Sequence record: PZ386964.1
From: a phage
Length of the DNA: 64,000 bases
Strand: one strand, 5' to 3'
In this document: positions 1-64,000 of the stretch, in pieces
How positions within the stretch are numbered: the first letter of the stretch is position 1
How the letters are laid out: every line of letters starts with the position of its first letter
Position numbers and translations under genes: made by a program
The notes under the pieces: model-generated
What the model saw: only the letters and a program-made list of their open reading frames with translations
What the model was told of the DNA's origin: nothing
Databases searched by the model: none

Positions 1-24
1 GATGGATACCCGAAAAACGCCATC

Positions 25-1533
25 GTGGTAAGCAACTCTGGAACTCCTTCAGCGCCTGAGTGGCGCATTTTCCAGAGCGTGGTTGACGGCAACACCAGCG
101 CCGTCCCAGCCAACGGCGAAACGGAATCTTGGCAGGAATTGACGCTGCCTAGCGAAGCGCGAAAATATATTCCTATGCCTGCTGGCGGCGATGCGCAAAA
201 CCCGTATTTTGTTCGCGGACTGATTTCAAACTTTGTGGACTTTGATAATATCACGACTTCCACAACTATTGTTATTCAATCTGACGCAGTCGCCGCTCTC
301 TGCTCTAACATCCCGAACGCGGTTGGTGCGACGAAGGTTGCAGGTCGTCTCCAGGTTTGCGCTTGGCAGGTTGATGCACAGACTTTCGCCCTGCAACAAT
401 ACACGTCAATGAACGGATATGTTTTCACCCGCTCTTATACTTCTGGTGCTTGGAGTGCTTGGATTCAAAATGCCACTGTTCAAGATGTGCAAATTGGAAC
501 GCCGAATCTTGCATCAGGTAAAGGCGCGCAAGATATAATTCTCACCGTTCCAGCAGGGTATTCATGGCCTCCGTCAGCAGGTAGTCGCCTGACAATCGTC
601 AATGATGTAACGACTACCGGACCTGTCACCGTGACCATTGGTGTAAACAAAGTTGCCGTTCTTGGATTCGACGGCGGCGAGTTGCCAGCTGGCGCTATCG
701 TAGGATTGCTGCCATTCACCATCATTTATGACGGAACTGTTTGGCGTCTCCTTCAGGCGTTTGGCGCGGCGCAAATCGGCGTTGATGCTACTGAGCCGCA
801 ACAGTTTGTTACAAAGCGCCAACTCGATGCTTTGGCTGCGAAGTTGATCACTATGGGTGATGTGTTCGAAGTCGGTGAGACTCGATTCCTCACCAACGGG
901 ACCAACCCGAATACTAAACTGGGCGCTTACGGCCAGGTATGGACACGACTGCCTGATAACATGGTGATTCGCACGTCCGGCGCTGCACGAAACGGTCTTG
1001 ATACAGGCGGAGCAGACTCTGTTACCCTTACCGCCGCCATGCTTCCTCTCCACAATCACAGCGTGAACATTACCACGCGACAAAGTGGTCCATGGTCCAA
1101 TACCACTGGAGACGCAGGCAACCACAACCACACAGGCGATACCAGTCAAAACGGCGCTCACGTGCACGGAATGGACACGGCAGGCAACCACCACCATGAC
1201 AGTAGCTGGGGTGAAGCCAATACTAGCGATGCGCGGTACGGCGTTTATGATGGGACACACAACAACTTCGGAAGTCGCAAAGGCGGCGACTGGGATAACT
1301 ACAAATACAATACGTCAACTAATGGCAACCACGTTCATAATATTCAATCTTCTGGATCACACACCCATGGGTTGAATATAAATTACGCTGGCAATCACAG
1401 CCACAGCTATACCCTTCCCGCTCACACTCACGATGTGGTCGGTAACACTGGCAATGCAGGGCAGTCGGTGCCAACGGCTGTTGCGACTTTGCCGCGATAC
1501 GTTGTTTTGAATGGCTGGTACAGAAGCGCATAA
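25..1533 (+). CDS. Tail fiber protein, distal receptor-binding part with His-rich HxH repeats; 5' end probably cut by the window edge
   Basis: Reading frame is open back to position 1. Translation has repeated HxH motifs (NHNHTGD, AHVHGMD, NHHHD, NHVHN, SHTHG, NHSHS, AHTHD), as in metal-binding tips of long tail fibers. Lies just upstream of the endolysin. Confidence 0.6.
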   Translation: MVSNSGTPSAPEWRIFQSVVDGNTSAVPANGETESWQELTLPSEARKYIPMPAGGDAQNPYFVRGLISNFVDFDNITTSTTIVIQSDAVAALCSNIPNAVGATKVAGRLQVCAWQVDAQTFALQQYTSMNGYVFTRSYTSGAWSAWIQNATVQDVQIGTPNLASGKGAQDIILTVPAGYSWPPSAGSRLTIVNDVTTTGPVTVTIGVNKVAVLGFDGGELPAGAIVGLLPFTIIYDGTVWRLLQAFGAAQIGVDATEPQQFVTKRQLDALAAKLITMGDVFEVGETRFLTNGTNPNTKLGAYGQVWTRLPDNMVIRTSGAARNGLDTGGADSVTLTAAMLPLHNHSVNITTRQSGPWSNTTGDAGNHNHTGDTSQNGAHVHGMDTAGNHHHDSSWGEANTSDARYGVYDGTHNNFGSRKGGDWDNYKYNTSTNGNHVHNIQSSGSHTHGLNINYAGNHSHSYTLPAHTHDVVGNTGNAGQSVPTAVATLPRYVVLNGWYRSA

Positions 1534-1541
1534 GGTGATTT

Positions 1542-2186
1542 ATGATTAATGCAAACGTAATATCTAAAGGGACAGGATGCAGCACGGATGTTGCAGAAAA
1601 TTGGGTGGACCCTTTCAAGCAGGCTTGTGAGCACTACGGAATAAAAAGCAAGAATGCCATTGCAGCATTCCTTGCAAACGTAGGAGTAGAGACGGGCGGC
1701 TTGAAGACCTTTGTGGAAAATCTCAACTACTCTGCACAGGGCCTTGCCAATACATGGCCTAGTCGTTACAGCGTCAACGGTCGTGCTGGAAGCGCCCCGA
1801 ACTCATTGGCCCTGTCGATTGCACGTAAACCTATGGAAATCGCCAATAATACATACGCAAACCGCATGGGCAACGGTTCGGTAGCATCTGGCGACGGTTG
1901 GAAGTACCGTGGCCGTGGTGCCATTCAGCTGACTGGCAAAGCGAACTATGCTGAATATACGCGTCAATCAGGCTATGATGCATTGAACAATCCTGATATT
2001 CTGACTGAACCAAAATACATTGCCGACAGCGCGGCATGGTTCTTTAAGAATAGTGGTTGTATTCCTCTTGCGGATGCAGGGAATTTTGATTCAACCGTTA
2101 AGCGGATTAATGGGGCCGCGCCGAACGCAGCGAACCACGGTGAGTTGCGAAGAAAGCGTTACAAGGATGCACTAGCAGTCATGTAA
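1542..2186 (+). CDS. Endolysin, glycoside hydrolase family 19 (chitinase-like) type
   Basis: 214 aa with the motif YRGRGAIQLTGKANY and overall GH19-like pattern; no signal peptide; followed by a strong terminator hairpin. Confidence 0.8.
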   Translation: MINANVISKGTGCSTDVAENWVDPFKQACEHYGIKSKNAIAAFLANVGVETGGLKTFVENLNYSAQGLANTWPSRYSVNGRAGSAPNSLALSIARKPMEIANNTYANRMGNGSVASGDGWKYRGRGAIQLTGKANYAEYTRQSGYDALNNPDILTEPKYIADSAAWFFKNSGCIPLADAGNFDSTVKRINGAAPNAANHGELRRKRYKDALAVM

Positions 2187-2192
2187 GAAAAA

Positions 2193-2218
2193 GGCCCATA
2201 TGGGCCTTTGTTTATTTT
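2193..2218 (+). terminator. Rho-independent terminator after the endolysin gene
   Basis: Perfect palindrome GGCCCATATGGGCC followed by TTTGTTTATTTT; A-run upstream, so it could also act on the minus strand. Confidence 0.7.
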
Positions 2219-2424
2219 ACGGCTTCAACTTGGACGGGCGGAGCGGAACTTGTATCAATGTCTGGCAAGTCGAAGTAATACCCCGCCATACCAATCACAC
2301 CTACAATCGCGGCCCGTGCCACCTTGTTGCTAATTGACTCCCCAATAAGCTTTACCAACAGGGACAAGATTTGAGACGTCAAAGCCTTTTTCAGCCTTTT
2401 GTTTTCTTCCAAATCTTTCTGCAT
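2212..2424 (-). CDS. Small membrane protein with one predicted transmembrane helix, next to the endolysin
   Basis: In-frame ATG preceded by GGTGG; hydrophobic segment AAIVGVIGMAGYYF; start lies just past the stop of the upstream minus-strand gene. The track's longer 2442 start is a TTG. Confidence 0.4.
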   Translation of the reverse strand: MQKDLEENKRLKKALTSQILSLLVKLIGESISNKVARAAIVGVIGMAGYYFDLPDIDTSSAPPVQVEAVK

Positions 2425-2438
2425 AACTACCACCCATG

Positions 2439-2981
2439 TCAACGCACTTCCTGTGTCTTAACATTACCTGAAGCATCTCTCAAGGGCAGTGGATAGTAGG
2501 CCATTTGGTAGTCTGATACGCCTTCAATGTGATAAAACACGATTACGTCTTTGCTGTTGATGAGCATGTTAACGACATCTGATTTATCTTCTGGAGTGAG
2601 TATTAGTGCGCCGCCTGTCCTGCTGTCTACTGCAACAGGGTATGTCTTGTCGACAAGGCCGCTGTCCAATGTATTATACCTGACAACGATTTCAGGGGCA
2701 TCAACTTTTGCCATCGACATTCCGAACACAAACGACACGACCTGCCGACCGCGATCATTCATTACGCACATCTTTTCTTTGTCAAATCTTTCTTTTATTA
2801 CGTCGTATTTATTCCAGCAAAACTCAAATGACTGCCCATTGTTGAAATATCTTGTCAAAACTTTTGCACTTCCATTCGGCGGCGTGAACATATTTTCAGC
2901 CGATGCAGTCTTGGTGAAGAATATAACTGTCAGCATAGCCATGATGATGATCAAAACAATCTTTAAGTTTTTCGATTTCAT
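2439..2981 (-). CDS. Secreted or periplasmic protein of unknown function
   Basis: N-terminal signal-peptide-like sequence (MKSKNLKIVLIIIMAMLTVIFFTKTASA); a sigma70-like promoter (TTTACT, 16 bp, TATACT) lies upstream on the minus strand. Confidence 0.5.
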   Translation of the reverse strand: MKSKNLKIVLIIIMAMLTVIFFTKTASAENMFTPPNGSAKVLTRYFNNGQSFEFCWNKYDVIKERFDKEKMCVMNDRGRQVVSFVFGMSMAKVDAPEIVVRYNTLDSGLVDKTYPVAVDSRTGGALILTPEDKSDVVNMLINSKDVIVFYHIEGVSDYQMAYYPLPLRDASGNVKTQEVR

Positions 2982-3012
2982 TATAATTCACCTTTTGATT
3001 ACGAATATTAAT

Positions 3013-3040
3013 AGTATAGGCCGAAGGTTTTGAAAGTAAA
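3013..3040 (-). promoter_or_regulatory. Sigma70-like promoter for the 2439-2981 gene
   Basis: On the minus strand: -35 TTTACT (plus 3035-3040), 16-bp spacer, -10 TATACT (plus 3013-3018). Confidence 0.45.
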
Positions 3041-3050
3041 TAAGGCGAAA

Positions 3051-3085
3051 GGTAAATAAAAGAAAAGCCGGAAATTTCCGGCTTT
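3051..3085 (-). terminator. Rho-independent terminator ending the ligase / MazG / spanin transcription unit
   Basis: Palindrome GCCGGAAATTTCCGGC (3067-3082) followed on the minus strand by TTTTCTTTTATTT. Confidence 0.65.
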
Positions 3086-3157
3086 ATGTATACACTGTAT
3101 ATTAAATTCTATAAAACGGCGCGATAGATTATACGCAACAATTATTTATCCAGTGTG

Positions 3158-4132
3158 TTAAAAATACTCCATATCGGTAATATCACGGAAGCATTTATAA
3201 AGCGCAGAGCGCGGCACGTCAACGATGCCAAAGTTAAAGAATTTATACGTCAAGTATTTGTGGCGATAATTTTCGCGATTATCCCAAAGCATCTTCCGCT
3301 CTGCCATAGGCATTGAACCTGCGGACACACGGAAAGGAATCATCTCACCCTTCTCATCTACATACTTTGGATTGACTACGACAAATGATCCGAGATAACC
3401 CTTGGCAACGAGTCCTTCAGCTTCCTTTGATCGTTTTGTGCGACCAAGCTCATCAATGAACGCTTCGTTGTTATTCTCCATCATCTCGACGAAATCTATG
3501 ATCTGTCCTTCTTCGTCGGTCCACGGCTTGTCTTTCCATACATCACGCGACTTCGGCGTTGCGCGACCATGCTTGTATTTGCCCGTCCACGATTTGCCGT
3601 ATAAGCCTTCATATCCAAGCTGGTCCGCTTCGACTTGCATTGCCGCGTATTGATCCATATTCTCAATGTTTCGGTATTCAAGGGCGCGAAGGAATGGTCT
3701 GTGGCCATGGTCCAAGAGATACTGATTGACCTCAGCAACTCTAGCCCGATAGTTCGCATAACGCTTTTCAAAAGGTAAATCGGGGTCGCTGAAGTCATCA
3801 AACACCCACCATGTAAAGTTAGTTATTGCATCAGTATTCATGCACGCAGTATATGCCTGCTGCATGACGTTCTTGTCATTAGGATTGCCGTCGATGAGTT
3901 CACCATCAAGGCCGTAAATCAAATCGCCCAAGAAAAGGAACTCTTTCTTGATTTGAACGTTTCGCAGCGGCATTCCAGACGTACCCATAGGAAGCTTGTC
4001 ATAAGCCATAGCACGTATGCCATCAACCTTAAATGACAATCCGCAAGGTAACGGAACGTCTTCACCGCGTTCGATGATTTGCTTACGTTGACAGCCTTTC
4101 ATTGGCTTAAGCGCTTTGATCTCTCCTGCCAT
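3158..4132 (-). CDS. ATP-dependent DNA ligase
   Basis: Adenylation motif KVDGIR (KxDGxR), LDGELI and EGLYGK motifs typical of ATP-dependent ligases; ATG at 4132 overlaps the stop of the upstream gene. Confidence 0.75.
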   Translation of the reverse strand: MAGEIKALKPMKGCQRKQIIERGEDVPLPCGLSFKVDGIRAMAYDKLPMGTSGMPLRNVQIKKEFLFLGDLIYGLDGELIDGNPNDKNVMQQAYTACMNTDAITNFTWWVFDDFSDPDLPFEKRYANYRARVAEVNQYLLDHGHRPFLRALEYRNIENMDQYAAMQVEADQLGYEGLYGKSWTGKYKHGRATPKSRDVWKDKPWTDEEGQIIDFVEMMENNNEAFIDELGRTKRSKEAEGLVAKGYLGSFVVVNPKYVDEKGEMIPFRVSAGSMPMAERKMLWDNRENYRHKYLTYKFFNFGIVDVPRSALYKCFRDITDMEYF

Positions 4133-4725
4133 CACTCTTTCCCCTCATTCATTACTTGTTCCAGCGCATAGGCGTAAGCCTGATCAGTCGATTTGATAAA
4201 CGTGCCGTTGTACATGACACCTTTGCGGTCCTTGATGTCTTCGTAGGCCGCTTGCGCACAGTCGGATAAGCGAAGGCCATAATCATGAGCTACGCCGGAA
4301 AGGTAATCGACTGCGACCATGATGGTGACATCAATATCCATGCTCTGATTTTTAGCAATGGCGTCACCAAGCCGTCCGAGAGTCTTTGCCAAGCGAAGGA
4401 TAAACGAGTGAGGGTGGGTACCTTTGTCAGCGCAACCGCCGCCGTTGATGTCTTCGATTTTTGCACCATTTTGCGCGGCAAGGATAGTCAATACAACAAG
4501 ACAATCACCAATGTCGTCCTTGATTGCGGCCTGCAGGTCACAGATGGCCTGCTCTGTATATCCAATTTCAGGGTCAAAGAACACAAGGTCATGGAGTTGA
4601 TCAACGTGGTCGGTTAACTCCCCAAACTCGCTGATAAGCTTCGGGTATTGGTCCTTAAGGTCGCAACCTTGGATGATGTTACGGTCAGAAGCCCACTGGC
4701 GAATGTTTGCATAAATCTGTTTCAT
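4132..4725 (-). CDS. MazG-like nucleoside triphosphate pyrophosphohydrolase (putative)
   Basis: All-alpha-looking protein with an EFGELTDH acidic helix motif resembling MazG-type NTP pyrophosphatases; translationally coupled to neighbours. Confidence 0.45.
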   Translation of the reverse strand: MKQIYANIRQWASDRNIIQGCDLKDQYPKLISEFGELTDHVDQLHDLVFFDPEIGYTEQAICDLQAAIKDDIGDCLVVLTILAAQNGAKIEDINGGGCADKGTHPHSFILRLAKTLGRLGDAIAKNQSMDIDVTIMVAVDYLSGVAHDYGLRLSDCAQAAYEDIKDRKGVMYNGTFIKSTDQAYAYALEQVMNEGKE

Positions 4726-5240
4726 TTATTTTCCTTTGATGCATTGAATTGATCGATTTTTATTTTAGCCTGATTATAAGTATCAATCAAGCTATTAACT
4801 TTATCTTTTAATCGGTTTGTTTCTGCGGCGAACTGAACAAGAAATCTGACATCTTCTTCTGATAGTCCACAGTTTCCTTCTGGGATAGAGAGGCGTCCAG
4901 TGGTCGCAGAGTCGGGCACACTCCTGAGTAACTCACGGGAGCAGCTGAGTTGCTCGCGCAACTTGATATTCCCAGACTTGTAACGAGCAATAGTGTCATC
5001 AGCAACCAGTTGCGCTTCCTGGCGACCTTTCTCATATGCCGATGCCGATTCAACCTGTAAAGATGCAATTTGCTCTTCGAGTGCATTTATCTTGTCCTTA
5101 CGCTCATTAAGCGATGTCAGATATTGGTTATCCTTGGCCAGTGATGCGTTGGTTTGCTGCAGGTCTTCAACGTATGATCCAGCGGCAAACGCGCCAACAA
5201 GGGCCATAATCTTCAGGAGTGGTACAATTCTTTCTATCAT
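4722..5240 (-). CDS. Rz: Inner-membrane spanin (Rz-like)
   Basis: N-terminal transmembrane helix (IVPLLKIMALVGAFAAGSYV), coiled-coil body, overall Rz-like architecture; contains an embedded +1-frame lipoprotein ORF. Confidence 0.65.
   Translation of the reverse strand: MIERIVPLLKIMALVGAFAAGSYVEDLQQTNASLAKDNQYLTSLNERKDKINALEEQIASLQVESASAYEKGRQEAQLVADDTIARYKSGNIKLREQLSCSRELLRSVPDSATTGRLSIPEGNCGLSEEDVRFLVQFAAETNRLKDKVNSLIDTYNQAKIKIDQFNASKENK
4808..5035 (-). CDS. Rz1: Outer-membrane lipoprotein spanin (Rz1-like), embedded within Rz
   Basis: Alternate-frame ORF wholly inside Rz; basic N-region, hydrophobic core and lipobox ISSC; short Pro-containing mature part. Confidence 0.55.
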   Translation of the reverse strand: MRKVARKRNWLLMTLLLVTSLGISSCASNSAAPVSYSGVCPTLRPLDASLSQKETVDYQKKMSDFLFSSPQKQTD

Positions 5241-5250
5241 GATGCACCAG

Positions 5251-5279
5251 ATAAATAAAAGGCCGCCAATCGGCAGCCT
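5251..5279 (-). terminator. Terminator-like hairpin between the SSB-like gene and Rz
   Basis: Minus-strand RNA GGCUGCC-GAUU-GGCGGCC followed by UUUUAUUUAU. Confidence 0.5.
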
Positions 5280-5297
5280 TGTTGATTTGATTGTCGA

Positions 5298-6158
5298 TTA
5301 AAACTCTTCTGCGTCGGTCGGAGTTTCATTAACAGGGCCAGCGGCACCGCTTGCTTCTTCCTGCTTGCTGCGGTCAATGTTAACGTTGCCGCCAACTACA
5401 TCGTTGTGGAATGCTTTGGCGACTTCATACAGACCTTTGTCCTGCACCAGACCTTCCAGCTCAAACTTCAGAACTGACCAGGTGTTGCCATCTTTGGACT
5501 GAGACGCAGTACCCATGCGAACGATGTTCATGAAGGTCGGCGGAGTTTTCAGGCCCTGCGGAGTCTGAACTTTCTTCTGCTGCAGCGCGGTCATCAGCAT
5601 GCGAGACGGCTTGATCATGGAAGAAGTCAGAGACAGCATTGCGCTACCAAATTCACCAGTTTCTTCGTTCAACAGAATCACGAAGTGGTTACGTGTATCT
5701 GCGTAGTAAGGTGATTTCTTCTCGTGCACCTTGCCGTTCTCGTCTGGCACAAACACCTTACCGTTGATTTCAACAGCGCGGCCTGCTGCGACTTCTGCAT
5801 CAACGTGCTCTTTGGTGAATTCACCTTTAAAGCCTTTATCGTCGGACTCGCGACCGCCCCAAAGGATGAAGGTGCGTTTGAATGCGCAGGGGATGATCTG
5901 CACACCTTTCTTGCCGTCATACAATTCACCAGTAACGGTGTTGTACAACATGCCAGCTTTTGCGCCAGGAACGTGTTTTGGATCATCTTCGTCGACCATC
6001 GGAGACATCTTTTGCAGCACGACGATAAAAGGAATGGCATAAGCGTCGGCATCGGCACCTTCAAAGCCAGCGCCAAAATCGGTCATGTCGACAAAATCAG
6101 CCATAGCGGACATCTGGGTGTTTTTCACTGCAACTTCGGTAGTTTCTTTCTTAGACAT
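5298..6158 (-). CDS. Putative single-stranded-DNA-binding protein
   Basis: 286 aa ending in an acidic tail with terminal Phe (ETPTDAEEF), reminiscent of T7 gp2.5-type SSBs; sits in the replication block; terminator hairpin downstream. Confidence 0.4.
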   Translation of the reverse strand: MSKKETTEVAVKNTQMSAMADFVDMTDFGAGFEGADADAYAIPFIVVLQKMSPMVDEDDPKHVPGAKAGMLYNTVTGELYDGKKGVQIIPCAFKRTFILWGGRESDDKGFKGEFTKEHVDAEVAAGRAVEINGKVFVPDENGKVHEKKSPYYADTRNHFVILLNEETGEFGSAMLSLTSSMIKPSRMLMTALQQKKVQTPQGLKTPPTFMNIVRMGTASQSKDGNTWSVLKFELEGLVQDKGLYEVAKAFHNDVVGGNVNIDRSKQEEASGAAGPVNETPTDAEEF

Positions 6159-6217
6159 TTGATGTTTTCCTATAGTATCAAGTTTCGTGGCAACCTGATT
6201 TCAAGATAAAGGTTAAA

Positions 6218-6775
6218 TTACTTTTTGCTTTTAGGCAAGGTTATTTTAGCTTCTTTATACTCAAAAACGCTAATATCTTCACTAACTGGATTACCCGCTT
6301 CCAGCTGTTCTTTTACAAATGACTTCAGTGTAGCAGAATGAATGCCTTGTTTCAACGTGGCTTCAACACCATCTTCACGCAGCGCGGCAACAATCTCTTG
6401 CGCTTGCTCGATTTCTTCGCGACCGAACTCAGCCGTGACGCTGGACTTGATCAAGCCGCCGTAACCGTTGTTGACAAGCCAATCGAATACCTTCAATTCA
6501 TTTTCTTTCTTGATTGAAGCATTTACTTTTGACTCGACCTTGATTTTGGTCTTGTCTTCAAGCTTGATTTCGGACACGCCAAGCTCATCCATAACGCCAG
6601 GAAGCAGAACAGTTTTGATTTCACTGATGCGCTGCTTTTGCATATCAGCTTCATCTTCAAGCTCTGTCAAAGCTTCTTGGCGCTCTGCCAATTCCGATAC
6701 TAAGCGCGCAAGACGCTCCTGAATGCTCTCAGGAGCAACCTGCGGCAAATCATCTTCCCAATTAATATTGCTCAT
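6218..6775 (-). CDS. Hypothetical protein with N-terminal coiled coil
   Basis: 185-aa ORF coupled to the upstream gene; charged coiled-coil N-terminus; no confident family assignment. Confidence 0.5.
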   Translation of the reverse strand: MSNINWEDDLPQVAPESIQERLARLVSELAERQEALTELEDEADMQKQRISEIKTVLLPGVMDELGVSEIKLEDKTKIKVESKVNASIKKENELKVFDWLVNNGYGGLIKSSVTAEFGREEIEQAQEIVAALREDGVEATLKQGIHSATLKSFVKEQLEAGNPVSEDISVFEYKEAKITLPKSKK

Positions 6776-7035
6776 ATTTTACCTTCTTGCATTAGCCCTT
6801 CAACACGGGTCATTTGATAACGTTCAGGTTTCCAAGCCGCCAAAGCCTTCTCAGCGCCTTTTAAAGTCTTATATGCCTTGATGCCAGGCATAATGACGGT
6901 ATTCACCCCAGCACCGTTGCCATAATCAAACTCTTTTACAACGCGGAACATGCCGTCAATTTCTTTGACCAAAAGACGTTTGAACGCGATTGCGCCAGTA
7001 GCTTCATTTTTGTAACGTTCAAGGATGCGTACCAT
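6772..7035 (-). CDS. Hypothetical protein
   Basis: 87-aa ORF with an upstream sigma70-like promoter (TTGACT, 17 bp, CATAAT) and AGAGGA ribosome-binding site. Confidence 0.5.
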   Translation of the reverse strand: MVRILERYKNEATGAIAFKRLLVKEIDGMFRVVKEFDYGNGAGVNTVIMPGIKAYKTLKGAEKALAAWKPERYQMTRVEGLMQEGKI

Positions 7036-7067
7036 TTTGTATTCCTCTATTTCGTTTCGATGAAGTA

Positions 7068-7096
7068 ATTATGACTCATCTTCCGTGACAAGTCAA
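7068..7096 (-). promoter_or_regulatory. Sigma70-like promoter with conserved leader motif (upstream of the 6772-7035 gene)
   Basis: Minus strand: -35 TTGACT (plus 7091-7096), 17-bp spacer, -10 CATAAT (plus 7068-7073); leader contains CATCGAAACGAA, shared with the promoter near 14.0 kb. Confidence 0.45.
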
Positions 7097-7111
7097 ATTA
7101 TTTTTTTGATA

Positions 7112-8635
7112 TTAATTCATCTTTTTGCCGTCGAGGATGTGATCAGCAAGCATTGACTTCATACTGAGTGAACGCTGAATTTCTTCGTCGATGGTATCAA
7201 CACCAATAAAATCAACATACAACACGCTTGATTTGGTGCCGATGCGGTGATTTCGGTCTTCGGATTGTTTGCGCAGCTCGTTGTCGTAGTTGCAAGAATA
7301 ATAAATTGCCAAGTCAGCGGCGGTAAGCGTGATTCCGATGCCTGCCGCGGCTGCGTGACACACCAACACTTGCGTTCCACCGTTCTCGACTGTGTTTTTC
7401 TGGAAGTCATCAATCAAGAACTCGCGCTGCTCTTTTGATGTTTCACCGTTGTACACACCAGTGACCACGCCTTCAGACTCAAGCCAGTCCTTAATCTGGT
7501 TCATCTCTTCCTTAAAGATGGCCCAAACAATGAATTTGCGCTCTGGGTCGTCTTCCAGCACCCCTTCCACATAATCCTTAAAGGCTGTGAATCGTGGGTT
7601 GTCTTCCATGTAGACCATCTCATCATACACCTTAACAAAGCCTGATGTCACCTGCTTCATCTTGGTGCGAGATGCGATCATCTCAAACTTAACGTTTTCT
7701 TCTTCGCCTTTATACTCCATCAGATAATTGTACTCATTCTTGAGTTCATCATAGACATCGCGCTGCTTAGGCGACAACTCGAAGTCGATAAACTTGTACA
7801 CCTTCTCTGGAAGGTCCGGCAGGTATTCCGCTTTTGTCGCGCGGAAATAGTGCGGCTCCATCAGCCGGATAAGCTTGTCAAGGTTTTTGTACATCGGTCG
7901 GCCAAACTGGTCTTTGCGCGGCACTTGCGGAATGCCATAACCGTTGCCGCCGATTTTCTTGAGAATGGCCTGCATCTCTGGGTCGTGCGCTTCAAGCAGC
8001 ACTGTAAATTCAGAGTTAAATGCGCGGAACGATTTGGTGCCAAGCAAACCTGCTTCAAGGAAGTGATACTGCATGTAAATATCAGCAGGCGAGCGCGGCA
8101 GCGGCGTACCGGAAAGGATTCGACGGGCCTTTGCCAGCCGTCCCAATTCCACAACCTTGATGGAGCGTTTGGCTGTGTTATTTTTGATACGCGTCGATTC
8201 ATCAATGATCATCAAACAGCGGTACTTCTTCAGTACGGACTCAATGTGTTGATAACCGACTGGCGTGTTCACCGTGTCAATGTTGAATGAGAAGATTCGT
8301 GCAGGCACTTCGCCTTCAGGATAGTGATCAGCAAACATCTTCTCCCAAAGTGCCTTGCCCTTTTTAGTTTTCATTTTGTCATTGCCGCGCCAGTAATGAC
8401 CAATCCATTTAATGGAAAGGTGCTCTGGTGCTTCACGACGAATCCAGTTTGAGTGTACACCGTTAGGAGCGATTACAACCATGGCATCAAATGCGCCAGC
8501 GGTAAAATGCTTTTCAAACTCTGCCAAAGCGGTCCAGGTTTTGCCAAGACCCTGCTCCATGAAATAAGCAAAGTATTTTCTGCGGCCTGCTTTATCAAGC
8601 GCCAATAATTGGTGGCGCATTCCTTGTGTTTTCAT
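7112..8635 (-). CDS. SNF2-family DNA helicase / ATPase
   Basis: Walker A GLGKT, DExx box IIDEST, and a C-terminal helicase domain pattern. Confidence 0.8.
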   Translation of the reverse strand: MKTQGMRHQLLALDKAGRRKYFAYFMEQGLGKTWTALAEFEKHFTAGAFDAMVVIAPNGVHSNWIRREAPEHLSIKWIGHYWRGNDKMKTKKGKALWEKMFADHYPEGEVPARIFSFNIDTVNTPVGYQHIESVLKKYRCLMIIDESTRIKNNTAKRSIKVVELGRLAKARRILSGTPLPRSPADIYMQYHFLEAGLLGTKSFRAFNSEFTVLLEAHDPEMQAILKKIGGNGYGIPQVPRKDQFGRPMYKNLDKLIRLMEPHYFRATKAEYLPDLPEKVYKFIDFELSPKQRDVYDELKNEYNYLMEYKGEEENVKFEMIASRTKMKQVTSGFVKVYDEMVYMEDNPRFTAFKDYVEGVLEDDPERKFIVWAIFKEEMNQIKDWLESEGVVTGVYNGETSKEQREFLIDDFQKNTVENGGTQVLVCHAAAAGIGITLTAADLAIYYSCNYDNELRKQSEDRNHRIGTKSSVLYVDFIGVDTIDEEIQRSLSMKSMLADHILDGKKMN

Positions 8636-9054
8636 GACAATTCCTCTAAATACTTGATGATGTGATGAATAGTTCCCTTCACGATTATCTCACGTTGAAC
8701 GTCTGCAGTATTATAACGCTTTAATTCAATAGAAGGGTGGACTAAATAAAACATCTTCTCAGAATCAACCTTAAGCAGAACAAATGATGGGTATTTCCAA
8801 TCATTCCACGAAGAAAGAAAGCTGCATTGACCTTTCTCAAATGCATTTCTGAAAGGTGCAGTGGTGACCCTTGCAGGCCACGATTCAAAGAACTTCATTT
8901 CAAGCCAAAAGCCGCGCCCTTTCCGGTTGGTGCCGATTACGTCCGGCACGCCATCACCAGTCATCGACTCGATTCGTTGAAGCTTCAATACTGACTCTGA
9001 ATGCTTCTTTAAAGGTACGAATATGTATTTCTGCTCACGGTTATTTGTTGCCAT
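8632..9054 (-). CDS. VRR-NUC-like nuclease (PD-(D/E)xK fold)
   Basis: GVPDVIG and WLEMKF motifs consistent with VRR-NUC; immediately downstream of the SNF2 helicase, a common pairing. Confidence 0.55.
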   Translation of the reverse strand: MATNNREQKYIFVPLKKHSESVLKLQRIESMTGDGVPDVIGTNRKGRGFWLEMKFFESWPARVTTAPFRNAFEKGQCSFLSSWNDWKYPSFVLLKVDSEKMFYLVHPSIELKRYNTADVQREIIVKGTIHHIIKYLEELS

Positions 9055-11938
9055 CTGGATACACCTGTTTGATAACGTCGACTATGAACATGTCAATGCC
9101 TTCAAGCTTGCGACCTTTCATCAGGAAGAATGCGCCGTTCCCGACGTTTTCAGCAATGTATTTCCCGTACTTCTGGAACTTTTCTGGACGAATCCTGAAG
9201 CGCATTGGCGAGTCGGTCGAGTCGTCTTTGCACATAAGGTCGATGAACTGAGTCTCAAGCTTGTTTCCGTACTGGTCAAACTCTGCGTAGCGGCCATCAG
9301 CTTGAAGACCTTTTTTAAGCTTGCCGTGCTTTGTATAGATGCCGCGCTCAAGTCGTTTACGGATGCGTGTCGCTTCGTTCTCGTCTGCAAGCACTTTCTT
9401 TGTCAACTTGCCGATTACTATTGCACGCTCGTCATCACCGACTTCCTTCATCTGGCGTATTGAAGCGCCGGACGTCACGCCAATAAGATAAGGGTCATTA
9501 TACGCCCAGCCAAACTTTGTGTGCATCTCTGTAAGGTCGCCGTATTTGACTTCAGCATTGGCCAATGCATCCTTTTGCTTTTGCGTTAAGGTTCCGGCTT
9601 CACGTGCTTCGATATACTTCATCGCCTTCACCATTCCGTATCCTTTCGCGTTCATGATGCCGCCGATTAGCTTTCCGTTCGCGATGGTCCAGTTCATCGA
9701 AGAGTGATCAGGGTCGATTGGCACATAATCCACGCCTTCTTTCGCAAGTTCACGTAGTATCGCAATCGTCTGGTCTTCGTCCTTAGCAGCGCGTAAGCAG
9801 GCAGCGGCAAATTCCAACGGGTAGTGTCGCTTAAGCCACAAAGTCCAGTAGGTCACGACCGCGTATGACACGGAGTGTGACTTGTTAAAGCCCCATGACC
9901 CGAACGTGGCCATCGCTTGCCAAAGCTTTCTTGCATCCGCTTCCGGTACACCGTTATTTATTGCTCCTGCAACGAAGTCTTCGCCAAGCTTGTTAAAGTA
10001 TTCTTCACCCTTACGGCCTGACATCGCCTTACGTACAGCGGACGTTTTCGCCCAGTCAAATGAACCAATCTCTTTAACCACGGCCATGATTTGCTCTTGG
10101 TAAAGAAACACGCCGTAAGTCTCTTTTAAGTACGGCTCAAGCTGCGGCACGTCGTATTCAATCGGCGCACGCCCTGCCGCGCGTTCAATGTATTTCTGGG
10201 CCATACCGGACGACAACGGGCCAGGTCGACCCAAAGCTGTCAGGTTGTCGATTTTGTTAAAGTTATCGACGTGAACAAAGTTTGTTACTGAGCGTACAGC
10301 ATCACCTTCAAACTGGAAGATGCCTGACATCTTGTTTTCGTTAAGAATGTCAAGGACGCTTTGATCATCAAGCTTGATTCCGTAGAGCGTTTCAGCATCA
10401 ATAACGCCTGTATCAGAAATAATGCCGAGAGTACGAAGGCCCAGCGCATCAAGCTTCAAAAGGTTTAGGTATTCGCTGTCAGGCTTATCGATTTGCGCAA
10501 TCCCTTCTGCAGTTACAGTACAGTAATCAGAGATTGGGTCATTACACACAATGATTCCCGCTGCGTGAACACCTGTGTGAGACGGGTGAATCTCAAGGTC
10601 ACCCATGCAACGCGCGGCGTCAGGATATTTCGCCACGAACTCTTGACCCGTGGTCGTTGTTGCAAAGGTATCCTCCAGGCCGTGACCATAACGGGCGTCA
10701 CCGGATGAGTATTCAAGCAGTGCGTTTTTAATGTTGGCTGTTTCGTGGTATCCAATGTTGAACTTCTTACCAACTTGAGCCATTACTGAGTTGGCCTTAA
10801 GCGTGTTGATGTTGCCAAGCTTTGCAACGTTCATTTCGCCGTATTTCTCTTTAAGATAATCAAACACCATATAGCGTTTGGTATCTTCAAAGTCGATGTC
10901 GATGTCAGGAAGGTCGGCGCGGCTTACGTCAATGAATCTGGCAAACAGCAGCTTATACGGGATTGGGTCCACTTCCGTGATGCCGAGGCAATAGCAAACA
11001 AGTGAACCGGCTGATGAGCCGCGCGCAGGACCGACGAGCATTTTTGTTTTTGCGAATCGTACAAGGTCCGCTACTACCAGAAAGTATGAGTCGAAATCTT
11101 TCAGCTGAATCTGGTGAATTTCTTCGTTGAAGCGGTCCTCATATTCCTGAGTCCATTCTTTGATGTGACCTGCTTTTAGACGGTACTCCATCCCCTCACG
11201 CGCAAGCTTTACCATGTCACCAGCAAGGTGAATAATCGGTGCCTTACGCAATTTCAGGTCAAGTCCGACTATGCCGTTTGCTATGTCAACAGCATTGGCC
11301 GTTGCCTGATTGAGCTCATCTTCAGTCAAGATGCCTTTAAGCTGTTTGCGCAAGTCTTCCGCGTCAACGATGCAGTGCGGCTTGACCGTGTCGCGCACTT
11401 CCCAAGCATAAGCGAAGTCAACGTGCTCAGGAGAAGGCATGTGATTGTATCCGGTTAAAACCAGCGGCCTTCCACTGCTACGATGAGCCAATGCCTGGCG
11501 CTTTGCCAAAAGGAACGACGATGGGTTGACGTCTATATAGTCGTAGTCCTCTGGCCGCAGCAACTCCACAGCACCGCCACAGAATTTAACGACGCCATCG
11601 AGCGCACCGAACTCTGAACGGGTAAGTCCACCGCGCTGCGTTGCAAGTGTTGTAGCATTGTAAAAAGATTTTAAGTCAAGGGCCAATATCCAAGCCTTCG
11701 GTTTGAATCCCTTTTTAGGGTCCGCATCAGGGTCGATGATTGGAATCTCCATCCCAAACATAGGCTTAATATCATTTTTCTGGCATTCCTTTTCCCAGCG
11801 AACGTGACCCCATGTATTGTTATCAACTAATGCCGCGACTTCGCAACCCAACTCTTTGAGCCGTGCTATAATTTCAGGATGCCGTCCATATACTTCTTTG
11901 AACGTGTAACCGCTGCGAACTCTCAATTGTGGAAACAT
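9041..11938 (-). CDS. dnaE: DNA polymerase III alpha subunit-like replicative polymerase (DnaE type)
   Basis: 965 aa; N-terminal PHP-like region and the motif GSSAGSLVCYCLGITEVDP matching the DnaE signature. Confidence 0.85.
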   Translation of the reverse strand: MFPQLRVRSGYTFKEVYGRHPEIIARLKELGCEVAALVDNNTWGHVRWEKECQKNDIKPMFGMEIPIIDPDADPKKGFKPKAWILALDLKSFYNATTLATQRGGLTRSEFGALDGVVKFCGGAVELLRPEDYDYIDVNPSSFLLAKRQALAHRSSGRPLVLTGYNHMPSPEHVDFAYAWEVRDTVKPHCIVDAEDLRKQLKGILTEDELNQATANAVDIANGIVGLDLKLRKAPIIHLAGDMVKLAREGMEYRLKAGHIKEWTQEYEDRFNEEIHQIQLKDFDSYFLVVADLVRFAKTKMLVGPARGSSAGSLVCYCLGITEVDPIPYKLLFARFIDVSRADLPDIDIDFEDTKRYMVFDYLKEKYGEMNVAKLGNINTLKANSVMAQVGKKFNIGYHETANIKNALLEYSSGDARYGHGLEDTFATTTTGQEFVAKYPDAARCMGDLEIHPSHTGVHAAGIIVCNDPISDYCTVTAEGIAQIDKPDSEYLNLLKLDALGLRTLGIISDTGVIDAETLYGIKLDDQSVLDILNENKMSGIFQFEGDAVRSVTNFVHVDNFNKIDNLTALGRPGPLSSGMAQKYIERAAGRAPIEYDVPQLEPYLKETYGVFLYQEQIMAVVKEIGSFDWAKTSAVRKAMSGRKGEEYFNKLGEDFVAGAINNGVPEADARKLWQAMATFGSWGFNKSHSVSYAVVTYWTLWLKRHYPLEFAAACLRAAKDEDQTIAILRELAKEGVDYVPIDPDHSSMNWTIANGKLIGGIMNAKGYGMVKAMKYIEAREAGTLTQKQKDALANAEVKYGDLTEMHTKFGWAYNDPYLIGVTSGASIRQMKEVGDDERAIVIGKLTKKVLADENEATRIRKRLERGIYTKHGKLKKGLQADGRYAEFDQYGNKLETQFIDLMCKDDSTDSPMRFRIRPEKFQKYGKYIAENVGNGAFFLMKGRKLEGIDMFIVDVIKQVYPDGNK

Positions 11939-12480
11939 TATTTACTCCATATGTCATATACGCCAATTTGCTGGCAGACTTTGTGCAGTAATATTACGTC
12001 GTCTAATGCACGGTGCTTCTGTTCATATTTTCCGAAATATAATTCATACAACTCTTGAAGCTTAACTCTTCGACCAAAAATAGGCAAGGTTTGCTCGACC
12101 GTACAAATGTTTATATCTGGAAATGATACATCACTTAATGTAAGTCCTTCGCGCTGTAGTGCATAATCAAGAATGTTTTTATCGAACGCATGGTTGTGCG
12201 CGATAGTTGCATCAGTCTTCTTGAAGATTTCTTTTAGCTGCGGGACGAAATTGATGAACGGTGGATTGCACTCAAGGTCTTCATTTGTTAATCCGGTAAT
12301 CTTTGTGATAATTTCTTCAATCACGATTTCAGGATTAATTATGAATTCAAACGTTTCAAGAATCTCTTTGCCGTCTGTCAACAGACCTGCAAATTCAATA
12401 GGGCGCGGCTGCATCCCAAGCGGCGCTTTCGGGTGCACGGTCAATCCGGTTGTTTCGAAGTCATAAGGGAGAAATAACAC
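11938..12480 (-). CDS. dnaQ: 3'-5' proofreading exonuclease, DnaQ/epsilon-like (DEDDh)
   Basis: Exo motifs YDFETTGL, HNHAFD and HRALDDV; immediately upstream of and coupled to dnaE. Confidence 0.8.
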   Translation of the reverse strand: MLFLPYDFETTGLTVHPKAPLGMQPRPIEFAGLLTDGKEILETFEFIINPEIVIEEIITKITGLTNEDLECNPPFINFVPQLKEIFKKTDATIAHNHAFDKNILDYALQREGLTLSDVSFPDINICTVEQTLPIFGRRVKLQELYELYFGKYEQKHRALDDVILLHKVCQQIGVYDIWSK

Positions 12481-12491
12481 ATTAGCCTCCT

Positions 12492-12518
12492 ACAAAAAGG
12501 CCGCCCATTAGGACGGCC
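12492..12518 (-). terminator. Terminator-like hairpin in the leader of the dnaQ-dnaE pair (possible attenuator)
   Basis: Minus-strand RNA GGCCGUCC-UAAU-GGGCGGCC followed by UUUUUGU, ending only ~10 nt before the AGGAGG site of dnaQ. Confidence 0.45.
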
Positions 12519-12534
12519 ACAGATTCACGATTCG

Positions 12535-13086
12535 TTATACAGTGTACGGAGTACCGTCTTGATTCAAGCGCACGATGAACTTCAAATCGACGCCGATGAT
12601 ATCGCGCGTGTCAAAGATCACGTAATTGTAGCGACGTTGACCAGCAATGTTTGGATTGGTGTGGGAGTCGGTGATGACTTCCTGCGCAACCTGAATGCCT
12701 TCTTCGCTAAAGAACTTACGCCATTCAGCAAGTTCAGCGGCAGTTACGTGCATGCCAAGATGGCTAACCTGATTGTCGTGTGCATCGATATATTCGATGT
12801 TTTCGTTGATCCAGTTGCAGCCCATTGTGTAGTCAAGGATTTCAAGCTCAAGAGGCTTACCAGCGTCGCCATCAGTACCATTGCCAGCCTGATAGTTGAA
12901 GCGCAAGTCAGCTTCATTGGTGCAATCGTCGCGACGACCTTTAAAGTCATCAGCTTCAAATACGCGACCAGTAGCAACAACATGATCATGGAACCATTCT
13001 GTCAGGCCGATTTTAGCCAAGAAATCCTGTGCGCGCTGAGCATCTGGAATTGACAGGGCGATTTGTTCAATTTTAAAATGTGGCAT
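12535..13086 (-). CDS. Hypothetical protein, possibly glyoxalase/VOC-fold
   Basis: 183-aa ORF; weak resemblance to the VOC superfamily (HLGMHV); assignment tentative. Confidence 0.4.
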   Translation of the reverse strand: MPHFKIEQIALSIPDAQRAQDFLAKIGLTEWFHDHVVATGRVFEADDFKGRRDDCTNEADLRFNYQAGNGTDGDAGKPLELEILDYTMGCNWINENIEYIDAHDNQVSHLGMHVTAAELAEWRKFFSEEGIQVAQEVITDSHTNPNIAGQRRYNYVIFDTRDIIGVDLKFIVRLNQDGTPYTV

Positions 13087-13106
13087 TTTGTTTCCTTAAT
13101 TAAATA

Positions 13107-13277
13107 TTATTGATTAATTACTGTGTTGCCTTCGATGGAATAAGTCTCAATGGAACCGACGCGCTCGTGGTTAATCTTTGCGTTTTCGATTCTTATTACT
13201 TCAAATCCAACGCCTTCTTGATCAATCTTCACTTCTGCCACGTCGCCAATCACTTCTACAACAACTTTGATAGTCAT
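13107..13277 (-). CDS. Small hypothetical protein (56 aa), absent from the ORF track
   Basis: ATG-initiated minus-strand ORF (MTIKVVVEVIGDVAEV...) filling the gap between two genes. Confidence 0.3.
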   Translation of the reverse strand: MTIKVVVEVIGDVAEVKIDQEGVGFEVIRIENAKINHERVGSIETYSIEGNTVINQ

Positions 13278-13280
13278 GAT

Positions 13281-13964
13281 TTATTTCCCAAATGGAATAT
13301 CAGTACCAGACATAAAGCGCCATGCGCCCGTAATTAAGATATGGCGAATGAAGTCAGCAATTACTTGCGGCTCAGTTTCCAATCCATTCATCAACGCCTT
13401 TTTCTGGTATTCAGCAGCATACTCAGGAGTCCAGCCGCGAGTCGCGCAAACAGCATCTTCAATCTGTTTGGACATGCCAGTACCGCGTAGCTTGTTAGGA
13501 CTAATAGAGAATACCGTGATCCCGTATTTAGGCGTAAGCTCGTGAGCCATCTGCTTGCTAATCATGAGCGCAGCAGCCTTGGAAGCATTATAACACAAGC
13601 TGGACGTCATAGGAATATGCGCAGCGTTGGAAACGATATTGATCACAAAACCTTTGTTGTCAATAAGACTTTTCAGCGCGGCCTGAGTCGTGTTGACGAA
13701 AGAGAAGGCGTTGGTGTGCATAACGCGATTGAACTCTTCGTAGTTAACATCTTCGAACCAGTTGTTGGAGTTGACGCCAGCGCAGTTGATCAAGCCTTCT
13801 ACATCATATGGGCTTAAAATTTCTTTCATCTGTTTAGCGTCGCGGACGTCATATCCGTATGCTGAATCGATGCCAAGCACGTTATGACCGTAAGCGCCAA
13901 GGGTGTCGAAAATAGATTTACCAAGACCGGAATTGGAACCTGTTACAACAATTACTTTTTTCAT
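13281..13964 (-). CDS. Short-chain dehydrogenase/reductase (SDR) family oxidoreductase
   Basis: N-terminal VTGSNSGLG (TGxxxGxG) and catalytic YNASK (YxxxK) motifs; own promoter upstream. Confidence 0.75.
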   Translation of the reverse strand: MKKVIVVTGSNSGLGKSIFDTLGAYGHNVLGIDSAYGYDVRDAKQMKEILSPYDVEGLINCAGVNSNNWFEDVNYEEFNRVMHTNAFSFVNTTQAALKSLIDNKGFVINIVSNAAHIPMTSSLCYNASKAAALMISKQMAHELTPKYGITVFSISPNKLRGTGMSKQIEDAVCATRGWTPEYAAEYQKKALMNGLETEPQVIADFIRHILITGAWRFMSGTDIPFGK

Positions 13965-14000
13965 TTATTTATCCTTTTTGGACTTCGTTTCGATGAGATA

Positions 14001-14029
14001 AATATAACTCATCGAAACGCACAAGTAAA
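14001..14029 (-). promoter_or_regulatory. Sigma70-like promoter with conserved leader motif and inverted repeat across the -10 (upstream of the SDR gene)
   Basis: Minus strand: -35 TTTACT (plus 14024-14029), 17-bp spacer, -10 TATATT (plus 14001-14006); 12-bp inverted repeat CGTTTCGATGAG / CTCATCGAAACG flanks the -10. Confidence 0.45.
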
Positions 14030-14902
14030 CTATTTATTGAAATTAATATTATGGGTGTTAACAAGACGTTCACACATGGCGCTGTAAACACCATCATCGT
14101 GTATAGAGTCTTCGTGCTTCAGGCCGCTGATTGCAAAGCGTGTAAGCTTGACAATCTTAAGCTCGAACAGATGCCACATGTGGTAGTCTTCCGGCGTTTT
14201 CAACGTTACTCCATTAGGGAAAAGCACCTGCATAACCTGGCCAACCATCACGGCGTTATCGCCATAGACAGCGTTGCGCTCACGGAAGGTTGCTGCCATT
14301 GCATCAAGAATATCGGCGGCAGTTGCCGGAGATTGTTCAACTTTCACAGCCTTAGTCTCTTCTTGCCCTGTTGCACTTGGATCAATTGCTAATTGTTGCA
14401 CCACTTCACCTGCCTTGCAAAGATTAAATGTAAAAGCGATTTTATTTTGAGCAACGGAATTATAATACAATGCTTCATCTTGCATCCGCGCGAGTACGTC
14501 TTGTCGGTCGTCGAATACGTTGATGATTCGATAATCGCCGTGCCGCAATGCGTGCGATAGCCATGCAGATTTCATAATAGTTGATGGACGTTTGTCGCCA
14601 TAGTCTCTCATCTTGATTGTAAATTCATCAAAAGGAAAAACATTGTCCAGACGTTCAAAAGTCGCTTGTCTGTATTTTTCTGGCCTTGCAGTCCAATATT
14701 CAACCGCCTCACCGCGAAGAGATGCCGACTCTACTGCTGATGCAATGTGAGGATAGAACTGATCATAACCAATACCGCTGTGATAGTCATCATAGTCTGA
14801 CAACGGACCTGCCACCTTGATGCGGTCTAAGCGCCAACGGTCATCAAACAGCGTTCCGTCAAGGTCGAATACGTTTAAGATTTCGCTGTTTTTAATACTC
14901 AT
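14030..14902 (-). CDS. HAD-superfamily phosphatase fused to a C-terminal alpha-helical domain (possibly NTP-pyrophosphatase-like)
   Basis: N-terminal FDLDGTL and later VFDDRQD motifs; C-terminal ~140 aa with paired acidic helices (FELKIVKL, HEDSIHDDG). Confidence 0.55.
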   Translation of the reverse strand: MSIKNSEILNVFDLDGTLFDDRWRLDRIKVAGPLSDYDDYHSGIGYDQFYPHIASAVESASLRGEAVEYWTARPEKYRQATFERLDNVFPFDEFTIKMRDYGDKRPSTIMKSAWLSHALRHGDYRIINVFDDRQDVLARMQDEALYYNSVAQNKIAFTFNLCKAGEVVQQLAIDPSATGQEETKAVKVEQSPATAADILDAMAATFRERNAVYGDNAVMVGQVMQVLFPNGVTLKTPEDYHMWHLFELKIVKLTRFAISGLKHEDSIHDDGVYSAMCERLVNTHNINFNK

Positions 14903-15729
14903 CCTTTTGATACTCCATCTTTAGCAACTGGATTGTTGGTGATTGGCATCGCACTCCAAAACTGGATGCGCAACTCTTCTTGCTGTGCCGTTGTATCCAT
15001 CCAATCACGATACCAAGGGCAATGGGCTTTGCCATGACGAGGAAACGCGCATTTACCCATACCGATGCATTGCGGCTGTAATAATGGATTTGCCCACGGG
15101 TGCACCTTGAGGACTTCCGCAACCATTGCGCGGAATACTTCTTGATACTCGCCTTGAGTGCGCGTGCACAAGCGGTTTGACGCCATCTGCTGCAGCGTGC
15201 GCAAGTTGAACTTTGCCATGATATGCGTTTGCATATTAGAAGGCAACACGGCACGTGCATCTTGAATCTCTGCACCAGCCGCGCGAAGTTCTTGATACAA
15301 AGCATCGATAGTCGCCATCGCATCATCCCACTTCTCTGCTAAGTATTGCTTTTGAAGTAAAGATTGGTGCTCTTCATCAGTCCCAAATGCTTCACATTGA
15401 TCAATCAACTCTGGATTTTGGTGTGAGAATGCCTTCGGACGAATCGCATCAAATGCAGACGACTCCTGAGCGCGGCTGGTGCGTTCTTGATATGCGCCTG
15501 TGCGTGTGCGTACCATCTGATGGGTCATGTTCTTTGATACAGCTGTGATATCAAAGATATAGTCCACAAAGTCAAAAGGAGACTTGATTGTATCAAGCAT
15601 GTAGCGCCAATGCTCTTGCTTCTCTGATTCCGTCATCTCAGAGACAGGCTTACCAGTCATGCGCGTGTTCTTTGTTTCCAGCAAAAGGTCAAGTGCATCT
15701 TGGGTGTATCGAATTAATTCAACTTTCAT
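14899..15729 (-). CDS. thyX: Flavin-dependent thymidylate synthase (ThyX)-like protein with a divergent motif
   Basis: Segments THQMVRTRTGAYQERTSR and ARAVLPSNMQTHIMAKFNLRTL align to ThyX motifs (THELIRHRH...SQRY; ARAVLPNATETR), but RHR is replaced by RTR; Cys/His-rich C-terminal extension. Confidence 0.6.
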   Translation of the reverse strand: MKVELIRYTQDALDLLLETKNTRMTGKPVSEMTESEKQEHWRYMLDTIKSPFDFVDYIFDITAVSKNMTHQMVRTRTGAYQERTSRAQESSAFDAIRPKAFSHQNPELIDQCEAFGTDEEHQSLLQKQYLAEKWDDAMATIDALYQELRAAGAEIQDARAVLPSNMQTHIMAKFNLRTLQQMASNRLCTRTQGEYQEVFRAMVAEVLKVHPWANPLLQPQCIGMGKCAFPRHGKAHCPWYRDWMDTTAQQEELRIQFWSAMPITNNPVAKDGVSKG

Positions 15730-15742
15730 TTTAATTGTCCTA

Positions 15743-16189
15743 TTAACGGTAATTCACTAGTTGCTGATCACCAGAGAAGGTGCAATGATAAACGAATTGT
15801 GCGTTATAAAGCAACTGAAAACTTTTCTTTGGTTCACTATTAGAACTCATTGATGTAAAGATTTCTGCACCAGAACGGTTTTCACCAATCAGATTGATAA
15901 AGCCGCCAGTTGAACGAGGCTGGACGAAAGTGAAACGTTGCATCCACGGAGTACGGTTGGCACCTTTCCCTGTGAATCCCTGAATCTGAATATTCAAACC
16001 TTCTTGCTCATTCACACCGATGTAAGTGGTAATCTTCGCACCAGTCGTTGCTGCGGTCTTACCGTCCATCGCTTCGCAATCATAAACAGCGATTGAATCG
16101 GAAGTGCGGATGGCAGCTTCAGTCGCTTCCATATACATGGTGCCGAGAATAGCAGTTGCGGCAAGCGTGATTCCAGTGATTCGTTTCAT
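15743..16189 (-). CDS. Putative secreted protein (signal peptide), unknown function
   Basis: Hydrophobic N-terminus MKRITGITLAATAILG; two cysteines in the predicted mature part; embedded between enzyme genes. Confidence 0.5.
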   Translation of the reverse strand: MKRITGITLAATAILGTMYMEATEAAIRTSDSIAVYDCEAMDGKTAATTGAKITTYIGVNEQEGLNIQIQGFTGKGANRTPWMQRFTFVQPRSTGGFINLIGENRSGAEIFTSMSSNSEPKKSFQLLYNAQFVYHCTFSGDQQLVNYR

Positions 16190-16254
16190 TTTCGTTTCCT
16201 CTATGAGTTCTGCTTCAATGATTAAAGTATACGCCCATTGAAGCAGAAAGCAAA

Positions 16255-17250
16255 TTATTTATTAGCAATATAAGCAAATTTTTGATAGTTATTTGCTTTG
16301 ATGAGTTTTTCAACTTCAACAAGGTCATGAGCGACGTCATCAAGCAAAATGTTGCGCCAGGTAGCAAATCGACCGACACTAAACACGTTCAAATCCATGG
16401 TCAGCTGCAGGAGTAGGGCGTGTCGCAAGTCTTTCGGAATGTCGACAATCTTGCCATATTTCTGGTCGACCTTTTCAACTTCTTCAAGAGCGATGTCGCT
16501 CCATGAGAGGCCAAATGCCGTCAGCACTTCGTCAACTTCTGCGCGCAACTTGATGTCACGGTAACGAGTGATGCCGCCAGCGGCTTCAACTGCAGCTTCA
16601 CTTACGCTGACCAAAGGAATTGTTTCAATGATAAGCGTGTCACCAGTAATTGATGCGCGGTAAGTTCTGACGGAGTAGTCAGGGAAGTAAATTGTCTGAT
16701 ACAAATCACACTTACGTTTAATCTTAAAGCGGTAAACGCGAATGTTTGCTTTATCAAATGAGAAATCAAGCTTTTGATCAATTCCAGCAAGCTTCATCAT
16801 GACTGGCAGCGGCGACGTGTTGATGATTGGCGTCTCGCTATAGCCGCAAAGAGTATCAACCGGAGTATTAAAGAATATGCGGTCACCCAGTTTGTCGACA
16901 AGCTGATCATAAAAGTCATCAGGTGCAATATAACGCGTTGCAGTTTTAAGCTTCATGATTGAACGACTGCCAAACTGATTGGTGACCTTCATGGAATACA
17001 TATTGGCAAGGTTGATTGGGCAATGGTCGTGATAGTAGTTGCCGCGAAAATACACAGCCTTGTCAACTGTCACGGCCTTAAAGGGGATTCCGGTAATACG
17101 GCTTACTTCTTCGCCGCGAAAGCGTAGCAGCGCCTTGTGCTGTTGCGCTCGTTCCCCTGCTTCGTACACAATAGAGTTCGGGAAGTGACACGCGGTGATA
17201 AGTCCTGCCAGTCCGCCGCCGATAATCATTACAGGTTGTTTCATGTTCAT
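16255..17250 (-). CDS. FAD/NAD(P)-binding oxidoreductase
   Basis: N-terminal dinucleotide-binding motif VMIIGGGLAGL; ~331 aa; specific family not resolvable by eye. Confidence 0.6.
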   Translation of the reverse strand: MNMKQPVMIIGGGLAGLITACHFPNSIVYEAGERAQQHKALLRFRGEEVSRITGIPFKAVTVDKAVYFRGNYYHDHCPINLANMYSMKVTNQFGSRSIMKLKTATRYIAPDDFYDQLVDKLGDRIFFNTPVDTLCGYSETPIINTSPLPVMMKLAGIDQKLDFSFDKANIRVYRFKIKRKCDLYQTIYFPDYSVRTYRASITGDTLIIETIPLVSVSEAAVEAAGGITRYRDIKLRAEVDEVLTAFGLSWSDIALEEVEKVDQKYGKIVDIPKDLRHALLLQLTMDLNVFSVGRFATWRNILLDDVAHDLVEVEKLIKANNYQKFAYIANK

Positions 17251-17327
17251 TTGTCCTTTGTGGGTGATATGAGAAGTATAATAGCTAAATTATTTTACAG
17301 CAACAAGTCATTTCTATTTAGTACAGA

Positions 17328-17357
17328 CGAAAAAAAGACCCACAACAAGTGTGGGTC
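17328..17357 (-). terminator. Rho-independent terminator after the KEA-rich protein gene
   Basis: Minus-strand hairpin GACCCACA-loop-UGUGGGUC followed by a run of seven U. Confidence 0.65.
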
Positions 17358-17385
17358 AATTACCGCTATATAACCGTCCTACAGG

Positions 17386-18231
17386 TTATTCCGCTTGATC
17401 ACCGTCTTCGGCATCGTCGTTGGATTCAACATCGACAAACTCGATGTGGCCCATCTCTTCCAGCTTGCTCAGGTAGGAGCGAACGGAAGCGCCAAACAGT
17501 TGATCTTTAACTTTCTCTCCCAGCTCATCGATAGACTGCGCCACGCCAACTTCGCCTTCTTTGATCGCCGCCAGAACGCGCCCACGGGTGGAGTGCTCTT
17601 GCGGCTGGCTCAGGCCATTGCCAGTGTAGATGAAGTGAGTAGCTTTTGCACGACGCTGACCGTTTGCCTTTTTAGCAGCCTTGCGCTCTGCGATGGCTTT
17701 GCGACGTTCTTCAGCTTCTTTCTTACGCTGTTCTTTCTGCTGTTCTGCAGCTTCTTTCGCCGCAATCTTAGCAGCTTCACGCTCTGCCTTGCGTTTCGCT
17801 TTAGCTTCTTCTTTGGCCTTCTCTTTTTCGGCCTTCGCTGCAGCACGGGCCTGATCACGTTCGGCCTTTTTCGCCGCAGCTTGTTCAGCTTTCAGGCGCT
17901 TGGCTTCTTCTTTCGCCTTTGCCTTTTCAATTTCTTTAGCGGCTTTAGCGGCTTCACGCTCTGCCTTCTTAGCGGCAGCCTTTTCTGCACGCTCTTTAGC
18001 TTTCTTAGCTGCTTCTTCAGCACGCTTCTGAGCCTTCTCATCAGCAGCTTGCTTGCGTTTCAGCGCAGCTTCTTCACGCTTGGCTTGTTTTTCCTGCTCA
18101 CGCTTCTGGCGTTTTTCTTCGGCTTCTTTCTTTTTAGCCAGGCGTTTTTCTTCAGCCACGCGACGACGTTCTGCTGCGGCTGCTTGTTTTTCTTCTTTAG
18201 ATAATACTTTGATTGCTTCGGCCATATTCAC
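17386..18231 (-). CDS. Lysine/alanine/glutamate-rich low-complexity protein with C-terminal globular (possibly winged-helix) domain
   Basis: ~200 aa of KEA repeats (AAKKAEREAAKAAKEIEKAKAKEEAK) followed by ...VRSYLSKLEEMGHIEFVD and an acidic tail; terminator downstream. Confidence 0.55.
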   Translation of the reverse strand: MNMAEAIKVLSKEEKQAAAAERRRVAEEKRLAKKKEAEEKRQKREQEKQAKREEAALKRKQAADEKAQKRAEEAAKKAKERAEKAAAKKAEREAAKAAKEIEKAKAKEEAKRLKAEQAAAKKAERDQARAAAKAEKEKAKEEAKAKRKAEREAAKIAAKEAAEQQKEQRKKEAEERRKAIAERKAAKKANGQRRAKATHFIYTGNGLSQPQEHSTRGRVLAAIKEGEVGVAQSIDELGEKVKDQLFGASVRSYLSKLEEMGHIEFVDVESNDDAEDGDQAE

Positions 18232-18384
18232 AGTCCTTAAATAAATTAGTTTATTTTATATTCCCCGTTTGGGATAACTTAATTATGCCTTCAGTTGCCG
18301 CCAGTAGCAACTAAAAACTATGGCGGCAATGCCACTTTAATTAAACTGATTTTCAGTTTTATTTTTCGTAAATTTACGTCAACA

Positions 18385-19569
18385 TTAACGCGCTTTCAAA
18401 TCACGGTACACGGTCAGATTCTTCTTAGCACGGGTGATAGCGGTGTACATCATCTTGGAGTACGGAACGCCGCGCAAGATTTCTTCCAGCACGCACACAT
18501 TGTCCCACTCGCTGCCTTGCGATTTGTGCACCGTGATGACATAGCCATAGTCCATGCCTCCAACAGCGCGTTGCGCTTCTTTGCGCACTTCCTGATCAGT
18601 AGAGAAGGAAAGAGGATTGATCTTCACCTTTATATCTTTACCATCAGTTAATGAACGTAAGTTGACATACATTATTTCATTCGACTCATCTTCATCCCTT
18701 TCAAAGTCCGGCACTGGCTCATAGCTAATAACAATCCCTTGCTCGCCATTACAGAATCCTGGCCCGTGTTGGTTGAAGGTGCAAATAACCTTCTCACCGA
18801 TTCCTGGCATTGGCGTTATACGTCCGCTCACTTGCCGTAATAATGAATTCCATTTATCTTTGGTGCTATTATAGGAGCAAATAATTTGATCATCTTCGCC
18901 CATGAATTTCTTCAACGCAGTAACGCGCGGCGATTCTGCCAATACTTTGACGTCATCGTATTCACGCGGAGGAAGTCGGTTGCCTTGGCGCACGAAGAAG
19001 GAGGCACGGATGATGTTGGACTCTTTCCCTTGCCGCATGATTTCTGTTAACAGAACGTCAACGGCATCTTCAGTAAAGTAGGCGGCGGCTTTTACCGGAG
19101 GGACTTGTCCAATGTCGCCTAATGCCAGCACAGGGATGCGGTGATCAAGAAGGCGCTCTGTGTCCCACTCGCCAACCATCGACGCTTCATCGAGTACAAC
19201 AAGGTGCGGCCTTTCATCCAGCTTTGACTTTCTCGAAAAGATTGGCTCATTGTCGTCATTTACGCCGCGCACGTTATAGATGAACTGGTGAAGGGTCTTA
19301 GCGCCACGACAGCCTTTTTGCTTTAATCGGCTTGCAGCCTTTCCGGTCGGCGCAATATAGATAGCGCCGTACTCACCGACACAGCGACGCACAATCTCGC
19401 GAGCAATAGAGGTTTTACCAGTCCCTGCATAGCCAGCAATGAAAAACACACGCTTCGTCGTTTTACCGTCCTGCAATCGCTTGTACCATGCAACGGCCTT
19501 CTCGATGGCATTGATTTGTTGCGCGTTAAACTGAATCACTGGCTCATCATTAAATTCTGGAATGTTCAT
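18385..19569 (-). CDS. Superfamily 1 DNA helicase, Dda/RecD-like
   Basis: Walker A GYAGTGKT, Walker B VLDEASMV, C-terminal motif ITVHKSQGSEWD. Confidence 0.8.
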   Translation of the reverse strand: MNIPEFNDEPVIQFNAQQINAIEKAVAWYKRLQDGKTTKRVFFIAGYAGTGKTSIAREIVRRCVGEYGAIYIAPTGKAASRLKQKGCRGAKTLHQFIYNVRGVNDDNEPIFSRKSKLDERPHLVVLDEASMVGEWDTERLLDHRIPVLALGDIGQVPPVKAAAYFTEDAVDVLLTEIMRQGKESNIIRASFFVRQGNRLPPREYDDVKVLAESPRVTALKKFMGEDDQIICSYNSTKDKWNSLLRQVSGRITPMPGIGEKVICTFNQHGPGFCNGEQGIVISYEPVPDFERDEDESNEIMYVNLRSLTDGKDIKVKINPLSFSTDQEVRKEAQRAVGGMDYGYVITVHKSQGSEWDNVCVLEEILRGVPYSKMMYTAITRAKKNLTVYRDLKAR

Positions 19570-19895
19570 TATAACTCCACTACGCTGTCAAGGTCCAGAT
19601 ATACTGGAATAAAATGGCAATCTTCTTTTCGTTCAAACATCTCACCATCAACATGGCTGAAGAAAACAGTTGTGTTTGGTATCTTCCATCCTTTCTCGTC
19701 GCGCACTAAGTACGCCATGGATTCAACAGGGATGTACAGCGATACCGGATTTGCGGCAAAAATAAATTTGATTCTGTCTGGTTGACCCAGGAATCGCATG
19801 ATTGTTAGGCTTGAATTCAATCTTGTATTAAGGAAGGACTCAACGATTCCGACGTGTGTTGCACGTTCGCGTTGCTTCGTCTCTTTTTCGTTCAT
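19569..19895 (-). CDS. Hypothetical protein
   Basis: 108-aa ORF, first gene of the minus-strand block; coupled to the helicase gene. Confidence 0.5.
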   Translation of the reverse strand: MNEKETKQRERATHVGIVESFLNTRLNSSLTIMRFLGQPDRIKFIFAANPVSLYIPVESMAYLVRDEKGWKIPNTTVFFSHVDGEMFERKEDCHFIPVYLDLDSVVEL

Positions 19896-19998
19896 TTCAG
19901 GCGACCTTTGTTAGTGCGGAAATATTTTCTGATAGTATAATTGCAGATATAGTATAAAGCAAAGTAAATCGAAATTGTGAACTAAATGGTAAATATTG

Positions 19999-20026
19999 TT
20001 GACTTTGTATCACTCAATATTATACT
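19999..20026 (+). promoter_or_regulatory. Sigma70-like promoter for the plus-strand primase / early-gene block
   Basis: -35 TTGACT (19999-20004), 16-bp spacer, -10 TATACT (20021-20026), in the divergent intergenic region. Confidence 0.55.
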
Positions 20027-20055
20027 GCAGGTATTGATCACCGAAGGAAAGAAAG

Positions 20056-21138
20056 ATGGCTAGTTTAAGAGAAGAAGCAAAAATAATCGAAGAGTTTTTA
20101 ACAGAACTCCAAAGAGGCATTCCAGAAGATGAGCGCGTCATGACGGTGTTTGCGCCTGAAGCAACGGTACAGACTGACGAGCGCGGCAAGAAGATTAACA
20201 GCAGCTTCTGGCCTAAGCCTTGGAAGTTGGGAAAGCCGCTGATGCAACATCAGAACGGTTACGCCTGCATAAGTTCAATGCGTAAGTCTCCCAACCCAAA
20301 GACGGGTGAGATGCGATACTGGCGTACAGAGTCGGCCTTTGGTCACGGCATGGCGATGATGGTCGACGACATCGGTCACGGTAAAGGGTCCAAAGGCGAT
20401 TTAGATTTGGAATTCTTTTTTGAGCGACTGAAGCCGACTGTCATCGTCGAGACTTCACCGAACAACCACCAGCTTTGGTACTTCTTTAAAGAACCGATTG
20501 ACCATCTTATTCAGTTCAAAGCGTTCCTTGGGTCTTTCGTTAACATGGTACTCAAGAAGGGCGGCGACAACACGATTAAAGACGTAACGCGCGTGGGCCG
20601 TGTTCCTGGGTGCATCAACAACAAGCGTGTGACTCACGACGGCCCCTATAAATATGTCGATGAGAACGGCGACCCGTTCCGCTGCCGACTTGTCCATGCA
20701 GACTACTCATTGCGCTACACCATCGAAGACATTTGTCAGGCATTTGGCTTTCACGTCGTCATGCCGCAAAAGCGTGAGATTCAAATTGACGTCGATGAAT
20801 ACAAGTATGATGCTGTTTGGTATAAAATAGCCCAGCAGATTCTATCGCGCAGCAAAATGGGTGAAGGGTCTGATGGTGACGTCATCGAGAACATGTCAGG
20901 CAAGTGCCGCATAATCTGTCCTTGGGGTGAAGAACACACCAACGGCGACCCGTATGGCGCTTACTTTCGCGGCCCTATTCCTGGTGCAGAACATGAGTTT
21001 GTGTTCGGTTGCGCCCACGACTGTCACCGGAAAGGGGAAGGCAAGAAAGGTTGGACTGCTTTTGTTGAAGCAATCGTCATGCCTTATATTGAGAATCAAC
21101 TTGACATGATAAATCGTCGTGCAGGTGGCATAAAATAG
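20056..21138 (+). CDS. Putative DNA primase / primase-polymerase-like replication initiation protein
   Basis: Motifs MVDDIGHGKG and VIVETSPNNHQLWYFF resemble primase-polymerase catalytic motifs; C-terminal Cys/His cluster; upstream of a P-loop helicase. Confidence 0.4.
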   Translation: MASLREEAKIIEEFLTELQRGIPEDERVMTVFAPEATVQTDERGKKINSSFWPKPWKLGKPLMQHQNGYACISSMRKSPNPKTGEMRYWRTESAFGHGMAMMVDDIGHGKGSKGDLDLEFFFERLKPTVIVETSPNNHQLWYFFKEPIDHLIQFKAFLGSFVNMVLKKGGDNTIKDVTRVGRVPGCINNKRVTHDGPYKYVDENGDPFRCRLVHADYSLRYTIEDICQAFGFHVVMPQKREIQIDVDEYKYDAVWYKIAQQILSRSKMGEGSDGDVIENMSGKCRIICPWGEEHTNGDPYGAYFRGPIPGAEHEFVFGCAHDCHRKGEGKKGWTAFVEAIVMPYIENQLDMINRRAGGIK

Positions 21139-21139
21139 T

Positions 21140-21168
21140 TTGCTTTTATTTTCATAGCAACTATAATC
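21140..21168 (+). promoter_or_regulatory. Sigma70-like promoter
   Basis: -35 TTGCTT (21140-21145), 17-bp spacer, -10 TATAAT (21163-21168). Confidence 0.45.
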
Positions 21169-21196
21169 ATTTTATGAACTGAAGCAGAGGTGATTC

Positions 21197-21343
21197 ATGC
21201 AAAGCGAAGAATTGAACATCGAGGTTGAATGTCTGTTAAAGTCGTTAGAACCTAAACCAGCAGAGCTTCCGACCCTTCAAGGAGTCATGGCTCACCATCA
21301 AGCGGCTGCGGCCCAACACTACTCTGAATTTGTTAAGGAATAA
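21197..21343 (+). CDS. Small hypothetical protein (48 aa), absent from the ORF track
   Basis: ATG preceded by GAGGTG; promoter-like TTGCTT, 17 bp, TATAAT upstream. Confidence 0.35.
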   Translation: MQSEELNIEVECLLKSLEPKPAELPTLQGVMAHHQAAAAQHYSEFVKE

Positions 21344-21345
21344 AA

Positions 21346-21636
21346 ATGAACGAACCAAAAATGATGACCGTTGAAGAAGCACAAAATCTTCGTGTTGAAA
21401 ACGAGCTTAAGCTTGTCAACCAGATTCTTCCTTTGTTTGCGGGCTACGCAGTGGAGGAAGTTGTTGGGGCAATCCTTAACGTATCCACGCATGTCGCTAT
21501 GAATCTTCAGGCCGAACGATTCAATACGCTGCTGACTATTAAAAACCTTACGGTCAGTGCAACGTTCACCGTTGAGCCAGTCAATTTTGACGAAGCTTCA
21601 GCCGCGATTCAACAGCAAAGAGATCAAGAGGTGTAG
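21346..21636 (+). CDS. Hypothetical protein
   Basis: 96-aa ORF in co-oriented array. Confidence 0.5.
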   Translation: MNEPKMMTVEEAQNLRVENELKLVNQILPLFAGYAVEEVVGAILNVSTHVAMNLQAERFNTLLTIKNLTVSATFTVEPVNFDEASAAIQQQRDQEV

Positions 21637-21637
21637 C

Positions 21638-21901
21638 ATGGGTGCTTTCCGTAACGAGTTCACCTGGAACGTTACCAGCAATCTCTCGACTTGTCCTAAC
21701 TGTGCGAGCGATGTTATCAAGGTGCGGCAGCATCGCAACGCGGAGGAAGGTGCCTGGGAAGATGGCGACCTTGTAGAGTGCCAGTGCTGCTCTCATGAAG
21801 GCGTTGTGGAGCTTTACGCTGGCGAAGGTTGCCCACCAGCAGAGCGCACAGCACGCGTTGAATGGGATGCAACAGACTCCATTGGTGATCCTCAACAGTA
21901 A
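21638..21901 (+). CDS. Small zinc-ribbon-like protein
   Basis: Internal ATG with GAGGTG site; CPNC ... CQCC cysteine pairs. Confidence 0.45.
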   Translation: MGAFRNEFTWNVTSNLSTCPNCASDVIKVRQHRNAEEGAWEDGDLVECQCCSHEGVVELYAGEGCPPAERTARVEWDATDSIGDPQQ

Positions 21902-21919
21902 ATTTAGGTATAGATACTT

Positions 21920-22024
21920 ATGAAAGCCGTAAAGAAATACACATTAATCATTTCCCTTGTCATCATCCTGGGGCTATTATACATATTGGATATGACATAT
22001 TATTTGGCAGGGGTGAGTGGATGA
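21920..22024 (+). CDS. Small hydrophobic peptide (34 aa), absent from the ORF track
   Basis: Single predicted transmembrane helix (LIISLVIILGLLYIL); stop overlaps the next start (ATGA). Confidence 0.3.
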   Translation: MKAVKKYTLIISLVIILGLLYILDMTYYLAGVSG

Positions 22025-22311
22025 ATATTGTAATTCTTTATGGTGAAAATATCAGCGATGACGACATCGAAGTTGCCGTTGATGTTTACGGTATCGATGA
22101 GGTGAAACGTGTTGAAGAAATTAGTGGCGCAAATCTCAATGAGATTGTCAAAGAAGCTGGCTGTCCTTCGGAAGAGATTCTGGTGGTTACTAACGATGAC
22201 CTGTCTTCTATGGATCATTTGCGCCGCATCTTCACCGATTGCCAATACCTTCATGCTGTTCAATCAGTAAACAAATTGAGAAAGGCATACGCCAACCAAT
22301 TTCCTTGTTGA
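22021..22311 (+). CDS. Hypothetical protein
   Basis: 96-aa acidic ORF; followed by a terminator hairpin. Confidence 0.5.
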   Translation: MNIVILYGENISDDDIEVAVDVYGIDEVKRVEEISGANLNEIVKEAGCPSEEILVVTNDDLSSMDHLRRIFTDCQYLHAVQSVNKLRKAYANQFPC

Positions 22312-22352
22312 TAGTTCACCAGTTATATTGCTTTAAATTGAGTTTTACTATA

Positions 22353-22376
22353 TTAATATACAACGCCAGAAATCTG
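22353..22376 (+). terminator. Rho-independent terminator upstream of the helicase gene
   Basis: Hairpin ACGCCAGA-AA-TCTGGCGT followed by TTATTT. Confidence 0.6.
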
Positions 22377-22447
22377 GCGTTTATTTACCGCACCCTGAAA
22401 GGATATATCCATGCAACAATATAACAAAGCCGTATCAGGAGGATTAA

Positions 22448-24118
22448 ATGTCAATTGAACATGACAATCTTCCAGAGGATACAGGTGATGAATTTGGTGC
22501 AATCTTTGACGAAATTCAAGACGCTGGTGTTTCAGAAGAGATGCAAGCGGCAGAGCAGCAAGGCACCAGAGCTAAAATCAGCCTCCAGCATAAGGCTGTT
22601 GAGAAAGATGCAGAGCGCATGGAATGCTACGGTGAAGAAGACTTGGTTGAAAGAGCACGCTTGCTCGCCTCACTTCAGGTAATCAAGTTCCCTCACTACA
22701 AGCCTACCAAAGATGACTTCGTTCTACAGGCAGACCGGACGAGTGACATGAACCGTTATGCGGTTTTCGACGCGTTGTTTGATAAGGGAAGTGGCATTGT
22801 TCCATTCCCTCACAAAGATACTTTTCGTGGGCGCTTAGTCGACCATCGCGGCGAAACATTCACTGACCGTACCTTGGAAGTCACAGAGATAGTTGCCGCT
22901 GTCGACGCAGCAGGACTGTCTAACCCAAACTCACGTCAGGTCGCTCAATCCTATAAGGAATGGGCCATGCGTTATCAGCGCGACGACCTGATGGACTTCT
23001 TCTACAAGAAGCTTCCTGAATGGGACGGTACTGCGCGCATTGAAAAATACCTTATCGAGCTATTCCGACCGTTCGATACAGAGTTAAACCGACAAATCGG
23101 TGTGTATTTTTGGCTATCGCTCTACAACCGCCTGACAAACCCTGGATGTCAAGCGCCAATCTCCATCGCGCTCATCGGCGGCCAGAACGCAGGGAAGAGT
23201 TATTTTAGTAAGCTACTTTGCGAAGCTATTATGAACGACCGCCACGCAACACCGATTCCGTTGAACTTGGCCGCGCAGAACTTCAACCCGTTCTTGCGAG
23301 CTATTACGGGTCGCTCAATTATCGCGAACGTTGGCGAGATGACAGGCTTTAAAAAGGCTGACATCGAAAACATGAAAGCATTCCTGACTAAGACGGAAGA
23401 TGACCTGGACTTCAAATTTGAAGATACGCAGGTTAAACCACGCCAGTGGATTGCTATCATGGACGGCAACGAATACGCAGGTATGCAGCGTGATGACACG
23501 GGCAACCGTCGTGTGTATCCTATCTTTGTTGGCCAACTCGCCGACAAGGACGGGCAACCGAACTGGTCGAAAGATTTCCAAGCCGACCTTTCCACTTTGA
23601 AAGAAGACGTTTGGCAGTTGATGGCTGAGTGCGCTGCATGGATGGAGAAGCACGGCGAAGCAGGTTACAACGCATTTGTCGGTGAAACATCTCGCATGCT
23701 TACTGAGTTCAGCAAGAACGAAATGGAACGTGCACGCGGCGTTATCCGTGATGAGATGGTCGACAACGACCTTGTTGAAGTAGTCATCACCGCGCCTTAT
23801 GACCGACATCACAGCGGACGCTGGCACATCACCAGTGGTGCAATCGCTATGGGATTCAGAGCTAAGTGCGGCAAGTCGCCTTTCTCACGTACCCTTGCGC
23901 CGCACATGTCGAAGCTTGGATTTGAGCCTGCAACCTATCGCAACCAGCGTGGTTACTTTACGCCGCTGATTAAGAATGAAGCAGGGGAATACATTTCTGA
24001 CTTGATGACCATCTTAGCGTATCTTATTCGCGATGAGTCTGACCCTGAAGATATTGACTTCTTGAAGAAGGTTATTGAACGCAAACGTTCTTTAGGAAGA
24101 GATAAGGATGAATTCTGA
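22448..24118 (+). CDS. P-loop NTPase / helicase of the phage-plasmid primase-associated (VirE/D5-like) type
   Basis: Walker A IALIGGQNAGKS and a Walker B-like IAIMDGNE; 556 aa; CAGGAGG ribosome-binding site. Confidence 0.6.
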   Translation: MSIEHDNLPEDTGDEFGAIFDEIQDAGVSEEMQAAEQQGTRAKISLQHKAVEKDAERMECYGEEDLVERARLLASLQVIKFPHYKPTKDDFVLQADRTSDMNRYAVFDALFDKGSGIVPFPHKDTFRGRLVDHRGETFTDRTLEVTEIVAAVDAAGLSNPNSRQVAQSYKEWAMRYQRDDLMDFFYKKLPEWDGTARIEKYLIELFRPFDTELNRQIGVYFWLSLYNRLTNPGCQAPISIALIGGQNAGKSYFSKLLCEAIMNDRHATPIPLNLAAQNFNPFLRAITGRSIIANVGEMTGFKKADIENMKAFLTKTEDDLDFKFEDTQVKPRQWIAIMDGNEYAGMQRDDTGNRRVYPIFVGQLADKDGQPNWSKDFQADLSTLKEDVWQLMAECAAWMEKHGEAGYNAFVGETSRMLTEFSKNEMERARGVIRDEMVDNDLVEVVITAPYDRHHSGRWHITSGAIAMGFRAKCGKSPFSRTLAPHMSKLGFEPATYRNQRGYFTPLIKNEAGEYISDLMTILAYLIRDESDPEDIDFLKKVIERKRSLGRDKDEF

Positions 24119-24765
24119 TGAATAAAGCAATCAACATCGCTAAATTCTTTCAACATCTTGGTGAACTGAACAAAGAAAGTGACGTTCACGGCGAAGAAAT
24201 GAACCGAATGATCTCAACCGTGTTGCGCGGCTTTGGTTATGATAAGGACTCGATCACTTGCAAGCGTACAAAGCTTGTCGATGAGTCTTATCTTTACTAT
24301 GTAGAGCTTCGCATCGGGAAAGATGTGATGATCATTGACCCTAAACTGGAAGGGGCGCACTGTTTTGGCGCTCACCCTCGTGCGAGTGAATTCAAGGGTC
24401 GCGGTCGCAACCGAATCCAAAAGCTTGATGATGCAGGCGACTTGAACATTGCTATGTTCCTCAAAGAGTTCCTTGCTCTTCCAAAGGTTGCATCATCCAC
24501 GGGTCGCGATGACCCTTGCAAGATTGGCTTCAGAACTAAAGATTTGCGCAATGCGCTACGCAAGAAGGGATTTGTGCCTTCTTATGACAACGTCGCCGCG
24601 CTGATGGCTTCAATGGAGGAAGCTGAAGCGATGGACAAGGTGCGCGGCTATTTCCTGAATACAGGCTTCACCATGTATGAATGGCACACGAAGGGATTGA
24701 CTGTCGCCGACTTCATCTATTCATTAGAGCAGAAGTATGTACGCAATATGCAGGCCACAGGATAA
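24118..24765 (+). CDS. Hypothetical protein
   Basis: 215-aa ORF coupled (ATGA) to the helicase gene. Confidence 0.55.
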   Translation: MNKAINIAKFFQHLGELNKESDVHGEEMNRMISTVLRGFGYDKDSITCKRTKLVDESYLYYVELRIGKDVMIIDPKLEGAHCFGAHPRASEFKGRGRNRIQKLDDAGDLNIAMFLKEFLALPKVASSTGRDDPCKIGFRTKDLRNALRKKGFVPSYDNVAALMASMEEAEAMDKVRGYFLNTGFTMYEWHTKGLTVADFIYSLEQKYVRNMQATG

Positions 24766-24804
24766 TCATCATCAAAATATTTGCTTTTCTGACGAGGTGA
24801 TATT

Positions 24805-25029
24805 ATGATTAATTTAGACAGGATTGAGTTAGCACTTAGTACCTTAATCAAATATTACCAGTTTGCTTTTAAGGCTAGTTTGTTTGGCTTGTTCAATCCT
24901 CATCAAGCAGCAAAGGCGCGAAGCAATGCCAACCGCCTGCGCTGCACTGGTATAGTTATCCACGACCGGATATTGACAGAGGGTAGATTCAGCCATGAAT
25001 ACACAAGGGAGAATAACAAAGCAACGTAG
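24805..25029 (+). CDS. Hypothetical small early protein
   Basis: ORF with GAGGTG ribosome-binding site; first of the small-gene array. Confidence 0.45.
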   Translation: MINLDRIELALSTLIKYYQFAFKASLFGLFNPHQAAKARSNANRLRCTGIVIHDRILTEGRFSHEYTRENNKAT

Positions 25030-25204
25030 GGCTTTACAAGTCCTCATCCACTACCTGTCACGCCTTTATCCAACGGCGCACGAGCAGAATCCAGCAACTG
25101 GTCATCTGTTTAAGCGCCGTAACCTTTCGTTAAAAACATTCGCTTTAATCCAATATGACCGCTACCTGGACGGGCGCTACTGCGGCCCGAAGGATTCTCT
25201 ATGA
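24995..25204 (+). CDS. Hypothetical small protein (overlaps the previous ORF in another frame)
   Basis: 69-aa ORF, weak ribosome-binding site; uncertain. Confidence 0.3.
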   Translation: MNTQGRITKQRRALQVLIHYLSRLYPTAHEQNPATGHLFKRRNLSLKTFALIQYDRYLDGRYCGPKDSL

Positions 25205-25479
25205 TTACTACATACAAAGTATTCTTTGTCAAGTGCACATCATCTATTGATGACCAATTTACTGCTGGCAAGAATTATCCCGTGATTTCTGAGTCAAAGC
25301 TAGATATAATCTTGAACGATCACGAAATCTATGAGCCGATGCCAGCGACTGCGTTTGATGTTATCGGTCACGTTCGGATTAAGACGAATGTTGAAACGAT
25401 GCACGACCCGTTGTTCAAGAAGCAAATCAAGAATGCCATGCAAGACTTTTGCGCGGCCATGTTTAAATATTATAAGTGA
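25201..25479 (+). CDS. Hypothetical small early protein
   Basis: 92-aa ORF, ATGA-coupled. Confidence 0.5.
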   Translation: MITTYKVFFVKCTSSIDDQFTAGKNYPVISESKLDIILNDHEIYEPMPATAFDVIGHVRIKTNVETMHDPLFKKQIKNAMQDFCAAMFKYYK

Positions 25480-25486
25480 GTTGAAG

Positions 25487-25708
25487 ATGAGCAAGAAAAC
25501 CCTTAAGGCTGGCGACCGTATCCGTTGGGTGTCAGGACAGCACATGCGTGCGGGCACCATCCTTGAGTTGGACCAATACCTTACTGATTCACGCGGTCGC
25601 AATCACTACCGCGTTCGAATCGATACGGTAAAAGAAGATGACAAGTCACTTGTTGGTGAAGTGGTCATCGTTACTCCACGTCAAATCAAGGCGGCTTGTG
25701 AAGCATGA
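25487..25708 (+). CDS. Hypothetical small early protein
   Basis: Internal ATG (MSKKTLKAGDRIRW...) preceded by GAAG; the track's longer N-terminus overlaps the previous gene. Confidence 0.5.
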   Translation: MSKKTLKAGDRIRWVSGQHMRAGTILELDQYLTDSRGRNHYRVRIDTVKEDDKSLVGEVVIVTPRQIKAACEA

Positions 25709-25860
25709 ATAAATATCAGTTTAGCGATAATAAAATCAGTAAGGCAGATGCAATCAAGCAGCTTCGCCGCGTACTTGAAGCCAGCGGTCATACGAAAGAG
25801 CGCGCACGCGTCCTAGCCAAAGAACATTATAAACGTTTTGTGTCACAAATCAGAGGTTAA
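25705..25860 (+). CDS. Small hypothetical protein (51 aa), absent from the ORF track
   Basis: ATGA-coupled ORF filling the gap between neighbours. Confidence 0.4.
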   Translation: MNKYQFSDNKISKADAIKQLRRVLEASGHTKERARVLAKEHYKRFVSQIRG

Positions 25861-25862
25861 TT

Positions 25863-26345
25863 ATGATCATCCATCGCCCTTTAATGTTAAGTAAATCAGA
25901 AGCCGCAATTATTTTAGCGGCAGCCAGTCAATGTGACGTTCCAATTTCATTAAGGATGAAAATAAATAAATTCATCGACAGAGAGTTTGCGGATGTTGAG
26001 TCATTCGATATTTTGCCGCCAACCAAAAGGCATGTTGAAAGAACTGTGTATCACCAATCACGTTGCGTAAAAGTTCCTATTAAAACTTATGTAGATCAAA
26101 AGCCGCGCCTTAAGCCTGTTCCGGCTGATAAAATAGAAGTCGGTGATGTTATCGTCTGCGTATATTACGGCAGTCAGATTTTCAATGCTGTTGTAGTAAG
26201 ACGATACAGCATAAACGGCTGCCAATACATGGAAGTGACAAACGCAAAGAAAGAACCTGGCAGCTTGAACGTGGCTTACGCATTAAGGGAATTCAGCAGC
26301 CCTTCTTGCACTCTTTATAAGGTACTCGACCATGGCTCATGTTAA
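25863..26345 (+). CDS. Hypothetical protein
   Basis: 160-aa ORF in co-oriented array. Confidence 0.5.
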   Translation: MIIHRPLMLSKSEAAIILAAASQCDVPISLRMKINKFIDREFADVESFDILPPTKRHVERTVYHQSRCVKVPIKTYVDQKPRLKPVPADKIEVGDVIVCVYYGSQIFNAVVVRRYSINGCQYMEVTNAKKEPGSLNVAYALREFSSPSCTLYKVLDHGSC

Positions 26346-26679
26346 AGACGAAGTGCTGTTTGGCGCAGAGATTAAGAAGCGTGTCAGAGAAATGGCAGGA
26401 GAAGAAAGAATGAAACCACTGCGAAAAGGTTTTGATCACATCAATGGTGTATCCGGCACTAAGGAGATGGGCGTGTTGGTGAAAGACATCCGCGTTGGCG
26501 ATGTCATGGTCATCGACCGACAAGCGCGAGTCGTTATCCAGGTGCAACCGAACGATGATGAAGGGTGTGTCCTATTGAAGCTGAAGAAGCTTTCATCCAG
26601 CCCAGCAAAAGCCGTCATCAAGAAGGTCTGGCCCAAAGGATTACGCAAACTCATTCGTCGACCCGTGGAGAATGTGTGA
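26332..26679 (+). CDS. Hypothetical protein
   Basis: 115-aa basic ORF. Confidence 0.5.
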   Translation: MAHVKDEVLFGAEIKKRVREMAGEERMKPLRKGFDHINGVSGTKEMGVLVKDIRVGDVMVIDRQARVVIQVQPNDDEGCVLLKLKKLSSSPAKAVIKKVWPKGLRKLIRRPVENV

Positions 26680-26915
26680 TGGAAGATTATATCAATTCTA
26701 TGTACATGGCATTCTATGTCGTACAACTTCCCAATGGCGCGGTATTTTATGGCGAGTATACCTTTGACGTTCAATATGACGTATCAGAGCGTACAGTGTT
26801 AACAAGGGAGTTGATTACGGACCTTAAGGACGACATCAAGCGCGTCGCGCGGCAGCAGTTCAATTTAGATGACACCGTAATCGTTCGTATCACCGGAATA
26901 ACAGAGGTGCAGTAA
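26679..26915 (+). CDS. Hypothetical protein
   Basis: TGATG-coupled start; 78 aa. Confidence 0.5.
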   Translation: MEDYINSMYMAFYVVQLPNGAVFYGEYTFDVQYDVSERTVLTRELITDLKDDIKRVARQQFNLDDTVIVRITGITEVQ

Positions 26916-27244
26916 TGACCCGTGATCAGATACTCGCCGCGCATGAGCGTGGATTGATAAAAGAAGTATGGAAGAAGGCCAATGCCTTTGCTGATTCTTA
27001 TTACTTCTTAAAGAAGTGCATCAAGCAAAACGCAAAGATGGATAACACTGTATTGACATTCAACCTTTTGTCTAACGGAGCGAAGCTTGATGCAATATGC
27101 GGTTGCAGAATTGCCAGTGTGATGTTTGAACGAGGTGCTCACAAAGACTCTTTCTTCTATCAATTCTCTCACCGGACGGGTGATACAAAGATAACAAGGA
27201 CAAGGCACGAGATAGAGATTGACCTACTCCACTATGTAAAATGA
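26915..27244 (+). CDS. Hypothetical protein
   Basis: 109-aa ORF, TAATG-coupled; followed by a terminator-promoter cassette. Confidence 0.5.
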   Translation: MTRDQILAAHERGLIKEVWKKANAFADSYYFLKKCIKQNAKMDNTVLTFNLLSNGAKLDAICGCRIASVMFERGAHKDSFFYQFSHRTGDTKITRTRHEIEIDLLHYVK

Positions 27245-27254
27245 ATATCAAAAA

Positions 27255-27297
27255 GGTGAGCTAAATGCTTGCCTTTTCTTTTATCAATACTTATACT
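27255..27297 (+). promoter_or_regulatory. Terminator-promoter cassette, copy 1
   Basis: Hairpin GGUGAGC-UAAAU-GCUUGCC (two G-U pairs) plus U-run, overlapping a promoter: -35 TTGCCT (27269-27274), 17 bp, -10 TATACT (27292-27297). Confidence 0.5.
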
Positions 27298-27329
27298 CTT
27301 TTCATCAAGACGAACAAGTGAGGTGAATT

Positions 27330-27647
27330 ATGATTTACTTAGGCATGGACGAAGACGCGAACAAAGACCTTTCAAGGGTGCCAAACGTTAAGTTAGACAC
27401 AGCTGTACACATCAAGCCTTGGCCAATCGCCCACCCCGACGTAGTTGTACCAGTCGCGCCTGGCACGCGTTACGTGGCCATTGATGACGACGGAGTAATT
27501 CACTGTTATTCGGAAAAACCAAAGTATATAAAGCAATATCACGGTTGGTTTTTGGACGAGCACGCAATGGCGCGTTACTGCGGCGAAGTCGGGCTGGAAG
27601 GCTGGAGCTTCAAGGCTAGTGAATCGTGTGTCGAGGTGCAATTATGA
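27330..27647 (+). CDS. Hypothetical protein
   Basis: 105-aa ORF with GAGGTG site downstream of the promoter at 27269-27297. Confidence 0.55.
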   Translation: MIYLGMDEDANKDLSRVPNVKLDTAVHIKPWPIAHPDVVVPVAPGTRYVAIDDDGVIHCYSEKPKYIKQYHGWFLDEHAMARYCGEVGLEGWSFKASESCVEVQL

Positions 27648-27862
27648 ACGCCGCGCTGGGTAAGTTGCCATTCAATAAGCGTAATGAGTTGCGCATGGTA
27701 TCGCGCTTTCAACAAACGCATTTATCACTAATCAAGATTGCAAACAAGGCATACTCTCTAAATTGTCCTGAAGAAGAATGGAAAGAATTGAATGAGCGTC
27801 GTAAACAATTACAAAAGGCTGCATTTAAGCTGCAGCAATATGCTATGGAGTATGCGAAATGA
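27644..27862 (+). CDS. Hypothetical small protein
   Basis: ATGA-coupled internal start (MNAALGKL...). Confidence 0.45.
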   Translation: MNAALGKLPFNKRNELRMVSRFQQTHLSLIKIANKAYSLNCPEEEWKELNERRKQLQKAAFKLQQYAMEYAK

Positions 27863-28242
27863 GAATGAAACGCTGTCCTTATTGTCATGACGTCATGCAC
27901 CTTCCGCATGAAGAGTTTGTGCAGCACATGACTAATTGTGATAAGAATCCTAAGAGCGAAAGCCAGCTTGAAGAAAGAATGTTTCTTGTGTCATTCAAAG
28001 CTTCTGCTTATGAAGTGCAACGGGCTTACGGCGCACCAAGTACGATTTACTGTCCAACAACATTGAGAAGTGACATCGACTCAATTCAGCTTGCGGCCTG
28101 GATTAACGTTAAGGAAGGAATCACGCCGCACTTTATTGCGCGCATCCAATCTCAGATTCTACAAATCAAGCGCGAATACAACCGTGACATTACTGAAGTG
28201 AAGGTGTTGTCTATCACGCCTATGAATAAGGAGTTGCCGTGA
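27859..28242 (+). CDS. Hypothetical protein with N-terminal Cys/His cluster (zinc-finger-like)
   Basis: CPYCHDVMHLPHEEFVQHMTNC near the N-terminus; ATGA-coupled. Confidence 0.5.
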   Translation: MRMKRCPYCHDVMHLPHEEFVQHMTNCDKNPKSESQLEERMFLVSFKASAYEVQRAYGAPSTIYCPTTLRSDIDSIQLAAWINVKEGITPHFIARIQSQILQIKREYNRDITEVKVLSITPMNKELP

Positions 28243-28499
28243 ACAAGGGTCCGATGACGAAGTTGGCTGTTGCCGCGCGGAAGCTTCGACAAGCCGTTAA
28301 TGGGTCGCGGCCCGTGGCGTTAACACTCGACGACGCAAAGGCACTGGTAGAGCTACTCGACGAGCACAACCGACGCAAGAATCTGGAGAACACATTACGC
28401 TGGCGCGTTACTCCGAAAGGGCGGGAGAGTGAAAAGAAAGCTTACTTGCGACGCAAACTAAGGTCGGTCGGCCTCCACGAAGAGGCAAAGAATATTTAA
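28239..28499 (+). CDS. Hypothetical basic protein
   Basis: 86-aa ORF; followed by the second terminator-promoter cassette. Confidence 0.5.
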   Translation: MNKGPMTKLAVAARKLRQAVNGSRPVALTLDDAKALVELLDEHNRRKNLENTLRWRVTPKGRESEKKAYLRRKLRSVGLHEEAKNI

Positions 28500-28507
28500 T
28501 TCAAAAA

Positions 28508-28549
28508 GGTGAGCTATATGCTTGCCTTTTTATTTGCCTGTATTATACT
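28508..28549 (+). promoter_or_regulatory. Terminator-promoter cassette, copy 2 (near-identical to copy 1)
   Basis: Same AAAAAGGTGAGCTA-ATGCTTGCCTTTTT element; -35 TTGCCT (28522-28527), 16 bp, -10 TATACT (28544-28549). Confidence 0.5.
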
Positions 28550-28577
28550 TAGTTCATCAAGCAAAGGAGATTTGATT

Positions 28578-28880
28578 ATGAGTTACGACGAAAGGTTTGG
28601 CAGAAGCGGATTATTCCACGACGCTGTATACAAAGACAGCAAAGATGTTGTCTGCGCATTCAAGGTTGATTCTTACGGTACGCTGAAACCTTTTAAGGTC
28701 GGCGAAACATACAAGCTGTTTCACGGCTGGTTGACGCGTCGCAACAACTTGCCTGACATGGAAGTTTGGTGGATAGAACACAAGGGTCAGGCTCATCGGT
28801 GCAAGGTTGTAGAGGTGCGCGGCGTGAACTACTATCAATCTGTTATCAGCGGATTTGTTTTTAAAGAGGGTGAGCTATGA
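28578..28880 (+). CDS. Hypothetical protein
   Basis: ATG preceded by AAGGAG at an 8-nt spacing; the track's longer N-terminus runs through the terminator-promoter cassette. Confidence 0.5.
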   Translation: MSYDERFGRSGLFHDAVYKDSKDVVCAFKVDSYGTLKPFKVGETYKLFHGWLTRRNNLPDMEVWWIEHKGQAHRCKVVEVRGVNYYQSVISGFVFKEGEL

Positions 28881-29182
28881 GTACCGAAGCAATGAAGAAA
28901 AAGATTTTGAACGCTTTGCAAGAAGCCGTGAACTGTGGTGCCATTAAAGTATTTCATGAATTGCAATTTGGTGAAGGTGACGCGGTAGAATTTTACAGCA
29001 ATAAAGACGGTCTTGCGACAATTTTCTTTTCAGAGCAAAGGGTTGGTGAGTGTATCCTGCAAATTGGTGGATATAGGCTTGTCGTCGACGATGCATTCAT
29101 CACCTGCGCTGATGGCCTTGATCCGATGTTGACGCTTGAGCGTCGCGGCATCCGTGTTGCAACATTTGGAGGGAAGTTATGA
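28877..29182 (+). CDS. Hypothetical protein
   Basis: 101-aa ORF, ATGA-coupled. Confidence 0.5.
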   Translation: MSTEAMKKKILNALQEAVNCGAIKVFHELQFGEGDAVEFYSNKDGLATIFFSEQRVGECILQIGGYRLVVDDAFITCADGLDPMLTLERRGIRVATFGGKL

Positions 29183-29364
29183 GCACTGAAGTCCATAACG
29201 CATCAGCATTGGTCAGCTTCTACCGTAACAAAGGTGTGTCGCTCGTTAAAACGCCGCAAGGGATGTTGTTCTTTGGAACGCGATTCCTTAAGGCTTCGGA
29301 GCGTGAAACGCTGTCCAAGTTCGACCAGAAAACATTACACGCAGTATGGAGAAGACAGCAATGA
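29179..29364 (+). CDS. Hypothetical small protein
   Basis: 61-aa ORF, ATGA-coupled. Confidence 0.45.
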   Translation: MSTEVHNASALVSFYRNKGVSLVKTPQGMLFFGTRFLKASERETLSKFDQKTLHAVWRRQQ

Positions 29365-29597
29365 CATCCAACCTTAAAGCCCGTTTGTTATTCATCAAGC
29401 CGCATGTGCCGTATAAGATTAGCAAGCGCACCTGGCTGAACATCTACAACCGCAGTGGCGACCGCTGCTTGTACAAGGCAAAGCGACGCAAGAAGGTCTA
29501 TTTAAAAGCGGTAATGTCGCAGCCCGTCGATGCATTTAACATCGGCGAAAATGAATTGTCAATCGGCTATCAAATTGAACTCGGAGTAAAGAAATGA
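29361..29597 (+). CDS. Hypothetical small basic protein
   Basis: ATGA-coupled internal start (MTSNLKARL...). Confidence 0.45.
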   Translation: MTSNLKARLLFIKPHVPYKISKRTWLNIYNRSGDRCLYKAKRRKKVYLKAVMSQPVDAFNIGENELSIGYQIELGVKK

Positions 29598-30100
29598 AAA
29601 TCGAACAACTCGAAGCAGTATTGGAAATGGCCGTAAAGGCAGGCGCAATCAAAAGCTATCGTCGCGAGAAGTCCGACGATGCTGCGCACTTTTGTCGCAA
29701 CTTCTATATCGTCGGCAACCTTAACGACCACTACACTATCGAGTGGTATATAAATATAATGACGCTTAAGTCGCGCACCATGGAGCTTTGGTGTGATGAC
29801 ATTTGCTTATCCAACACCCATCCATCCTACGACGTTGCGTTAGCATTCTATTACGGAAGCCGTCAACCTGTCGCCCACATCGGTGAGAAGTATGAGCACT
29901 TGAAGGAGAAGCCAACGAAAAATGACGGATGGATTGATTGGGACAGCGGCGAGAATCCGGTGCCTGGTAAGAAGGTCATGTATAAGTTGCGCGACGGCGA
30001 TGAATCAAGAAAGCCTGTTCTTTCAGATGATTTGAGATGGGAGATGGTTGACGATTCTTATGCAGCTGACATCATTGCTTATCGGGTCGTGGAGGAATAA
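29594..30100 (+). CDS. Hypothetical protein sharing a C-terminal ~50-aa domain with the product of 31270-31689
   Basis: C-terminus ...GENPVPGKKVMYKLRDGDESRKPVLSDDLRWEMVDDSYAADIIAYRVVEE is paralogous to the C-terminus of the 31270-31689 product. Confidence 0.55.
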   Translation: MKIEQLEAVLEMAVKAGAIKSYRREKSDDAAHFCRNFYIVGNLNDHYTIEWYINIMTLKSRTMELWCDDICLSNTHPSYDVALAFYYGSRQPVAHIGEKYEHLKEKPTKNDGWIDWDSGENPVPGKKVMYKLRDGDESRKPVLSDDLRWEMVDDSYAADIIAYRVVEE

Positions 30101-30441
30101 TGAAAGAGCAAGAAGGCCGTGAGCTGACATTCGATGAACAGATGGCCGAACTTCAGCGCACATCGCCGCTGCGCGGTAAGGTTGTTGACATCGAGGCAAG
30201 CGAATCCAATCTCACCCAGTGGCGGCTCAAGTGCACCAGCACAAGCAAGGATATGTTAAGCTTCAAAGTCGGTCAGACTTATTTGCTTTATGAGGCAAAA
30301 GGACTTATTATTGATGGAAGGCAAATTGTCTTCACAGTCGTCAACGGCACGCGTTGGTTTGTGAAGCGTGGTGTCGAGGGTCGTGACATTTTTGTCGCAG
30401 GCTTTCCAGAAACAAGATTCCAATTGGAGAAGGTTAAATGA
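30100..30441 (+). CDS. Hypothetical protein
   Basis: 113-aa ORF, TAATG-coupled. Confidence 0.5.
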   Translation: MKEQEGRELTFDEQMAELQRTSPLRGKVVDIEASESNLTQWRLKCTSTSKDMLSFKVGQTYLLYEAKGLIIDGRQIVFTVVNGTRWFVKRGVEGRDIFVAGFPETRFQLEKVK

Positions 30442-30770
30442 AATTGAAATGGTACGTGGACCCTGAGCCGACAGGCTCATACAGGTCATTCCAACGTCGC
30501 GGCTGGCCGATTTGTTACAGCGGCAATCCCGATAAAGAAGATTGCGAGATGATCGCCGCGATAGTAAGTCTTAACCATGACGGCTATGAAGGCCACTACG
30601 CGAGAGCAACCAACCTTCGGCTCAAGGTGCGCATTCATTTCAAGGTCGCAGGCGAGGACCGCACCGGACTCTCCAAGGAAGAGTTCAGCAGCATCGCTGA
30701 AGCAAAGGCATGGCTCAAGGCGTTCTATAAGAACAACCCTAAATTCTATCCAACTAAGGGTGCATCATGA
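30438..30770 (+). CDS. Hypothetical protein
   Basis: 110-aa ORF, ATGA-coupled. Confidence 0.5.
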   Translation: MKLKWYVDPEPTGSYRSFQRRGWPICYSGNPDKEDCEMIAAIVSLNHDGYEGHYARATNLRLKVRIHFKVAGEDRTGLSKEEFSSIAEAKAWLKAFYKNNPKFYPTKGAS

Positions 30771-31273
30771 CTAACAAAACGCAACGCATCAATTTTGAAG
30801 GCAAAGAATATGAAATAGATGCTCGTGCAAAGTTTATCGCACGGGATTCTAACGGCACCGTCTGGACGTATGAAGAGAAGCCTGCATGGAACGAGCGACA
30901 TGGCCAGTGGGTTGGCCAGTGGGGATATGCAATCGGCGATTCACTTTGGTGCAAGCAAATTGGCGATGGTAAAATTTTCGAAGAAAACAGACCAGCGTCA
31001 CGTGATTCATTAAAAGAAGTCGCAACAATCAAGGTGCAAGAACGAATGGCATCGACCAACCAATACTACGCAGTCGGGCAGCGTGACATCGAGCAACTCG
31101 ACGAGGGCGGCTATTATACGCGCCACATCTATGCCATAACGCATGAAGGACTCTACAGCAAGTCGGACATCGCCGCTGAACTGGCCCATCGTGACTTGCA
31201 AATTGACATGTTGCGTCTAGCTCTTGAGAAGCAAACACAAATCGCTATTGGAATTTTGGAGAAGTTAAAATGA
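30767..31273 (+). CDS. Hypothetical protein
   Basis: 168-aa ORF, ATGA-coupled. Confidence 0.5.
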   Translation: MTNKTQRINFEGKEYEIDARAKFIARDSNGTVWTYEEKPAWNERHGQWVGQWGYAIGDSLWCKQIGDGKIFEENRPASRDSLKEVATIKVQERMASTNQYYAVGQRDIEQLDEGGYYTRHIYAITHEGLYSKSDIAAELAHRDLQIDMLRLALEKQTQIAIGILEKLK

Positions 31274-31689
31274 TCCAACGTTATGATGTAGACTATTGCA
31301 CGCAGCACGCCTGCACTTGTGAAATGGAAAAGGATGATGAAGGCGGTTACGTTGAGTATGAAGCTTATGCCGCGCTGGAAGCGAAATACAGTGAAGCGCA
31401 ACGCGAGTTGGTTGCATTACGCTCACAGGTCCGTGATGCGTCGGCGCTCGTTAAGCAGTTGCACGACGTTGTTGCTACTATAGGCGTGGATGATGATGCG
31501 CCGAAGGAGGAAGCGTGGACCGTGTGGTTTGGTGGCGCGAATCCGGTGCCTGGGAAGATGGTTGAGTTTGAATTACTCAACGGTTATAAATCAAAAGAGG
31601 CCGTTCCTTCGGATAGTTTGACATGGGATAAAGTCACAAGCCCGACTGGTGCAAAGATCATTGCTTATCGGGTCGTTAAGGAGGGGTGA
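31270..31689 (+). CDS. Hypothetical protein, paralogous C-terminal domain (NPVPGK ... IIAYRVV)
   Basis: C-terminus ...GANPVPGKMVEFELLNGYKSKEAVPSDSLTWDKVTSPTGAKIIAYRVVKEG matches that of the 29594-30100 product. Confidence 0.55.
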   Translation: MIQRYDVDYCTQHACTCEMEKDDEGGYVEYEAYAALEAKYSEAQRELVALRSQVRDASALVKQLHDVVATIGVDDDAPKEEAWTVWFGGANPVPGKMVEFELLNGYKSKEAVPSDSLTWDKVTSPTGAKIIAYRVVKEG

Positions 31690-32225
31690 TGGGCGGCTTT
31701 TGGCGTAAAGCGAAATACTCTAAAGAGTTGCATTACTTCTTAAAAGATGAAGGCATAAGCATTTGCGGCAGGTATAAAAGGGATGGCAATTCAACTTTGC
31801 AAATTGACAAGAAGGCCGATTGGTTGCTCAAGGAAGAGTGCACCGTTTGCCGCGAGCGTTTAGATAGAAAAGTGAAAACGGTTGACTACATAAAGGAGCT
31901 TCAAAGCAGGTGCAAAAGTCCGCAGGAGTTCGCCATTGCTCTTTGGGGTGATCACCCTGAATTAAGAAAGGAATGGTTAAAGACTGATGCGATCAACTCT
32001 ATTTTTAAAATGAAGTATATGACTACCGCCAGATATAAAATGGAAAAATCAGTCATTAAGAAGGTATTATCTTATTGGAGGGATACGGTTGACATTGTAA
32101 AAATAAAGAAATACCAAAAGGAAGTATTGCTGGAATTGGAAAGGATTGGTTATAAAGTCACCAATAAAATGATAGAGGAAGAGATAAAAAGACGGACTGA
32201 CAAAGGATTGATGCCTAAATTGTAG
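31686..32225 (+). CDS. Hypothetical Lys-rich protein with a Cys cluster; AT-rich 3' half
   Basis: 179-aa ORF; CGRYKRDG ... CTVCRERL cysteines; the last ~230 nt are visibly AT-rich compared with neighbours; last gene before the repeat locus. Confidence 0.5.
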   Translation: MMGGFWRKAKYSKELHYFLKDEGISICGRYKRDGNSTLQIDKKADWLLKEECTVCRERLDRKVKTVDYIKELQSRCKSPQEFAIALWGDHPELRKEWLKTDAINSIFKMKYMTTARYKMEKSVIKKVLSYWRDTVDIVKIKKYQKEVLLELERIGYKVTNKMIEEEIKRRTDKGLMPKL

Positions 32226-32299
32226 CTAATAAACGGACGCTGCTTTACGTGTTTTGAATAATGGGATGTGTACAATGGGTCGCTTTATGCGGCCTTTTG

Positions 32300-32530
32300 T
32301 CGTTTTTGTTGGAAATTTTGAAGTGAGTGGCGTGGACCGTGGTGGTTTGAGGCTTGGTTGATACGTATGGAATTTAGGATATTGTGGATGAAAATAATAA
32401 ATAAAATGGAAATTTGTATTTATTTTTGGAGTATGAGCATTTGATTTTGGATTTTAGTGTGCGGATTTTGGAGAGTGAACCGTGGTGTGTGGTGGCGAAA
32501 GCCGCGCCGTGCCTGGATTCTATGGTTGAA
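32300..32530. repeat. Strand-skewed (GT-rich top strand) repeat region upstream of iteron locus A
   Basis: Repeated GGA(A)ATTTTG-like units and two direct copies of (G/A)ACCGTGGTG (32338-32350, 32478-32490), with an inverted copy at 32893-32905; TGTGGATGA at 32383-32391 is one mismatch from a DnaA-box complement. Confidence 0.4.
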
Positions 32531-32539
32531 GAGTACACT

Positions 32540-32812
32540 CTTACGGATAGGTTTTTATCCGTATCATGGCGCTAGGGTGCGCCGCGCCTGGATTTGTACA
32601 CTGAATCTTACGGATGATACGGATGATACGCCATTTTTCCTTATTGTAACCAGAATTATTTCAAAAATTAATTAACTCCATTTTGAATTAATTTAAATTA
32701 ATTTTTTCTACATCCTCATACTTATGTTAATTTATATATTTAACGTATTATCCGTAAGATATAAGTAAAAACAAAGACTTGCGGCAATACGGATGATACG
32801 TCATGATACGCT
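32540..32812. repeat. Iteron locus A: TACGGATGA-type repeats in both orientations flanking a ~100-bp AT-rich core
   Basis: Hairpin TACGGATA-6 nt-TATCCGTA (32542-32563); tandem ACGGATGAT twice (32610-32627); AT-rich 32641-32745 containing AATTAATTTAAATTA; inverted copy TATCCGTA (32749-32756); further TACGGATGATACG (32788-32800). Confidence 0.6.
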
Positions 32813-33024
32813 TCAACCAGCCAACTGCGGCTAAGTCATTGATTTGCATAACAAGCGGCGAAAGGGATGGATTTCTTTTATACGTATCAAACAGTACACC
32901 ACGCACCACGGTCCGTTATCCATTCAGCACTATGATTTGTGTACGTTTATAGCCATAATGAACATCAATCTGCACTTGAATATAATGTCCATCCATTGTA
33001 TAATTCACACTATTAATTTGCACT

Positions 33025-33513
33025 ATGGGATTTTGCACTATGAGTCAAGATTATGTAGCGATGCCTGAAGACTTTGAAGACCCGCGATTTGCAGAGCACA
33101 ATCAGGCTTTATTCGATGAGTTCATTGACCTTGTTATTCAGGGCCATGACATGCGCGCAGCTTTTGCACTAGTATTTGGAATGGAAGTTGCAACGGATAA
33201 CTACACTGGCCAGCGAATCCTTTGCGCGCAACGCAATCCATACTACAAGATGCGCTTCAAAAAGCGTATGGAAGAGATGCCACTCAAGGATTTGTGGAGC
33301 GTAAAAGGTGCAATTCACAATTTGGTCAAGCTTGTGCGTGATCCAGAAGTCGCGGCATCAGCCAAGCTTAATGCTATTCGTGAACTGAATATCATCTACG
33401 GCATCACGATGATTGATGAAAACGGCAATAGTAAAATGGGCCGTTCTATGGACGATTTCTACAAGGATTTTGGAGAGGCGGCCAAAGAAGGTGAGCAATT
33501 CTCCCGCCACTAG
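33025..33513 (+). CDS. Hypothetical protein, possibly DNA-binding; small-terminase-like at low confidence
   Basis: 162-aa ORF whose start codon sits inside the AATTTGCACTAT motif; helical N-terminal region then charged coiled coil; hairpin after the stop. Confidence 0.45.
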   Translation: MGFCTMSQDYVAMPEDFEDPRFAEHNQALFDEFIDLVIQGHDMRAAFALVFGMEVATDNYTGQRILCAQRNPYYKMRFKKRMEEMPLKDLWSVKGAIHNLVKLVRDPEVAASAKLNAIRELNIIYGITMIDENGNSKMGRSMDDFYKDFGEAAKEGEQFSRH

Positions 33514-33627
33514 CCAATTTGCACTATAAAACGGCCCTAGAACACATTTTCTCCACTTCTAGGGCCATCGGTAATACGACGGGGAAGGTTACAACCATAA
33601 ACGCGTTAGAAAGTGTATTATTATAAG

Positions 33628-33891
33628 TCATCTTTTAGTCACTTTCCGTAACAATTTACGACCTTCAACCGTCCAATCGAACGACTCCACCAGCAGATTT
33701 GCACCATAACCCAAGACGATGCGCCCTTTCTCGTTATCGACCCGCCAACAAGTCTCGAATAGCATTCGATTTGCACTATTAACTATTGCCGCAACGCGCG
33801 TTGGGTAAGCGCAATTTGCACTATGGTCATAAAGGGATAAGGTGCGACCACTTCCGATGGACAACGTAGCAATGAGAATAAGCGTATTCAT
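33628..33891 (-). CDS. Hypothetical small protein with hydrophobic N-terminus
   Basis: 87-aa ORF; C-terminal region paralogous to the C-terminus of the 33942-34568 product; carries two copies of the DNA motif (encoding SAN). Confidence 0.4.
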   Translation of the reverse strand: MNTLILIATLSIGSGRTLSLYDHSANCAYPTRVAAIVNSANRMLFETCWRVDNEKGRIVLGYGANLLVESFDWTVEGRKLLRKVTKR

Positions 33892-33941
33892 AAGCCACCA
33901 ATTTGCACTATGAAAAGCGACCCCGAAGGGCCGCCATTCAA

Positions 33942-34568
33942 TTAGATGATTTGGAATGTGTAGGATTTATTACCGAACTCGAAGTTCAAGCGCCCAGCTT
34001 CCTTAAGCTTCATGCGGAAGCGAATATGCTTGCTATCCGGTAGGCCCAGCGCGGCGAACGCTACGCGGACCGATTTGAACTCTCCTACACCCTCGACCAT
34101 AACGCCGTTACGGGTGAGACGCTTTTGCGCCACTTCCTTATTGTCCCAACTTTTTGCAATGCCTTCGCTATTCGAACGGCGATGGGAAGGAGTTCCATTT
34201 TGCACTACGCAATTTGCACTATCGTTTAAACCGCTCTTAACGAAGGCTTCATACTCTTCGTCGGTCATCGCGTCGAGTTCTTCCTGAGTCGGCTCGGCCT
34301 TTTTAACTACCGCACGCGCCTTATGCGTTTTTACATCGCTGGACACTTCCTCGCGCGGCTTCGCGTCGGGGATGGGCGATTCGTTGGACGGCTCATCGAG
34401 CGCGTTTAAGGACTCGATTAACGCGATTACGCGAGTCTCGGCGGTCCGGCGGTCCGCAAACTTCTTAATCGGCTTCGAACCGGAATTTGCATTATAAAAT
34501 GCAACGAGGTCGGCGGTCTTAGTTGCGATAACGTCGCCGCTAGTCGAGAAACGATTTAAGCTAACCAT
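33942..34568 (-). CDS. Hypothetical protein
   Basis: 208-aa ORF with TAGGAG site; C-terminal part (DSANC...WDNKE...NGVMVEGVG) paralogous to the 33628-33891 product. Confidence 0.5.
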   Translation of the reverse strand: MVSLNRFSTSGDVIATKTADLVAFYNANSGSKPIKKFADRRTAETRVIALIESLNALDEPSNESPIPDAKPREEVSSDVKTHKARAVVKKAEPTQEELDAMTDEEYEAFVKSGLNDSANCVVQNGTPSHRRSNSEGIAKSWDNKEVAQKRLTRNGVMVEGVGEFKSVRVAFAALGLPDSKHIRFRMKLKEAGRLNFEFGNKSYTFQII

Positions 34569-34648
34569 AATAAACTCCTATTTGTTAGGGCGCTAGGCGC
34601 GAAAGAATTTTATTAAAGCGCCGCGCACGACGCTCTAAAAATCCTCTC

Positions 34649-34933
34649 TTACGCTTCGACGAGGGAGAAGGTCTCAAATTCTTCTTCGCCCATAACGAGT
34701 AAGATATTACCGATTTCGACCGCTTCGAAGAAGTATCCGTTAACGTTTACTTCGAAGGCTTCGCGGTCCGATTCCGGTAGCGCCGCGTAAAGTTTAAAAG
34801 CCTCGGCGACCGTTACCCCACCCGCCTCGATAGTTTGGTCTACGTTCGCGGCGTAGACTTCGGATAAATTTTGTTTAACGCCGTAGTTCTCGACGATAGC
34901 GTTACGAATAGAAGAAACGTTAAGAATAGCCAT
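34649..34933 (-). CDS. Small acidic protein, paralog A
   Basis: 94 aa, strongly acidic (net about -12); TAGGAG site; paralogous to the 35568-35858 product. Confidence 0.55.
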   Translation of the reverse strand: MAILNVSSIRNAIVENYGVKQNLSEVYAANVDQTIEAGGVTVAEAFKLYAALPESDREAFEVNVNGYFFEAVEIGNILLVMGEEEFETFSLVEA

Positions 34934-35002
34934 TTTAAACTCCTAGTTGGGAGAGGCGTTAACGACCTATTCGTTAACTCATCCCGTCCCGATATGAGTA
35001 CA

Positions 35003-35029
35003 TTATAATATAGTGTAGAAAAAAGTAAA
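35003..35029 (-). promoter_or_regulatory. Possible minus-strand promoter for acidic paralog A (divergent from the 35157 gene promoter)
   Basis: Minus strand: -35 TTTACT (plus 35024-35029) within an inverted copy of the AAAGTGCTTTACT element; -10 TATAAT (plus 35003-35008) at a short 15-bp spacing. Confidence 0.3.
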
Positions 35030-35072
35030 GCACTTTTTCGATAAAAATGAGATAAATTATTTTATCTTTTTC

Positions 35073-35100
35073 TTTACTTCTTCGTACACTCGCATATACT
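35073..35100 (+). promoter_or_regulatory. Sigma70-like promoter for the 35157-35459 gene
   Basis: -35 TTTACT (35073-35078), 16-bp spacer, -10 TATACT (35095-35100); shares TTTACTTCTTCGTACACT with the next promoter. Confidence 0.5.
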
Positions 35101-35156
35101 TGTTTATATCGAGACGGGCGATGTCCCTTCCTTCTACTAGCATCGGGAGCTTTATT

Positions 35157-35459
35157 ATGACTACTTTAATCTCTTCCATCCTTACTTACGACGAAGACCG
35201 CTTAACCGTTCGCTCTCTTATCGCCGCCGTTAACGCGGAACTAGAATCTAGCGCCATTAAGGTCCGCGCGGTCGCCTTCATCGGCCTTTCCTTCGACGAT
35301 ATGAAGTATGCCGAACGTAGCGCTATCCGCTTCGCGAAGACCGACGACGAAGCCGTTACCCTTATCGAGACGGTTACGCCGCGCGGCGAAGCGTTAATTA
35401 TCGTCGAGTATATCGACGTAGAAGGCGATAAGGCTTATAAATATTTTATCGCAGAATAA
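35157..35459 (+). CDS. Small acidic protein, possibly a third member of the same family
   Basis: 100 aa; GGGAG site; promoter TTTACT, 16 bp, TATACT upstream; acidic composition similar to the flanking paralogs. Confidence 0.5.
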   Translation: MTTLISSILTYDEDRLTVRSLIAAVNAELESSAIKVRAVAFIGLSFDDMKYAERSAIRFAKTDDEAVTLIETVTPRGEALIIVEYIDVEGDKAYKYFIAE

Positions 35460-35470
35460 CGAAAAAGTGC

Positions 35471-35499
35471 TTTACTTCTTCGTACACTAAGACTATAAT
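35471..35499 (+). promoter_or_regulatory. Sigma70-like promoter for acidic paralog B
   Basis: -35 TTTACT (35471-35476), 17-bp spacer, -10 TATAAT (35494-35499). Confidence 0.55.
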
Positions 35500-35567
35500 G
35501 TTTTATATCGAGAGGGGGATGAGGTAGCGAATAGGTCGCTACCCTCCCGACCAACTAGGAGATTATT

Positions 35568-35858
35568 ATGATTACTTTAGCCGCTATCCGTAACGCTCGC
35601 GCCGAAACTTCCGAAAACTCTAACGTATTTGGCGAAAAACTTAAAAACGTTTATCTCTTTAACGTAGATGCGACTATCGAGGAGCTTCATAGTCCTATCG
35701 ATTTTAGCGAATTTACGGAACTCGAAGAGGAAGATATTTCTACCTTCCGCGTTACTATCGAAGGCAAGGTTTATTTTGCTACGGAGTTCGGCGGCGAATA
35801 TCTCGCGGTATCCGAAGGCGAAGGCCGTTACTCTTTCTTTAAAATCGTCTCCTTATAA
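35568..35858 (+). CDS. Small acidic protein, paralog B
   Basis: 96 aa; AGGAG site; promoter TTTACT, 17 bp, TATAAT upstream; terminator downstream; N-terminal and FxV...G...F.A.E.G motifs shared with paralog A. Confidence 0.55.
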   Translation: MITLAAIRNARAETSENSNVFGEKLKNVYLFNVDATIEELHSPIDFSEFTELEEEDISTFRVTIEGKVYFATEFGGEYLAVSEGEGRYSFFKIVSL

Positions 35859-35878
35859 TACCCTTCCGTTATTAATAG

Positions 35879-35903
35879 GCCGCGCTTAGTCGCGGCTTTT
35901 CTT
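35879..35903 (+). terminator. Rho-independent terminator after acidic paralog B
   Basis: Hairpin GCCGCG-CTTAGT-CGCGGC followed by TTTTCTT. Confidence 0.6.
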
Positions 35904-35905
35904 CG

Positions 35906-36557
35906 TCCCTATCTCGATGCGCTTCTCCGCGAAAACTCCTTTATCCTTCCCTTCTTCGTCGCATAATCTTCATCGAGATGCGCCTTAGTTCGCATAACAG
36001 GTATTACGTTAAATGGAGAACATCGCGTAAGTCCTTGTTTTATATAGACACCTATATCGGACCGTTAGGGCGGGTCGCGTAAGTCGTTGTTTTATAAAGG
36101 CGCAAAACTTTCCCTTCGTTCCGAACTAAAACGAGAAATATGCCGACCCTTCGCCGGAAAATAGTACGCATGCGAAATTACATGCATCTAGAATAATCCC
36201 CACCGATATTATCCTACACGCAATCATTCGCTTTCGAATCATTATGCTTCATATTATTATGCGTCGAATCATTCGCTTTCGAATTGTAACGCTGGAAACT
36301 GTAACGTCGATTGATTATTGCGTTCGTGTGGTTTTTATGGCATGGGTCTTTTGGTGCGTTTTGCTACTTGATGGAATTTGCAGTACACTAATCAAAATAC
36401 GACACATTTGGTCCACTAACTTTTCAAAGAAAAAGTCCTAGACAGTACCGTACTATTTTGTACCCACAGGAAATTTGCAGTACACTCCTGTGCGGCAGGC
36501 AAAATAAAGGGCCGCACCAAGCGACCCACGATTCACGGTTAAATCAACAAGCACCCA
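35906..36557. repeat. ORF-free, repeat-rich ~650-bp region
   Basis: Direct repeat CGCGTAAGTC(C/G)TTGTTTTATA (36014 and 36076); palindrome ATTCGCTTTCGAAT twice (36225, 36270); AATTTGCAGTACACT twice (about 36366 and 36470); hairpin GTGCGGC-14 nt-GCCGCAC. Confidence 0.5.
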
Positions 36558-36938
36558 CTATTCACTCTTATGGGCATCACCAAAGCCATCCGCAATCTGG
36601 CTGATCAGCGATTCAATGGACACAGTTTTACCAATTGATCGAGCGGTAATAGCAAGCATATTATCAATCAAACCGCGATTGACTTCACATGTTCCAGGCT
36701 TTGATTCATCTCCAGGACAACCAAAAAGCTGGTCGCGCAAACTTTCGAGGGAACGCTCAATATTTTCCAGCTTCTCTTCTAAATCGGATTGGCGACGTAA
36801 AACCCATGTTAAGTCGCGGTTGCCGACTTCCAATCCATTATAATCGCAAGATGGAACGTCAATTTTGATACTGGAACCAAAAGCAGTACCGCTGCCTTTA
36901 GTATATGTGTGGCTAATAGAATCATTTTTATTTGACAT
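36558..36938 (-). CDS. Hypothetical protein with coiled-coil segment
   Basis: Internal ATG (MSNKNDSISHTY...) with AAAGG site; last gene of the minus-strand block. Confidence 0.45.
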   Translation of the reverse strand: MSNKNDSISHTYTKGSGTAFGSSIKIDVPSCDYNGLEVGNRDLTWVLRRQSDLEEKLENIERSLESLRDQLFGCPGDESKPGTCEVNRGLIDNMLAITARSIGKTVSIESLISQIADGFGDAHKSE

Positions 36939-37117
36939 ATCATTACCTTTAATATTTGGGTGATTAACAATAACTATAATAAAGCCGCATAGCGCGGCAT
37001 TCAAATCGATTTATTAATCGTGACGATTGGATTTACTTATCCAACCAATCAATAAGCGCAATCATGGCTACAACAAATACTGCACTTATTGCTAATATGA
37101 TCAAAAACATCACGAAA

Positions 37118-37354
37118 TCAACGTTCATCAATCGATACCAATTGTGCAGGGTCGCCGGATACCGTTGCGCCGATGATACCCATCTGAGAGAAAAATTCTG
37201 AATAAACTTCCTTCCAGTACTTGCGCGCAGCTTTCTGGGCTTGACCTTTTCGCTTGTAGCTTTTACCTTGAAAGATGAAGCGGTCTTTTGGAGCGTAATA
37301 CTCCACCACACCTTCCAGCCATTGTAAGAATGCTACTGATTCATTTTGATTCAT
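37118..37354 (-). CDS. Hypothetical protein
   Basis: 78-aa ORF with GAGGT site. A 31-aa hydrophobic ORF (37033-37128, MNVDFVMFLIILAISAVFVVAMIALIDWLDK) overlaps its end and may be a separate small membrane peptide. Confidence 0.45.
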   Translation of the reverse strand: MNQNESVAFLQWLEGVVEYYAPKDRFIFQGKSYKRKGQAQKAARKYWKEVYSEFFSQMGIIGATVSGDPAQLVSIDER

Positions 37355-37361
37355 GTCAACC

Positions 37362-37829
37362 TCAATATTTTAATAAGAAAGCACCCAACCAACTTTCCTC
37401 AACCTCGCGACCAGTAGCCACACGGTCGGTCTTGGCTATGGGTCTGGATTCGCCGCAGGGCAATCCGTCTTGTAGCTGTGTACTATTGCCAATTCTCACC
37501 ATGACCTTTCCATCAGGGTCGATATAAGCGCGACAACCCATTATTTCGAGACGTTGTAGACACTGGCGAATCGTTTTCAGCCTTTCACCGGACCGGATAG
37601 AGCGTGGTCGCGACCGCTGACCGTTCTTATTCACTGTCCGCTTCACAACCGGAATCTCATTGGTGCGTTGCGCTTTCGGTCGGTAGTAGGCTTCTTCTCC
37701 AGGAGTCGCACCTGGTGTCAATTCGCGCTTGAGAGCCTTTTCAATATCGATGATCATAATTATGCCGCTGCAGCGTAAACAATTGCATAAGCGATTCCAA
37801 ACAGCGCGACGATGCATACCGTGCCCCAA
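37362..37829 (-). CDS. Hypothetical basic protein (start codon uncertain)
   Basis: The track's start is a TTG; in-frame ATGs at 37817 and 37757 lack strong ribosome-binding sites. Confidence 0.4.
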   Translation of the reverse strand: MGHGMHRRAVWNRLCNCLRCSGIIMIIDIEKALKRELTPGATPGEEAYYRPKAQRTNEIPVVKRTVNKNGQRSRPRSIRSGERLKTIRQCLQRLEIMGCRAYIDPDGKVMVRIGNSTQLQDGLPCGESRPIAKTDRVATGREVEESWLGAFLLKY

Positions 37830-37850
37830 AATGCAAAGCGTCGTGATTCT

Positions 37851-38060
37851 TTATCCATTGTCCACCGCCCCAATATCAATTAAGAACTTGTGCAAGTCGC
37901 CTTTCTTATTAAGCTTTTGCATAGTTTTGATATCATCAAGTGATATGCCTTGATTGCTTTGTTGTTTGTCAATGCAGACAATGCCGCCTTTCTTAGCCTT
38001 GATTGTCATGCCTTTGGCTTCAATACTTTTTACAAAATCGGACAACACTTTAATTTCCAT
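37851..38060 (-). CDS. Hypothetical small protein
   Basis: ATG (MEIKVL...) preceded by GAGGTG; 69 aa. Confidence 0.45.
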   Translation of the reverse strand: MEIKVLSDFVKSIEAKGMTIKAKKGGIVCIDKQQSNQGISLDDIKTMQKLNKKGDLHKFLIDIGAVDNG

Positions 38061-38141
38061 AAAACACCTCACTTGTTAACGTATAATGAGTATAACTTAA
38101 TAGCGCATAAAGTAAAGGCGCTTTTCAGCGCCTTGAGTGAA

Positions 38142-40424
38142 TTATTTTGCTGCTTTCAGCGCGGCTATCTCTGCCTTGAGTTCATCAATCTGATCCATCA
38201 ATGCGAGAATAGCCTCGTGGTGCAATGCCGCTGCCACTCCGTAAGTGTCGACTGACTTGACATCCTTGACCACGGTCCCATCAGCCAGTTCCATATCACC
38301 TGAAACAGAAACGGCTTCTGGGAAATCAACCTCAACATCTTGAGCCACGAATCCAAAACCTACTTTCGCGCCGTCAGTTTTCAATCGCCATGACACGCCA
38401 TTAATCCTTTTCATCTTGGTCAATGGGTCTTGAATCTTGACAATCTCATCCTTGATTCTGACGTCTGAAGAAGTACCCCAACCGCCAGCGCAAACAGCAT
38501 TACCTGCTTGCAGGAATTGGAAATACTTGTTGGTGCCTGCACCGCCAGCAGTAGTGGTCATTATGGTTACATCGCCATTACGCTCAGAATATACCCGACC
38601 ATACGTTGCTGTGTTGGCACTGTTCTTAAAATCGATGAACGATTGGTTGTTGGTGTTCCCAATGAACGTCGCTTGACCACCACGCGATATAAGCTGCCCT
38701 CTTGCATCAACGTTTCCAGAGCTAGTGATCAAGTTACTTGGAACAATCAAGTTGCCGTTGTCGACAAAATCGAATGCCTGGCTGGCGGCAGTAGTTAAAT
38801 TGGTAACTGTCAATCGCATATAATAATTGCCACCGATAACAGCGCGAATGCGCATGCGACCTTCAGCCTCGACAGCAGTCCCCACTCGATACTCCGACAT
38901 GACGCTGCCGCCGTCAGCGGTCGTGCCTGGACCCGGAATTGCCGCATCACCGTTTATAACAGACCATTGCGTATTCGCGGCAACAAACCCACCCGATGCA
39001 CGAATAACCCAAACGCCAACAAAGTTACGCGGAAGTATGTTGTCAGTTATTGAGTTGCGACCGTAAACAGGACTTGATCTTGAAGCCCTAAAATTTATGT
39101 CGAATGACGCGCTTACTCCAGGGTGACTTGAGTTCCATTGGTTCATAGGAGTTGATTCAGACTTGCCATTCATCCCTAATGCGCCTGACGCATTGTCATA
39201 TGCAGCGGCTTGGAATCCATAAAAACTAGGGATTTCACCAATTATGTTAGGTGCCGCTGCAGCGAATATCAGCCCATCGTCACCAGAGTTGCCGCCATCA
39301 CCTCTTCCAAACAATGCTTGGATAGAACCAGTTTGAACGCCGTTCTTATCAGGCACGCGAAATGTCGTTGTGCCGTTACCCAGAGAATACTTGCCGCGCT
39401 TTGTAGGGTCCGCAAGCCAGTCAGAATCGGCAATAGGGGAAAGCATTTGAGCATATGCCCAAAGCTCAGGCCAGTCTGCACGGTTAAGCAATTGCCCATC
39501 GGCAACAACTTCGTATGGTTGAATATAAGCGCGACTGTCACGCAGATGGAAATCACCTACACCATAGTTCATGACGCCGTTCATGCTTGGTCCAACGGTG
39601 CCTGTGTTTACTAAGTTCTCAACCCAACGCTTGGTTGCAGCATCATAATCGTTAACAGGATCACCAGCCAGCGGAGTTGAACCTTGTGGACGAATGTTTA
39701 ACCATGCTTGAGCATTATCCGCCGAACCAGTGCCGCCCATGGAAGTTGGAACGATGTTTTGATCAGCGACAGAACCAAACCCAAATGTTGTTTTCATTCC
39801 CTGAACTGTCGTTTGCCCTGTTCCGCCGTTGGCAATTGGAATTACATCCTTATCTGTATATATTTTGCGCCACTGAAACCAAGTCTGAGATTCGGCAGAG
39901 TATGCGCGCGCATATATTATTCCACTATCCCAAACGGAATATCTTTGAACGCAAGATTCAGTCAACACTCCTGTTTGTAACACTTCTAAAACGCCAGCCT
40001 TCTGAACAGGATAATTTAAAGAAGGTGAAGCATTCGCATTGCCCTCCTGAAAATACTTACCGAACCATGAACCAGTCAAAGCATTAAGGTTTATCCCAGA
40101 TGGAATTGCTCCAAAATTCCTCTCAGTATTAGTAAGAGTTGCGGCAGTGGTTCGAATAGAAAGCAAATCGCCAGCCGCCCATGCACGCGCTGCAGTACCT
40201 TCCTGTGCACGCTGCACGGTTAGAACGTTCCCAACCACGGCTGTTACTGTGACGATTTCGAATTGGAGGCCTGTTGCAGCGTCGACAATTGTCGCCACTA
40301 CACGCTCGTTTGCGCCCAAAGTCGGAAAGCCCGACCCTGAGCGAATTGTGATTGTGGTGTCTGAAGTCGTCGTTGGTTGAGCCAGCGCGACCTCAAAGTT
40401 GTTTTTGAATATTAGCCTTGGCAT
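38142..40424 (-). CDS. Tail fiber / tailspike protein with C-terminal intramolecular-chaperone (S74-type) domain
   Basis: 760 aa; C-terminus SSDVRIKDEIVKIQDPLTKMKRINGVSWRLK ... ending in a coiled coil resembles the self-cleaving chaperone domain of endosialidase-type fibers. Confidence 0.7.
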   Translation of the reverse strand: MPRLIFKNNFEVALAQPTTTSDTTITIRSGSGFPTLGANERVVATIVDAATGLQFEIVTVTAVVGNVLTVQRAQEGTAARAWAAGDLLSIRTTAATLTNTERNFGAIPSGINLNALTGSWFGKYFQEGNANASPSLNYPVQKAGVLEVLQTGVLTESCVQRYSVWDSGIIYARAYSAESQTWFQWRKIYTDKDVIPIANGGTGQTTVQGMKTTFGFGSVADQNIVPTSMGGTGSADNAQAWLNIRPQGSTPLAGDPVNDYDAATKRWVENLVNTGTVGPSMNGVMNYGVGDFHLRDSRAYIQPYEVVADGQLLNRADWPELWAYAQMLSPIADSDWLADPTKRGKYSLGNGTTTFRVPDKNGVQTGSIQALFGRGDGGNSGDDGLIFAAAAPNIIGEIPSFYGFQAAAYDNASGALGMNGKSESTPMNQWNSSHPGVSASFDINFRASRSSPVYGRNSITDNILPRNFVGVWVIRASGGFVAANTQWSVINGDAAIPGPGTTADGGSVMSEYRVGTAVEAEGRMRIRAVIGGNYYMRLTVTNLTTAASQAFDFVDNGNLIVPSNLITSSGNVDARGQLISRGGQATFIGNTNNQSFIDFKNSANTATYGRVYSERNGDVTIMTTTAGGAGTNKYFQFLQAGNAVCAGGWGTSSDVRIKDEIVKIQDPLTKMKRINGVSWRLKTDGAKVGFGFVAQDVEVDFPEAVSVSGDMELADGTVVKDVKSVDTYGVAAALHHEAILALMDQIDELKAEIAALKAAK

Positions 40425-40462
40425 TTTACGGTCCTCGTTTTGTCGACAACCGTATTATAACC

Positions 40463-40804
40463 TTAATTTCTTTTGAGAGGAATATGACGGTGGCTGCCAT
40501 TATTTGGTTTAATAATGAGCATAAAAACGATTAGAAAGATGATGGCTGATATACTTAATTCAATCAGCGCGGCTTGAGATATAGATTGATCTTCATGATA
40601 CTGCTTTTGCATTTCTGCTTTCTTCTGAGCGCAAACTTCAGGCGATATATAATCACCTTTTGAGTTGCCATAATAAATTTCGCCGTTTTCAGAAATCAGT
40701 CTGCCACAAATATCCGTTTCAGCCTGTGCGCTTGACATCATAATAACAGTTCCGATGATAGCGGCGATAGTCCAGATTAACAGTTGTGATAAAGTGTCGT
40801 TCAT
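40463..40804 (-). CDS. Membrane-associated protein: signal peptide plus C-terminal transmembrane helix
   Basis: Internal ATG with AAGAGG site; MNDTLSQLLIWTIAAIIGTVIMMSSAQA signal-like N-terminus; C-terminal hydrophobic helix SISAIIFLIVFMLII. Confidence 0.5.
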   Translation of the reverse strand: MNDTLSQLLIWTIAAIIGTVIMMSSAQAETDICGRLISENGEIYYGNSKGDYISPEVCAQKKAEMQKQYHEDQSISQAALIELSISAIIFLIVFMLIIKPNNGSHRHIPLKRN

Positions 40805-41000
40805 AATAACCTCTTTAAATTCCCTTCCCATTTCGGGAAGGGTGATGATTATTTTACGCGAAAGAATAGGCGCGTGCCACACAGCGAGTCCCAACGGCCC
40901 TCACCATCCCATATCGACCCAACACCAGCAGCGATTGGGCCAGCAGAATTGGCGGCATTGGCCCAAGCAAGACGTTTCAACTTCCAACTGCACCAACGAT

Positions 41001-41234
41001 TCACAGTTCATCTCCAGATTGCAGAACAAGTCCCGCATAGAGGATTGCCAAGGCCAAAGGTGCACCACCACCAGCCTCTCTATTCTCTTTGATTTGAAGA
41101 GTATCCTTAAGGAATTGCAACTGAACGTTGAATTCATTTTCAATTCCAAGAACCCCAGCCAATTCTTTTACAGAATCTGCACATGCCTTATCTAGCACTT
41201 CTTTTGGTACTTTTAAAGTTAATTCACTTACCAT
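41001..41234 (-). CDS. Hypothetical small protein
   Basis: ATG (MVSELTL...) with GGAG site; the track's longer start is a TTG. Confidence 0.4.
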   Translation of the reverse strand: MVSELTLKVPKEVLDKACADSVKELAGVLGIENEFNVQLQFLKDTLQIKENREAGGGAPLALAILYAGLVLQSGDEL

Positions 41235-41445
41235 TTTCTTTCCACTCCACAAATGTGCTGCCGCTCGCTTCTCTGTTTAGCAGGTATCTGCCGCGCATAC
41301 CATGAAGGCTGAATTCAGCCGTCGATGGATTAGATTTTGAAAGCCATATAGGCTGCCCGTCGAATGGACCGCCTACGCATGTATATTTCGCTTTTGGCTC
41401 ACTCCTTTTGGGCCGTTTTGCCCTCTCTTTTATTGATAGTCTCAT
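41224..41445 (-). CDS. Hypothetical small basic protein
   Basis: 73-aa ORF coupled to the upstream membrane protein gene. Confidence 0.45.
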   Translation of the reverse strand: MRLSIKERAKRPKRSEPKAKYTCVGGPFDGQPIWLSKSNPSTAEFSLHGMRGRYLLNREASGSTFVEWKENGK

Positions 41446-41660
41446 CAGTCTTCACCTTGAGATTCCAGACAAGTAAGGACAAGCCACGTCATCGGAAGAA
41501 TCAAAACCAGAGAAATGAGGGACCAGATAGACCAGCACAAGATGACAGACTTGAATGTGTGAACGTCGCCAAACGCAGCAGTAAAACAGAATCCCATTAC
41601 AAATGCAATAGCTGTGGAATGGTTATCTATGGCTTTGATGGCACGGTCGATGAGTTTCAT
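41445..41660 (-). CDS. Small two-transmembrane-helix membrane protein, holin candidate
   Basis: 71 aa; two hydrophobic helices; GGAGGT site; promoter TTGCCT, 16 bp, TATAAT upstream on the minus strand. Confidence 0.45.
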   Translation of the reverse strand: MKLIDRAIKAIDNHSTAIAFVMGFCFTAAFGDVHTFKSVILCWSIWSLISLVLILPMTWLVLTCLESQGED

Positions 41661-41686
41661 ATTACCTCCGGTTTTGAGTTAATATG

Positions 41687-41714
41687 ATTATAACGCAGAC
41701 TTTCAGAAAGGCAA
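41687..41714 (-). promoter_or_regulatory. Sigma70-like promoter for the holin-candidate / minus-strand fiber block
   Basis: Minus strand: -35 TTGCCT (plus 41709-41714), 16-bp spacer, -10 TATAAT (plus 41687-41692). Confidence 0.5.
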
Positions 41715-41837
41715 ACTTTTTGTGAATTTTAATCAAAAAAATGGCCAGAAAAAATCTGGCCGAAAGATCACCCTTTATCCACTACTAAGCTGGAATCATA
41801 ATTTTACTTGATATAGCTTGTACAAGCAAACTATAAT

Positions 41838-43298
41838 ATGAATAAAATATTAACACATAATTGGAAATTCATGTACCAGTTGAATCCTGCTTTAAAAGAA
41901 GTCTGGAAGACAAAAGCGCGATACAAAGTAATATACGGCGGTCGTGCATCTTCCAAATCGCACGATGCCGCTGGTTTTGCTATTTATTTGGCGGCAAACT
42001 TCAAATTAAAATTCCTTTGCGTTCGACAATTCCAGAACAAGATTTCTGAATCTGTATATACTCTATTAAAAGATAAAATAGAGATTTCTGATTTTAAAGA
42101 TGAGTTCAATTTATTAAAGAACTCTATCGAGCATAAAAGAACTAAATCTGAATTTCTATTTTACGGTATCGCACGTAACGTTGATGAAATTAAATCAACG
42201 GAAGGCGTTGATGTTCTTTGGCTGGAAGAAGCGCACGCACTTACTGAAGAACAGTGGGACATTATTGAGCCGACAATCCGTAAAGAAGGGTCAGAAATAT
42301 GGATCATCTTTAACCCTGATGAAGAGGCCGATTTCGTCTACCAAAACTTTGTTATGCGACCGCCGAAGAATGCCATAGTTAAAAAGATAAACTGGCAAGA
42401 CAACCCATTCTTGTCGCAAACAATGCTGGATGTTATCGCAGGCATGTACGAGCGCGACCCGAAAAAGGCAGAGCACGTTTATGGCGGCGTGCCGAAGACT
42501 GGTGGCGATAAATCTGTAATCAACCGTGCATTCGTTAAGGCCGCGCTAAATCTCCACAAACATCCTACGCTGGGGTGGAGTTTGTCAGGGTCCAACCGTA
42601 TAGGCTTTGACGTAGCGGACGATGGCGACGACCTTAACGCCACTGCATTCGTCACAGGAAACGTATTGCGCGGCATCAAGACGTGGGAAGGTCTGGAAGA
42701 TGAATTGTTGAAATCGGCAAGCGGAGTTTGGAAAGATGCGCTTACATTTGGCGCTTCTATAACTTATGACGCCATCGGTGTCGGCGCTTTTGCTGGTTCA
42801 AAATTTGATGAACTGAACGAGTATGCAATACATGAAAATCCATCATTTCCAAGAATCGAATTTAATGCGTTCAATGCGCAAGGGTCTGTTGATGATCCTG
42901 ATGACGTTTTTCTTGAATTACCACACGTTGAAATACTCAATAAAGACCATTTCGCAAACATAAAAGCGCAAAAGTGGACTGAAATTGCAGAGAGATTCAG
43001 AAAGACATACGAATATGCAACTGGGCAAGCCGTATATCCGACTGATGAATTGATTTCAATCGACACCGATGGCATACCGGAACTTGGGATTCCAGCTTGG
43101 ACTACTGAAGAGATTGAGACGTTTCTTTTTGAGATGTCAGCGCCGCGCAAAGACACTTCTGTTCTTGGCAAGTTCAAAGTTGAATCCAAAAAGGATATGG
43201 CAAAGCGTGGAGTCAAATCACCTAACAAAGCGGACGCAGCAATCATGGCATTGATGAAACCAATCGTTGCAGCATCCGGCTTCTTCTCTAACCTTTAA
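41838..43298 (+). CDS. terL: Terminase large subunit
   Basis: Walker A-like GGRASSKS, Walker B VLWLEEA, C-terminal nuclease motif IGFDVADDGDD; 486 aa. Confidence 0.8.
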   Translation: MNKILTHNWKFMYQLNPALKEVWKTKARYKVIYGGRASSKSHDAAGFAIYLAANFKLKFLCVRQFQNKISESVYTLLKDKIEISDFKDEFNLLKNSIEHKRTKSEFLFYGIARNVDEIKSTEGVDVLWLEEAHALTEEQWDIIEPTIRKEGSEIWIIFNPDEEADFVYQNFVMRPPKNAIVKKINWQDNPFLSQTMLDVIAGMYERDPKKAEHVYGGVPKTGGDKSVINRAFVKAALNLHKHPTLGWSLSGSNRIGFDVADDGDDLNATAFVTGNVLRGIKTWEGLEDELLKSASGVWKDALTFGASITYDAIGVGAFAGSKFDELNEYAIHENPSFPRIEFNAFNAQGSVDDPDDVFLELPHVEILNKDHFANIKAQKWTEIAERFRKTYEYATGQAVYPTDELISIDTDGIPELGIPAWTTEEIETFLFEMSAPRKDTSVLGKFKVESKKDMAKRGVKSPNKADAAIMALMKPIVAASGFFSNL

Positions 43299-43301
43299 CA
43301 A

Positions 43302-43541
43302 TCAAAGCATTCCGTGCTGAAGGTCAAGCTTTCTTGCGGCAAACGACCTGGCACGGAATCGCTTACCCGCTCTTACCGCCTGCCGAATCTTCTTTTGCAT
43401 ACACTTACGGTCAAAATCGTTGCGGTCAACGGCTTCGAGTAAATCCCGACGCAAAGCACCTAGTGTCGCCTTTTCGGATAATTCTACGCCCAGCGCGGCT
43501 GCAACGTCTTTCAAAACATCGAGTTCGGTTAACGTTCTCAC
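43302..43541 (-). CDS. Hypothetical small basic protein
   Basis: 79-aa ORF convergent with terL, between terminase and portal genes. Confidence 0.45.
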   Translation of the reverse strand: MRTLTELDVLKDVAAALGVELSEKATLGALRRDLLEAVDRNDFDRKCMQKKIRQAVRAGKRFRARSFAARKLDLQHGML

Positions 43542-43954
43542 TTGATAATCCCCTTGATGTCTGATTCTGCCATAAAGATTGGAGTGCCGCCGCCAGGAAC
43601 AATCGAGCGCGTTACTTTGTCGAACATATCGTTTTCTTCAACTTGAATACGATAAAATTTATTCTTGGATGAAGATGGGCACAATCCCATGAATTTACCA
43701 ATGCCGCGAACGCATTCATCTTCAAAGTATACTGTTTCACCTTGAATGGATTCGATGTTTTCAACCGGATACACCTTGCGACCTAAAAGCCACTCATCCA
43801 TGGTCGCCTGCAACACGTTTCGCGCATCCAAAATCCAAGGGTCAACTGTGGCACCTTCATATCGCGCAGCAGTGGCTTTTGCCAGCTCTTCATATTCGCA
43901 TACGTTTACTACTTCGCCTTGATGAAGGACGACAAATACAATTGTTGTGCTCAT
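43538..43954 (-). CDS. Hypothetical protein
   Basis: 138-aa ORF coupled to the previous one. Confidence 0.5.
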   Translation of the reverse strand: MSTTIVFVVLHQGEVVNVCEYEELAKATAARYEGATVDPWILDARNVLQATMDEWLLGRKVYPVENIESIQGETVYFEDECVRGIGKFMGLCPSSSKNKFYRIQVEENDMFDKVTRSIVPGGGTPIFMAESDIKGIIK

Positions 43955-44049
43955 TTCAATCTCCTTTCGTTTGGTTAACTAAAATATAACTCAAAATGAT
44001 ACAAAAGCAAAATATTTTATGAACTATTTATGATTACTATACATATCAT

Positions 44050-44078
44050 TTGCTTACAAACACATGAATATTTATAAT
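44050..44078 (+). promoter_or_regulatory. Sigma70-like promoter upstream of the portal gene
   Basis: -35 TTGCTT (44050-44055), 17-bp spacer, -10 TATAAT (44073-44078). Confidence 0.5.
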
Positions 44079-44116
44079 ATAGATTGATTCCCTTTCACTG
44101 TCAGGTGGCGTTAACA

Positions 44117-46492
44117 ATGAAAATTCTTGGCATAAAACTCTGGGAGAAGACGCAACCAGAAGCCGAACCAGCGGAGATGCCGCCAGGCGACCCATTGGCA
44201 CCGTTTGAACGCCTTGAAAGGCGCGGCAGCGGTCAACGCTGGGAAAAGACTGAAAGCAATCGACCGACCTTTAAAACGGTTGATGACTTCCCTTTATATG
44301 AGCCTGATATTAACGGGGACGGTGTTGCAATCATCAAAGGTCGCTCAGTAGATTCAGCAACCGTATCCAAAAAAGTTATGGATAATGCCTTAAAGAACAT
44401 CAGTTCAGAAGGGCAGGTGAATCCATACACAGTGCCTATTCAGTTGCAAAACTGGTACTTATCGCAATCATTTATCGGATATCAAGCTTGCGCAATTATC
44501 GCGCAGCACTGGCTGGTGAACAAGGCTTGTTCCATGGTAGGCCGCGATGCGGTCCGTAAAGGCTGGGAAGTCAAATCCAGTTCTGAGTCGGAATTGTCAG
44601 TACAGGCCAGCGAACGCCTAAAGCAAATTGATAAAGAATTTAATATCAAAGAGCACTTAGTTGAAGCCGAACGATTCAAGAATATTTTTGGCATTCGCGT
44701 CATCATATTTGACGTGCGCAGCGATGACCCAGAATATTATAGCAAACCTTTTAACATCGATGGTGTGACAAAAGGGTCTTATAAGGGAATTATTCAGGTT
44801 GACCCTTATTGGATGATGCCATTCTTGACGTCTGAAAACACCGCCGACCCTGCATCACAGCACTTCTATGATCCAGAATACTGGGTGATCAGCGGACAAC
44901 GTTATCACCGCAGCCACCTCATCATCTTGCGCAATGATGAGCCAGCTGATATTCTCAAGCCGACTTATATTTACGGCGGCATTCCTCTGACTCAGCAGAT
45001 TTATGAACGCATCTATGCCGCTGAGCGTACCGCCAACGAAGCGCCATTGCTGGCGATGTCCAAGCGTACAACCACGCTGCGGACCGACGTTGACAAGGCG
45101 ATTGCCAATGAGAGGTCTTTTGCTGAACGTCTGATGATGTGGATTAAGTACCGCGACAACTATGCAGTCAAAGTGCTTGGTCAAAAAGAAGAGATGGACC
45201 AGTTCGACATCAACTTGTCAGACTTCGATAGCATCATCATGAACCAGTACCAGCTGGTGGCTGCAATCGCAAAAGTTCCGTCAACCAAACTGCTTGGGAC
45301 TTCGCCAAAAGGCTTTAACGCCACTGGTGAATTTGAGATGGTCAGCTATCACGAAGAGTTGGAAACGTGCCAGCAACATGACCTGACAAAAATTCTCGAC
45401 CGCCATTATAAAATCCTTCTCAAATCAGAAGGGGTGGAAGTCGATGTTAAGGTTGCATGGGAACCAGTTGGCTCACTTACTGCCACTCAACTTGCAGAAA
45501 TCAACGACAAGCGAGCTAACACTGGCAAAACTCTCATTGATGCTGGAGTCATTTCTCCTGATGAAGAGCGCGACCGCATCAAAGACGACAAAAACAGCGG
45601 CTACAACCGTCTGCCGGAAGACGCAGCAGAAGAAACCCCAGGGATGTCTCCAGAGAATATGGCATTGCTTGGCAAGTCTGCTGGTGAAGTCTTGCAAGGT
45701 AAGGCCGATATTGAACAGGCGAAAGCTGATGTCGTTAAGATGGGCGGCCAGTTCTATAGCGAAACAGGTATCATGCCAGAAGGTGCCGCGCGTGGTGAGT
45801 TGGCGGAAAACCCTGACAGAGCGCCTGTCGAAATCAACATGGACGATACCGATGATGAATCAAGCCATCAGGTTGATGTCCTAATGCAGTTGAAAGAAGG
45901 TCTGGAGGGTATTGCTGATTACTACCTAAAAGAAGGTCAGGATGTGGATTTTGACCCTCAAAAAGATTCAAGGTCGGTGCAACCGTCTACCCTTCCAAGC
46001 GTCAAAGGTAATGTCGTTAACTTACGACACAACGTTGGAAAGATGGACGCAGCATCATTACCTAAGATGAAGTTGCACGGGCTGATTCTTGGCATTGAGA
46101 ATCCTCGCAACAGCATTCGTAGAGGTAACAGTCTTGACGGTGAATGGGCCGTGAAGATGCCGCACCATTACGGATTCATCAAGGGCACCAAGGGCGCGGA
46201 CGGCGATGAAGTAGACTGCTTTGTGGGTCCAAATATGAAGTCGCCGAAAGTCTTTATCGTTAACCAGAACGATAACTACTCTGGCGAGTTTGATGAACAC
46301 AAGTGCATGCTTGGATTCGATTCAGCAGAAGAAGCGAAAGAAGCTTATCAAGCATCATTTGGTAACGGTTGGAACGGATTCGACTCAATCCACGAATTGG
46401 ATGTTAACTCATTCAAAGAGTGGTTGAAGGGTGATTGCTCTCAAGCATACGGAGCACTCAATAATCCTACTAATTCACCGAAGCAAGGTTGA
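44117..46492 (+). CDS. Portal protein with a C-terminal inorganic-pyrophosphatase-like domain
   Basis: ATG preceded by AGGTGG. N-terminal ~480 aa portal-like, between terL and a MuF-like gene. C-terminal ~130 aa contains DGDEVDC (family I pyrophosphatase signature pattern) and segments alignable to E. coli Ppa. Confidence 0.6.
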   Translation: MKILGIKLWEKTQPEAEPAEMPPGDPLAPFERLERRGSGQRWEKTESNRPTFKTVDDFPLYEPDINGDGVAIIKGRSVDSATVSKKVMDNALKNISSEGQVNPYTVPIQLQNWYLSQSFIGYQACAIIAQHWLVNKACSMVGRDAVRKGWEVKSSSESELSVQASERLKQIDKEFNIKEHLVEAERFKNIFGIRVIIFDVRSDDPEYYSKPFNIDGVTKGSYKGIIQVDPYWMMPFLTSENTADPASQHFYDPEYWVISGQRYHRSHLIILRNDEPADILKPTYIYGGIPLTQQIYERIYAAERTANEAPLLAMSKRTTTLRTDVDKAIANERSFAERLMMWIKYRDNYAVKVLGQKEEMDQFDINLSDFDSIIMNQYQLVAAIAKVPSTKLLGTSPKGFNATGEFEMVSYHEELETCQQHDLTKILDRHYKILLKSEGVEVDVKVAWEPVGSLTATQLAEINDKRANTGKTLIDAGVISPDEERDRIKDDKNSGYNRLPEDAAEETPGMSPENMALLGKSAGEVLQGKADIEQAKADVVKMGGQFYSETGIMPEGAARGELAENPDRAPVEINMDDTDDESSHQVDVLMQLKEGLEGIADYYLKEGQDVDFDPQKDSRSVQPSTLPSVKGNVVNLRHNVGKMDAASLPKMKLHGLILGIENPRNSIRRGNSLDGEWAVKMPHHYGFIKGTKGADGDEVDCFVGPNMKSPKVFIVNQNDNYSGEFDEHKCMLGFDSAEEAKEAYQASFGNGWNGFDSIHELDVNSFKEWLKGDCSQAYGALNNPTNSPKQG

Positions 46493-46493
46493 T

Positions 46494-47345
46494 ATGGCTT
46501 TTAAAGCTTCGAGAAAACGTGAACGCCGCTCACCCGATAGAATCGGGCGCGGCAGTCCGATAGTACCATCAAATGCTATTGCGATGGCCTACCGTCGTGA
46601 GATGAAAGGTCTTTGCTATGCGATGATTGATGACTATCAGGAAGGCATTTCAGAATGGCTTGACAAGAAGCAGGTGCAAAAGTTTTTTGCGCAAGACTCT
46701 GCTGATTCGACATTCCAGACCCTTATGAAAAGGCTGCAGCTGAAATGGGCAAAGGCTTTTGCACGTGTTGGGTCAAAGATTGCCGCCGATTTTATCAAAT
46801 CGGTCGAAAAGGGCGCTACTTCTGCTACATTCGCCAGCCTTAAGTCAGCAGGCATAGAAGCGCCAAAGGCCACATATAACAAATTCGTTGAGAACACTCT
46901 TAGAACAAGCGAGACGTTCAACACGACTCTAGTGACTAAGGTCGGCGAGGACATTCACAACAGAGTGTACGAAGCAGTCATGCTTTCGTTGACTTCGCCC
47001 GACCCAGCCCAGCAAGGAACGTCAGGCATTCAGGCGGCGTTGCGAAACGTAAAACACTTCTCTGCAAAGAGAGTCGACTTAATCGCTAAAGACCAAACGA
47101 GCAAATTGTATTGCGTTCTAAGCGATGAAAGGATGCGCCAGAATGGAGTCGAAGAATTTGAGTGGGCGCACTCAGGAGCAGGAAAGGAGCCGCGAATCTC
47201 TCATGAGCACGTCGACGGAATGAGATTCAAACTTGATGACAAGCGCCTATGGGAAGTTGGCGGCGAATTGAAGTTCAAAAAGGGTGACATCGGTCCTCCT
47301 GGATGGGCAATACACTGCAAGTGCAGAAAAATACCAATCATTTGA
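46494..47345 (+). CDS. Head morphogenesis protein, MuF / SPP1 gp7-like
   Basis: Position right after the portal; C-terminal PGWAIHCKCR motif. Confidence 0.6.
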   Translation: MAFKASRKRERRSPDRIGRGSPIVPSNAIAMAYRREMKGLCYAMIDDYQEGISEWLDKKQVQKFFAQDSADSTFQTLMKRLQLKWAKAFARVGSKIAADFIKSVEKGATSATFASLKSAGIEAPKATYNKFVENTLRTSETFNTTLVTKVGEDIHNRVYEAVMLSLTSPDPAQQGTSGIQAALRNVKHFSAKRVDLIAKDQTSKLYCVLSDERMRQNGVEEFEWAHSGAGKEPRISHEHVDGMRFKLDDKRLWEVGGELKFKKGDIGPPGWAIHCKCRKIPII

Positions 47346-47352
47346 GGTCATT

Positions 47353-48273
47353 ATGACGATACCAATCAGCACGTTTCCTCTATCTGGACAAACGCCAGTA
47401 TTGCCTGCTGTATATGCTAACGGTTTGGCGATTGTTTCAGATTTTACATCCGACAAAAACTTGATTGTTCCATTGAGTCCGCCATTGGCGTCTGGATACA
47501 ATTCAGTTGGTCAATTCTTTATGATCGGTAATGACGGCGATTCTACCAGCAAGCCGAATCTGACACTTTCAGTTCCCAAAATGAACATAACAGACGTGCA
47601 GAGTGGTTTAACTGCATCTACAATCACCATCGCTTTTGGCGAAGCAGTGATTATAGGCATGGAGTCTGGAGGGTCCAAGAATGCTGTCGCCGTTAAGGTA
47701 GTCAAATCCAGTGGAAACCAATACACGCTACCAGCGGCAACGGCTTCTGTTCTTGGAGGCGTCAAAATAGGAAGTGGCATAAGCGTTGCAGGTGACGGCA
47801 CAATTAGCGTGACTCAATACTCGTTACCGATTGCATCAGCGTCAACCTTGGGCGGCGTAAAGGTAGGTACGACACTATCAATTGATGGTTCTGGTGTTCT
47901 TAATGCAGCAGCAAGCAACGTCCAGAATGCCACTAATGGTGTCAGCAATCCTCCAACAACTTTGGTAAATCTGGCAACCTTAAACCTTCCTGCAGGAAAG
48001 TGGCTGGTCACGGCAAGTCAGTTGACTGTCGCGACAGCAGGAATTCAAGCGAATACCGGAATTACAGTCAAATTGTCAACAAGTAATTCAGATATTACGG
48101 ATGATGCATTTACGATGTCGGCTGGCATTCGGGCTGCAGGTCGTTTCGGCGGCAATATTCCAACAAAGATAATTACTCTTGCCGCGCCTGGCAACGTGTA
48201 TCTAAACTATCAATGCACAGACGCATTGACATCTACCGTTTACGGACAGATCACTGCAATTAAGTTGAACTAA
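47353..48273 (+). CDS. Fiber-like structural protein with tandem ~30-aa repeats
   Basis: ATG with GAGGT site; repeats YTLPAATASVLGGVKIGSGISVAGDGTISVTQ / YSLPIASASTLGGVKVGTTLSIDGSGVLNAAAS resemble phage fiber repeats. Confidence 0.5.
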   Translation: MTIPISTFPLSGQTPVLPAVYANGLAIVSDFTSDKNLIVPLSPPLASGYNSVGQFFMIGNDGDSTSKPNLTLSVPKMNITDVQSGLTASTITIAFGEAVIIGMESGGSKNAVAVKVVKSSGNQYTLPAATASVLGGVKIGSGISVAGDGTISVTQYSLPIASASTLGGVKVGTTLSIDGSGVLNAAASNVQNATNGVSNPPTTLVNLATLNLPAGKWLVTASQLTVATAGIQANTGITVKLSTSNSDITDDAFTMSAGIRAAGRFGGNIPTKIITLAAPGNVYLNYQCTDALTSTVYGQITAIKLN

Positions 48274-48283
48274 AGAGGAAGTT

Positions 48284-48421
48284 ATGCAAAAGATTATTCA
48301 GTCACGTTACGTTAAAGTGCGAAATATTAATTGCAACTCTTTGCTTTCTTGGAAATGGGCTGTTTACGACTCGATGCTGATTGGCGTTTTAGTTGCTGGA
48401 GTGCTTTTTAATATTCACTGA
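48284..48421 (+). CDS. Small membrane peptide (45 aa), absent from the ORF track
   Basis: Strong AAGAGGAAG site 6 nt before the ATG; hydrophobic helix SMLIGVLVAGVLF. Confidence 0.4.
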   Translation: MQKIIQSRYVKVRNINCNSLLSWKWAVYDSMLIGVLVAGVLFNIH

Positions 48422-48461
48422 ATCGCCTGGCAATGGATTGCCGCAGGATTTTACGCGTATA

Positions 48462-48723
48462 ATGACGTATCATCCGTATCAAGTAAGTAGTTGTTTTCGA
48501 AAGAATCTTACGGGTGATACGGATGATACGCGTTGCCGCGATACTTTATAGGAATTCAAATAAATTAATTTAAAATTATATATCTAATTTAATTTTATTT
48601 TTTTATAAACTCTTATATATGAAAAGTATCCGTATCATCCGTATCATCCGTAGCACACCAGTGATAGCGCGGCTTATACACCGATACGGATAAAAATACG
48701 CCTCATTTTATCCGTATCATCCG
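48462..48723. repeat. Iteron locus B: long inverted repeat of GATACGGATGATACG-type units around an AT-rich core, plus a 13-bp-arm hairpin
   Basis: Left arm CTTACGGGTGATACGGATGATACGCG (48506-48532); AT-rich 48533-48618 containing AATTAATTTAAAATTA; right arm GTATCCGTATCATCCGTATCATCCGTAGC (48618-48646); hairpin GATACGGATAAAA-10 nt-TTTTATCCGTATC (48675-48710). Confidence 0.6.
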
Positions 48724-48785
48724 TATCACACTAATTAAGTCGCGGCTATATCGGTTGTTATACATATTCAAACCATAATTATTGT

Positions 48786-48814
48786 TTGCCTAAGTTTTTT
48801 TCATTAGATATAAT
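48786..48814 (+). promoter_or_regulatory. Sigma70-like promoter for the head-gene operon
   Basis: -35 TTGCCT (48786-48791), 17-bp spacer, -10 TATAAT (48809-48814), just downstream of iteron locus B. Confidence 0.55.
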
Positions 48815-48837
48815 ACACAATACTTATTTGAGGGTGG

Positions 48838-50259
48838 ATGCGAATGCAAACGGCACGCGAAATTGACAAAAATGGATTCTTGACGATTGTGGGTTGTCCC
48901 ATTTCGTCATTTGGCATTTTTGATTATTCTGCAGGTCAGGTTGGACTTGATGGTGATCCGAATCGCATCGTAAAAGTTTATCGCCCAGAGTCAGCGGTGA
49001 AAGACCCCGAAGCGATAGATTCATTCAAAAATATCCCTTTCATCGACAATCACGAAATGCTTTCTGGATTCGAAGGTGATGAGGATAACACAGCACCCGA
49101 AGAGTATGGCGTTGATGGCGTTCTAACTGGCAATGTTTATTATGACAAGCCATGGATGCGCGGCGACCTTAAAGTGTTTAGCCGTCGTCTTAAGAAGGCC
49201 ATTGATTCTGGAAAGGCTGATTTGTCTTTGGGCTATGACTGTGAATTCATCATACAGTCTGGAGAGTTTGACGGGCAGCCGTATGAAGTGGTACAAACAA
49301 CTCTTCGCGGCAACCATATTGCTCTCGTGGACGTTGGTCGAGTACCAGGTGCACGGGTGCTGGATGGTCGTTGCTTTGACCATCTTTGTTTGACGACTGT
49401 AACACCATCCAACGAGGATTTAGACATGCCAAAACCGTTAAAAGGTAAAGCGCGTGATAATGCTGTTGAACAGCTGAAATCACTGATCCCTGCGCTCGAA
49501 CAATTTCTGAATGAAGAGAGCACCGAAGCTGCTCATCAGGACGAAGTTGAAGTGAAAGCAGAAGAGAAGGATTCAACCGAAGAACGTGAAGAAGTGATGG
49601 TTGATCCAGAAGTTAAAGCAGAAGCTGAAGAGACTCCAGAAGGTGAAGAGAAGTTTGAAGTTGAAACTGAATCTCACGCTGGCGGCGAACTTCCGCAACT
49701 GATCAGCCAAATCGAAGCACTTATTGCAAAACTGAAAGGTGGCGCGGTAGGTGATGAAGAAGAAGTTGAAGCCGAAGTCAAAGACGAAGAAGAAATTGAA
49801 GTCAAGGCTGAAGATGTATCACCTTGCGACAAAGCTGAAGATGTGGTTAGCGGCCTGCAAAACAGCAACGTAAAGGGGGCTTCGGTCGAAAAAGATGACA
49901 AACCGACAAAAGCGGCGAAAGCGTCGCCAGGTCCAGCAAAAGGGGAACACTCAATGGCATCTGATTCAGCAGTTGCTGCTTTCTACGCTGATTCTGCTCG
50001 TAAGAATAGCCTCTACCAGCGCCTGTCTAAAGTTGTTGGTGCCTTTGATCATGCAACTATGGACTCCAAGTCCGTAGCGAAATATGGCGCTAAAAAGTTA
50101 GGCTTGAAGTGCGTTGATGGTGCTGAGTTTGACGTTGTGGATAATTATCTGCGCGGCGTTGAACACGGTCAAAAACAGCGTGTAGTCGCAAAACAAAAGG
50201 CCGCTGCGGATTCTGCAGCAACTGACGAAGCATTTGAAGCTTGGTTGAAAGGGGAATAA
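48838..50259 (+). CDS. Head scaffolding / prohead-protease-like protein (putative)
   Basis: N-terminal domain with LRGNHIALVDVGR motif, long Glu/Lys-rich acidic linker, C-terminal domain; promoter TTGCCT, 17 bp, TATAAT upstream. Start may be the ATG at 48844. Confidence 0.45.
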   Translation: MRMQTAREIDKNGFLTIVGCPISSFGIFDYSAGQVGLDGDPNRIVKVYRPESAVKDPEAIDSFKNIPFIDNHEMLSGFEGDEDNTAPEEYGVDGVLTGNVYYDKPWMRGDLKVFSRRLKKAIDSGKADLSLGYDCEFIIQSGEFDGQPYEVVQTTLRGNHIALVDVGRVPGARVLDGRCFDHLCLTTVTPSNEDLDMPKPLKGKARDNAVEQLKSLIPALEQFLNEESTEAAHQDEVEVKAEEKDSTEEREEVMVDPEVKAEAEETPEGEEKFEVETESHAGGELPQLISQIEALIAKLKGGAVGDEEEVEAEVKDEEEIEVKAEDVSPCDKAEDVVSGLQNSNVKGASVEKDDKPTKAAKASPGPAKGEHSMASDSAVAAFYADSARKNSLYQRLSKVVGAFDHATMDSKSVAKYGAKKLGLKCVDGAEFDVVDNYLRGVEHGQKQRVVAKQKAAADSAATDEAFEAWLKGE

Positions 50260-50261
50260 AC

Positions 50262-50879
50262 ATGACTTTCCAAACTAGTGTAGGCCGTCAATATACAACT
50301 GGCTTTCCTGGCGACATCGTTCGCGACGGCCCACAGCGTGGGAAGCCAGGTCGAATCGTTAGCGCCAACGAAGGGGCAAACGTAAACGCCATCAGCCGTG
50401 TGTTCGGTTTTAAGGCTGACGTATCTTTAATGGGTACTGGTCAAACCAAAACCTTGGGCGCGCAGGACTTTGAAGTTGAACTGGGCGGCACCAATTACTA
50501 CGGCGTCCTCGGCAACAGCAAGCGTTACGCTCTGTATGGCAACTCTACTGGTCCTTTGGGCGCCAGCATGGTTCTGCCTCAATATAGCGAAGGCGAGTTC
50601 TACGACATGTGCACGGGCCTCGTAGTTGAAGTATTCAACCCAAGCACCAGCCCGCAGACGCTTAACTATGGCGATTTGCTCGCTTATGTACCTAAAGGCA
50701 TCTCCAGCACGGATAACCCGAACAACTTGCCTATCGGTGCAATTATCGCCTATACTGGCTCACTGCCAACTGGCATGGTTGCCATTCCAGGCGGTATCGT
50801 GATTGACCCGACTGCTATTGCCCTTTCCGGCCCAAGCGTCCAGTCTTCCACTTATACCATTGTACAATTGACTCGTTAA
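50262..50879 (+). CDS. Hypothetical structural protein (decoration or scaffold candidate)
   Basis: ATG with AAGGGG site; 205 aa, Gly/Ser-rich; between scaffold-like and capsid genes. Confidence 0.45.
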   Translation: MTFQTSVGRQYTTGFPGDIVRDGPQRGKPGRIVSANEGANVNAISRVFGFKADVSLMGTGQTKTLGAQDFEVELGGTNYYGVLGNSKRYALYGNSTGPLGASMVLPQYSEGEFYDMCTGLVVEVFNPSTSPQTLNYGDLLAYVPKGISSTDNPNNLPIGAIIAYTGSLPTGMVAIPGGIVIDPTAIALSGPSVQSSTYTIVQLTR

Positions 50880-50893
50880 TAGGCAGGTGAATA

Positions 50894-52033
50894 ATGACTC
50901 GCATTAGCCAAACACACTCTCGCCTCCCAGCGAGCAAGGTGCGCCCTTTTGATATGCAATCCGTTACCGACGCGGCTGTTTCCCAGCTTGCTCGTATCGG
51001 TATTGTGTTTGATTCCGCGATTGTGCGTGATCAGATTGAGCACTTAAACCGTGCAGGCGCTTTCCGCGTAGGTGACGCCGCGTTTACCGCGCCGCAGACC
51101 ACGCCATCAATCCCGACCCCGCTGCAGTTCCTGCAACAGTGGCTGCCTGGCTTCGTCAAAATCATGACCGCTGCCCGTAAAATTGACGAGCTGGTTGGTA
51201 TTGACACCGTTGGTCAGTGGGAAGATGCAGAAATCGTTCAGGGCATCGTTGAACCAGCTGGCACCGCAGTTGAATATGGTGATTTCACCTCTATTCCTCT
51301 GGCAAGTTGGAACGTGAACTTTGAACGTCGTTCCATCGTTCGCGGTGAAATGGGCATGGCAGTCGGCATGCTGGAAGAAGGCCGCGCGTCTGCGATGCGT
51401 CTGAACTCCGCAGAGACCAAGCGCCAGCAGGCTGCTGTATCTCTGGAAATCATGCGTAACGCAATCGGCTTCTATGGTTGGTACAACGGGAACAACCGCA
51501 CGTTCGGCTTCCTGAATGATCCAAACCTGCCAGCGGCGATGACTTCAAACACCACTTCCGGCTGGGCTACTGCGACCTTCCAACAGGTGACTGCAGACAT
51601 CCGTTTGATGGTTCGTCAAATTCGTGTAAACTCTCAGGATCAGATTGATCCAGAGAAGGTTGACATGACTCTGGCGTTGCCGACCAACTCTATTGATTGG
51701 CTGTCAAACACCACCGACTTCGGTATTTCTGTACGTGACTGGATCACCCAGACTTATCCGAAGATGAAGATCAAATCTGCACCGGAACTCAACGGCGCAC
51801 TTGGCAGTGACCCGACTTTCCTGAACGTGGCATATCTGTACGCTGATCACATCGATTCCTCAATTGATGGCTCAAGCGATGATGGTTCCGTATTCAGTCA
51901 GCTGGTCCAGACTAAGTTCATGACTCTGGGCGTTGAGAAACGTGCCAAGAGCTACGTTGAAGACTACGCAAACGCAACAGCAGGCGTTCTGCTCAAGCGT
52001 CCTTTCGCAGTCGTCCGTATGACTGGTATCTAA
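50894..52033 (+). CDS. Major capsid protein (putative)
   Basis: 379-aa ORF in the expected position after the scaffold-like gene; followed by a strong stem-loop. Confidence 0.55.
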
Positions 52034-52058
52034 TTGCTGTGATTACACAGTAAAACAC

Positions 52059-52088
52059 ATGGGGCGTGGTCGAAAGGCTTCGCCCCAT
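52059..52088 (+). terminator. Stable stem-loop after the major capsid gene (terminator-like, no clear U-tract)
   Basis: ATGGGGCG ... CGCCCCAT 8-bp stem with a 14-nt loop. Confidence 0.4.
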
Positions 52089-52148
52089 ATCAATAGACCT
52101 CAAGGGCTGTAGGGGCTTATCTGAGGCTTATATAAATAGGACTACAAA

Positions 52149-52613
52149 ATGCCAAAATACATCGTTTCAACTATGTCTATGTCAGTCAACTACACTTTCT
52201 ATACGGAAGTGAAAGAAAACCCGAACGCAAAAGCTGGTTCAGGCGCTCTTCCAAACATTCGCAAACAGATTCTGATTAAAGGCGGCGCTGGCCTTACTTC
52301 GGCAACCTCCGGCTTTGGTGAAATGGCAAAAGGCGCTGATGGTGCACCTTTGTGGACTCCTGAAGGAATCGTCACCGTTGTAAGCGATGCTGATTTTGAA
52401 CATTTAAAAGATCATCACGTATTCAAGCAACACCTTGAAAAAGGTCTGGTTAAAGTCGTGAACCACGACATTGTTGGCAATCACAAAGCTGTCGCTAAAG
52501 AAGTGCGCGGCATGTCAGATGACCCATTCGCACCTATGACGCGTGAGACGGCTGACAAGCGCATTAAGGTTAAATTGAGCGGCGACCAAGAAGATGATTT
52601 GTTCCGCGTTTAA
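52149..52613 (+). CDS. Hypothetical structural protein
   Basis: 154-aa ORF downstream of the capsid gene. Confidence 0.5.
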   Translation: MPKYIVSTMSMSVNYTFYTEVKENPNAKAGSGALPNIRKQILIKGGAGLTSATSGFGEMAKGADGAPLWTPEGIVTVVSDADFEHLKDHHVFKQHLEKGLVKVVNHDIVGNHKAVAKEVRGMSDDPFAPMTRETADKRIKVKLSGDQEDDLFRV

Positions 52614-52627
52614 ATAAGGTGAATGCC

Positions 52628-53083
52628 ATGTCATTAGATTACGAAAAGTTCAGAATAAAATTTCCACAGTTTGCTGATCAGGTGAAATTCCCTGACGCAA
52701 CGCTTCAAGTATTCTATGACATGGCATGTGAATTTATTGAATCACAAGACAGTCCTTGTCGTGTTTTAAATGGCAGTAAATTGGAGCTGGCATTGGAATA
52801 TATGACGGCTCATCTTTTATGCATAGCCGCAGACCAACAGGTGTCTGTGTCTTCTGGCGACGGAGTTGAACAAGGCGGCTTCGTGACTGGTGCAACAATC
52901 GGTGACATCACCGTGAATAAGGTAGCGCCGCCTGCGAGTGATGGTTGGGAATACTGGCTGTCAAGCACTCCTTATGGTATGGCGCTTTGGGCGCTTCTGC
53001 AAGCACTGGCTGTCGGCGGCTTGTCGTTTGGCGGTCTTCCAGAGCGCGAAGGATTCCGTAAAATTGGTGGGGTATTCTGGTGA
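52628..53083 (+). CDS. Head-tail connector / adaptor-like protein (putative)
   Basis: ATG 6 nt after AAGGTG; position between head and tail genes. Confidence 0.4.
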   Translation: MSLDYEKFRIKFPQFADQVKFPDATLQVFYDMACEFIESQDSPCRVLNGSKLELALEYMTAHLLCIAADQQVSVSSGDGVEQGGFVTGATIGDITVNKVAPPASDGWEYWLSSTPYGMALWALLQALAVGGLSFGGLPEREGFRKIGGVFW

Positions 53084-53466
53084 GGATTCCTGGCGTAAAC
53101 TTATATCGAGTTGCGACAAAGGTCATCGGTCGCCAACCGATTCAATATTACATGTACAAGGGGCGCACTCTTGATAAAATGCGCAACTACGTTACCACTT
53201 ATGAAGAACCAATCACCCTGCTTGCTTCGGTGCAGGCTGTACTTCGAAATCAATACGTTGAGCTTGGATTAGAGCTTCAAAAGAACTATGTCAAAATCTG
53301 GGTAGACAAAGACATTGTTGACCTTGACCGCGACGCTTCCGGCGACTATTTTGTGTTTGGTGGGAAAACGTATAAAATGGAAGATGAAACGACATGGTTT
53401 GACCAAGATGGTTGGACGTCTTGCCTTGCCGTGGAAGTAAAACAAAGCTTTCCAGTGTCTACTTGA
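53080..53466 (+). CDS. Hypothetical structural protein (neck/head-closure candidate)
   Basis: 128-aa ORF, ATGA-coupled. Confidence 0.45.
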   Translation: MRIPGVNLYRVATKVIGRQPIQYYMYKGRTLDKMRNYVTTYEEPITLLASVQAVLRNQYVELGLELQKNYVKIWVDKDIVDLDRDASGDYFVFGGKTYKMEDETTWFDQDGWTSCLAVEVKQSFPVST

Positions 53467-53467
53467 G

Positions 53468-54049
53468 GTGCATATGACAGATGTCGACCTGATTGACATG
53501 CTGGCAACGCGAATTGAAGAAGGTCTGGCGGCGTATAGTCGTGCAGACCTTTCTGCTGTTCCGGTCCAGAAAAAGTATCAACCGACTCAACAGGGTATTC
53601 CGACTGGTGACCAAATTTGGTTTAACCTTTTATTCTCAGTTCCGTTTGGATGGTCCATGAGGAAAAGTGAATTTGTCAATGATGAGTCTCAATTTGTAAA
53701 CGGAAAATTCAAAGATATTGAAGATCAAATATACGCTACACGTTTTCAAATCAGCGGCTTATTTCCAGAAGTTCCTGGCAATCCAGAAAAGCCTACTGCT
53801 AATGACGTGTTGACTTATTTGGCAAGATTTATAACTCATAAAGCTAATCTGAGAGATTGGTTCAAAAAGCACCAAGCTTCAGTATATCGAATCGACATGA
53901 ATAATAATGAAAAGTTTTATGATGACATGTCTCAATTCGAATCATTCCCTTCTTTTGATTTAGTAATACTTCACAGAAACGCAATTTCAATTGATACTCC
54001 TGCAGTGGCAAGAGCTGTTAATAATGATTTGGGTGACGTTCCGGTGTAA
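53468..54049 (+). CDS. Hypothetical structural protein
   Basis: 193-aa ORF in the co-oriented structural array. Confidence 0.45.
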   Translation: MHMTDVDLIDMLATRIEEGLAAYSRADLSAVPVQKKYQPTQQGIPTGDQIWFNLLFSVPFGWSMRKSEFVNDESQFVNGKFKDIEDQIYATRFQISGLFPEVPGNPEKPTANDVLTYLARFITHKANLRDWFKKHQASVYRIDMNNNEKFYDDMSQFESFPSFDLVILHRNAISIDTPAVARAVNNDLGDVPV

Positions 54050-54050
54050 T

Positions 54051-54536
54051 ATGACAAAATCAAAAATGATAGAAAAACAGATTAAGGCACTTCAATCTAT
54101 GAAGGGTCTTACTGTTGAGGCAGGATGGTTTGATTCTACCAGATACCCTTCAGAAACTGGTGGAGAAGGCATACTGGTGTCAGAAGTCGCGCGGCTTAAC
54201 GAGTTTGGTCACATAGCCGTTTTGAACTTTGGACAAGGCCCAGTCAGGGTAGAAGTGCCACCCAGACCATTCATGAGATATGCCTATGAATTATTCGTTA
54301 GTGAGCGCAGTGAAATAGAGAATAAAATTGCTAAAAAAATTTTTTCCGGTAAAATAGACGCTAGACAGGCATTGGGTCAAATTGGGCTTGCGATGGAAGC
54401 AAAGATTGTCGAATCAATTAAAAACGGACCGTGGCAACCAAACGCCAGATATACTGTCCGTGTGAAGGGATTCGACAAGCCTTTGATTCACACTAGCCTC
54501 ATGTGGCAATCTGTCAGCAGCCAAGTCATTAAATAA
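54051..54536 (+). CDS. Hypothetical structural protein (tail completion candidate)
   Basis: Internal ATG right after the previous stop; 161 aa. Confidence 0.45.
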   Translation: MTKSKMIEKQIKALQSMKGLTVEAGWFDSTRYPSETGGEGILVSEVARLNEFGHIAVLNFGQGPVRVEVPPRPFMRYAYELFVSERSEIENKIAKKIFSGKIDARQALGQIGLAMEAKIVESIKNGPWQPNARYTVRVKGFDKPLIHTSLMWQSVSSQVIK

Positions 54537-54548
54537 GAGGACACCGAC

Positions 54549-56087
54549 GTGATCAGTCAATCTCGTTATATTAAAATTGTATCAGGGGTCGGAGCAGGCG
54601 CGGCTGTTGCAGTTCGCAAACTGTCGCTTCGCGTCATGACTTCTAATACAGTTCTGCCGCCCGGCATTGTAGCAGAATTTTCAACGGCTGATGCTGTTGG
54701 ATCATATTTCGGTTATTCTTCCGAGGAATATAAGCGCGCAGCATTATATTTTGGATTCATCAGCAAGCAAATTAACTCGCCTGATTCAATCAGCTTCTCG
54801 CGTATTGTTTCAACTGCGATTCCAGCAATGGTAATCGGTGATACTGAGCCTAAAGTGCTTGCTACGTTTCAAGCATTCACTGGCGCTATCTTAAGCATCA
54901 CTTACGATGGCACAGACTACCTGACTGACGCAATTAACCTTTCAGCGGCGACAAGTCTGGCGAATGTTGCTGAACTTCTGGAGACGGCAATCAATACTAA
55001 ATTTGCAGCAGAAGGTGGCACATCGGTGCCTGCACTTGCTGATGCAGAAGTGTATTGGAACGCTAACACTCAGCAGTTCACGCTGGAAGCAGCGCCGTCG
55101 ACCGCTGGTGCAGGAAATCTGTCTATCAACGTCACAGGCCAACCGACCGACCCGTCTCAAGCATTGGGTTGGACCACCACTGGAACCGTAACTGTTGCAG
55201 GCCAGGGCGTTTCAAGTCCGGTAGAAGCAATCGCAGCATCTGTGGAAATCTCCAACAACTTTGGCTCATTCCTTTTTGCTGGGGCTGACCGAACTCTGGA
55301 AGAAATTACCGCTGTGGCAGCGTGGACTCATTCGCAGAATAATATGTACATGTATTTATTCTCGACTTCGTTCGCCAATATCGGGTCATACTACACCGCT
55401 CTGAAAGGGTACTCAGGTGTTGGCATGATGATTCGCGCAACTAACCTTGCCAACGATTACATCGACCAAGCGCCTGCTGAAATCCTCGCGGCAACAAACT
55501 ATAATACTGTGAATGCAACTCAAAACTACATGTATTATCAGTTTGACACTCGCAACGTGACTGTTTCAACTGACTCTCGCGCAGATACTGCTGATCAAAA
55601 CCGTGCCAACTACATCGGCGCTACTCAGCAGGCCGGACAAACATTGGCGTTCTTCCAGCGCGGTGTATTGATGGGCGGGTCAACTGCAGCAGTTGATATG
55701 AACACTTATGCCAACGAAATGTGGCTCAAGTCTGCTATTACATCTCAGCTGTTTAGCATGTTCTTGAATCTGGGTCGCGTGCCTGCTAACGAAGAAGGGA
55801 AAGCGACTGTACAAGCCATGATTCAGGTTGCTGTGGATAACGCAAAAGTAAACGGCACCATCTCTGTTGGCAAGGCGCTGACTGAGATTCAGAAACAATA
55901 CATCACGCAAACTTCCGGTGACAACACTGCTTGGCGACAGGTTGAAACTATCGGTTACTGGCTGACTGTAGATTTTGATACTGAAACCACTTCCGATGGG
56001 CGCACCGAATACTATGCAACATACACGCTAATCTACTCTAAAGATGATGCTGTGCGTCGCGTTGAAGGTCGTGACGTTCTTATCTAA
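54549..56087 (+). CDS. Tail sheath protein (putative)
   Basis: 512-aa protein (GTG start, AAGAGGA site) immediately upstream of tube-like genes. Confidence 0.5.
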   Translation: MISQSRYIKIVSGVGAGAAVAVRKLSLRVMTSNTVLPPGIVAEFSTADAVGSYFGYSSEEYKRAALYFGFISKQINSPDSISFSRIVSTAIPAMVIGDTEPKVLATFQAFTGAILSITYDGTDYLTDAINLSAATSLANVAELLETAINTKFAAEGGTSVPALADAEVYWNANTQQFTLEAAPSTAGAGNLSINVTGQPTDPSQALGWTTTGTVTVAGQGVSSPVEAIAASVEISNNFGSFLFAGADRTLEEITAVAAWTHSQNNMYMYLFSTSFANIGSYYTALKGYSGVGMMIRATNLANDYIDQAPAEILAATNYNTVNATQNYMYYQFDTRNVTVSTDSRADTADQNRANYIGATQQAGQTLAFFQRGVLMGGSTAAVDMNTYANEMWLKSAITSQLFSMFLNLGRVPANEEGKATVQAMIQVAVDNAKVNGTISVGKALTEIQKQYITQTSGDNTAWRQVETIGYWLTVDFDTETTSDGRTEYYATYTLIYSKDDAVRRVEGRDVLI

Positions 56088-56134
56088 ATAATTGCCGCCG
56101 TCACTGGCGGCCATCTCTCTGAGAGGAATCTGTA

Positions 56135-56602
56135 ATGATTAACGTTTCCGGTTTTGGCGCTTCGATTCGTTTAGTGGCATCAAACACTTTTCCAAATGGT
56201 GTAACTCTTTCTGATTTCGCAGATGATGCTGATCCGATTGACGCGCCTGATCTTCAAATCTCTGAAGCAGCAATGGGATTGAACGGTGACCTGGTAGTCT
56301 GGAACCGTGCCAACCCTCTTGAAGTAGGCGTCAACATCATCCCTACTTCTGAAAGCGATGTGAACTTAGATGTTCTGGCAGCGGCTAACCGTGTAGGCAA
56401 GCGCAAGAACTCTGCGAAAGACGTGATCACCCTTATTCTGACCTATCCTTCTGGCATGGTCATCACACTGAACAAGGGCACTTTGACGACTGGTTCAGTG
56501 ATTCCTGGCATCCAGTCTCAGGGTCGTGTAAAAACACGTCAATATCGCTTTAAGTTTGAGAACGTAGTCAAAACTGGCGTGAGCAACCAAGAGATTTTAT
56601 AA
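56135..56602 (+). CDS. Tail tube protein (putative), paralog 1
   Basis: 155 aa; clear paralog of the 57553-58050 product (MINVSGFGASIRLVA... vs MVNISGFGTSIRIVA...). Confidence 0.5.
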   Translation: MINVSGFGASIRLVASNTFPNGVTLSDFADDADPIDAPDLQISEAAMGLNGDLVVWNRANPLEVGVNIIPTSESDVNLDVLAAANRVGKRKNSAKDVITLILTYPSGMVITLNKGTLTTGSVIPGIQSQGRVKTRQYRFKFENVVKTGVSNQEIL

Positions 56603-56931
56603 TGTATCAAATACCACTTGACAGCGTACCTAACCAGAATATCAGCTTTAACGTTGACGGTGCTTATTGGCAGCTGCACATATTCGCCGCAATTGAGCAC
56701 ATGTGCGCAGATGTTTACCGCAATGGCGAACTGTTGATTCAGGGGGTGCGTTGTTTTGGTGGTATACCAATGGTGCCTTATAAATATCTCATGATTGGGT
56801 ACGGCAACTTTATTTTTGACAGCGTACCCGATTATGAGAATTTTAACTCTGGCGGCTGTAATTTATATTACATGTCAGAATCTGAGTTGGCTGAATTCCA
56901 GAAGACTGCTGAAGCGGAGTTTGCAATTTGA
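56602..56931 (+). CDS. Hypothetical tail protein
   Basis: 109-aa ORF, TAATG-coupled. Confidence 0.45.
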   Translation: MYQIPLDSVPNQNISFNVDGAYWQLHIFAAIEHMCADVYRNGELLIQGVRCFGGIPMVPYKYLMIGYGNFIFDSVPDYENFNSGGCNLYYMSESELAEFQKTAEAEFAI

Positions 56932-57284
56932 CAACTCTAACGATTGAAGTTAATGATAACAACGACCTGTTTCTGCCTGATGGAAGAAATTTGAATATTC
57001 TGTCAGGAGAGAAGGCTATGGTACAAGTCATCAAGGCGGCGCATCAAATGCGACTTGGTGAAGACTTGTACGATGTTGAAAACGGAGTCGATTATTTAGG
57101 CACTGTTTTCAAATCGCCCGTTGATGAAGACGGTGCGAGAAAGTCGATTGCAGATGCTATTCTGAAGAAAGCAGACGTTGCCGGAATCGACTCATTGACT
57201 GTCACCATCCAAAACGGTATTCTTGGATTCACCGCTGAAGTGGTGACTATTTATGGCGAACGTATAAAGGTGAGTAATCAATAA
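56928..57284 (+). CDS. Hypothetical tail protein
   Basis: 118-aa ORF, ATGA-coupled. Confidence 0.45.
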   Translation: MTTLTIEVNDNNDLFLPDGRNLNILSGEKAMVQVIKAAHQMRLGEDLYDVENGVDYLGTVFKSPVDEDGARKSIADAILKKADVAGIDSLTVTIQNGILGFTAEVVTIYGERIKVSNQ

Positions 57285-57550
57285 TGGCACAAGTAATTCA
57301 TTTTGCTAATGGCGTCATGAAATTTGGCGAAAAATTTGAAGACGCATCGGAATTATTCAACAAGACTTCAAAGCCTGTTGCGGAGAAGAAAGAACAGGTC
57401 GAAGAGAAGACATTAGAGTCAAAAGTTGATTTTGATTCAATGAGCGTCTCTGAATTGAAGGCTTATGCAAAGGAACATGAGATTGACATCAAAGGTCTTT
57501 CTTATAAGGATGAAATTCTTGCGGCAGTTAAATCTGCATCTGCGGAGTAA
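57284..57550 (+). CDS. Hypothetical small protein
   Basis: 88-aa charged ORF. Confidence 0.45.
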   Translation: MAQVIHFANGVMKFGEKFEDASELFNKTSKPVAEKKEQVEEKTLESKVDFDSMSVSELKAYAKEHEIDIKGLSYKDEILAAVKSASAE

Positions 57551-57552
57551 AT

Positions 57553-58050
57553 ATGGTCAATATTAGTGGATTTGGCACAAGCATTAGAATTGTCGCTCTT
57601 CAATCTTTTCCTGTTGGGCTGAATATCAGTTCTTTGTCTGATGACCAGGATTCGCTAATTATTGAGGAAGTTGAATCAGTAGGCTATCAACTTACTTATG
57701 ACGGCGGCATTTGTATTTACGACAAGGCCGCCGTCGTTCGCGTATCCATTGCGGTGATCCCAAACACTGAAGACGACATAAACCTAAAGCTTTTGCTTTC
57801 CGCTCGTAAAGGCGGATTCAAGTGGCTTCCTATACAGGATGTCACGTCAATGCTTATTACATATCCTGATGGCGGCAGAGTGGCATTCTCTAACGGAACG
57901 ATAATCAGCGGTCCGCTTGGCGACTCCATTGAGCAATCAGGCCGTCGCAAGACAAACCGATACACATTTGTGTTTGCCAGCTACGGCGGCGCACAGAGCA
58001 CATCGCAAATTGCAAAAGGCGTGGTGCAGAGCATATTGGGGTCAATTTAA
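57553..58050 (+). CDS. Tail tube protein (putative), paralog 2
   Basis: 165 aa; paralogous to the 56135-56602 product along its length. Confidence 0.5.
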   Translation: MVNISGFGTSIRIVALQSFPVGLNISSLSDDQDSLIIEEVESVGYQLTYDGGICIYDKAAVVRVSIAVIPNTEDDINLKLLLSARKGGFKWLPIQDVTSMLITYPDGGRVAFSNGTIISGPLGDSIEQSGRRKTNRYTFVFASYGGAQSTSQIAKGVVQSILGSI

Positions 58051-58583
58051 TGGCTATCGATTTATTGTCATATAGTCTTTCCAACAGAAGCTTCACAATA
58101 AGAAGCTTCAACCTTGGGGAAGTGTCAACGCTTGGTTGGGCAATTGTTAACGTTAAAATAAGACTCCAAGCAAAGATATTCAAGAACCAAAGGGAAGATG
58201 GAAGCTATATTGTCGATGGCAGAGTCAAAATGCCTAGAATATTGACTGTGACTGTAATAGCACAGACAAAAAGCGCATCCGACGCAATCGCAAAGATGTT
58301 GCAGAACAGGTCCACGATATACACAATAAATTCTCGTGGGCTAATATTTGAACGTATGGTGCTGCAAAATAACAATTTCAGCCAAGATGCTGACAATATA
58401 ACTTCACAACCCATACAACTGGTATTCCACGAGATATTAACACAGCAGGATGTGTCTATTCAAACAGCGCAAGCAGCCGACTCTACTGTCATTGAGCGCG
58501 GCATCGCTTATATAAAAGAAACTACTGCCAGCGTCACTGGCGTTGCAACAAAGGTGATGAATGGCATCAAGGGGATGTTCTGA
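58050..58583 (+). CDS. Hypothetical tail protein
   Basis: 177-aa ORF, coupled. Confidence 0.45.
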   Translation: MAIDLLSYSLSNRSFTIRSFNLGEVSTLGWAIVNVKIRLQAKIFKNQREDGSYIVDGRVKMPRILTVTVIAQTKSASDAIAKMLQNRSTIYTINSRGLIFERMVLQNNNFSQDADNITSQPIQLVFHEILTQQDVSIQTAQAADSTVIERGIAYIKETTASVTGVATKVMNGIKGMF

Positions 58584-59143
58584 TGGACTTTGTTTCGATT
58601 CTGCTTTCTGGTCAATCTCTGACCATAACGAATGAGTCGACAGGGCTTCCTGTCTGGACAAGGCTTTCTCCAGTGTCTGCAGAAATAACATCACCAGCAG
58701 AAACTACTCAATTTCCACTTGCTGGAACGGCGATGCAGGTGGTGGAAGTATCAAGCACATCCTCAGTAAGCAATTTACAGGCGGCAAAAGTTATTATGCC
58801 AGCGCACATGGCGCTAAACGTAATTTGCAATGACCAATCGACTATTGAAAACATAATTAATGCATTCGACAATGATGAAGTTACATTTTCAATAACTTCT
58901 CGAAGCATAATTGCAAGCAAAATGTCGATGTCTGATGTTGAAATAACTCAGTCAGAAGAAAACCTGAATGGAGTCTCAATTGTAATAACATTTGAACAGA
59001 CGTCATTTAGTATTCAAGGAAGCTTTGACCCTAAACAGTCCGCAGACGAATCGTCAAATGGAGTTGCTATTAAAGAACCAGTCAGTTTGACTACAACTGT
59101 GAGTTCGTTATATAATAAAATAAAATCAACGGTAGGAATATAA
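58583..59143 (+). CDS. Hypothetical tail protein
   Basis: 186-aa ORF, coupled. Confidence 0.45.
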   Translation: MDFVSILLSGQSLTITNESTGLPVWTRLSPVSAEITSPAETTQFPLAGTAMQVVEVSSTSSVSNLQAAKVIMPAHMALNVICNDQSTIENIINAFDNDEVTFSITSRSIIASKMSMSDVEITQSEENLNGVSIVITFEQTSFSIQGSFDPKQSADESSNGVAIKEPVSLTTTVSSLYNKIKSTVGI

Positions 59144-59144
59144 A

Positions 59145-59561
59145 ATGAAGATCACCAATAAACAAACTGGTCGTAAAGTAGAAATTAAAATCAGCAAAAT
59201 GACTGCGATGGAAGGTTGGAACATACAGCGCCGATTCATCGAATTTGCGATGTCAAAAGACCCTGCCTTTCGTTCAGAATACACAATGGAAGTATTAAGC
59301 TTTGCGAAGGTTGAACTTGATGTCGGGCAAGAAATTCCTCTGAGCACTGGCGCACTTATTGACAACCATCTTGGCGACTGGGAAAACTTAAAATTGGTTT
59401 TCGAAGCAGTGTTGATGGAAAACGGAATCAACCCAGAGACTCACGCTGAACGTGAAGGATACTGGGAACAAGCCGGCGGCGAAATGGCTGCAGCATTTAT
59501 TGGCGAATCGATGCGATTAATCGCGCCATTCCTCAGCGGCGAGACTCCAAACAAGGGGTAA
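59145..59561 (+). CDS. Tail assembly chaperone (putative)
   Basis: 138-aa ORF immediately upstream of the tape measure gene. Confidence 0.4.
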   Translation: MKITNKQTGRKVEIKISKMTAMEGWNIQRRFIEFAMSKDPAFRSEYTMEVLSFAKVELDVGQEIPLSTGALIDNHLGDWENLKLVFEAVLMENGINPETHAEREGYWEQAGGEMAAAFIGESMRLIAPFLSGETPNKG

Positions 59562-59564
59562 ACT

Positions 59565-61745
59565 GTGTCTGACTCATTAGAAAAATTTGTTCTTCAATAT
59601 ACGGTGGACTTGAAAGAGTCCATCAATCGTCTTGAGCAATTGCAAGATAAGGTTGATCAGACAAACAAAAAGGCAAAGGCCGCTGGTAAGGACTTCACCG
59701 GAGCATTCAAAGATGTGTTTGGTGAGTTGAAGCCTCTCACAGCTGAACTGGGGTCTATTGACGGAATCCTTGCGCGGCTTACTTATCGCTTTGCCGCGCT
59801 TGTGCCTGTTGTCGCAGGATTGGCTGTCGTTGTCAAATCCATTGTTGATGTTCGAAAAGAATATGAAGCGCAAAGGAAGCTGGGATTTGAAGCAGGTCTT
59901 TCACCAATCGGAGTGGAACAACTACAGCGACAATTGAATGAAAGTTCAGGCGGAGTTCTTGGTGCGCAAGGGTCAAGGGATTTGATCAGCAAAGCTTCTA
60001 ATCTCGCATTCAACGCATACACCAACCCAGATGTGATGAACAAGGACAACTTGTTGCTGAACAAGATGGGCACCAGTCCTTTCAACAGTAACGGCGGCAT
60101 CAAAGACACAAACCAGCTTCTTGATGAAATTGGCACAAAGCTGAGAAGTGTGAATGAGCAAACCGCTCGTGCTATTGGTGCTCTGGCAGGTTTTACCGCC
60201 GATGAAGTCCGTGCGCTTCGTGAGCGAAATCAATCAGTCAAAGAAAGTACCCGTATAAGCGACGAAGAAACCGCGAAGCTGCAAAGACAGCAGGCCGCGC
60301 TTGAAACGATACGAAACAGCATGGGCCAAATTCAAGAAGACTGGCGACGCATTGAACTGGTAATCGGTGAGAACGTGATGCCTGCATTCTCGACGCTTGT
60401 CAGCAAAACCGCCGATACAGTCGAAGGATTCCAGATGATGTTCCAAAGAATGTCTGATGGATGGTCCGAATTTGTCGACAATTTCATTGCTGACTTGAAG
60501 CACCCGTTTGATAAACAGGCGGCTGTCAACGAGCGCCACGAGCGTGCCGTTGACAGATGGATCACACAGATGGCAGACGGCGATGTGAAACGTCAGAGGA
60601 ACCAGGAGCAAAACGCGGCTGAACAACGTTCTGCGCAAGCACTTTTCACTCGCGACATCAACCTGTTTTCAAGTGCTGTTTCAACTTTTGCTGGCGTCAT
60701 TGATGAGCGACAAGCGTGGGCTGCATGGGCTGGTGAGATAGGACGAAGTGCAGGCCAATCCGCGATGCCTGGAACGCCAGCACTAAGCACTGGTGCGACC
60801 GTAGGCAACAACTTGGGGTCAGGCAATCCGACTGCATATGACTCAATCTATGAGGAAGCCTCCAAGCGTTATGGAATCCCTGTTGCAATGATGAAGGCCG
60901 TCACAGAAGTCGAATCTGGATTCAACCCTAATGCTGTGAGCGGAGCAGGCGCGACCGGATTGATGCAGATAATGCCTTCCAACTTCAAGGGACTTGGCAT
61001 CACAGACGGTAACGACCCAAGGCAAAACATTATGGGCGGCGCTCAACTTCTCAAGGAATATTTAACCGCTGCCAATGGCGATTGGAATCTTGCTCTGACT
61101 ATGTATCACGGTGGATATGACCGAAGCGGATGGGGAAAGAACACTCGTGCATATCCTGGCAAGGTGATGGCCGCTCTCGACCGACAGGCGAATGGAGAAT
61201 ACGCCACGGGAGCGCCGCAAGGTGCACCAGTGACTCCAGTCCTTAGCGGTAGCGGAGCAGAAGTGCCGAAAGGCAGCTACGCACCAGTACAAGGCCAATC
61301 CCGCCAAACGGTGCAATACCGACAGTTGCAAGAAGCAATTGCAGGATACCTCAACGTGCCAGTTGAGCAGTTGATGCAAGGGCAAGTTAACAAAGGTGAT
61401 ATTGACTTTGCTCAAACTTACCTTAAACTTGGAACGCAAAGGGATTATATTAAAAACATGCAGCTGGCTTCAACCCCAGGTGTAAGACCGAACATTCAGG
61501 CCGAAGCGATGAAGAACGCTCGTCTTGCGGCGTTCCAGCTTGAGGCATTCCAAAAATACGGCGGCGACCTTTCCGCGAATAGTCGACCTGGTGGGCGTGA
61601 TATTACTATGGGTCAGAAAAACGTTGTCATCAACGTCAACGGCGCTCAAGACCCACGCAGCACGGCATTCGAGACAAAACGAGTGCTTGAACAAGATGAT
61701 ATCAACGACATAAACAACCTTACTGCTACACCTTTGAAGTGGTGA
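59565..61745 (+). CDS. Tape measure protein with C-terminal lytic transglycosylase domain
   Basis: 726 aa, GTG start with AAGGGG site; helical N-terminal two thirds; C-terminal motifs TEVESGFNPNAVS, GATGLMQIMPSNF and GGAQLLKEY typical of soluble lytic transglycosylases. Confidence 0.7.
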   Translation: MSDSLEKFVLQYTVDLKESINRLEQLQDKVDQTNKKAKAAGKDFTGAFKDVFGELKPLTAELGSIDGILARLTYRFAALVPVVAGLAVVVKSIVDVRKEYEAQRKLGFEAGLSPIGVEQLQRQLNESSGGVLGAQGSRDLISKASNLAFNAYTNPDVMNKDNLLLNKMGTSPFNSNGGIKDTNQLLDEIGTKLRSVNEQTARAIGALAGFTADEVRALRERNQSVKESTRISDEETAKLQRQQAALETIRNSMGQIQEDWRRIELVIGENVMPAFSTLVSKTADTVEGFQMMFQRMSDGWSEFVDNFIADLKHPFDKQAAVNERHERAVDRWITQMADGDVKRQRNQEQNAAEQRSAQALFTRDINLFSSAVSTFAGVIDERQAWAAWAGEIGRSAGQSAMPGTPALSTGATVGNNLGSGNPTAYDSIYEEASKRYGIPVAMMKAVTEVESGFNPNAVSGAGATGLMQIMPSNFKGLGITDGNDPRQNIMGGAQLLKEYLTAANGDWNLALTMYHGGYDRSGWGKNTRAYPGKVMAALDRQANGEYATGAPQGAPVTPVLSGSGAEVPKGSYAPVQGQSRQTVQYRQLQEAIAGYLNVPVEQLMQGQVNKGDIDFAQTYLKLGTQRDYIKNMQLASTPGVRPNIQAEAMKNARLAAFQLEAFQKYGGDLSANSRPGGRDITMGQKNVVINVNGAQDPRSTAFETKRVLEQDDINDINNLTATPLKW

Positions 61746-61749
61746 TAAT

Positions 61750-62622
61750 TTGAAAAAGAGAATCCTTAAAGTCACCTTATCTATGCCGGATGGCACAAGC
61801 CAAGTGCTTGATGAAGGATTGATGCTTAGGTGCCGAATCAAAAAGGCAGCACTTTCCGTTCAGAATAAGGCCACGATTGAAGTCGCAGGATTGACAGGGT
61901 ACTTGAGAGAGTACCTGCTTTCCAACTTTACGGCATTCAACAAACGTCTGCGTGATCAAGGTCAGCTGGAGGCGAACTACGTCAATGTGACTATTGAAGC
62001 TGGATACAGAGAGGGGAACGTAATCAGCAGCAACTTGGTATACAAGGGACAGGTGACGACAGTTGAGATAACAGCGCCGCCGCCGAATATAGTCATCAGA
62101 ATCACTTGTTACACCAACCAAATAAACAGAACTAAGTTCATTACTCAAGCTGCACCATCCAACCCGACTTTCAAAGAGTTCGTGGAGTGGTCGGCAAAGC
62201 AAATGGATATTGATACTGTTATATGCGATACTTCGATTAACAATCAGCGTCTTGTTAACCCAGGCCGCACAACATATGTTGCAGCAGCGTTGCTTCTTGA
62301 GATTCAGAACTATCAAAGGAACTCTATTGCGGCATATATCGATGATGATACGCTCATCGTTAAGGATAAAGACAAAATTCTTAATCCAGAACAGATCACG
62401 GTCATTGAGGAATTTGTCGGAATACCGATGTGGAACGAGTGGGGTGCAGACTTCACTTGTATGTATAACGCAGATTTGAAGCTTGCACAAGGTGTTAAAT
62501 TCAAATCAGTCTTAAACCCAAGCTTGAACGACACCACATTTGTCATCATGCAACTTGAATATGATTTAGCAAGTCGTGATGATATATTTACGGTGACGGG
62601 CGGCGTTGCACCATCGGCATAA
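61750..62622 (+). CDS. Hypothetical baseplate / distal tail protein
   Basis: 290-aa ORF (TTG start) right after the tape measure gene. Confidence 0.45.
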   Translation: MKKRILKVTLSMPDGTSQVLDEGLMLRCRIKKAALSVQNKATIEVAGLTGYLREYLLSNFTAFNKRLRDQGQLEANYVNVTIEAGYREGNVISSNLVYKGQVTTVEITAPPPNIVIRITCYTNQINRTKFITQAAPSNPTFKEFVEWSAKQMDIDTVICDTSINNQRLVNPGRTTYVAAALLLEIQNYQRNSIAAYIDDDTLIVKDKDKILNPEQITVIEEFVGIPMWNEWGADFTCMYNADLKLAQGVKFKSVLNPSLNDTTFVIMQLEYDLASRDDIFTVTGGVAPSA

Positions 62623-62624
62623 AT

Positions 62625-63146
62625 ATGAGAAAGAATAAAATAATCGACTTGTTTGGCGTGACTTATGAAATTCATCAATTCAGCGCAATAGACGCGTTTG
62701 AAATGGTTGATGCTATAAGCATATTAACTCCACTTGAATTATTAAGTGAATGTCATGTTATTAAATATGACGGAACTAAAGTCAGATTAAACTCTGAGAA
62801 GGCCATCAGTGAAGAAGTGAAAAGTGTGCCAAATCACTTGCCGCCAAACCTTGTATTGAAAGTTCTAATGGAAGCGGTAAAGAAGCACAATTTTGGATTC
62901 CTCAGTGATTGGAAAGGCACTAAGATTCCGAATAGATTCTTGGCTGACGTTCCGACCGTAGAGCCTAATTATCTTGAGCCGATGGTTGCAAGCCTAATAA
63001 ACAATGGTCTTGCTTCGTTAAAAGAATTGGAAGAATATTATTCATTGCGTGATGCATTCGCTATGTTTGATGGACTAATAGCAAAATCACTTAATGAAGC
63101 CTACTCAAACGAAGCTGCCATTAAAGAATCAAAGTCAAATCGCTAA
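62625..63146 (+). CDS. Hypothetical baseplate protein
   Basis: 173-aa ORF in the baseplate position. Confidence 0.45.
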   Translation: MRKNKIIDLFGVTYEIHQFSAIDAFEMVDAISILTPLELLSECHVIKYDGTKVRLNSEKAISEEVKSVPNHLPPNLVLKVLMEAVKKHNFGFLSDWKGTKIPNRFLADVPTVEPNYLEPMVASLINNGLASLKELEEYYSLRDAFAMFDGLIAKSLNEAYSNEAAIKESKSNR

Positions 63147-63203
63147 AATATTGCTTATAGACTCCTTATAGATTATAATTTGTTGATCAGATATAAGGAG
63201 TCT

Positions 63204-63932
63204 ATGATGGCAGAAAAGTTAACCCAACTTACAAGCCCCAACCAAACTGACAAATCAAGTATGTTTGCCGCGCTGCAGGGAATGCTGGACCGTGGCAAGT
63301 ATACCACTGACGGCATGATTCCTGCACAAGTAATATCTTATGACCGCAAACAGAATTTAGCAGTCATAAAGCCTGTTATTCATTTCGTAAGTCTTGATGA
63401 TAAACCAATAGAACGTCAACCATTGGTGTCAATTCCTGTATTGGCAATCGGCGGCGGCGGCTTCGTAATCAACTTCCCTTTGAAAGAAGGTGATTTGGGC
63501 TGGATATTCGCTGGCGACCGCGAGTTGTCGACATTCCTTGAAGAATTGAAGCCGACCGCGCCTACCAATGGTCGCGTGAAAACTTTCGCTGATGGACTGT
63601 TCATACCAGATGTATTCCGAAAATACACCATAAGCGGAGAGGATGCAGACTCAATGGTAATCCAGTCACTCAGCGGCGCTGTCCGAATCGCATTAAGTGA
63701 TGACTCGATAAACATAACCGCATCAGCTGGGGTAAACGTGAAAACACCAATTACCACTATCGACCAACAATTGATAGTGAATGGAAAGGCAACATTTAAT
63801 GGTGGTATAGAAGGGAAAGAAGGAACGACGGCAACGCTTCCGACTGGCACAACAATCGGCGGCACAAATGTATCCACTCACGGTCACATAGGTAACGGAC
63901 CTGGAAACAGAACTGGGGATATGATAGAATGA
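63204..63932 (+). CDS. Baseplate spike / gpV-like protein (putative)
   Basis: ATG after AAGGAG; small beta-rich N-terminal domain and Gly-rich C-terminus (TIGGTNVSTHGHIGNGPGN). Confidence 0.4.
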   Translation: MMAEKLTQLTSPNQTDKSSMFAALQGMLDRGKYTTDGMIPAQVISYDRKQNLAVIKPVIHFVSLDDKPIERQPLVSIPVLAIGGGGFVINFPLKEGDLGWIFAGDRELSTFLEELKPTAPTNGRVKTFADGLFIPDVFRKYTISGEDADSMVIQSLSGAVRIALSDDSINITASAGVNVKTPITTIDQQLIVNGKATFNGGIEGKEGTTATLPTGTTIGGTNVSTHGHIGNGPGNRTGDMIE

Positions 63933-64000
63933 GTGCACAATATTCTTACATAGTAAGCACTGGTGTAATAACCATCGACACAGCCGATTTGCTGGCTGAT
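63929..64000 (+). CDS. Hypothetical baseplate protein, 3'-truncated at the window edge
   Basis: ATGA-coupled start (MSAQYSYIVSTGVITIDTADLLAD...) running off the end of the window. Confidence 0.35.
   Translation, partial: MSAQYSYIVSTGVITIDTADLLAD

Follow-up and report, generated by a model that had tools for sequence, protein, structure and literature searches.

A portal protein with a C-terminal pyrophosphatase-like InPase domain in a Wifcevirus-type Escherichia coli myophage

Introduction

The InPase domain is a divergent clade of inorganic pyrophosphatases (PPases) defined by Iyer et al. 2017 (PMC5512222, 'The InPase domain'), who noted that it misses a beta-hairpin insert of solved PPases, included portal fusions such as BcepF1.124 among its forms, predicted that the portal-fused domain enters the virion and may be injected, and gave pyrophosphate (PPi) clearance as one option for its role. 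For another phage enzyme, the T4 Alt ADP-ribosyltransferase, the same paper (PMC5512222) summarises documented packaging and injection. The portals of the Pseudomonas phages E217 and Pa193 have been solved by cryo-EM, and gp19 of both (PDB 8fvh and 9b41) is modelled only over residues 94/97-528, with the N-terminal 93-96 residues invisible in the maps and residues 529-765 lacking density (for E217, PMC10329688); the E217 portal barrel contacts DNA and unfolds after ejection (PMC10329688). A term search of the E217 and Pa193 cryo-EM papers found the word 'pyrophosphatase' in neither. Literature searches returned no enzymatic assay for any PF18823 member and nothing relevant linking inorganic pyrophosphatase with a phage portal protein, and the portion of the Acb1 and portal protein literature that was covered held no portal fusions.

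Here we describe a portal-InPase protein encoded in a 64,000-nucleotide stretch of phage DNA, referred to as the window. The initial annotation of this sequence took the fusion to be undescribed, a view overturned by Iyer et al. 2017 (PMC5512222), in which the portal fusion and BcepF1.124 are already named; the portal-InPase fusion has been known since 2017 and is common. The value as a discovery is therefore small, as the family, a Pfam model and a PHROG already exist and the portal fusion has been stated explicitly. What we add is virion peptide evidence for the domain, a mapping of its residues onto those of E. coli Ppa, and portal-InPase variants that carry a further ADP-ribosyltransferase (ART) domain. 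The 230-260 C-terminal residues left unmodelled by cryo-EM also belong to the portals of therapeutic phages, namely E217 and Pa193.

Results

An intact gene within the head module

The window is ~96% identical to sequenced phages, and the portal-InPase gene shares 93-96.5% nucleotide identity with 29 Wifcevirus-type records (27 named Escherichia phage, one Shigella phage and one Wifcevirus WFH); the source is a Wifcevirus-type (PB1-like) E. coli myophage. The features of the gene and of its relevant neighbors are as follows.

44117..46492, + strand: complete portal-InPase gene, 791 aa plus a TGA stop, with an AGGTGG ribosome-binding site at 44101-44106
44117..44437, + strand: N-terminal ~107 aa, predicted disordered (AF2 pLDDT <50 over most of aa 1-107)
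44438..45616, + strand: portal core with wing, stem and clip, aa ~108-500, Phage_portal_3 (PF06381), confident AF2 model
45650..45742, + strand: long helix, aa 512-542, counterpart, by predicted secondary structure and alignment to 9b41, of the C-terminal barrel helix with which the E217/Pa193 gp19 models end (residue 528)
45743..46060, + strand: acidic linker, aa ~543-648, predicted mostly disordered (AF2 pLDDT <50 for aa 526-582, low for aa 603-645)
45860-45922, + strand: helix within the linker, aa 582-602, confident AF2 prediction
46061..46429, + strand: InPase domain (PF18823), aa 649-771, a beta-barrel with candidate active-site residues
46199..46219, + strand: DGDEVDC, the PPase signature motif, aa 695-701, equivalent to D65-G-D67-P-V-D70-V of E. 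coli Ppa
46430..46489, + strand: disordered C-terminal tail, aa 772-791 (pLDDT <50 for aa 782-791)
46494..47345, + strand: MuF-like head morphogenesis gene (PF04233, E 4.4e-7; PHROG 324, E 1.3e-66; Bas99 annotation)
48838..50259, + strand: DUF2213 head maturation protease/scaffold gene (PF09979, E 4e-35; PHROG 3778, E 1.8e-171)

The open reading frame has two possible starts on the + strand, TTG at 44084 and ATG at 44117, and ends at 46492; the ATG follows the Shine-Dalgarno sequence AGGTGG by ~10 nt and is also the annotated start in relatives. That a single reading frame joins a portal to an extra domain, as initially annotated, is borne out by relatives: the 2376-nt gene is uninterrupted in all 29 matching records, with a frameshift separating two genes in none of them, and each of the best 120 homologue clusters, Pbunavirus included, carries both domains in an intact frame. 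Two records are flagged 'hypothetical protein (x2)', which is due only to overlapping annotation of the next gene. A frameshift or two-gene artefact is also rejected by virion peptides that flank every junction. Production of a free InPase domain from an internal start is not supported, the ATGs at 46043 and 46067 having no convincing Shine-Dalgarno sequence. The gene has that for the terminase large subunit on one side and the MuF, protease and major head genes on the other; the MuF-like gene begins 1 nt past the portal stop and is part of the same head module, outside the fusion.

The portal and its linker

A profile match to Phage_portal_3 (PF06381, aa 122-468, E 4.3e-88 in the Pfam search), homology to solved dodecameric portals (8fvh, E217 gp19, E 3.5e-189; 9b41, Pa193 gp19, E 1.8e-250, with 52% identity over the full length) and the position in the head module together identify the protein as a portal, as had been proposed; an NCBIfam search gave only a sub-threshold match to the HI1409 portal family. 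The proposed excess of ~300 residues over a typical portal likewise holds, with ~250-300 residues more than the part visible by cryo-EM in the closest solved portals (residues 94/97-528 of 765 in E217 and Pa193 gp19). Between the portal core and the InPase domain lies an acidic linker of roughly 110-150 residues, for the most part disordered, and in an alignment of 56 homologues all columns between aa 513 and 660 vary. Purifying selection is evident from dN/dS of 0.010 in the portal core, 0.052 over aa 501-648 and 0.019 in the InPase domain.

Identity and fold of the C-terminal domain

The C-terminal region matches PF18823 (InPase) with 157.2 bits against a gathering cutoff of 26.8 (E 2.7e-46, profile positions 12-135 of 135), and its AF2 model (pLDDT 89.3) has the PPase fold, an OB-like beta-barrel with flanking helices. 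Profile search, structure prediction, fold searches and profile-profile alignment of the motifs thus agree with the initial annotation of a pyrophosphatase-like domain, and the three motifs it named are present at their given positions (HHYGFIKGT at aa 683, DGDEVDC at aa 695-701 and GFDSAEEAKEAYQASF at aa 733). The PROSITE PPase signature is D-[SGDN]-D-[PE]-[LIVMF]-D-[LIVMGAC]; DGDEVDC matches it where the composition of the protein predicts 0.0011 matches by chance, and is the sole match in six frames of the 64-kb window.

The relationship to classical PPases is distant. Against PF00719 (Pyrophosphatase) the whole protein scores 18.3 bits and the domain alone 20.8 bits, both below the gathering score of 23.5 and confined to profile positions 32-57, and classical membership by profile is therefore rejected. 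Searches with phmmer against PDB PPases gave only E 0.18-0.9 over 27-36 residues, and Foldseek TM-scores to solved PPases reach only 0.4-0.5. A PDB sequence search for a solved InPase domain matched only 9b41, from whose model the domain is absent. Because the PF00719 gathering score is missed and two active-site residues have no conserved counterparts, 'pyrophosphatase-like' is justified for the domain by its sequence, and 'a pyrophosphatase' would overstate the case.

Candidate active-site residues

The active site of E. coli Ppa has 13 conserved residues: E20, K29, E31, R43, Y55, D65, D67, D70, D97, D102, K104, Y141 and K142. The candidate set in the InPase domain comprises E661, R668, Y685, D695, D697, D700, D726, E727 and K729, and conserved counterparts can be named for eight of the 13 (E661, R668, Y685, D695, D697, D700, either E727 or D726, and K729); hhalign pairs E661 with E20, R668 with K29, Y685 with Y55, and D695/D697/D700 with D65/D67/D70. 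Among 121 portal-fused domains E661, R668, Y685, D695, D700, D726, E727 and K729 are invariant, and the D697 column holds D in 112, E in seven, N in one and H in one (93% D, 98% acidic). Most of these residues are also invariant among 26 mostly stand-alone homologues. From its sequence, the conserved set appears to represent the two-metal, water-activating PPase core together with the electrophilic-phosphate site.

The remaining positions differ. The E31 position is occupied by G670 and that of R43 by K680, which is kept in only 83 of 121 domains; the residue aligned to D97 is D719, an aspartate in only 78 of 121, so that the counterpart is uncertain. The E20 and Y55 equivalents lie 24 residues apart, where E. 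coli Ppa has 35, and the difference fits a deletion, with one hairpin (strands 667-672 and 675-680) retained in this shortened region of the AF2 model. The profile alignment skips the segment with Y141 and K142, which hence are unplaced. In E. coli Ppa, R43, Y141 and K142 hold the leaving-group phosphate. A low-confidence hhalign alignment (local probability 65%, E 5.9e-5) sets MLGFDSAEEAK... against VEGWENAEAAK..., a pairing also made in the initial annotation; the PPase profile used is shallow (Neff 1.7, its homologues all being at least 82% identical). The order of secondary structures equally permits helix 737-746 to be helix A, in which case Y744 would be Y141; the invariant Y744 might thus be the Y141 equivalent.

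The InPase domain in virions

The InPase domain is present in mature virions. Published LC-MS/MS of CsCl-purified ECML-117 and vB_Eco4M-7 identified the 88.6-88.7 kDa portal-InPase protein by 20-22 peptides, and peptides of both proteomes lie in the linker and map to aa 653-789 of the window protein; those seen include LHGMILGIENPR, MPHHYGFIK (172-174 PSMs), GADGDEVDCFVGPNxK, VFIVNQNDNYSGEFDEHK, CMLGFDSAEEAK and the C-terminal GDCSQAYGALNNPTNSPK (aa 772-789), which was found in both. In ECML-117 virions coverage is 59% of the InPase domain and 79% of the linker, and N-terminal peptides (aa 12-32 and 45-53) were also detected. A location at the packaging vertex or inside the capsid, suggested initially from the sequence, accords with these peptides. 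The proteomes are in-solution digests and so leave tethered and released forms of the domain indistinguishable. In 'ghost' particles of the Pbunavirus SCUT-S1, left after DNA release by LiCl, the 84.5 kDa homologue was still covered to 59%, a figure for the whole protein.

Distribution of the fusion

PHROG 4660 covers the whole architecture (aa 16-777, profile positions 23-760 of 765), and the fusion is kept across Wifcevirus, Pbunavirus, BcepF1-like, Serratia, Xanthomonas and Luteibacter phages. Some sister portals add a C-terminal ADP-ribosyltransferase, giving the order portal-InPase-ART. The InPase family numbers 12,222 clusters, and its homologues are also found as stand-alone proteins and inside phage polyvalent proteins of 2000-6000 aa; the domain described here shares the family's association with virion or polyvalent phage proteins through its fusion to a portal in the head module. 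One stand-alone homologue clusters with genes for PPi-releasing enzymes, namely QueC, an Asn-synthase-like amidotransferase and nucleotide-sugar enzymes.

Discussion

Proposed function

Taking the evidence as a whole, we lean toward reading the domain as an encapsidated Mg2+-dependent phosphoanhydride hydrolase, a virion-carried effector that would act early in infection. Past the barrel helix the chain runs into a flexible acidic linker of ~110 residues and then a compact, divergent domain of the family I PPase fold; as the C-terminus of the dodecameric portal is directed toward the head interior, each capsid is built with twelve InPase copies, which persist in purified virions. The conserved metal and electrophilic-phosphate residues lead us to expect Mg2+-dependent phosphoanhydride hydrolysis. 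The domain would come loose from the portal, probably when the head maturation protease cuts the linker; the module offers no candidate for such a release other than the DUF2213 protease. Once free, the domain may exit together with the DNA and, in the opening minutes of infection, act either on pyrophosphate made beside the incoming genome or on a pyrophosphate-bearing, nucleotide-like molecule.

An effector role is favored by InPase domains inside giant phage polyvalent proteins and by the ART on sister portals; ART requires NAD+ and target proteins, and so acts only in a cell. It also agrees with the prediction of Iyer et al. 2017 (PMC5512222). The absence of density for residues 529-765 of E217 and Pa193 gp19 and the predicted disorder of the linker speak for flexibility of this region. 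Against an effector, SCUT-S1 ghosts keep the homologue, which would be compatible with a domain remaining in the head, and an uncleaved linker of ~110 residues is too short for a tail of 1300-1500 A; in addition, E31 and R43 are without conserved counterparts, and Y141 and K142 are unplaced. Plain PPi clearance is a quantitatively weak role for the effector, since twelve molecules hardly alter bulk PPi beside the abundant Ppa of the host.

Alternative explanations

Somewhat unlikely, in our estimate, is that the domain is a resident capsid enzyme or structural module that stays on the portal and is never delivered, acting in assembly or packaging or filling the space above the portal, for example by organizing or retaining the last-packaged DNA end. 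Mature-virion peptides cover the whole chain including the linker and no shorter species has been reported, the Pbunavirus ghosts kept their coverage of the homologue, the E217 barrel contacts DNA and unfolds after ejection, and the conserved, confidently predicted linker helix (aa 582-602) could serve for docking. Such a resident module would, however, need a phosphoanhydride substrate inside the capsid, where none is known, and strict conservation of the metal-binding residues speaks against a purely structural role. The function of InPase is also independent of the portal, because stand-alone and polyvalent forms exist without one, and an ART on sister portals would be senseless if confined to the head.

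A fully specified delivery scheme, with the portal serving as cargo carrier, is quite unlikely to be right in all its parts: the protease would cut the acidic linker, and twelve InPase domains, joined by ART in the sister phages, would be ejected with the DNA as a non-housekeeping early anti-defence or takeover enzyme directed at a low-abundance pyrophosphate-bearing nucleotide, for which an alarmone, an immune signalling molecule or a precursor molecule would be candidates. A substrate other than PPi would fit the lack of conserved counterparts to R43, and possibly to Y141 and K142, in a domain that keeps the metal and electrophilic-phosphate site.

We consider it very doubtful that the domain is a genuine PPi-specific PPase useful in the producing cell, where it would pull replication, transcription and nucleotide-consuming reactions as part of a late portal whose encapsidation is incidental. 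The domain does keep the PPase signature together with the metal and electrophilic-phosphate residues, a stand-alone homologue sits among PPi-releasing enzymes, and PPi clearance is among the options of Iyer et al. 2017 (PMC5512222), but the obligate fusion to the portal across the phage groups listed above would be left unexplained, the R43 and E31 counterparts are not conserved and the domain falls under the PF00719 gathering score. The portal is moreover made late and in few copies, and the Ppa of the host is already very active. Finally, a catalytically dead relic, toward which the 18 bits against the classical Pyrophosphatase model and the Foldseek TM-scores of 0.4-0.5 might point, or an annotation or sequencing artefact fusing two genes, is extremely improbable, given the intact frame in 29 genomes and the best 120 homologue clusters, the peptides flanking every junction, a dN/dS of 0.019, invariant candidate catalytic residues and internal ATGs (46043 and 46067) that lack a convincing Shine-Dalgarno sequence; its artefact half is already refuted.

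For the virion-carried effector that we favor, Wifcevirus and the BASEL isolates Bas98-101 provide a system based on E. coli K-12, and synthetic in vitro assembly has been achieved for vB_Eco4M-7; cleavage, ejection and substrate are therefore directly testable.

Comparison with known systems

The closest described protein is the BcepF1 portal (BcepF1.124 / YP_001039808.1; J Bacteriol 199:e00245-17), which has the same architecture, Phage_portal_3 followed by InPase, and is a direct homologue (P0068 in our set; E 6e-254, 53% identity) whose domain falls in the same divergent PPase clade. The window protein is thus the Wifcevirus orthologue of the BcepF1-type fusion, with no architectural difference. 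Pa193 gp19 (9b41) also aligns over its full length (query aa 14-779, E 1.8e-250; InPase region, E 5e-50), and both E217 and Pa193 gp19 share the portal fold and C-terminal barrel helix with the window protein; the N-terminal 93 residues of Pa193 gp19 were missed by LC-MS, whereas Wifcevirus virions gave N-terminal peptides. Compared with E. coli Ppa, the InPase domain is shorter (~123 against ~175 residues), has ~30 fewer residues after the K104 equivalent, and is tethered to a dodecamer where Ppa is a free hexamer.

Documented packaging and injection are features of T4 Alt, whereas the portal-fused InPase is known only as a virion constituent. The sister portals with an Alt-like ART after the InPase domain add a further likeness to T4 Alt, and, in common with T4 Alt, MuF-fused effectors, and portal- or MuF-fused PBECR and 2H domains, the protein described here places an enzyme-like domain on a component of the head interior, in a fixed and small number of copies per virion.

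Genomic context of the portal gene

Window positions 44117-46492 (+) contain one ORF of 791 codons and a TGA stop, with AGGTGG ~10 nt 5' of its ATG at 44117, the start codon also annotated in related phages. Megablast aligns this portal-InPase gene along its whole length, at 93-96.5% identity, with its counterpart in 29 phage records (27 Escherichia phages, one Shigella phage and one named Wifcevirus WFH), including TH32, Mansfield, FEC19, ECML-117, WFH/WFC, vB_Eco4M-7 and Bas99; the matching records whose taxonomy was checked belong to the genus Wifcevirus. The gene sits inside a canonical head module:

41838-43298, terminase large subunit gene, first in order
44117-46492 (+), portal-InPase gene, after two small minus-strand ORFs
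46494-47345, MuF-like head morphogenesis gene, starting 1 nt past the portal-InPase stop
48838-50259 (+), DUF2213 protease/scaffold gene, after the gene for a 30-kDa virion protein
Next after the DUF2213 gene, major head protein gene

The two small overlapping ORFs that separate the terminase and portal genes, 43302-43541 (-) and 43538-43954 (-), of 79 and 138 aa, are an exception in this otherwise plus-strand module, and have conserved counterparts in Bas99_0002 and Bas99_0003, annotated as hypothetical proteins. The ORF at 47284-48273 (+), between the MuF-like and protease genes, is labelled 'tail fiber protein' in Bas99; its product's orthologue, Eco4M-7 gp38 (30.9 kDa), is abundant in virions (73% coverage), and the head-module position points to association with the head rather than to a fibre. 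Over window positions 1-64000, sign changes of both GC and AT skew lie near 20 kb and near 34 kb and coincide with opposite-strand gene blocks, i.e. with transcription-unit organisation.

A pyrophosphatase-like domain at the portal C-terminus

The initial annotation described a portal with a C-terminal pyrophosphatase-like domain, and this observation is confirmed, far above chance level. The motifs HHYGFIKGT (aa 683), DGDEVDC (aa 695-701) and GFDSAEEAKEAYQASF (aa 733) lie where it placed them, and the pyrophosphatase signature pattern, for which 0.0011 chance matches are expected in a protein of the same composition, is found once across six frames of the whole 64-kb window. Pfam places Phage_portal_3 (PF06381) at aa 122-468 (E 4.3e-88) and PF18823, 'InPase', at aa 649-771 with 157 bits (E 2.7e-46; cutoff 26.8 bits). 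The classical Pyrophosphatase family, PF00719, reaches only 18-21 bits, under its gathering score of 23.5 bits, in a match limited to the YGF...DGDxVD stretch. An AlphaFold2 (AF2) model of aa 640-791, built with 26 homologues, has a pLDDT of 89.3 and a pTM of 0.84, and the top 50 matches of a Foldseek search against the PDB are all family I pyrophosphatases (E 1.5e-4 to 9e-3, TM-scores 0.4-0.5, identity 12-21%); sequence search yielded no solved PF18823 domain structure. The full-length AF2 model gives the anatomy of the whole chain:

aa 1-107, disordered N-terminal region
aa 108 to ~500, portal core
aa 512-542, long barrel helix
aa 526-582, disordered stretch
aa 582-602 (window 45860-45922), isolated confident helix
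aa 603-645, low-confidence stretch
aa 649-771, InPase domain (pLDDT ~90)
aa 772-791, disordered C-terminal tail

No column between aa 513 and 660 is invariant among 56 aligned homologues. The helix at aa 582-602 (HQVDVLMQLKEGLEGIADYYLK; pLDDT ~83-89 amid an otherwise disordered linker) is partly conserved in homologues, as L..L...L....D...PEG.D, and may be a docking element.

Conservation of the active site

A profile-profile alignment of 121 portal-fused InPase domains with a profile of the E. coli-type pyrophosphatase Ppa (reference sequence checked against PDB 4um4) pairs E661, R668 and Y685 with Ppa E20, K29 and Y55, and D695, D697 and D700 with D65, D67 and D70; by strand register, E727 and K729 would correspond to D102 and K104. 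Invariant in all 121 domains are E661, N662, R668, Y685, G686, D695, D700, Q717, F725, D726, E727, K729, A740 and Y744, and position 697 is D in 112, E in seven, and N and H in one each. The domain is ~50 residues shorter than Ppa. Conservation is lacking where other Ppa active-site residues align: E31 pairs with G670, R43 with K680 (K in only 83 of the 121) and D97 with D719 (D in only 78); the segment of Y141 and K142 is skipped. In E. coli Ppa, R43, Y141 and K142 bind the leaving-group phosphate. By this comparison InPase keeps the core of Ppa that binds metal and activates water, together with its contacts to the electrophilic phosphate, whereas a leaving-group site with counterparts of these three residues is not demonstrably retained, so that the name 'pyrophosphatase-like phosphoanhydride hydrolase' is justified but 'pyrophosphatase' is not. 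This conserved domain is probably an active, metal-dependent hydrolase.

Presence of the domain in virions

CsCl-purified vB_Eco4M-7 and ECML-117 were analysed by in-solution tryptic LC-MS/MS by Necel et al. (2020; PMC7048862), whose supplementary peptide tables hold portal-InPase peptides from the N-terminal region, the linker, the domain (LHGMILGIENPR, MPHHYGFIK with 172-174 PSMs, GADGDEVDCFVGPNxK, VFIVNQNDNYSGEFDEHK and CMLGFDSAEEAK) and the extreme C-terminus (GDCSQAYGALNNPTNSPK). Mapped on the window protein, ECML-117 peptides cover 32% of aa 1-95, 19% of aa 96-530, 79% of aa 531-648 and 59% of aa 649-791. The domain, proposed initially to lie at the packaging vertex or inside the capsid, is thus located in the particle, in an attached or free state that an in-solution digest does not distinguish. 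In ghost particles of Pbunavirus SCUT-S1, the 84.5-kDa homologue was covered to 59%, a whole-protein figure reported without peptide lists. The strongest MS signal in the ECML-117 and vB_Eco4M-7 virions is the DUF2213 'head maturation protease' (48838-50259 +; 473 aa), with peptides along its long acidic C-terminal half, a pattern that fits Pa193 gp24, a scaffold-like protein reported to persist beneath capsid vertices.

Earlier description and distribution

The supposition that this fusion was undescribed is refuted, and the finding is already known: the InPase clade was defined in phage 'polyvalent proteins' by Iyer, Burroughs, Anand, de Souza and Aravind (2017; PMC5512222), who described it as lacking a hairpin seen in solved PPases, named versions joined to a portal domain (BcepF1.124) and proposed roles on a nucleotide-like substrate or in PPi clearance, and PHROG 4660 spans the portal-InPase protein end to end. 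PF06381 and PF18823 occur together in all of the best 120 homologue clusters, which include Pbunavirus, Serratia Hera, Burkholderia Maja and WTB, Xanthomonas Carpasina and Luteibacter Pluto, the last annotated 'inorganic pyrophosphatase'; the BcepF1 protein (P0068) is a homologue with 53% identity. The domain also occurs outside the portal context, in stand-alone proteins and within polyvalent proteins. A library-wide profile search finds it in 12,222 clusters (50% identity), many within proteins of 2000-6000 aa, and BFVD structure matches include the Serratia MTx portal, a 'Mega protein' and a 'Large polyvalent protein associated domain'.

Possible roles of the InPase domain

The C-terminus of the portal points into the head, so that every virion is loaded with twelve copies of the probable hydrolase, on flexible tethers. 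We favour, with somewhat better than even confidence, a model in which the head protease frees the domain from the portal and the freed domain leaves with the DNA and acts early in the host; the loading of twelve copies per virion, the occurrence of the domain outside portals and a set of sister portals argue for it. These sisters (P0056, P0061, P0116, P0125 and P0143; 1190-1320 aa) carry a C-terminal PF03496 ADP-ribosyltransferase (ART; aa 1151-1318 in P0056), in the order portal, InPase, ~250 aa, ART, which puts two putative effectors on one chain. An ADP-ribosyltransferase is useful only within a host cell. Since a tail of 1300-1500 Å is too long for an uncleaved ~110-residue linker to span, cleavage is a required step of this effector model; a domain that stays permanently tethered as a capsid-resident module is a possible but doubtful alternative.

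A stand-alone PF18823 gene (P0037; 7001-7669 of L004, a 70-kb metagenomic contig) neighbours radical SAM, methyltransferase, epimerase/dehydratase, QueC, Asn-synthase-like amidotransferase and glycosyltransferase genes. The cluster resembles a PPi-releasing pathway for modifying nucleotides or DNA, and this company of QueC, amidotransferase and nucleotide-sugar enzymes keeps a plain PPi role plausible for some members of the family at least. Twelve InPase molecules would barely shift bulk PPi beside host Ppa, which, with the altered leaving-group site, tilts us slightly toward a specific, low-abundance substrate; a late cytoplasmic PPase that is packaged incidentally seems improbable. A second stand-alone InPase (L005, 7001-7531) adjoins gp25-like baseplate genes. 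Within four Wifcevirus sequences, dN/dS is 0.010 in the portal core, 0.052 in the linker and 0.019 in the domain; given the domain value, a dead relic or artefact is very hard to credit.

Comparison with solved portals

Among solved proteins, the nearest are the portals of Pseudomonas phages Pa193 (9b41, E 1.8e-250) and E217 (8fvh, E 3.5e-189), whose cryo-EM papers model residues 94/97-528 of 765, with the remainder lacking density, and contain no mention of pyrophosphatase in a term search of either. InPase is a very widespread, virion-borne putative enzyme domain, and its region is the invisible third of the portal in therapeutic phages.

Follow-up and report, generated by a model that had tools for sequence, protein, structure and literature searches.

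A putative second copy of the packaging-terminus module upstream of the capsid operon in Wifcevirus phages

Packaging Signals and Paired Recognition Sites

In phage P1, pac is built of hexamer clusters that flank the cut, and in the satellite phage P4 the ori and crr sites carry the same initiator-binding repeats, both being needed in cis. The pac site of SPP1 likewise offers multiple contacts flanking the cut (PMC9611059). Phage T4 has two homologous pac-type sequences, in gene 16 and in gene 19, and a “twin-ring pac synapsis,” in which the small terminase (TerS) would bring the two sites together, has been proposed for it (PMC10893049; PMC9611059). The recognition of viral DNA by small terminases is a long-standing open problem; ring structures are known, but specific DNA complexes are scarce. 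The specific binding of a pac-type TerS to its site is described as weak and hard to demonstrate in vitro (PMC9611059, PMC10893049). For TerS of the E217 type, ring stacking via the C-terminal helix has been suggested (PMC9611059). In this same review, the E217 protein is described as a decamer with no appreciable DNA binding in vitro, and its pac site as undefined at that time.

Here we describe two related modules in the window, i.e., the whole stretch of 64,000 nucleotides of phage DNA that was analyzed (PZ386964.1). Locus A holds a genome end and adjoins the TerS gene, and locus B lies upstream of the head operon. Like SPP1 pacL-pacC-pacR, which is bound by the TerS G1P, and like P1 pac, locus A has short repeats on both sides of a cut region of ~100 bp, beside the TerS gene. 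Locus B shares the arms and the core, but the cut and the TerS gene are 15.9 kb away, and none of the records with determined ends begins at B. The descriptions of SPP1 and P1 pac include no conserved second copy, and the outcome also differs, with a precise 3.7-kb direct terminal repeat (DTR) in Wifcevirus as opposed to headful permutation in SPP1 and P1. As with genes 16 and 19 of T4, the large terminase gene is framed by two homologous pac-type sequences of the same genome. However, the T4 sequences are short, GC-rich, and in coding regions, whereas modules A and B are 200-300 bp long, non-coding, AT-cored, and made of explicit repeat arrays. A further difference from T4 is that A and B display sequence homogenization only, no recombination or amplification between them having been observed.

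Two other systems deserve comparison. In iteron origins and in P4 ori-crr, as in A and B, the same short repeat is found in direct and inverted orientations at two loci kilobases apart, together with an AT-rich segment. The tandem 9-bp units beside a core of 10% GC in locus B do have the architecture of an iteron origin, with which they are compatible without being specific to origins. Unlike iteron origins and P4, A and B are without DnaA boxes and without an adjacent initiator gene, and at one of the two loci a packaging cut has been mapped. The “a” sequences of herpesviruses (pac1/pac2) resemble A and B in that a packaging or cleavage signal is found at the genome end as well as inside the genome, at the L-S junction. 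Neither the sequences nor the proteins are related, and the internal herpesvirus copy is inverted and drives isomerization, whereas the A and B copies are direct in five lineages and ambiguous in orientation in Wifcevirus, with no sign of inversion. In the part of the literature that was covered, neither these motifs nor a second module resembling pac had been described.

Organization of Locus B

The window comes from a Wifcevirus, a myovirus of E. coli and Shigella whose group includes ECML-117, FEC19, WFC, WFH, Mansfield, and Bas98-101, and across the region of locus B it is 95-99% identical to this group. In the BASEL paper, the Wifcevirus phages are distant relatives of the Pseudomonas Pbunavirus (PB1-like) phages (PMC11990801). 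Locus B is a non-coding gap of 416 bp (48422-48837). To its right, the head maturation protease gene (473 aa, 48838-50259, + strand) opens the protease-scaffold-major capsid operon. Its left neighbor is a 45-aa ORF (48284-48421), itself located after the head-fiber gene. This small ORF (MQKIIQSRYVKVRNINCNSLLSWKWAVYDSMLIGVLVAGVLFNIH) has a hydrophobic C-terminal segment and is annotated in several relatives, and it has no match in Pfam or PHROG. Among the genes flanking locus B (head fiber, 45-aa ORF, and protease), there is no linked initiator gene.

All of the locus B arms are composed of a 9-bp unit, ATCCGTATC, which is present eight times within 260 bp. Seven copies are exact (starting at 48472+, 48516-, 48628+, 48637+, 48683-, 48710+, and 48719+) and one has a single mismatch (48646+), and the tandem copies are spaced by exactly 9 bp. 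When up to one mismatch is allowed, the unit matches the 64-kb window 25 times, compared to 10.7 +/- 3.0 times in shuffles, with eight of the 25 matches gathered in these 260 bp. The 8-mer ATACGGAT occurs 11 times in the window: seven times in gap B, three in locus A, and once elsewhere.

When it was read from sequence alone, the locus was described as an inverted repeat with ~25-bp arms across an 85-bp AT-rich spacer, and this description holds up well. Each main arm (48509-48530 and 48631-48652) measures 22 nt, with 95% complementarity and 100 nt between the two, and in the single-stranded DNA fold their pairing carries on through GATACTTT/AAAGTATC, leaving a core of 84 bp. The left arm is made of three 9-bp units (CTTACGGGTGATACGGATGATACG, 48505-48530, - strand) and the right arm of three tandem ones (GTATCCGTATCATCCGTATCATCCGTAGC, 48625-48654, + strand). 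The AT-rich core in between (48541-48624, 84 bp) has a GC content of 10%, for a window average of 46%. Further out, a left site (CGTATCATCCGTATCA, 48466-48481, + strand) forms with 48515-48530 a third inverted pair that was absent from the earlier description, with 16-nt arms that are 100% complementary, a 33-nt spacer, and a fold z of -6.7. Three ATCCGTATC-type units on either side of the 84-bp core, plus these outer sites, make up repeat clusters flanking the core. The second hairpin, for which 13-bp arms had been announced, is found as a perfect pair: in GATACGGATAAAA N10 TTTTATCCGTATC (48683-48727), the 13-nt arms 48683-48695 and 48706-48718 are 100% complementary around a 10-nt loop, and the right arm runs into the tandem unit at 48719-48727. 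Its single-stranded fold has an energy of -11.1 kcal/mol (z = -6.0), and overall the single-strand folds of locus B are far stabler than those of shuffles, with z from -6 to -7. Against Rfam, the locus gave only hairpin matches below threshold, the best of them reaching 18-27 bits for thresholds of 50-140.

The palindrome had also been proposed as cruciform-capable DNA. Cruciform extrusion needs short spacers. From this established knowledge, a cruciform across the 100-nt spacer is mechanistically unlikely, and only the hairpin with 13-bp arms and a 10-nt loop has a geometry suited to it.

Within Wifcevirus, locus B is near-invariant from 48500 to the ATG, and the 80 bp to the left vary freely. 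The AT-rich core (48541-48624) is invariant across six Wifcevirus genomes, save for a one-base length difference in a T-run of FEC19. The only variable unit of the array is the outermost one of the left arm (48513-48514), which reads TACGGGTGA in the window, with a G at 48514, TACGGATGA in five relatives, with an A at 48514, and TACGTATGA in Mansfield.

The promoter that had been placed about 60 bp downstream is a sigma70-like match, TTGCCT-17-TATAAT (48786-48814, + strand). It starts 63 bp past the end of the region as first delimited, stops 24 bp before the ATG at 48838, and agrees with 10 of the 12 consensus positions. This is a consensus match only, and the number of promoter-like matches is not above that of shuffles. 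The nearest ATCCGTATC unit ends at 48727 and the -35 box begins at 48786, leaving a gap of 58 bp. Reading the sequences by eye, similar matches are seen at the equivalent place in the phages Kyle and SN. Promoter-like matches are also present at 32959-33004, between locus A and the TerS gene.

The Paralogous Locus and the Genome End

When gap B was slid along the 64-kb window, locus A was the sole strong match, with a score of 77 as compared to 30 for the next tile and a median of 21 over 154 tiles. A and B are unique mutual best matches in the window, which bears out the link to another “iteron locus” drawn in the sequence-only reading. Locus A (32540-32813) is situated within a 0.8-kb gap (32226-33024), and its layout matches that of locus B, with repeat clusters on either side of an AT-rich core. 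From left to right, it comprises an inverted site pair (32540-32565), a left arm (32607-32630, CTTACGGATGATACGGATGATACG), an AT-rich core of 114 bp with 18% GC (32631-32744), a right site (32745-32758, CGTATTATCCGTAAG), and further sites (32786-32813).

The core of locus A, whose counterpart in locus B is 48541-48624, holds the terminase cut. In three independent deposited records (WFH, WFC, and Mansfield), position 1 maps in each case to window position 32680, inside this core. The WFH record has an exact 3,701-bp direct terminal repeat whose first base is 32680, the Mansfield terminal repeat was predicted by PhageTerm, and the ECO71P1 record ends within ~10 bp of 32680. The left physical genome end and the start of the DTR are thereby placed at 32679-32680, between AACTCC and ATTTTG. 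As mapped from relatives, the DTR (~3.7 kb) covers 32680-36351, with a right end at 36351 in WFH and Mansfield and at 36432 in WFC. Since WFH and Mansfield also share the right boundary at 36351, the ends are precise. A terminal repeat of ~3.7 kb was reported by Korf et al. (PMC6563267) and in the Mansfield announcement (PMC6753283).

The TerS gene (33025-33513, + strand) matches the “Small terminase” of PDB 7UXE (E = 6e-34) and is annotated as TerS in Mansfield. The genome end in locus A is ~350 bp upstream from it. The terminal repeat includes the TerS gene itself, and ~8.4 kb separate this gene from that of the large terminase (~41870); the genes in between are oppositely oriented and include the tail fiber gene. 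The same separation of TerS from the large terminase is reported for E217 (PMC9611059). Locus A is a packaging-initiation (pac) or terminus-generation site, and because the cut falls between flanking repeat clusters beside TerS, these repeats are most simply terminase recognition elements. Locus B is ~15-15.9 kb from the cut site and the TerS gene, and so not adjacent to TerS, and the conserved Wifcevirus cut context AACTCC/ATTTT (cut at the slash) is absent from it.

The right boundary of the DTR, between GGGTCTTT and TGGTGCG, is without ATCCGTATC units and without an AT-rich core, so that the two DTR boundaries look unrelated. AATCATTCGCTTTCGAAT is present twice just inside this boundary (36222-36239 and 36268-36285) and GRAATTTGCAGTACACT twice just outside (36373-36389 and 36470-36486), and these direct repeats may be candidate recognition elements for right-end formation. 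Among the Wifcevirus genomes, the sequence to the right of the cut at 32680 is 90-100% conserved. The part of gap A left of the module (32226-32600) forms the right end of the unique region; it is hypervariable, being replaced or unalignable.

The window scores, 77 inverted vs. 57 direct, first suggested that B is an inverted copy of A. This reading was dropped, as the direct orientation gave the higher score in five other lineages and in three other Wifcevirus genomes. The AT-rich cores of A and B are statistically not orientable (direct 50, inverted 40, shuffles 38 +/- 6). Since the flanks align inverted in the window, the core has no clear orientation, and other Wifcevirus genomes are slightly better in direct orientation, the module is treated as quasi-palindromic.

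A tract of ~46 bp (ATCTTACGGATGATACGGATGATACGCGTYGCCGCKATACTTTATA) reads almost the same in the A and the B of ECML-117, and likewise in those of FEC19, and the A of the window diverges just past the arm. This pattern suggests a recent gene conversion between the two sites. Copies of the module were also sought in satellites and hosts: there was no match in 5,426 E. coli genomes, and an exact-arm search of IMG/VR retrieved Wifcevirus contigs only.

Conservation of the Two-Site Arrangement

The two-site arrangement is found across the PB1-like myovirus supergroup, in six lineages: Wifcevirus, Kylevirus, a Myosmarvirus-like group, Pbunavirus, and the uncultured u42156 and u26416. For 13 genomes, with the loci of both genes fetched from IMG/VR, every gap B was scored against every gap A. 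The resulting matrix is block-diagonal, with scores of 61-130 within lineages and 20-35 between them, shuffles giving 23 +/- 2.5. Each lineage has its own repeat motif, common to its two sites and rare elsewhere. In Wifcevirus this is ATCCGTATC, with the 8-mer distribution given above (three in A, seven in B, one elsewhere in 64 kb), and in Kylevirus it is AATAACC. The Myosmar-like motif AAAAGTA is present three times in A, seven in B, and once elsewhere in the flanks examined, and the corresponding counts are seven, seven, and zero for TATCCGA in u42156 and six, seven, and two for CCGCAAC in u26416. For the Pbunavirus motif GGTAATTTG, the 8-mer is found twice in A, three times in B, and once elsewhere in 66 kb.

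In Pantoea phage Kyle, whose protease is 57% identical to that of the window and whose repeat is AATAACC/GGTTATT, an exact 3,603-bp DTR begins in an AT-rich core 356 bp upstream from the TerS homologue. The 260-bp stretch around the DTR junction aligns, with a score of 125, to the 515-bp gap upstream of the Kyle protease gene. The same site pairing, with GGTAATTTG repeats, is observed in Pseudomonas phage SN (44% protease identity). In the Pbunavirus JG024, 36 of 161 long nanopore reads start at 59,376 +/- 5, and a matching pac fragment was seen (Ipoutcha et al., PMC10913387), and Ab27-29 have a single fixed Illumina read end (Essoh et al., PMC4482731). The JG024 start and the Ab27 end coincide at a single nucleotide, SN 59279, which has the left repeat cluster of module A on one side and the right cluster on the other. 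Together with the Wifcevirus and Kyle ends, this Pbunavirus cut shows that packaging starts at site A in one headful lineage and in two lineages with terminal repeats.

A universal 9-bp period reflecting ring geometry was considered and rejected. Tandem units recur every 9 bp in Wifcevirus and Kyle, every 8 bp in Pbunavirus, and at irregular intervals in the other lineages, so an argument from ring geometry does not hold in general. Upstream of the protease gene, relatives of at least 44% identity usually show an AT-rich dip, which distant 40-kb phages lack; the underlying gap-length survey of 52 protease loci is noisy, with spurious ORFs in GC-rich genomes, and shows only this dip pattern.

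Possible Roles of the Second Module

As B shares the arms and core of A and the pairing of the two sites recurs in six lineages, locus B is, by the criterion of sequence, a co-evolving paralogue of the pac/terminus module, i.e., its second copy. B keeps the lineage-specific elements of A through at least six motif replacements, which argues for a shared reader or for homogenization under strong constraint. Almost certainly, the same phage-specific DNA-binding factor would read A and B, or at the least B would be continuously homogenized with A under such constraint. Concerted evolution could partly stem from gene conversion rather than from a shared reader. Given the co-variation of A and B and the position of TerS next to A, the most likely binder of locus B is TerS. 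It is the only candidate identified: in Pfam and PHROG screens, no DNA-binding alternative was recognizable among the genes near A and the neighboring genes. Because the partner locus holds the genome end or pac site beside TerS and the pair co-varies in six lineages, the packaging machinery is indicated rather than a dedicated operator of late transcription.

Judging from the coordinates of deposited records rather than from reads, locus B does not seem to serve as a major site of cleavage. Among the genome records whose ends were determined, none starts at B, and six or seven Wifcevirus records start at A. The starts at A were placed by direct mapping for WFH, WFC, Mansfield, ECO71P1, and Kyle, and by coordinate estimate for Ro157lw and SP13. 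The long reads of JG024 form one start cluster (PMC10913387). We lean, with moderate confidence, toward B being a second, uncut TerS-binding module that would act on the adjacent promoter of the capsid operon or pair with the pac complex.

A model can be proposed on this basis. TerS rings would bind the repeat arrays at A and B, with neighboring subunits reading the tandem 9-bp units. At A, the terminase cuts in the AT-rich core between the repeat clusters, directly upstream from the TerS gene. At B, TerS would act architecturally or as a regulator, without major cleavage. It might pair with the pac complex, as in the gene 16/gene 19 “pac synapsis” of T4, or it might tie head-gene transcription from the adjacent promoter to the level of terminase. 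The inverted arms speak against this TerS model, being unlike the direct repeats predicted for a single DNA-wrapping ring. The reported lack of appreciable in vitro DNA binding by the homologous TerS of E217 (PMC9611059) also counts against it. Extended to all PB1-like phages (Pbunavirus, Wifcevirus, Kylevirus, Myosmarvirus, and uncultured relatives), the model becomes a tentative and rather doubtful proposal: these phages would use two-site terminase recognition, with TerS on lineage-specific arrays both at pac and at a second uncut module before the capsid operon, and pairing of the sites or occupancy of the second one would license packaging or couple capsid expression to the terminase supply.

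The architecture of iterons plus an AT-rich core fits a replication origin equally well, and the sequence-only reading had raised the possibility of a second origin. A and B would then be an origin pair in the manner of P4 ori/crr, with arms binding a lineage-specific initiator such as the phage primase-helicase, an AT-rich core serving as the unwinding element, and a packaging cut at A that merely falls in or next to the origin. Short tandem and inverted repeats do flank cores of 84-114 bp with 10-18% GC, two copies are conserved in six lineages, and the Pbunavirus gap A is directly downstream from the primase gene. The cumulative GC skew turns at 32-33 kb, although this turn coincides with a change in transcription direction and is confounded by it. 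What stands of the origin idea is the iteron-like repeats and the AT-rich core. When scanned, neither core showed a perfect DnaA box or an IHF consensus; a one-mismatch IHF-like AAACAA..ACTT common to an A flank and a B flank is unremarkable in frequency. There is no initiator gene linked to B, and no independent sign of an origin was found. In addition, the terminase cut lies inside the A core between repeat clusters in three lineages, a position that a pac site predicts and an origin pair leaves unexplained. An origin pair is a real but less likely rival. We consider even less probable a second proposal, in which the arrays would serve a dedicated phage transcription factor, distinct from TerS, as operators or upstream activating sites. 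This factor would co-regulate two late operons, that of TerS at A and that of the protease, scaffold, and capsid at B, each with a sigma70-like promoter downstream. Both modules are indeed 60-250 bp upstream of promoter-like sites reading into the next gene (48786-48814 and 32959-33004), comparable TATAAT-type matches precede the same genes in Kyle and SN in our own reading, and consensus-like promoters on late genes would need timing control. From the original suggestion of a dimeric binding site controlling late transcription, the dyad-symmetric multi-site array around an AT-rich core and upstream of a promoter is retained, and the dedicated operator is less favored. Such an operator leaves the genome end or pac cut in the A core of three lineages unexplained, the units overlap neither the -35 nor the -10 box and the nearest one ends 58 bp upstream of the -35, the promoter-like matches are no more numerous than in shuffles, and no DNA-binding regulator is recognizable among the neighboring genes.

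The two last readings are both improbable. Locus B might be an active secondary packaging-initiation site, with minority cuts in its core producing a second class of permuted virion genomes. It does retain the arms and the AT-rich core, and in Kyle the cut sequence of A (ATAAATTC/ACTTAAAAAAAATA, cut at the slash) is nearly kept in B (ATAAATTGACTACAAAAAAATA). One metagenomic Wifcevirus contig (IMGVR_UViG_3300045988_152943; 68,520 bp, 100% protease identity to the window) ends exactly at the start of the left arm of B, but this is likely an assembly break at a repeat common to A and B rather than a sign that the DNA physically ends there. All records with determined ends begin at A, JG024 has its one start cluster, and the Wifcevirus cut context AACTCC/ATTTT is missing from B, all of which weighs against minority cutting there. 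Very improbable indeed is the notion that the palindromes are pure DNA or RNA structure (cruciform, hairpin terminator, or attenuator) without a dedicated binder, or a neutral product of gene conversion. The z values of -6 to -7 for the single-strand folds are in its favor, but no Rfam family reaches its threshold and the large palindrome has a 100-nt spacer. Moreover, each lineage keeps a different primary motif and not mere pairing, and uses it both in direct tandem and inverted; the locus is near-invariant in Wifcevirus, and the arrangement persists from E. coli to Pseudomonas phages.

Implications for Packaging and Phage Engineering

The present comparison provides explicit candidate recognition motifs for six lineages around mapped cut sites, for example GGTAATTTG in Pbunavirus and ATCCGTATC in Wifcevirus. 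Explicit DNA targets thereby become available for a TerS family whose structure is solved (PDB 7UXE) and whose pac site is undefined, making its recognition directly testable. For the TerS of Wifcevirus and of E217, candidate cognate arms are 3x ATCCGTATC and GGTAATTTGGTAATTTGG. Engineered E. coli K-12 can now be used to grow the Wifcevirus phages Bas98-101, and synthetic rebooting is under way for Pbunaviruses, which are among the leading phages in therapy, a setting in which essential cis-elements matter. If the two-site TerS reading is true, A and B would represent the “pac synapsis” idea of T4 in a natural form defined by sequence. If locus B is an origin instead, it would locate the unknown origins of a therapeutically important group.

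Other Elements Common to the Two Gaps

The left edges of both gaps carry an element GCCGCGCCTGG/CGCCTGGCAA, found at 32511, 32586, 48186, and 48425, with one copy sitting 90 bp before the end of the head-fiber gene. Phage-specific promoters with a CTGGG core are known from Pbunavirus 14-1 (PMC10914365), and the GCCGCGCCTGG/CGCCTGGCAA elements could be their Wifcevirus counterpart, reading through both modules. Another motif, YGCGGCWA, is present 33 times in 64 kb when roughly eight are expected from its length. Five copies are in the two gaps (32780, 32826, 48438, 48533, and 48741), and related CGCGGC elements are seen in the equivalent gaps of Kyle and SN. Some of the YGCGGCWA copies are halves of GC-rich terminator stems, such as the one at 35878-35905.
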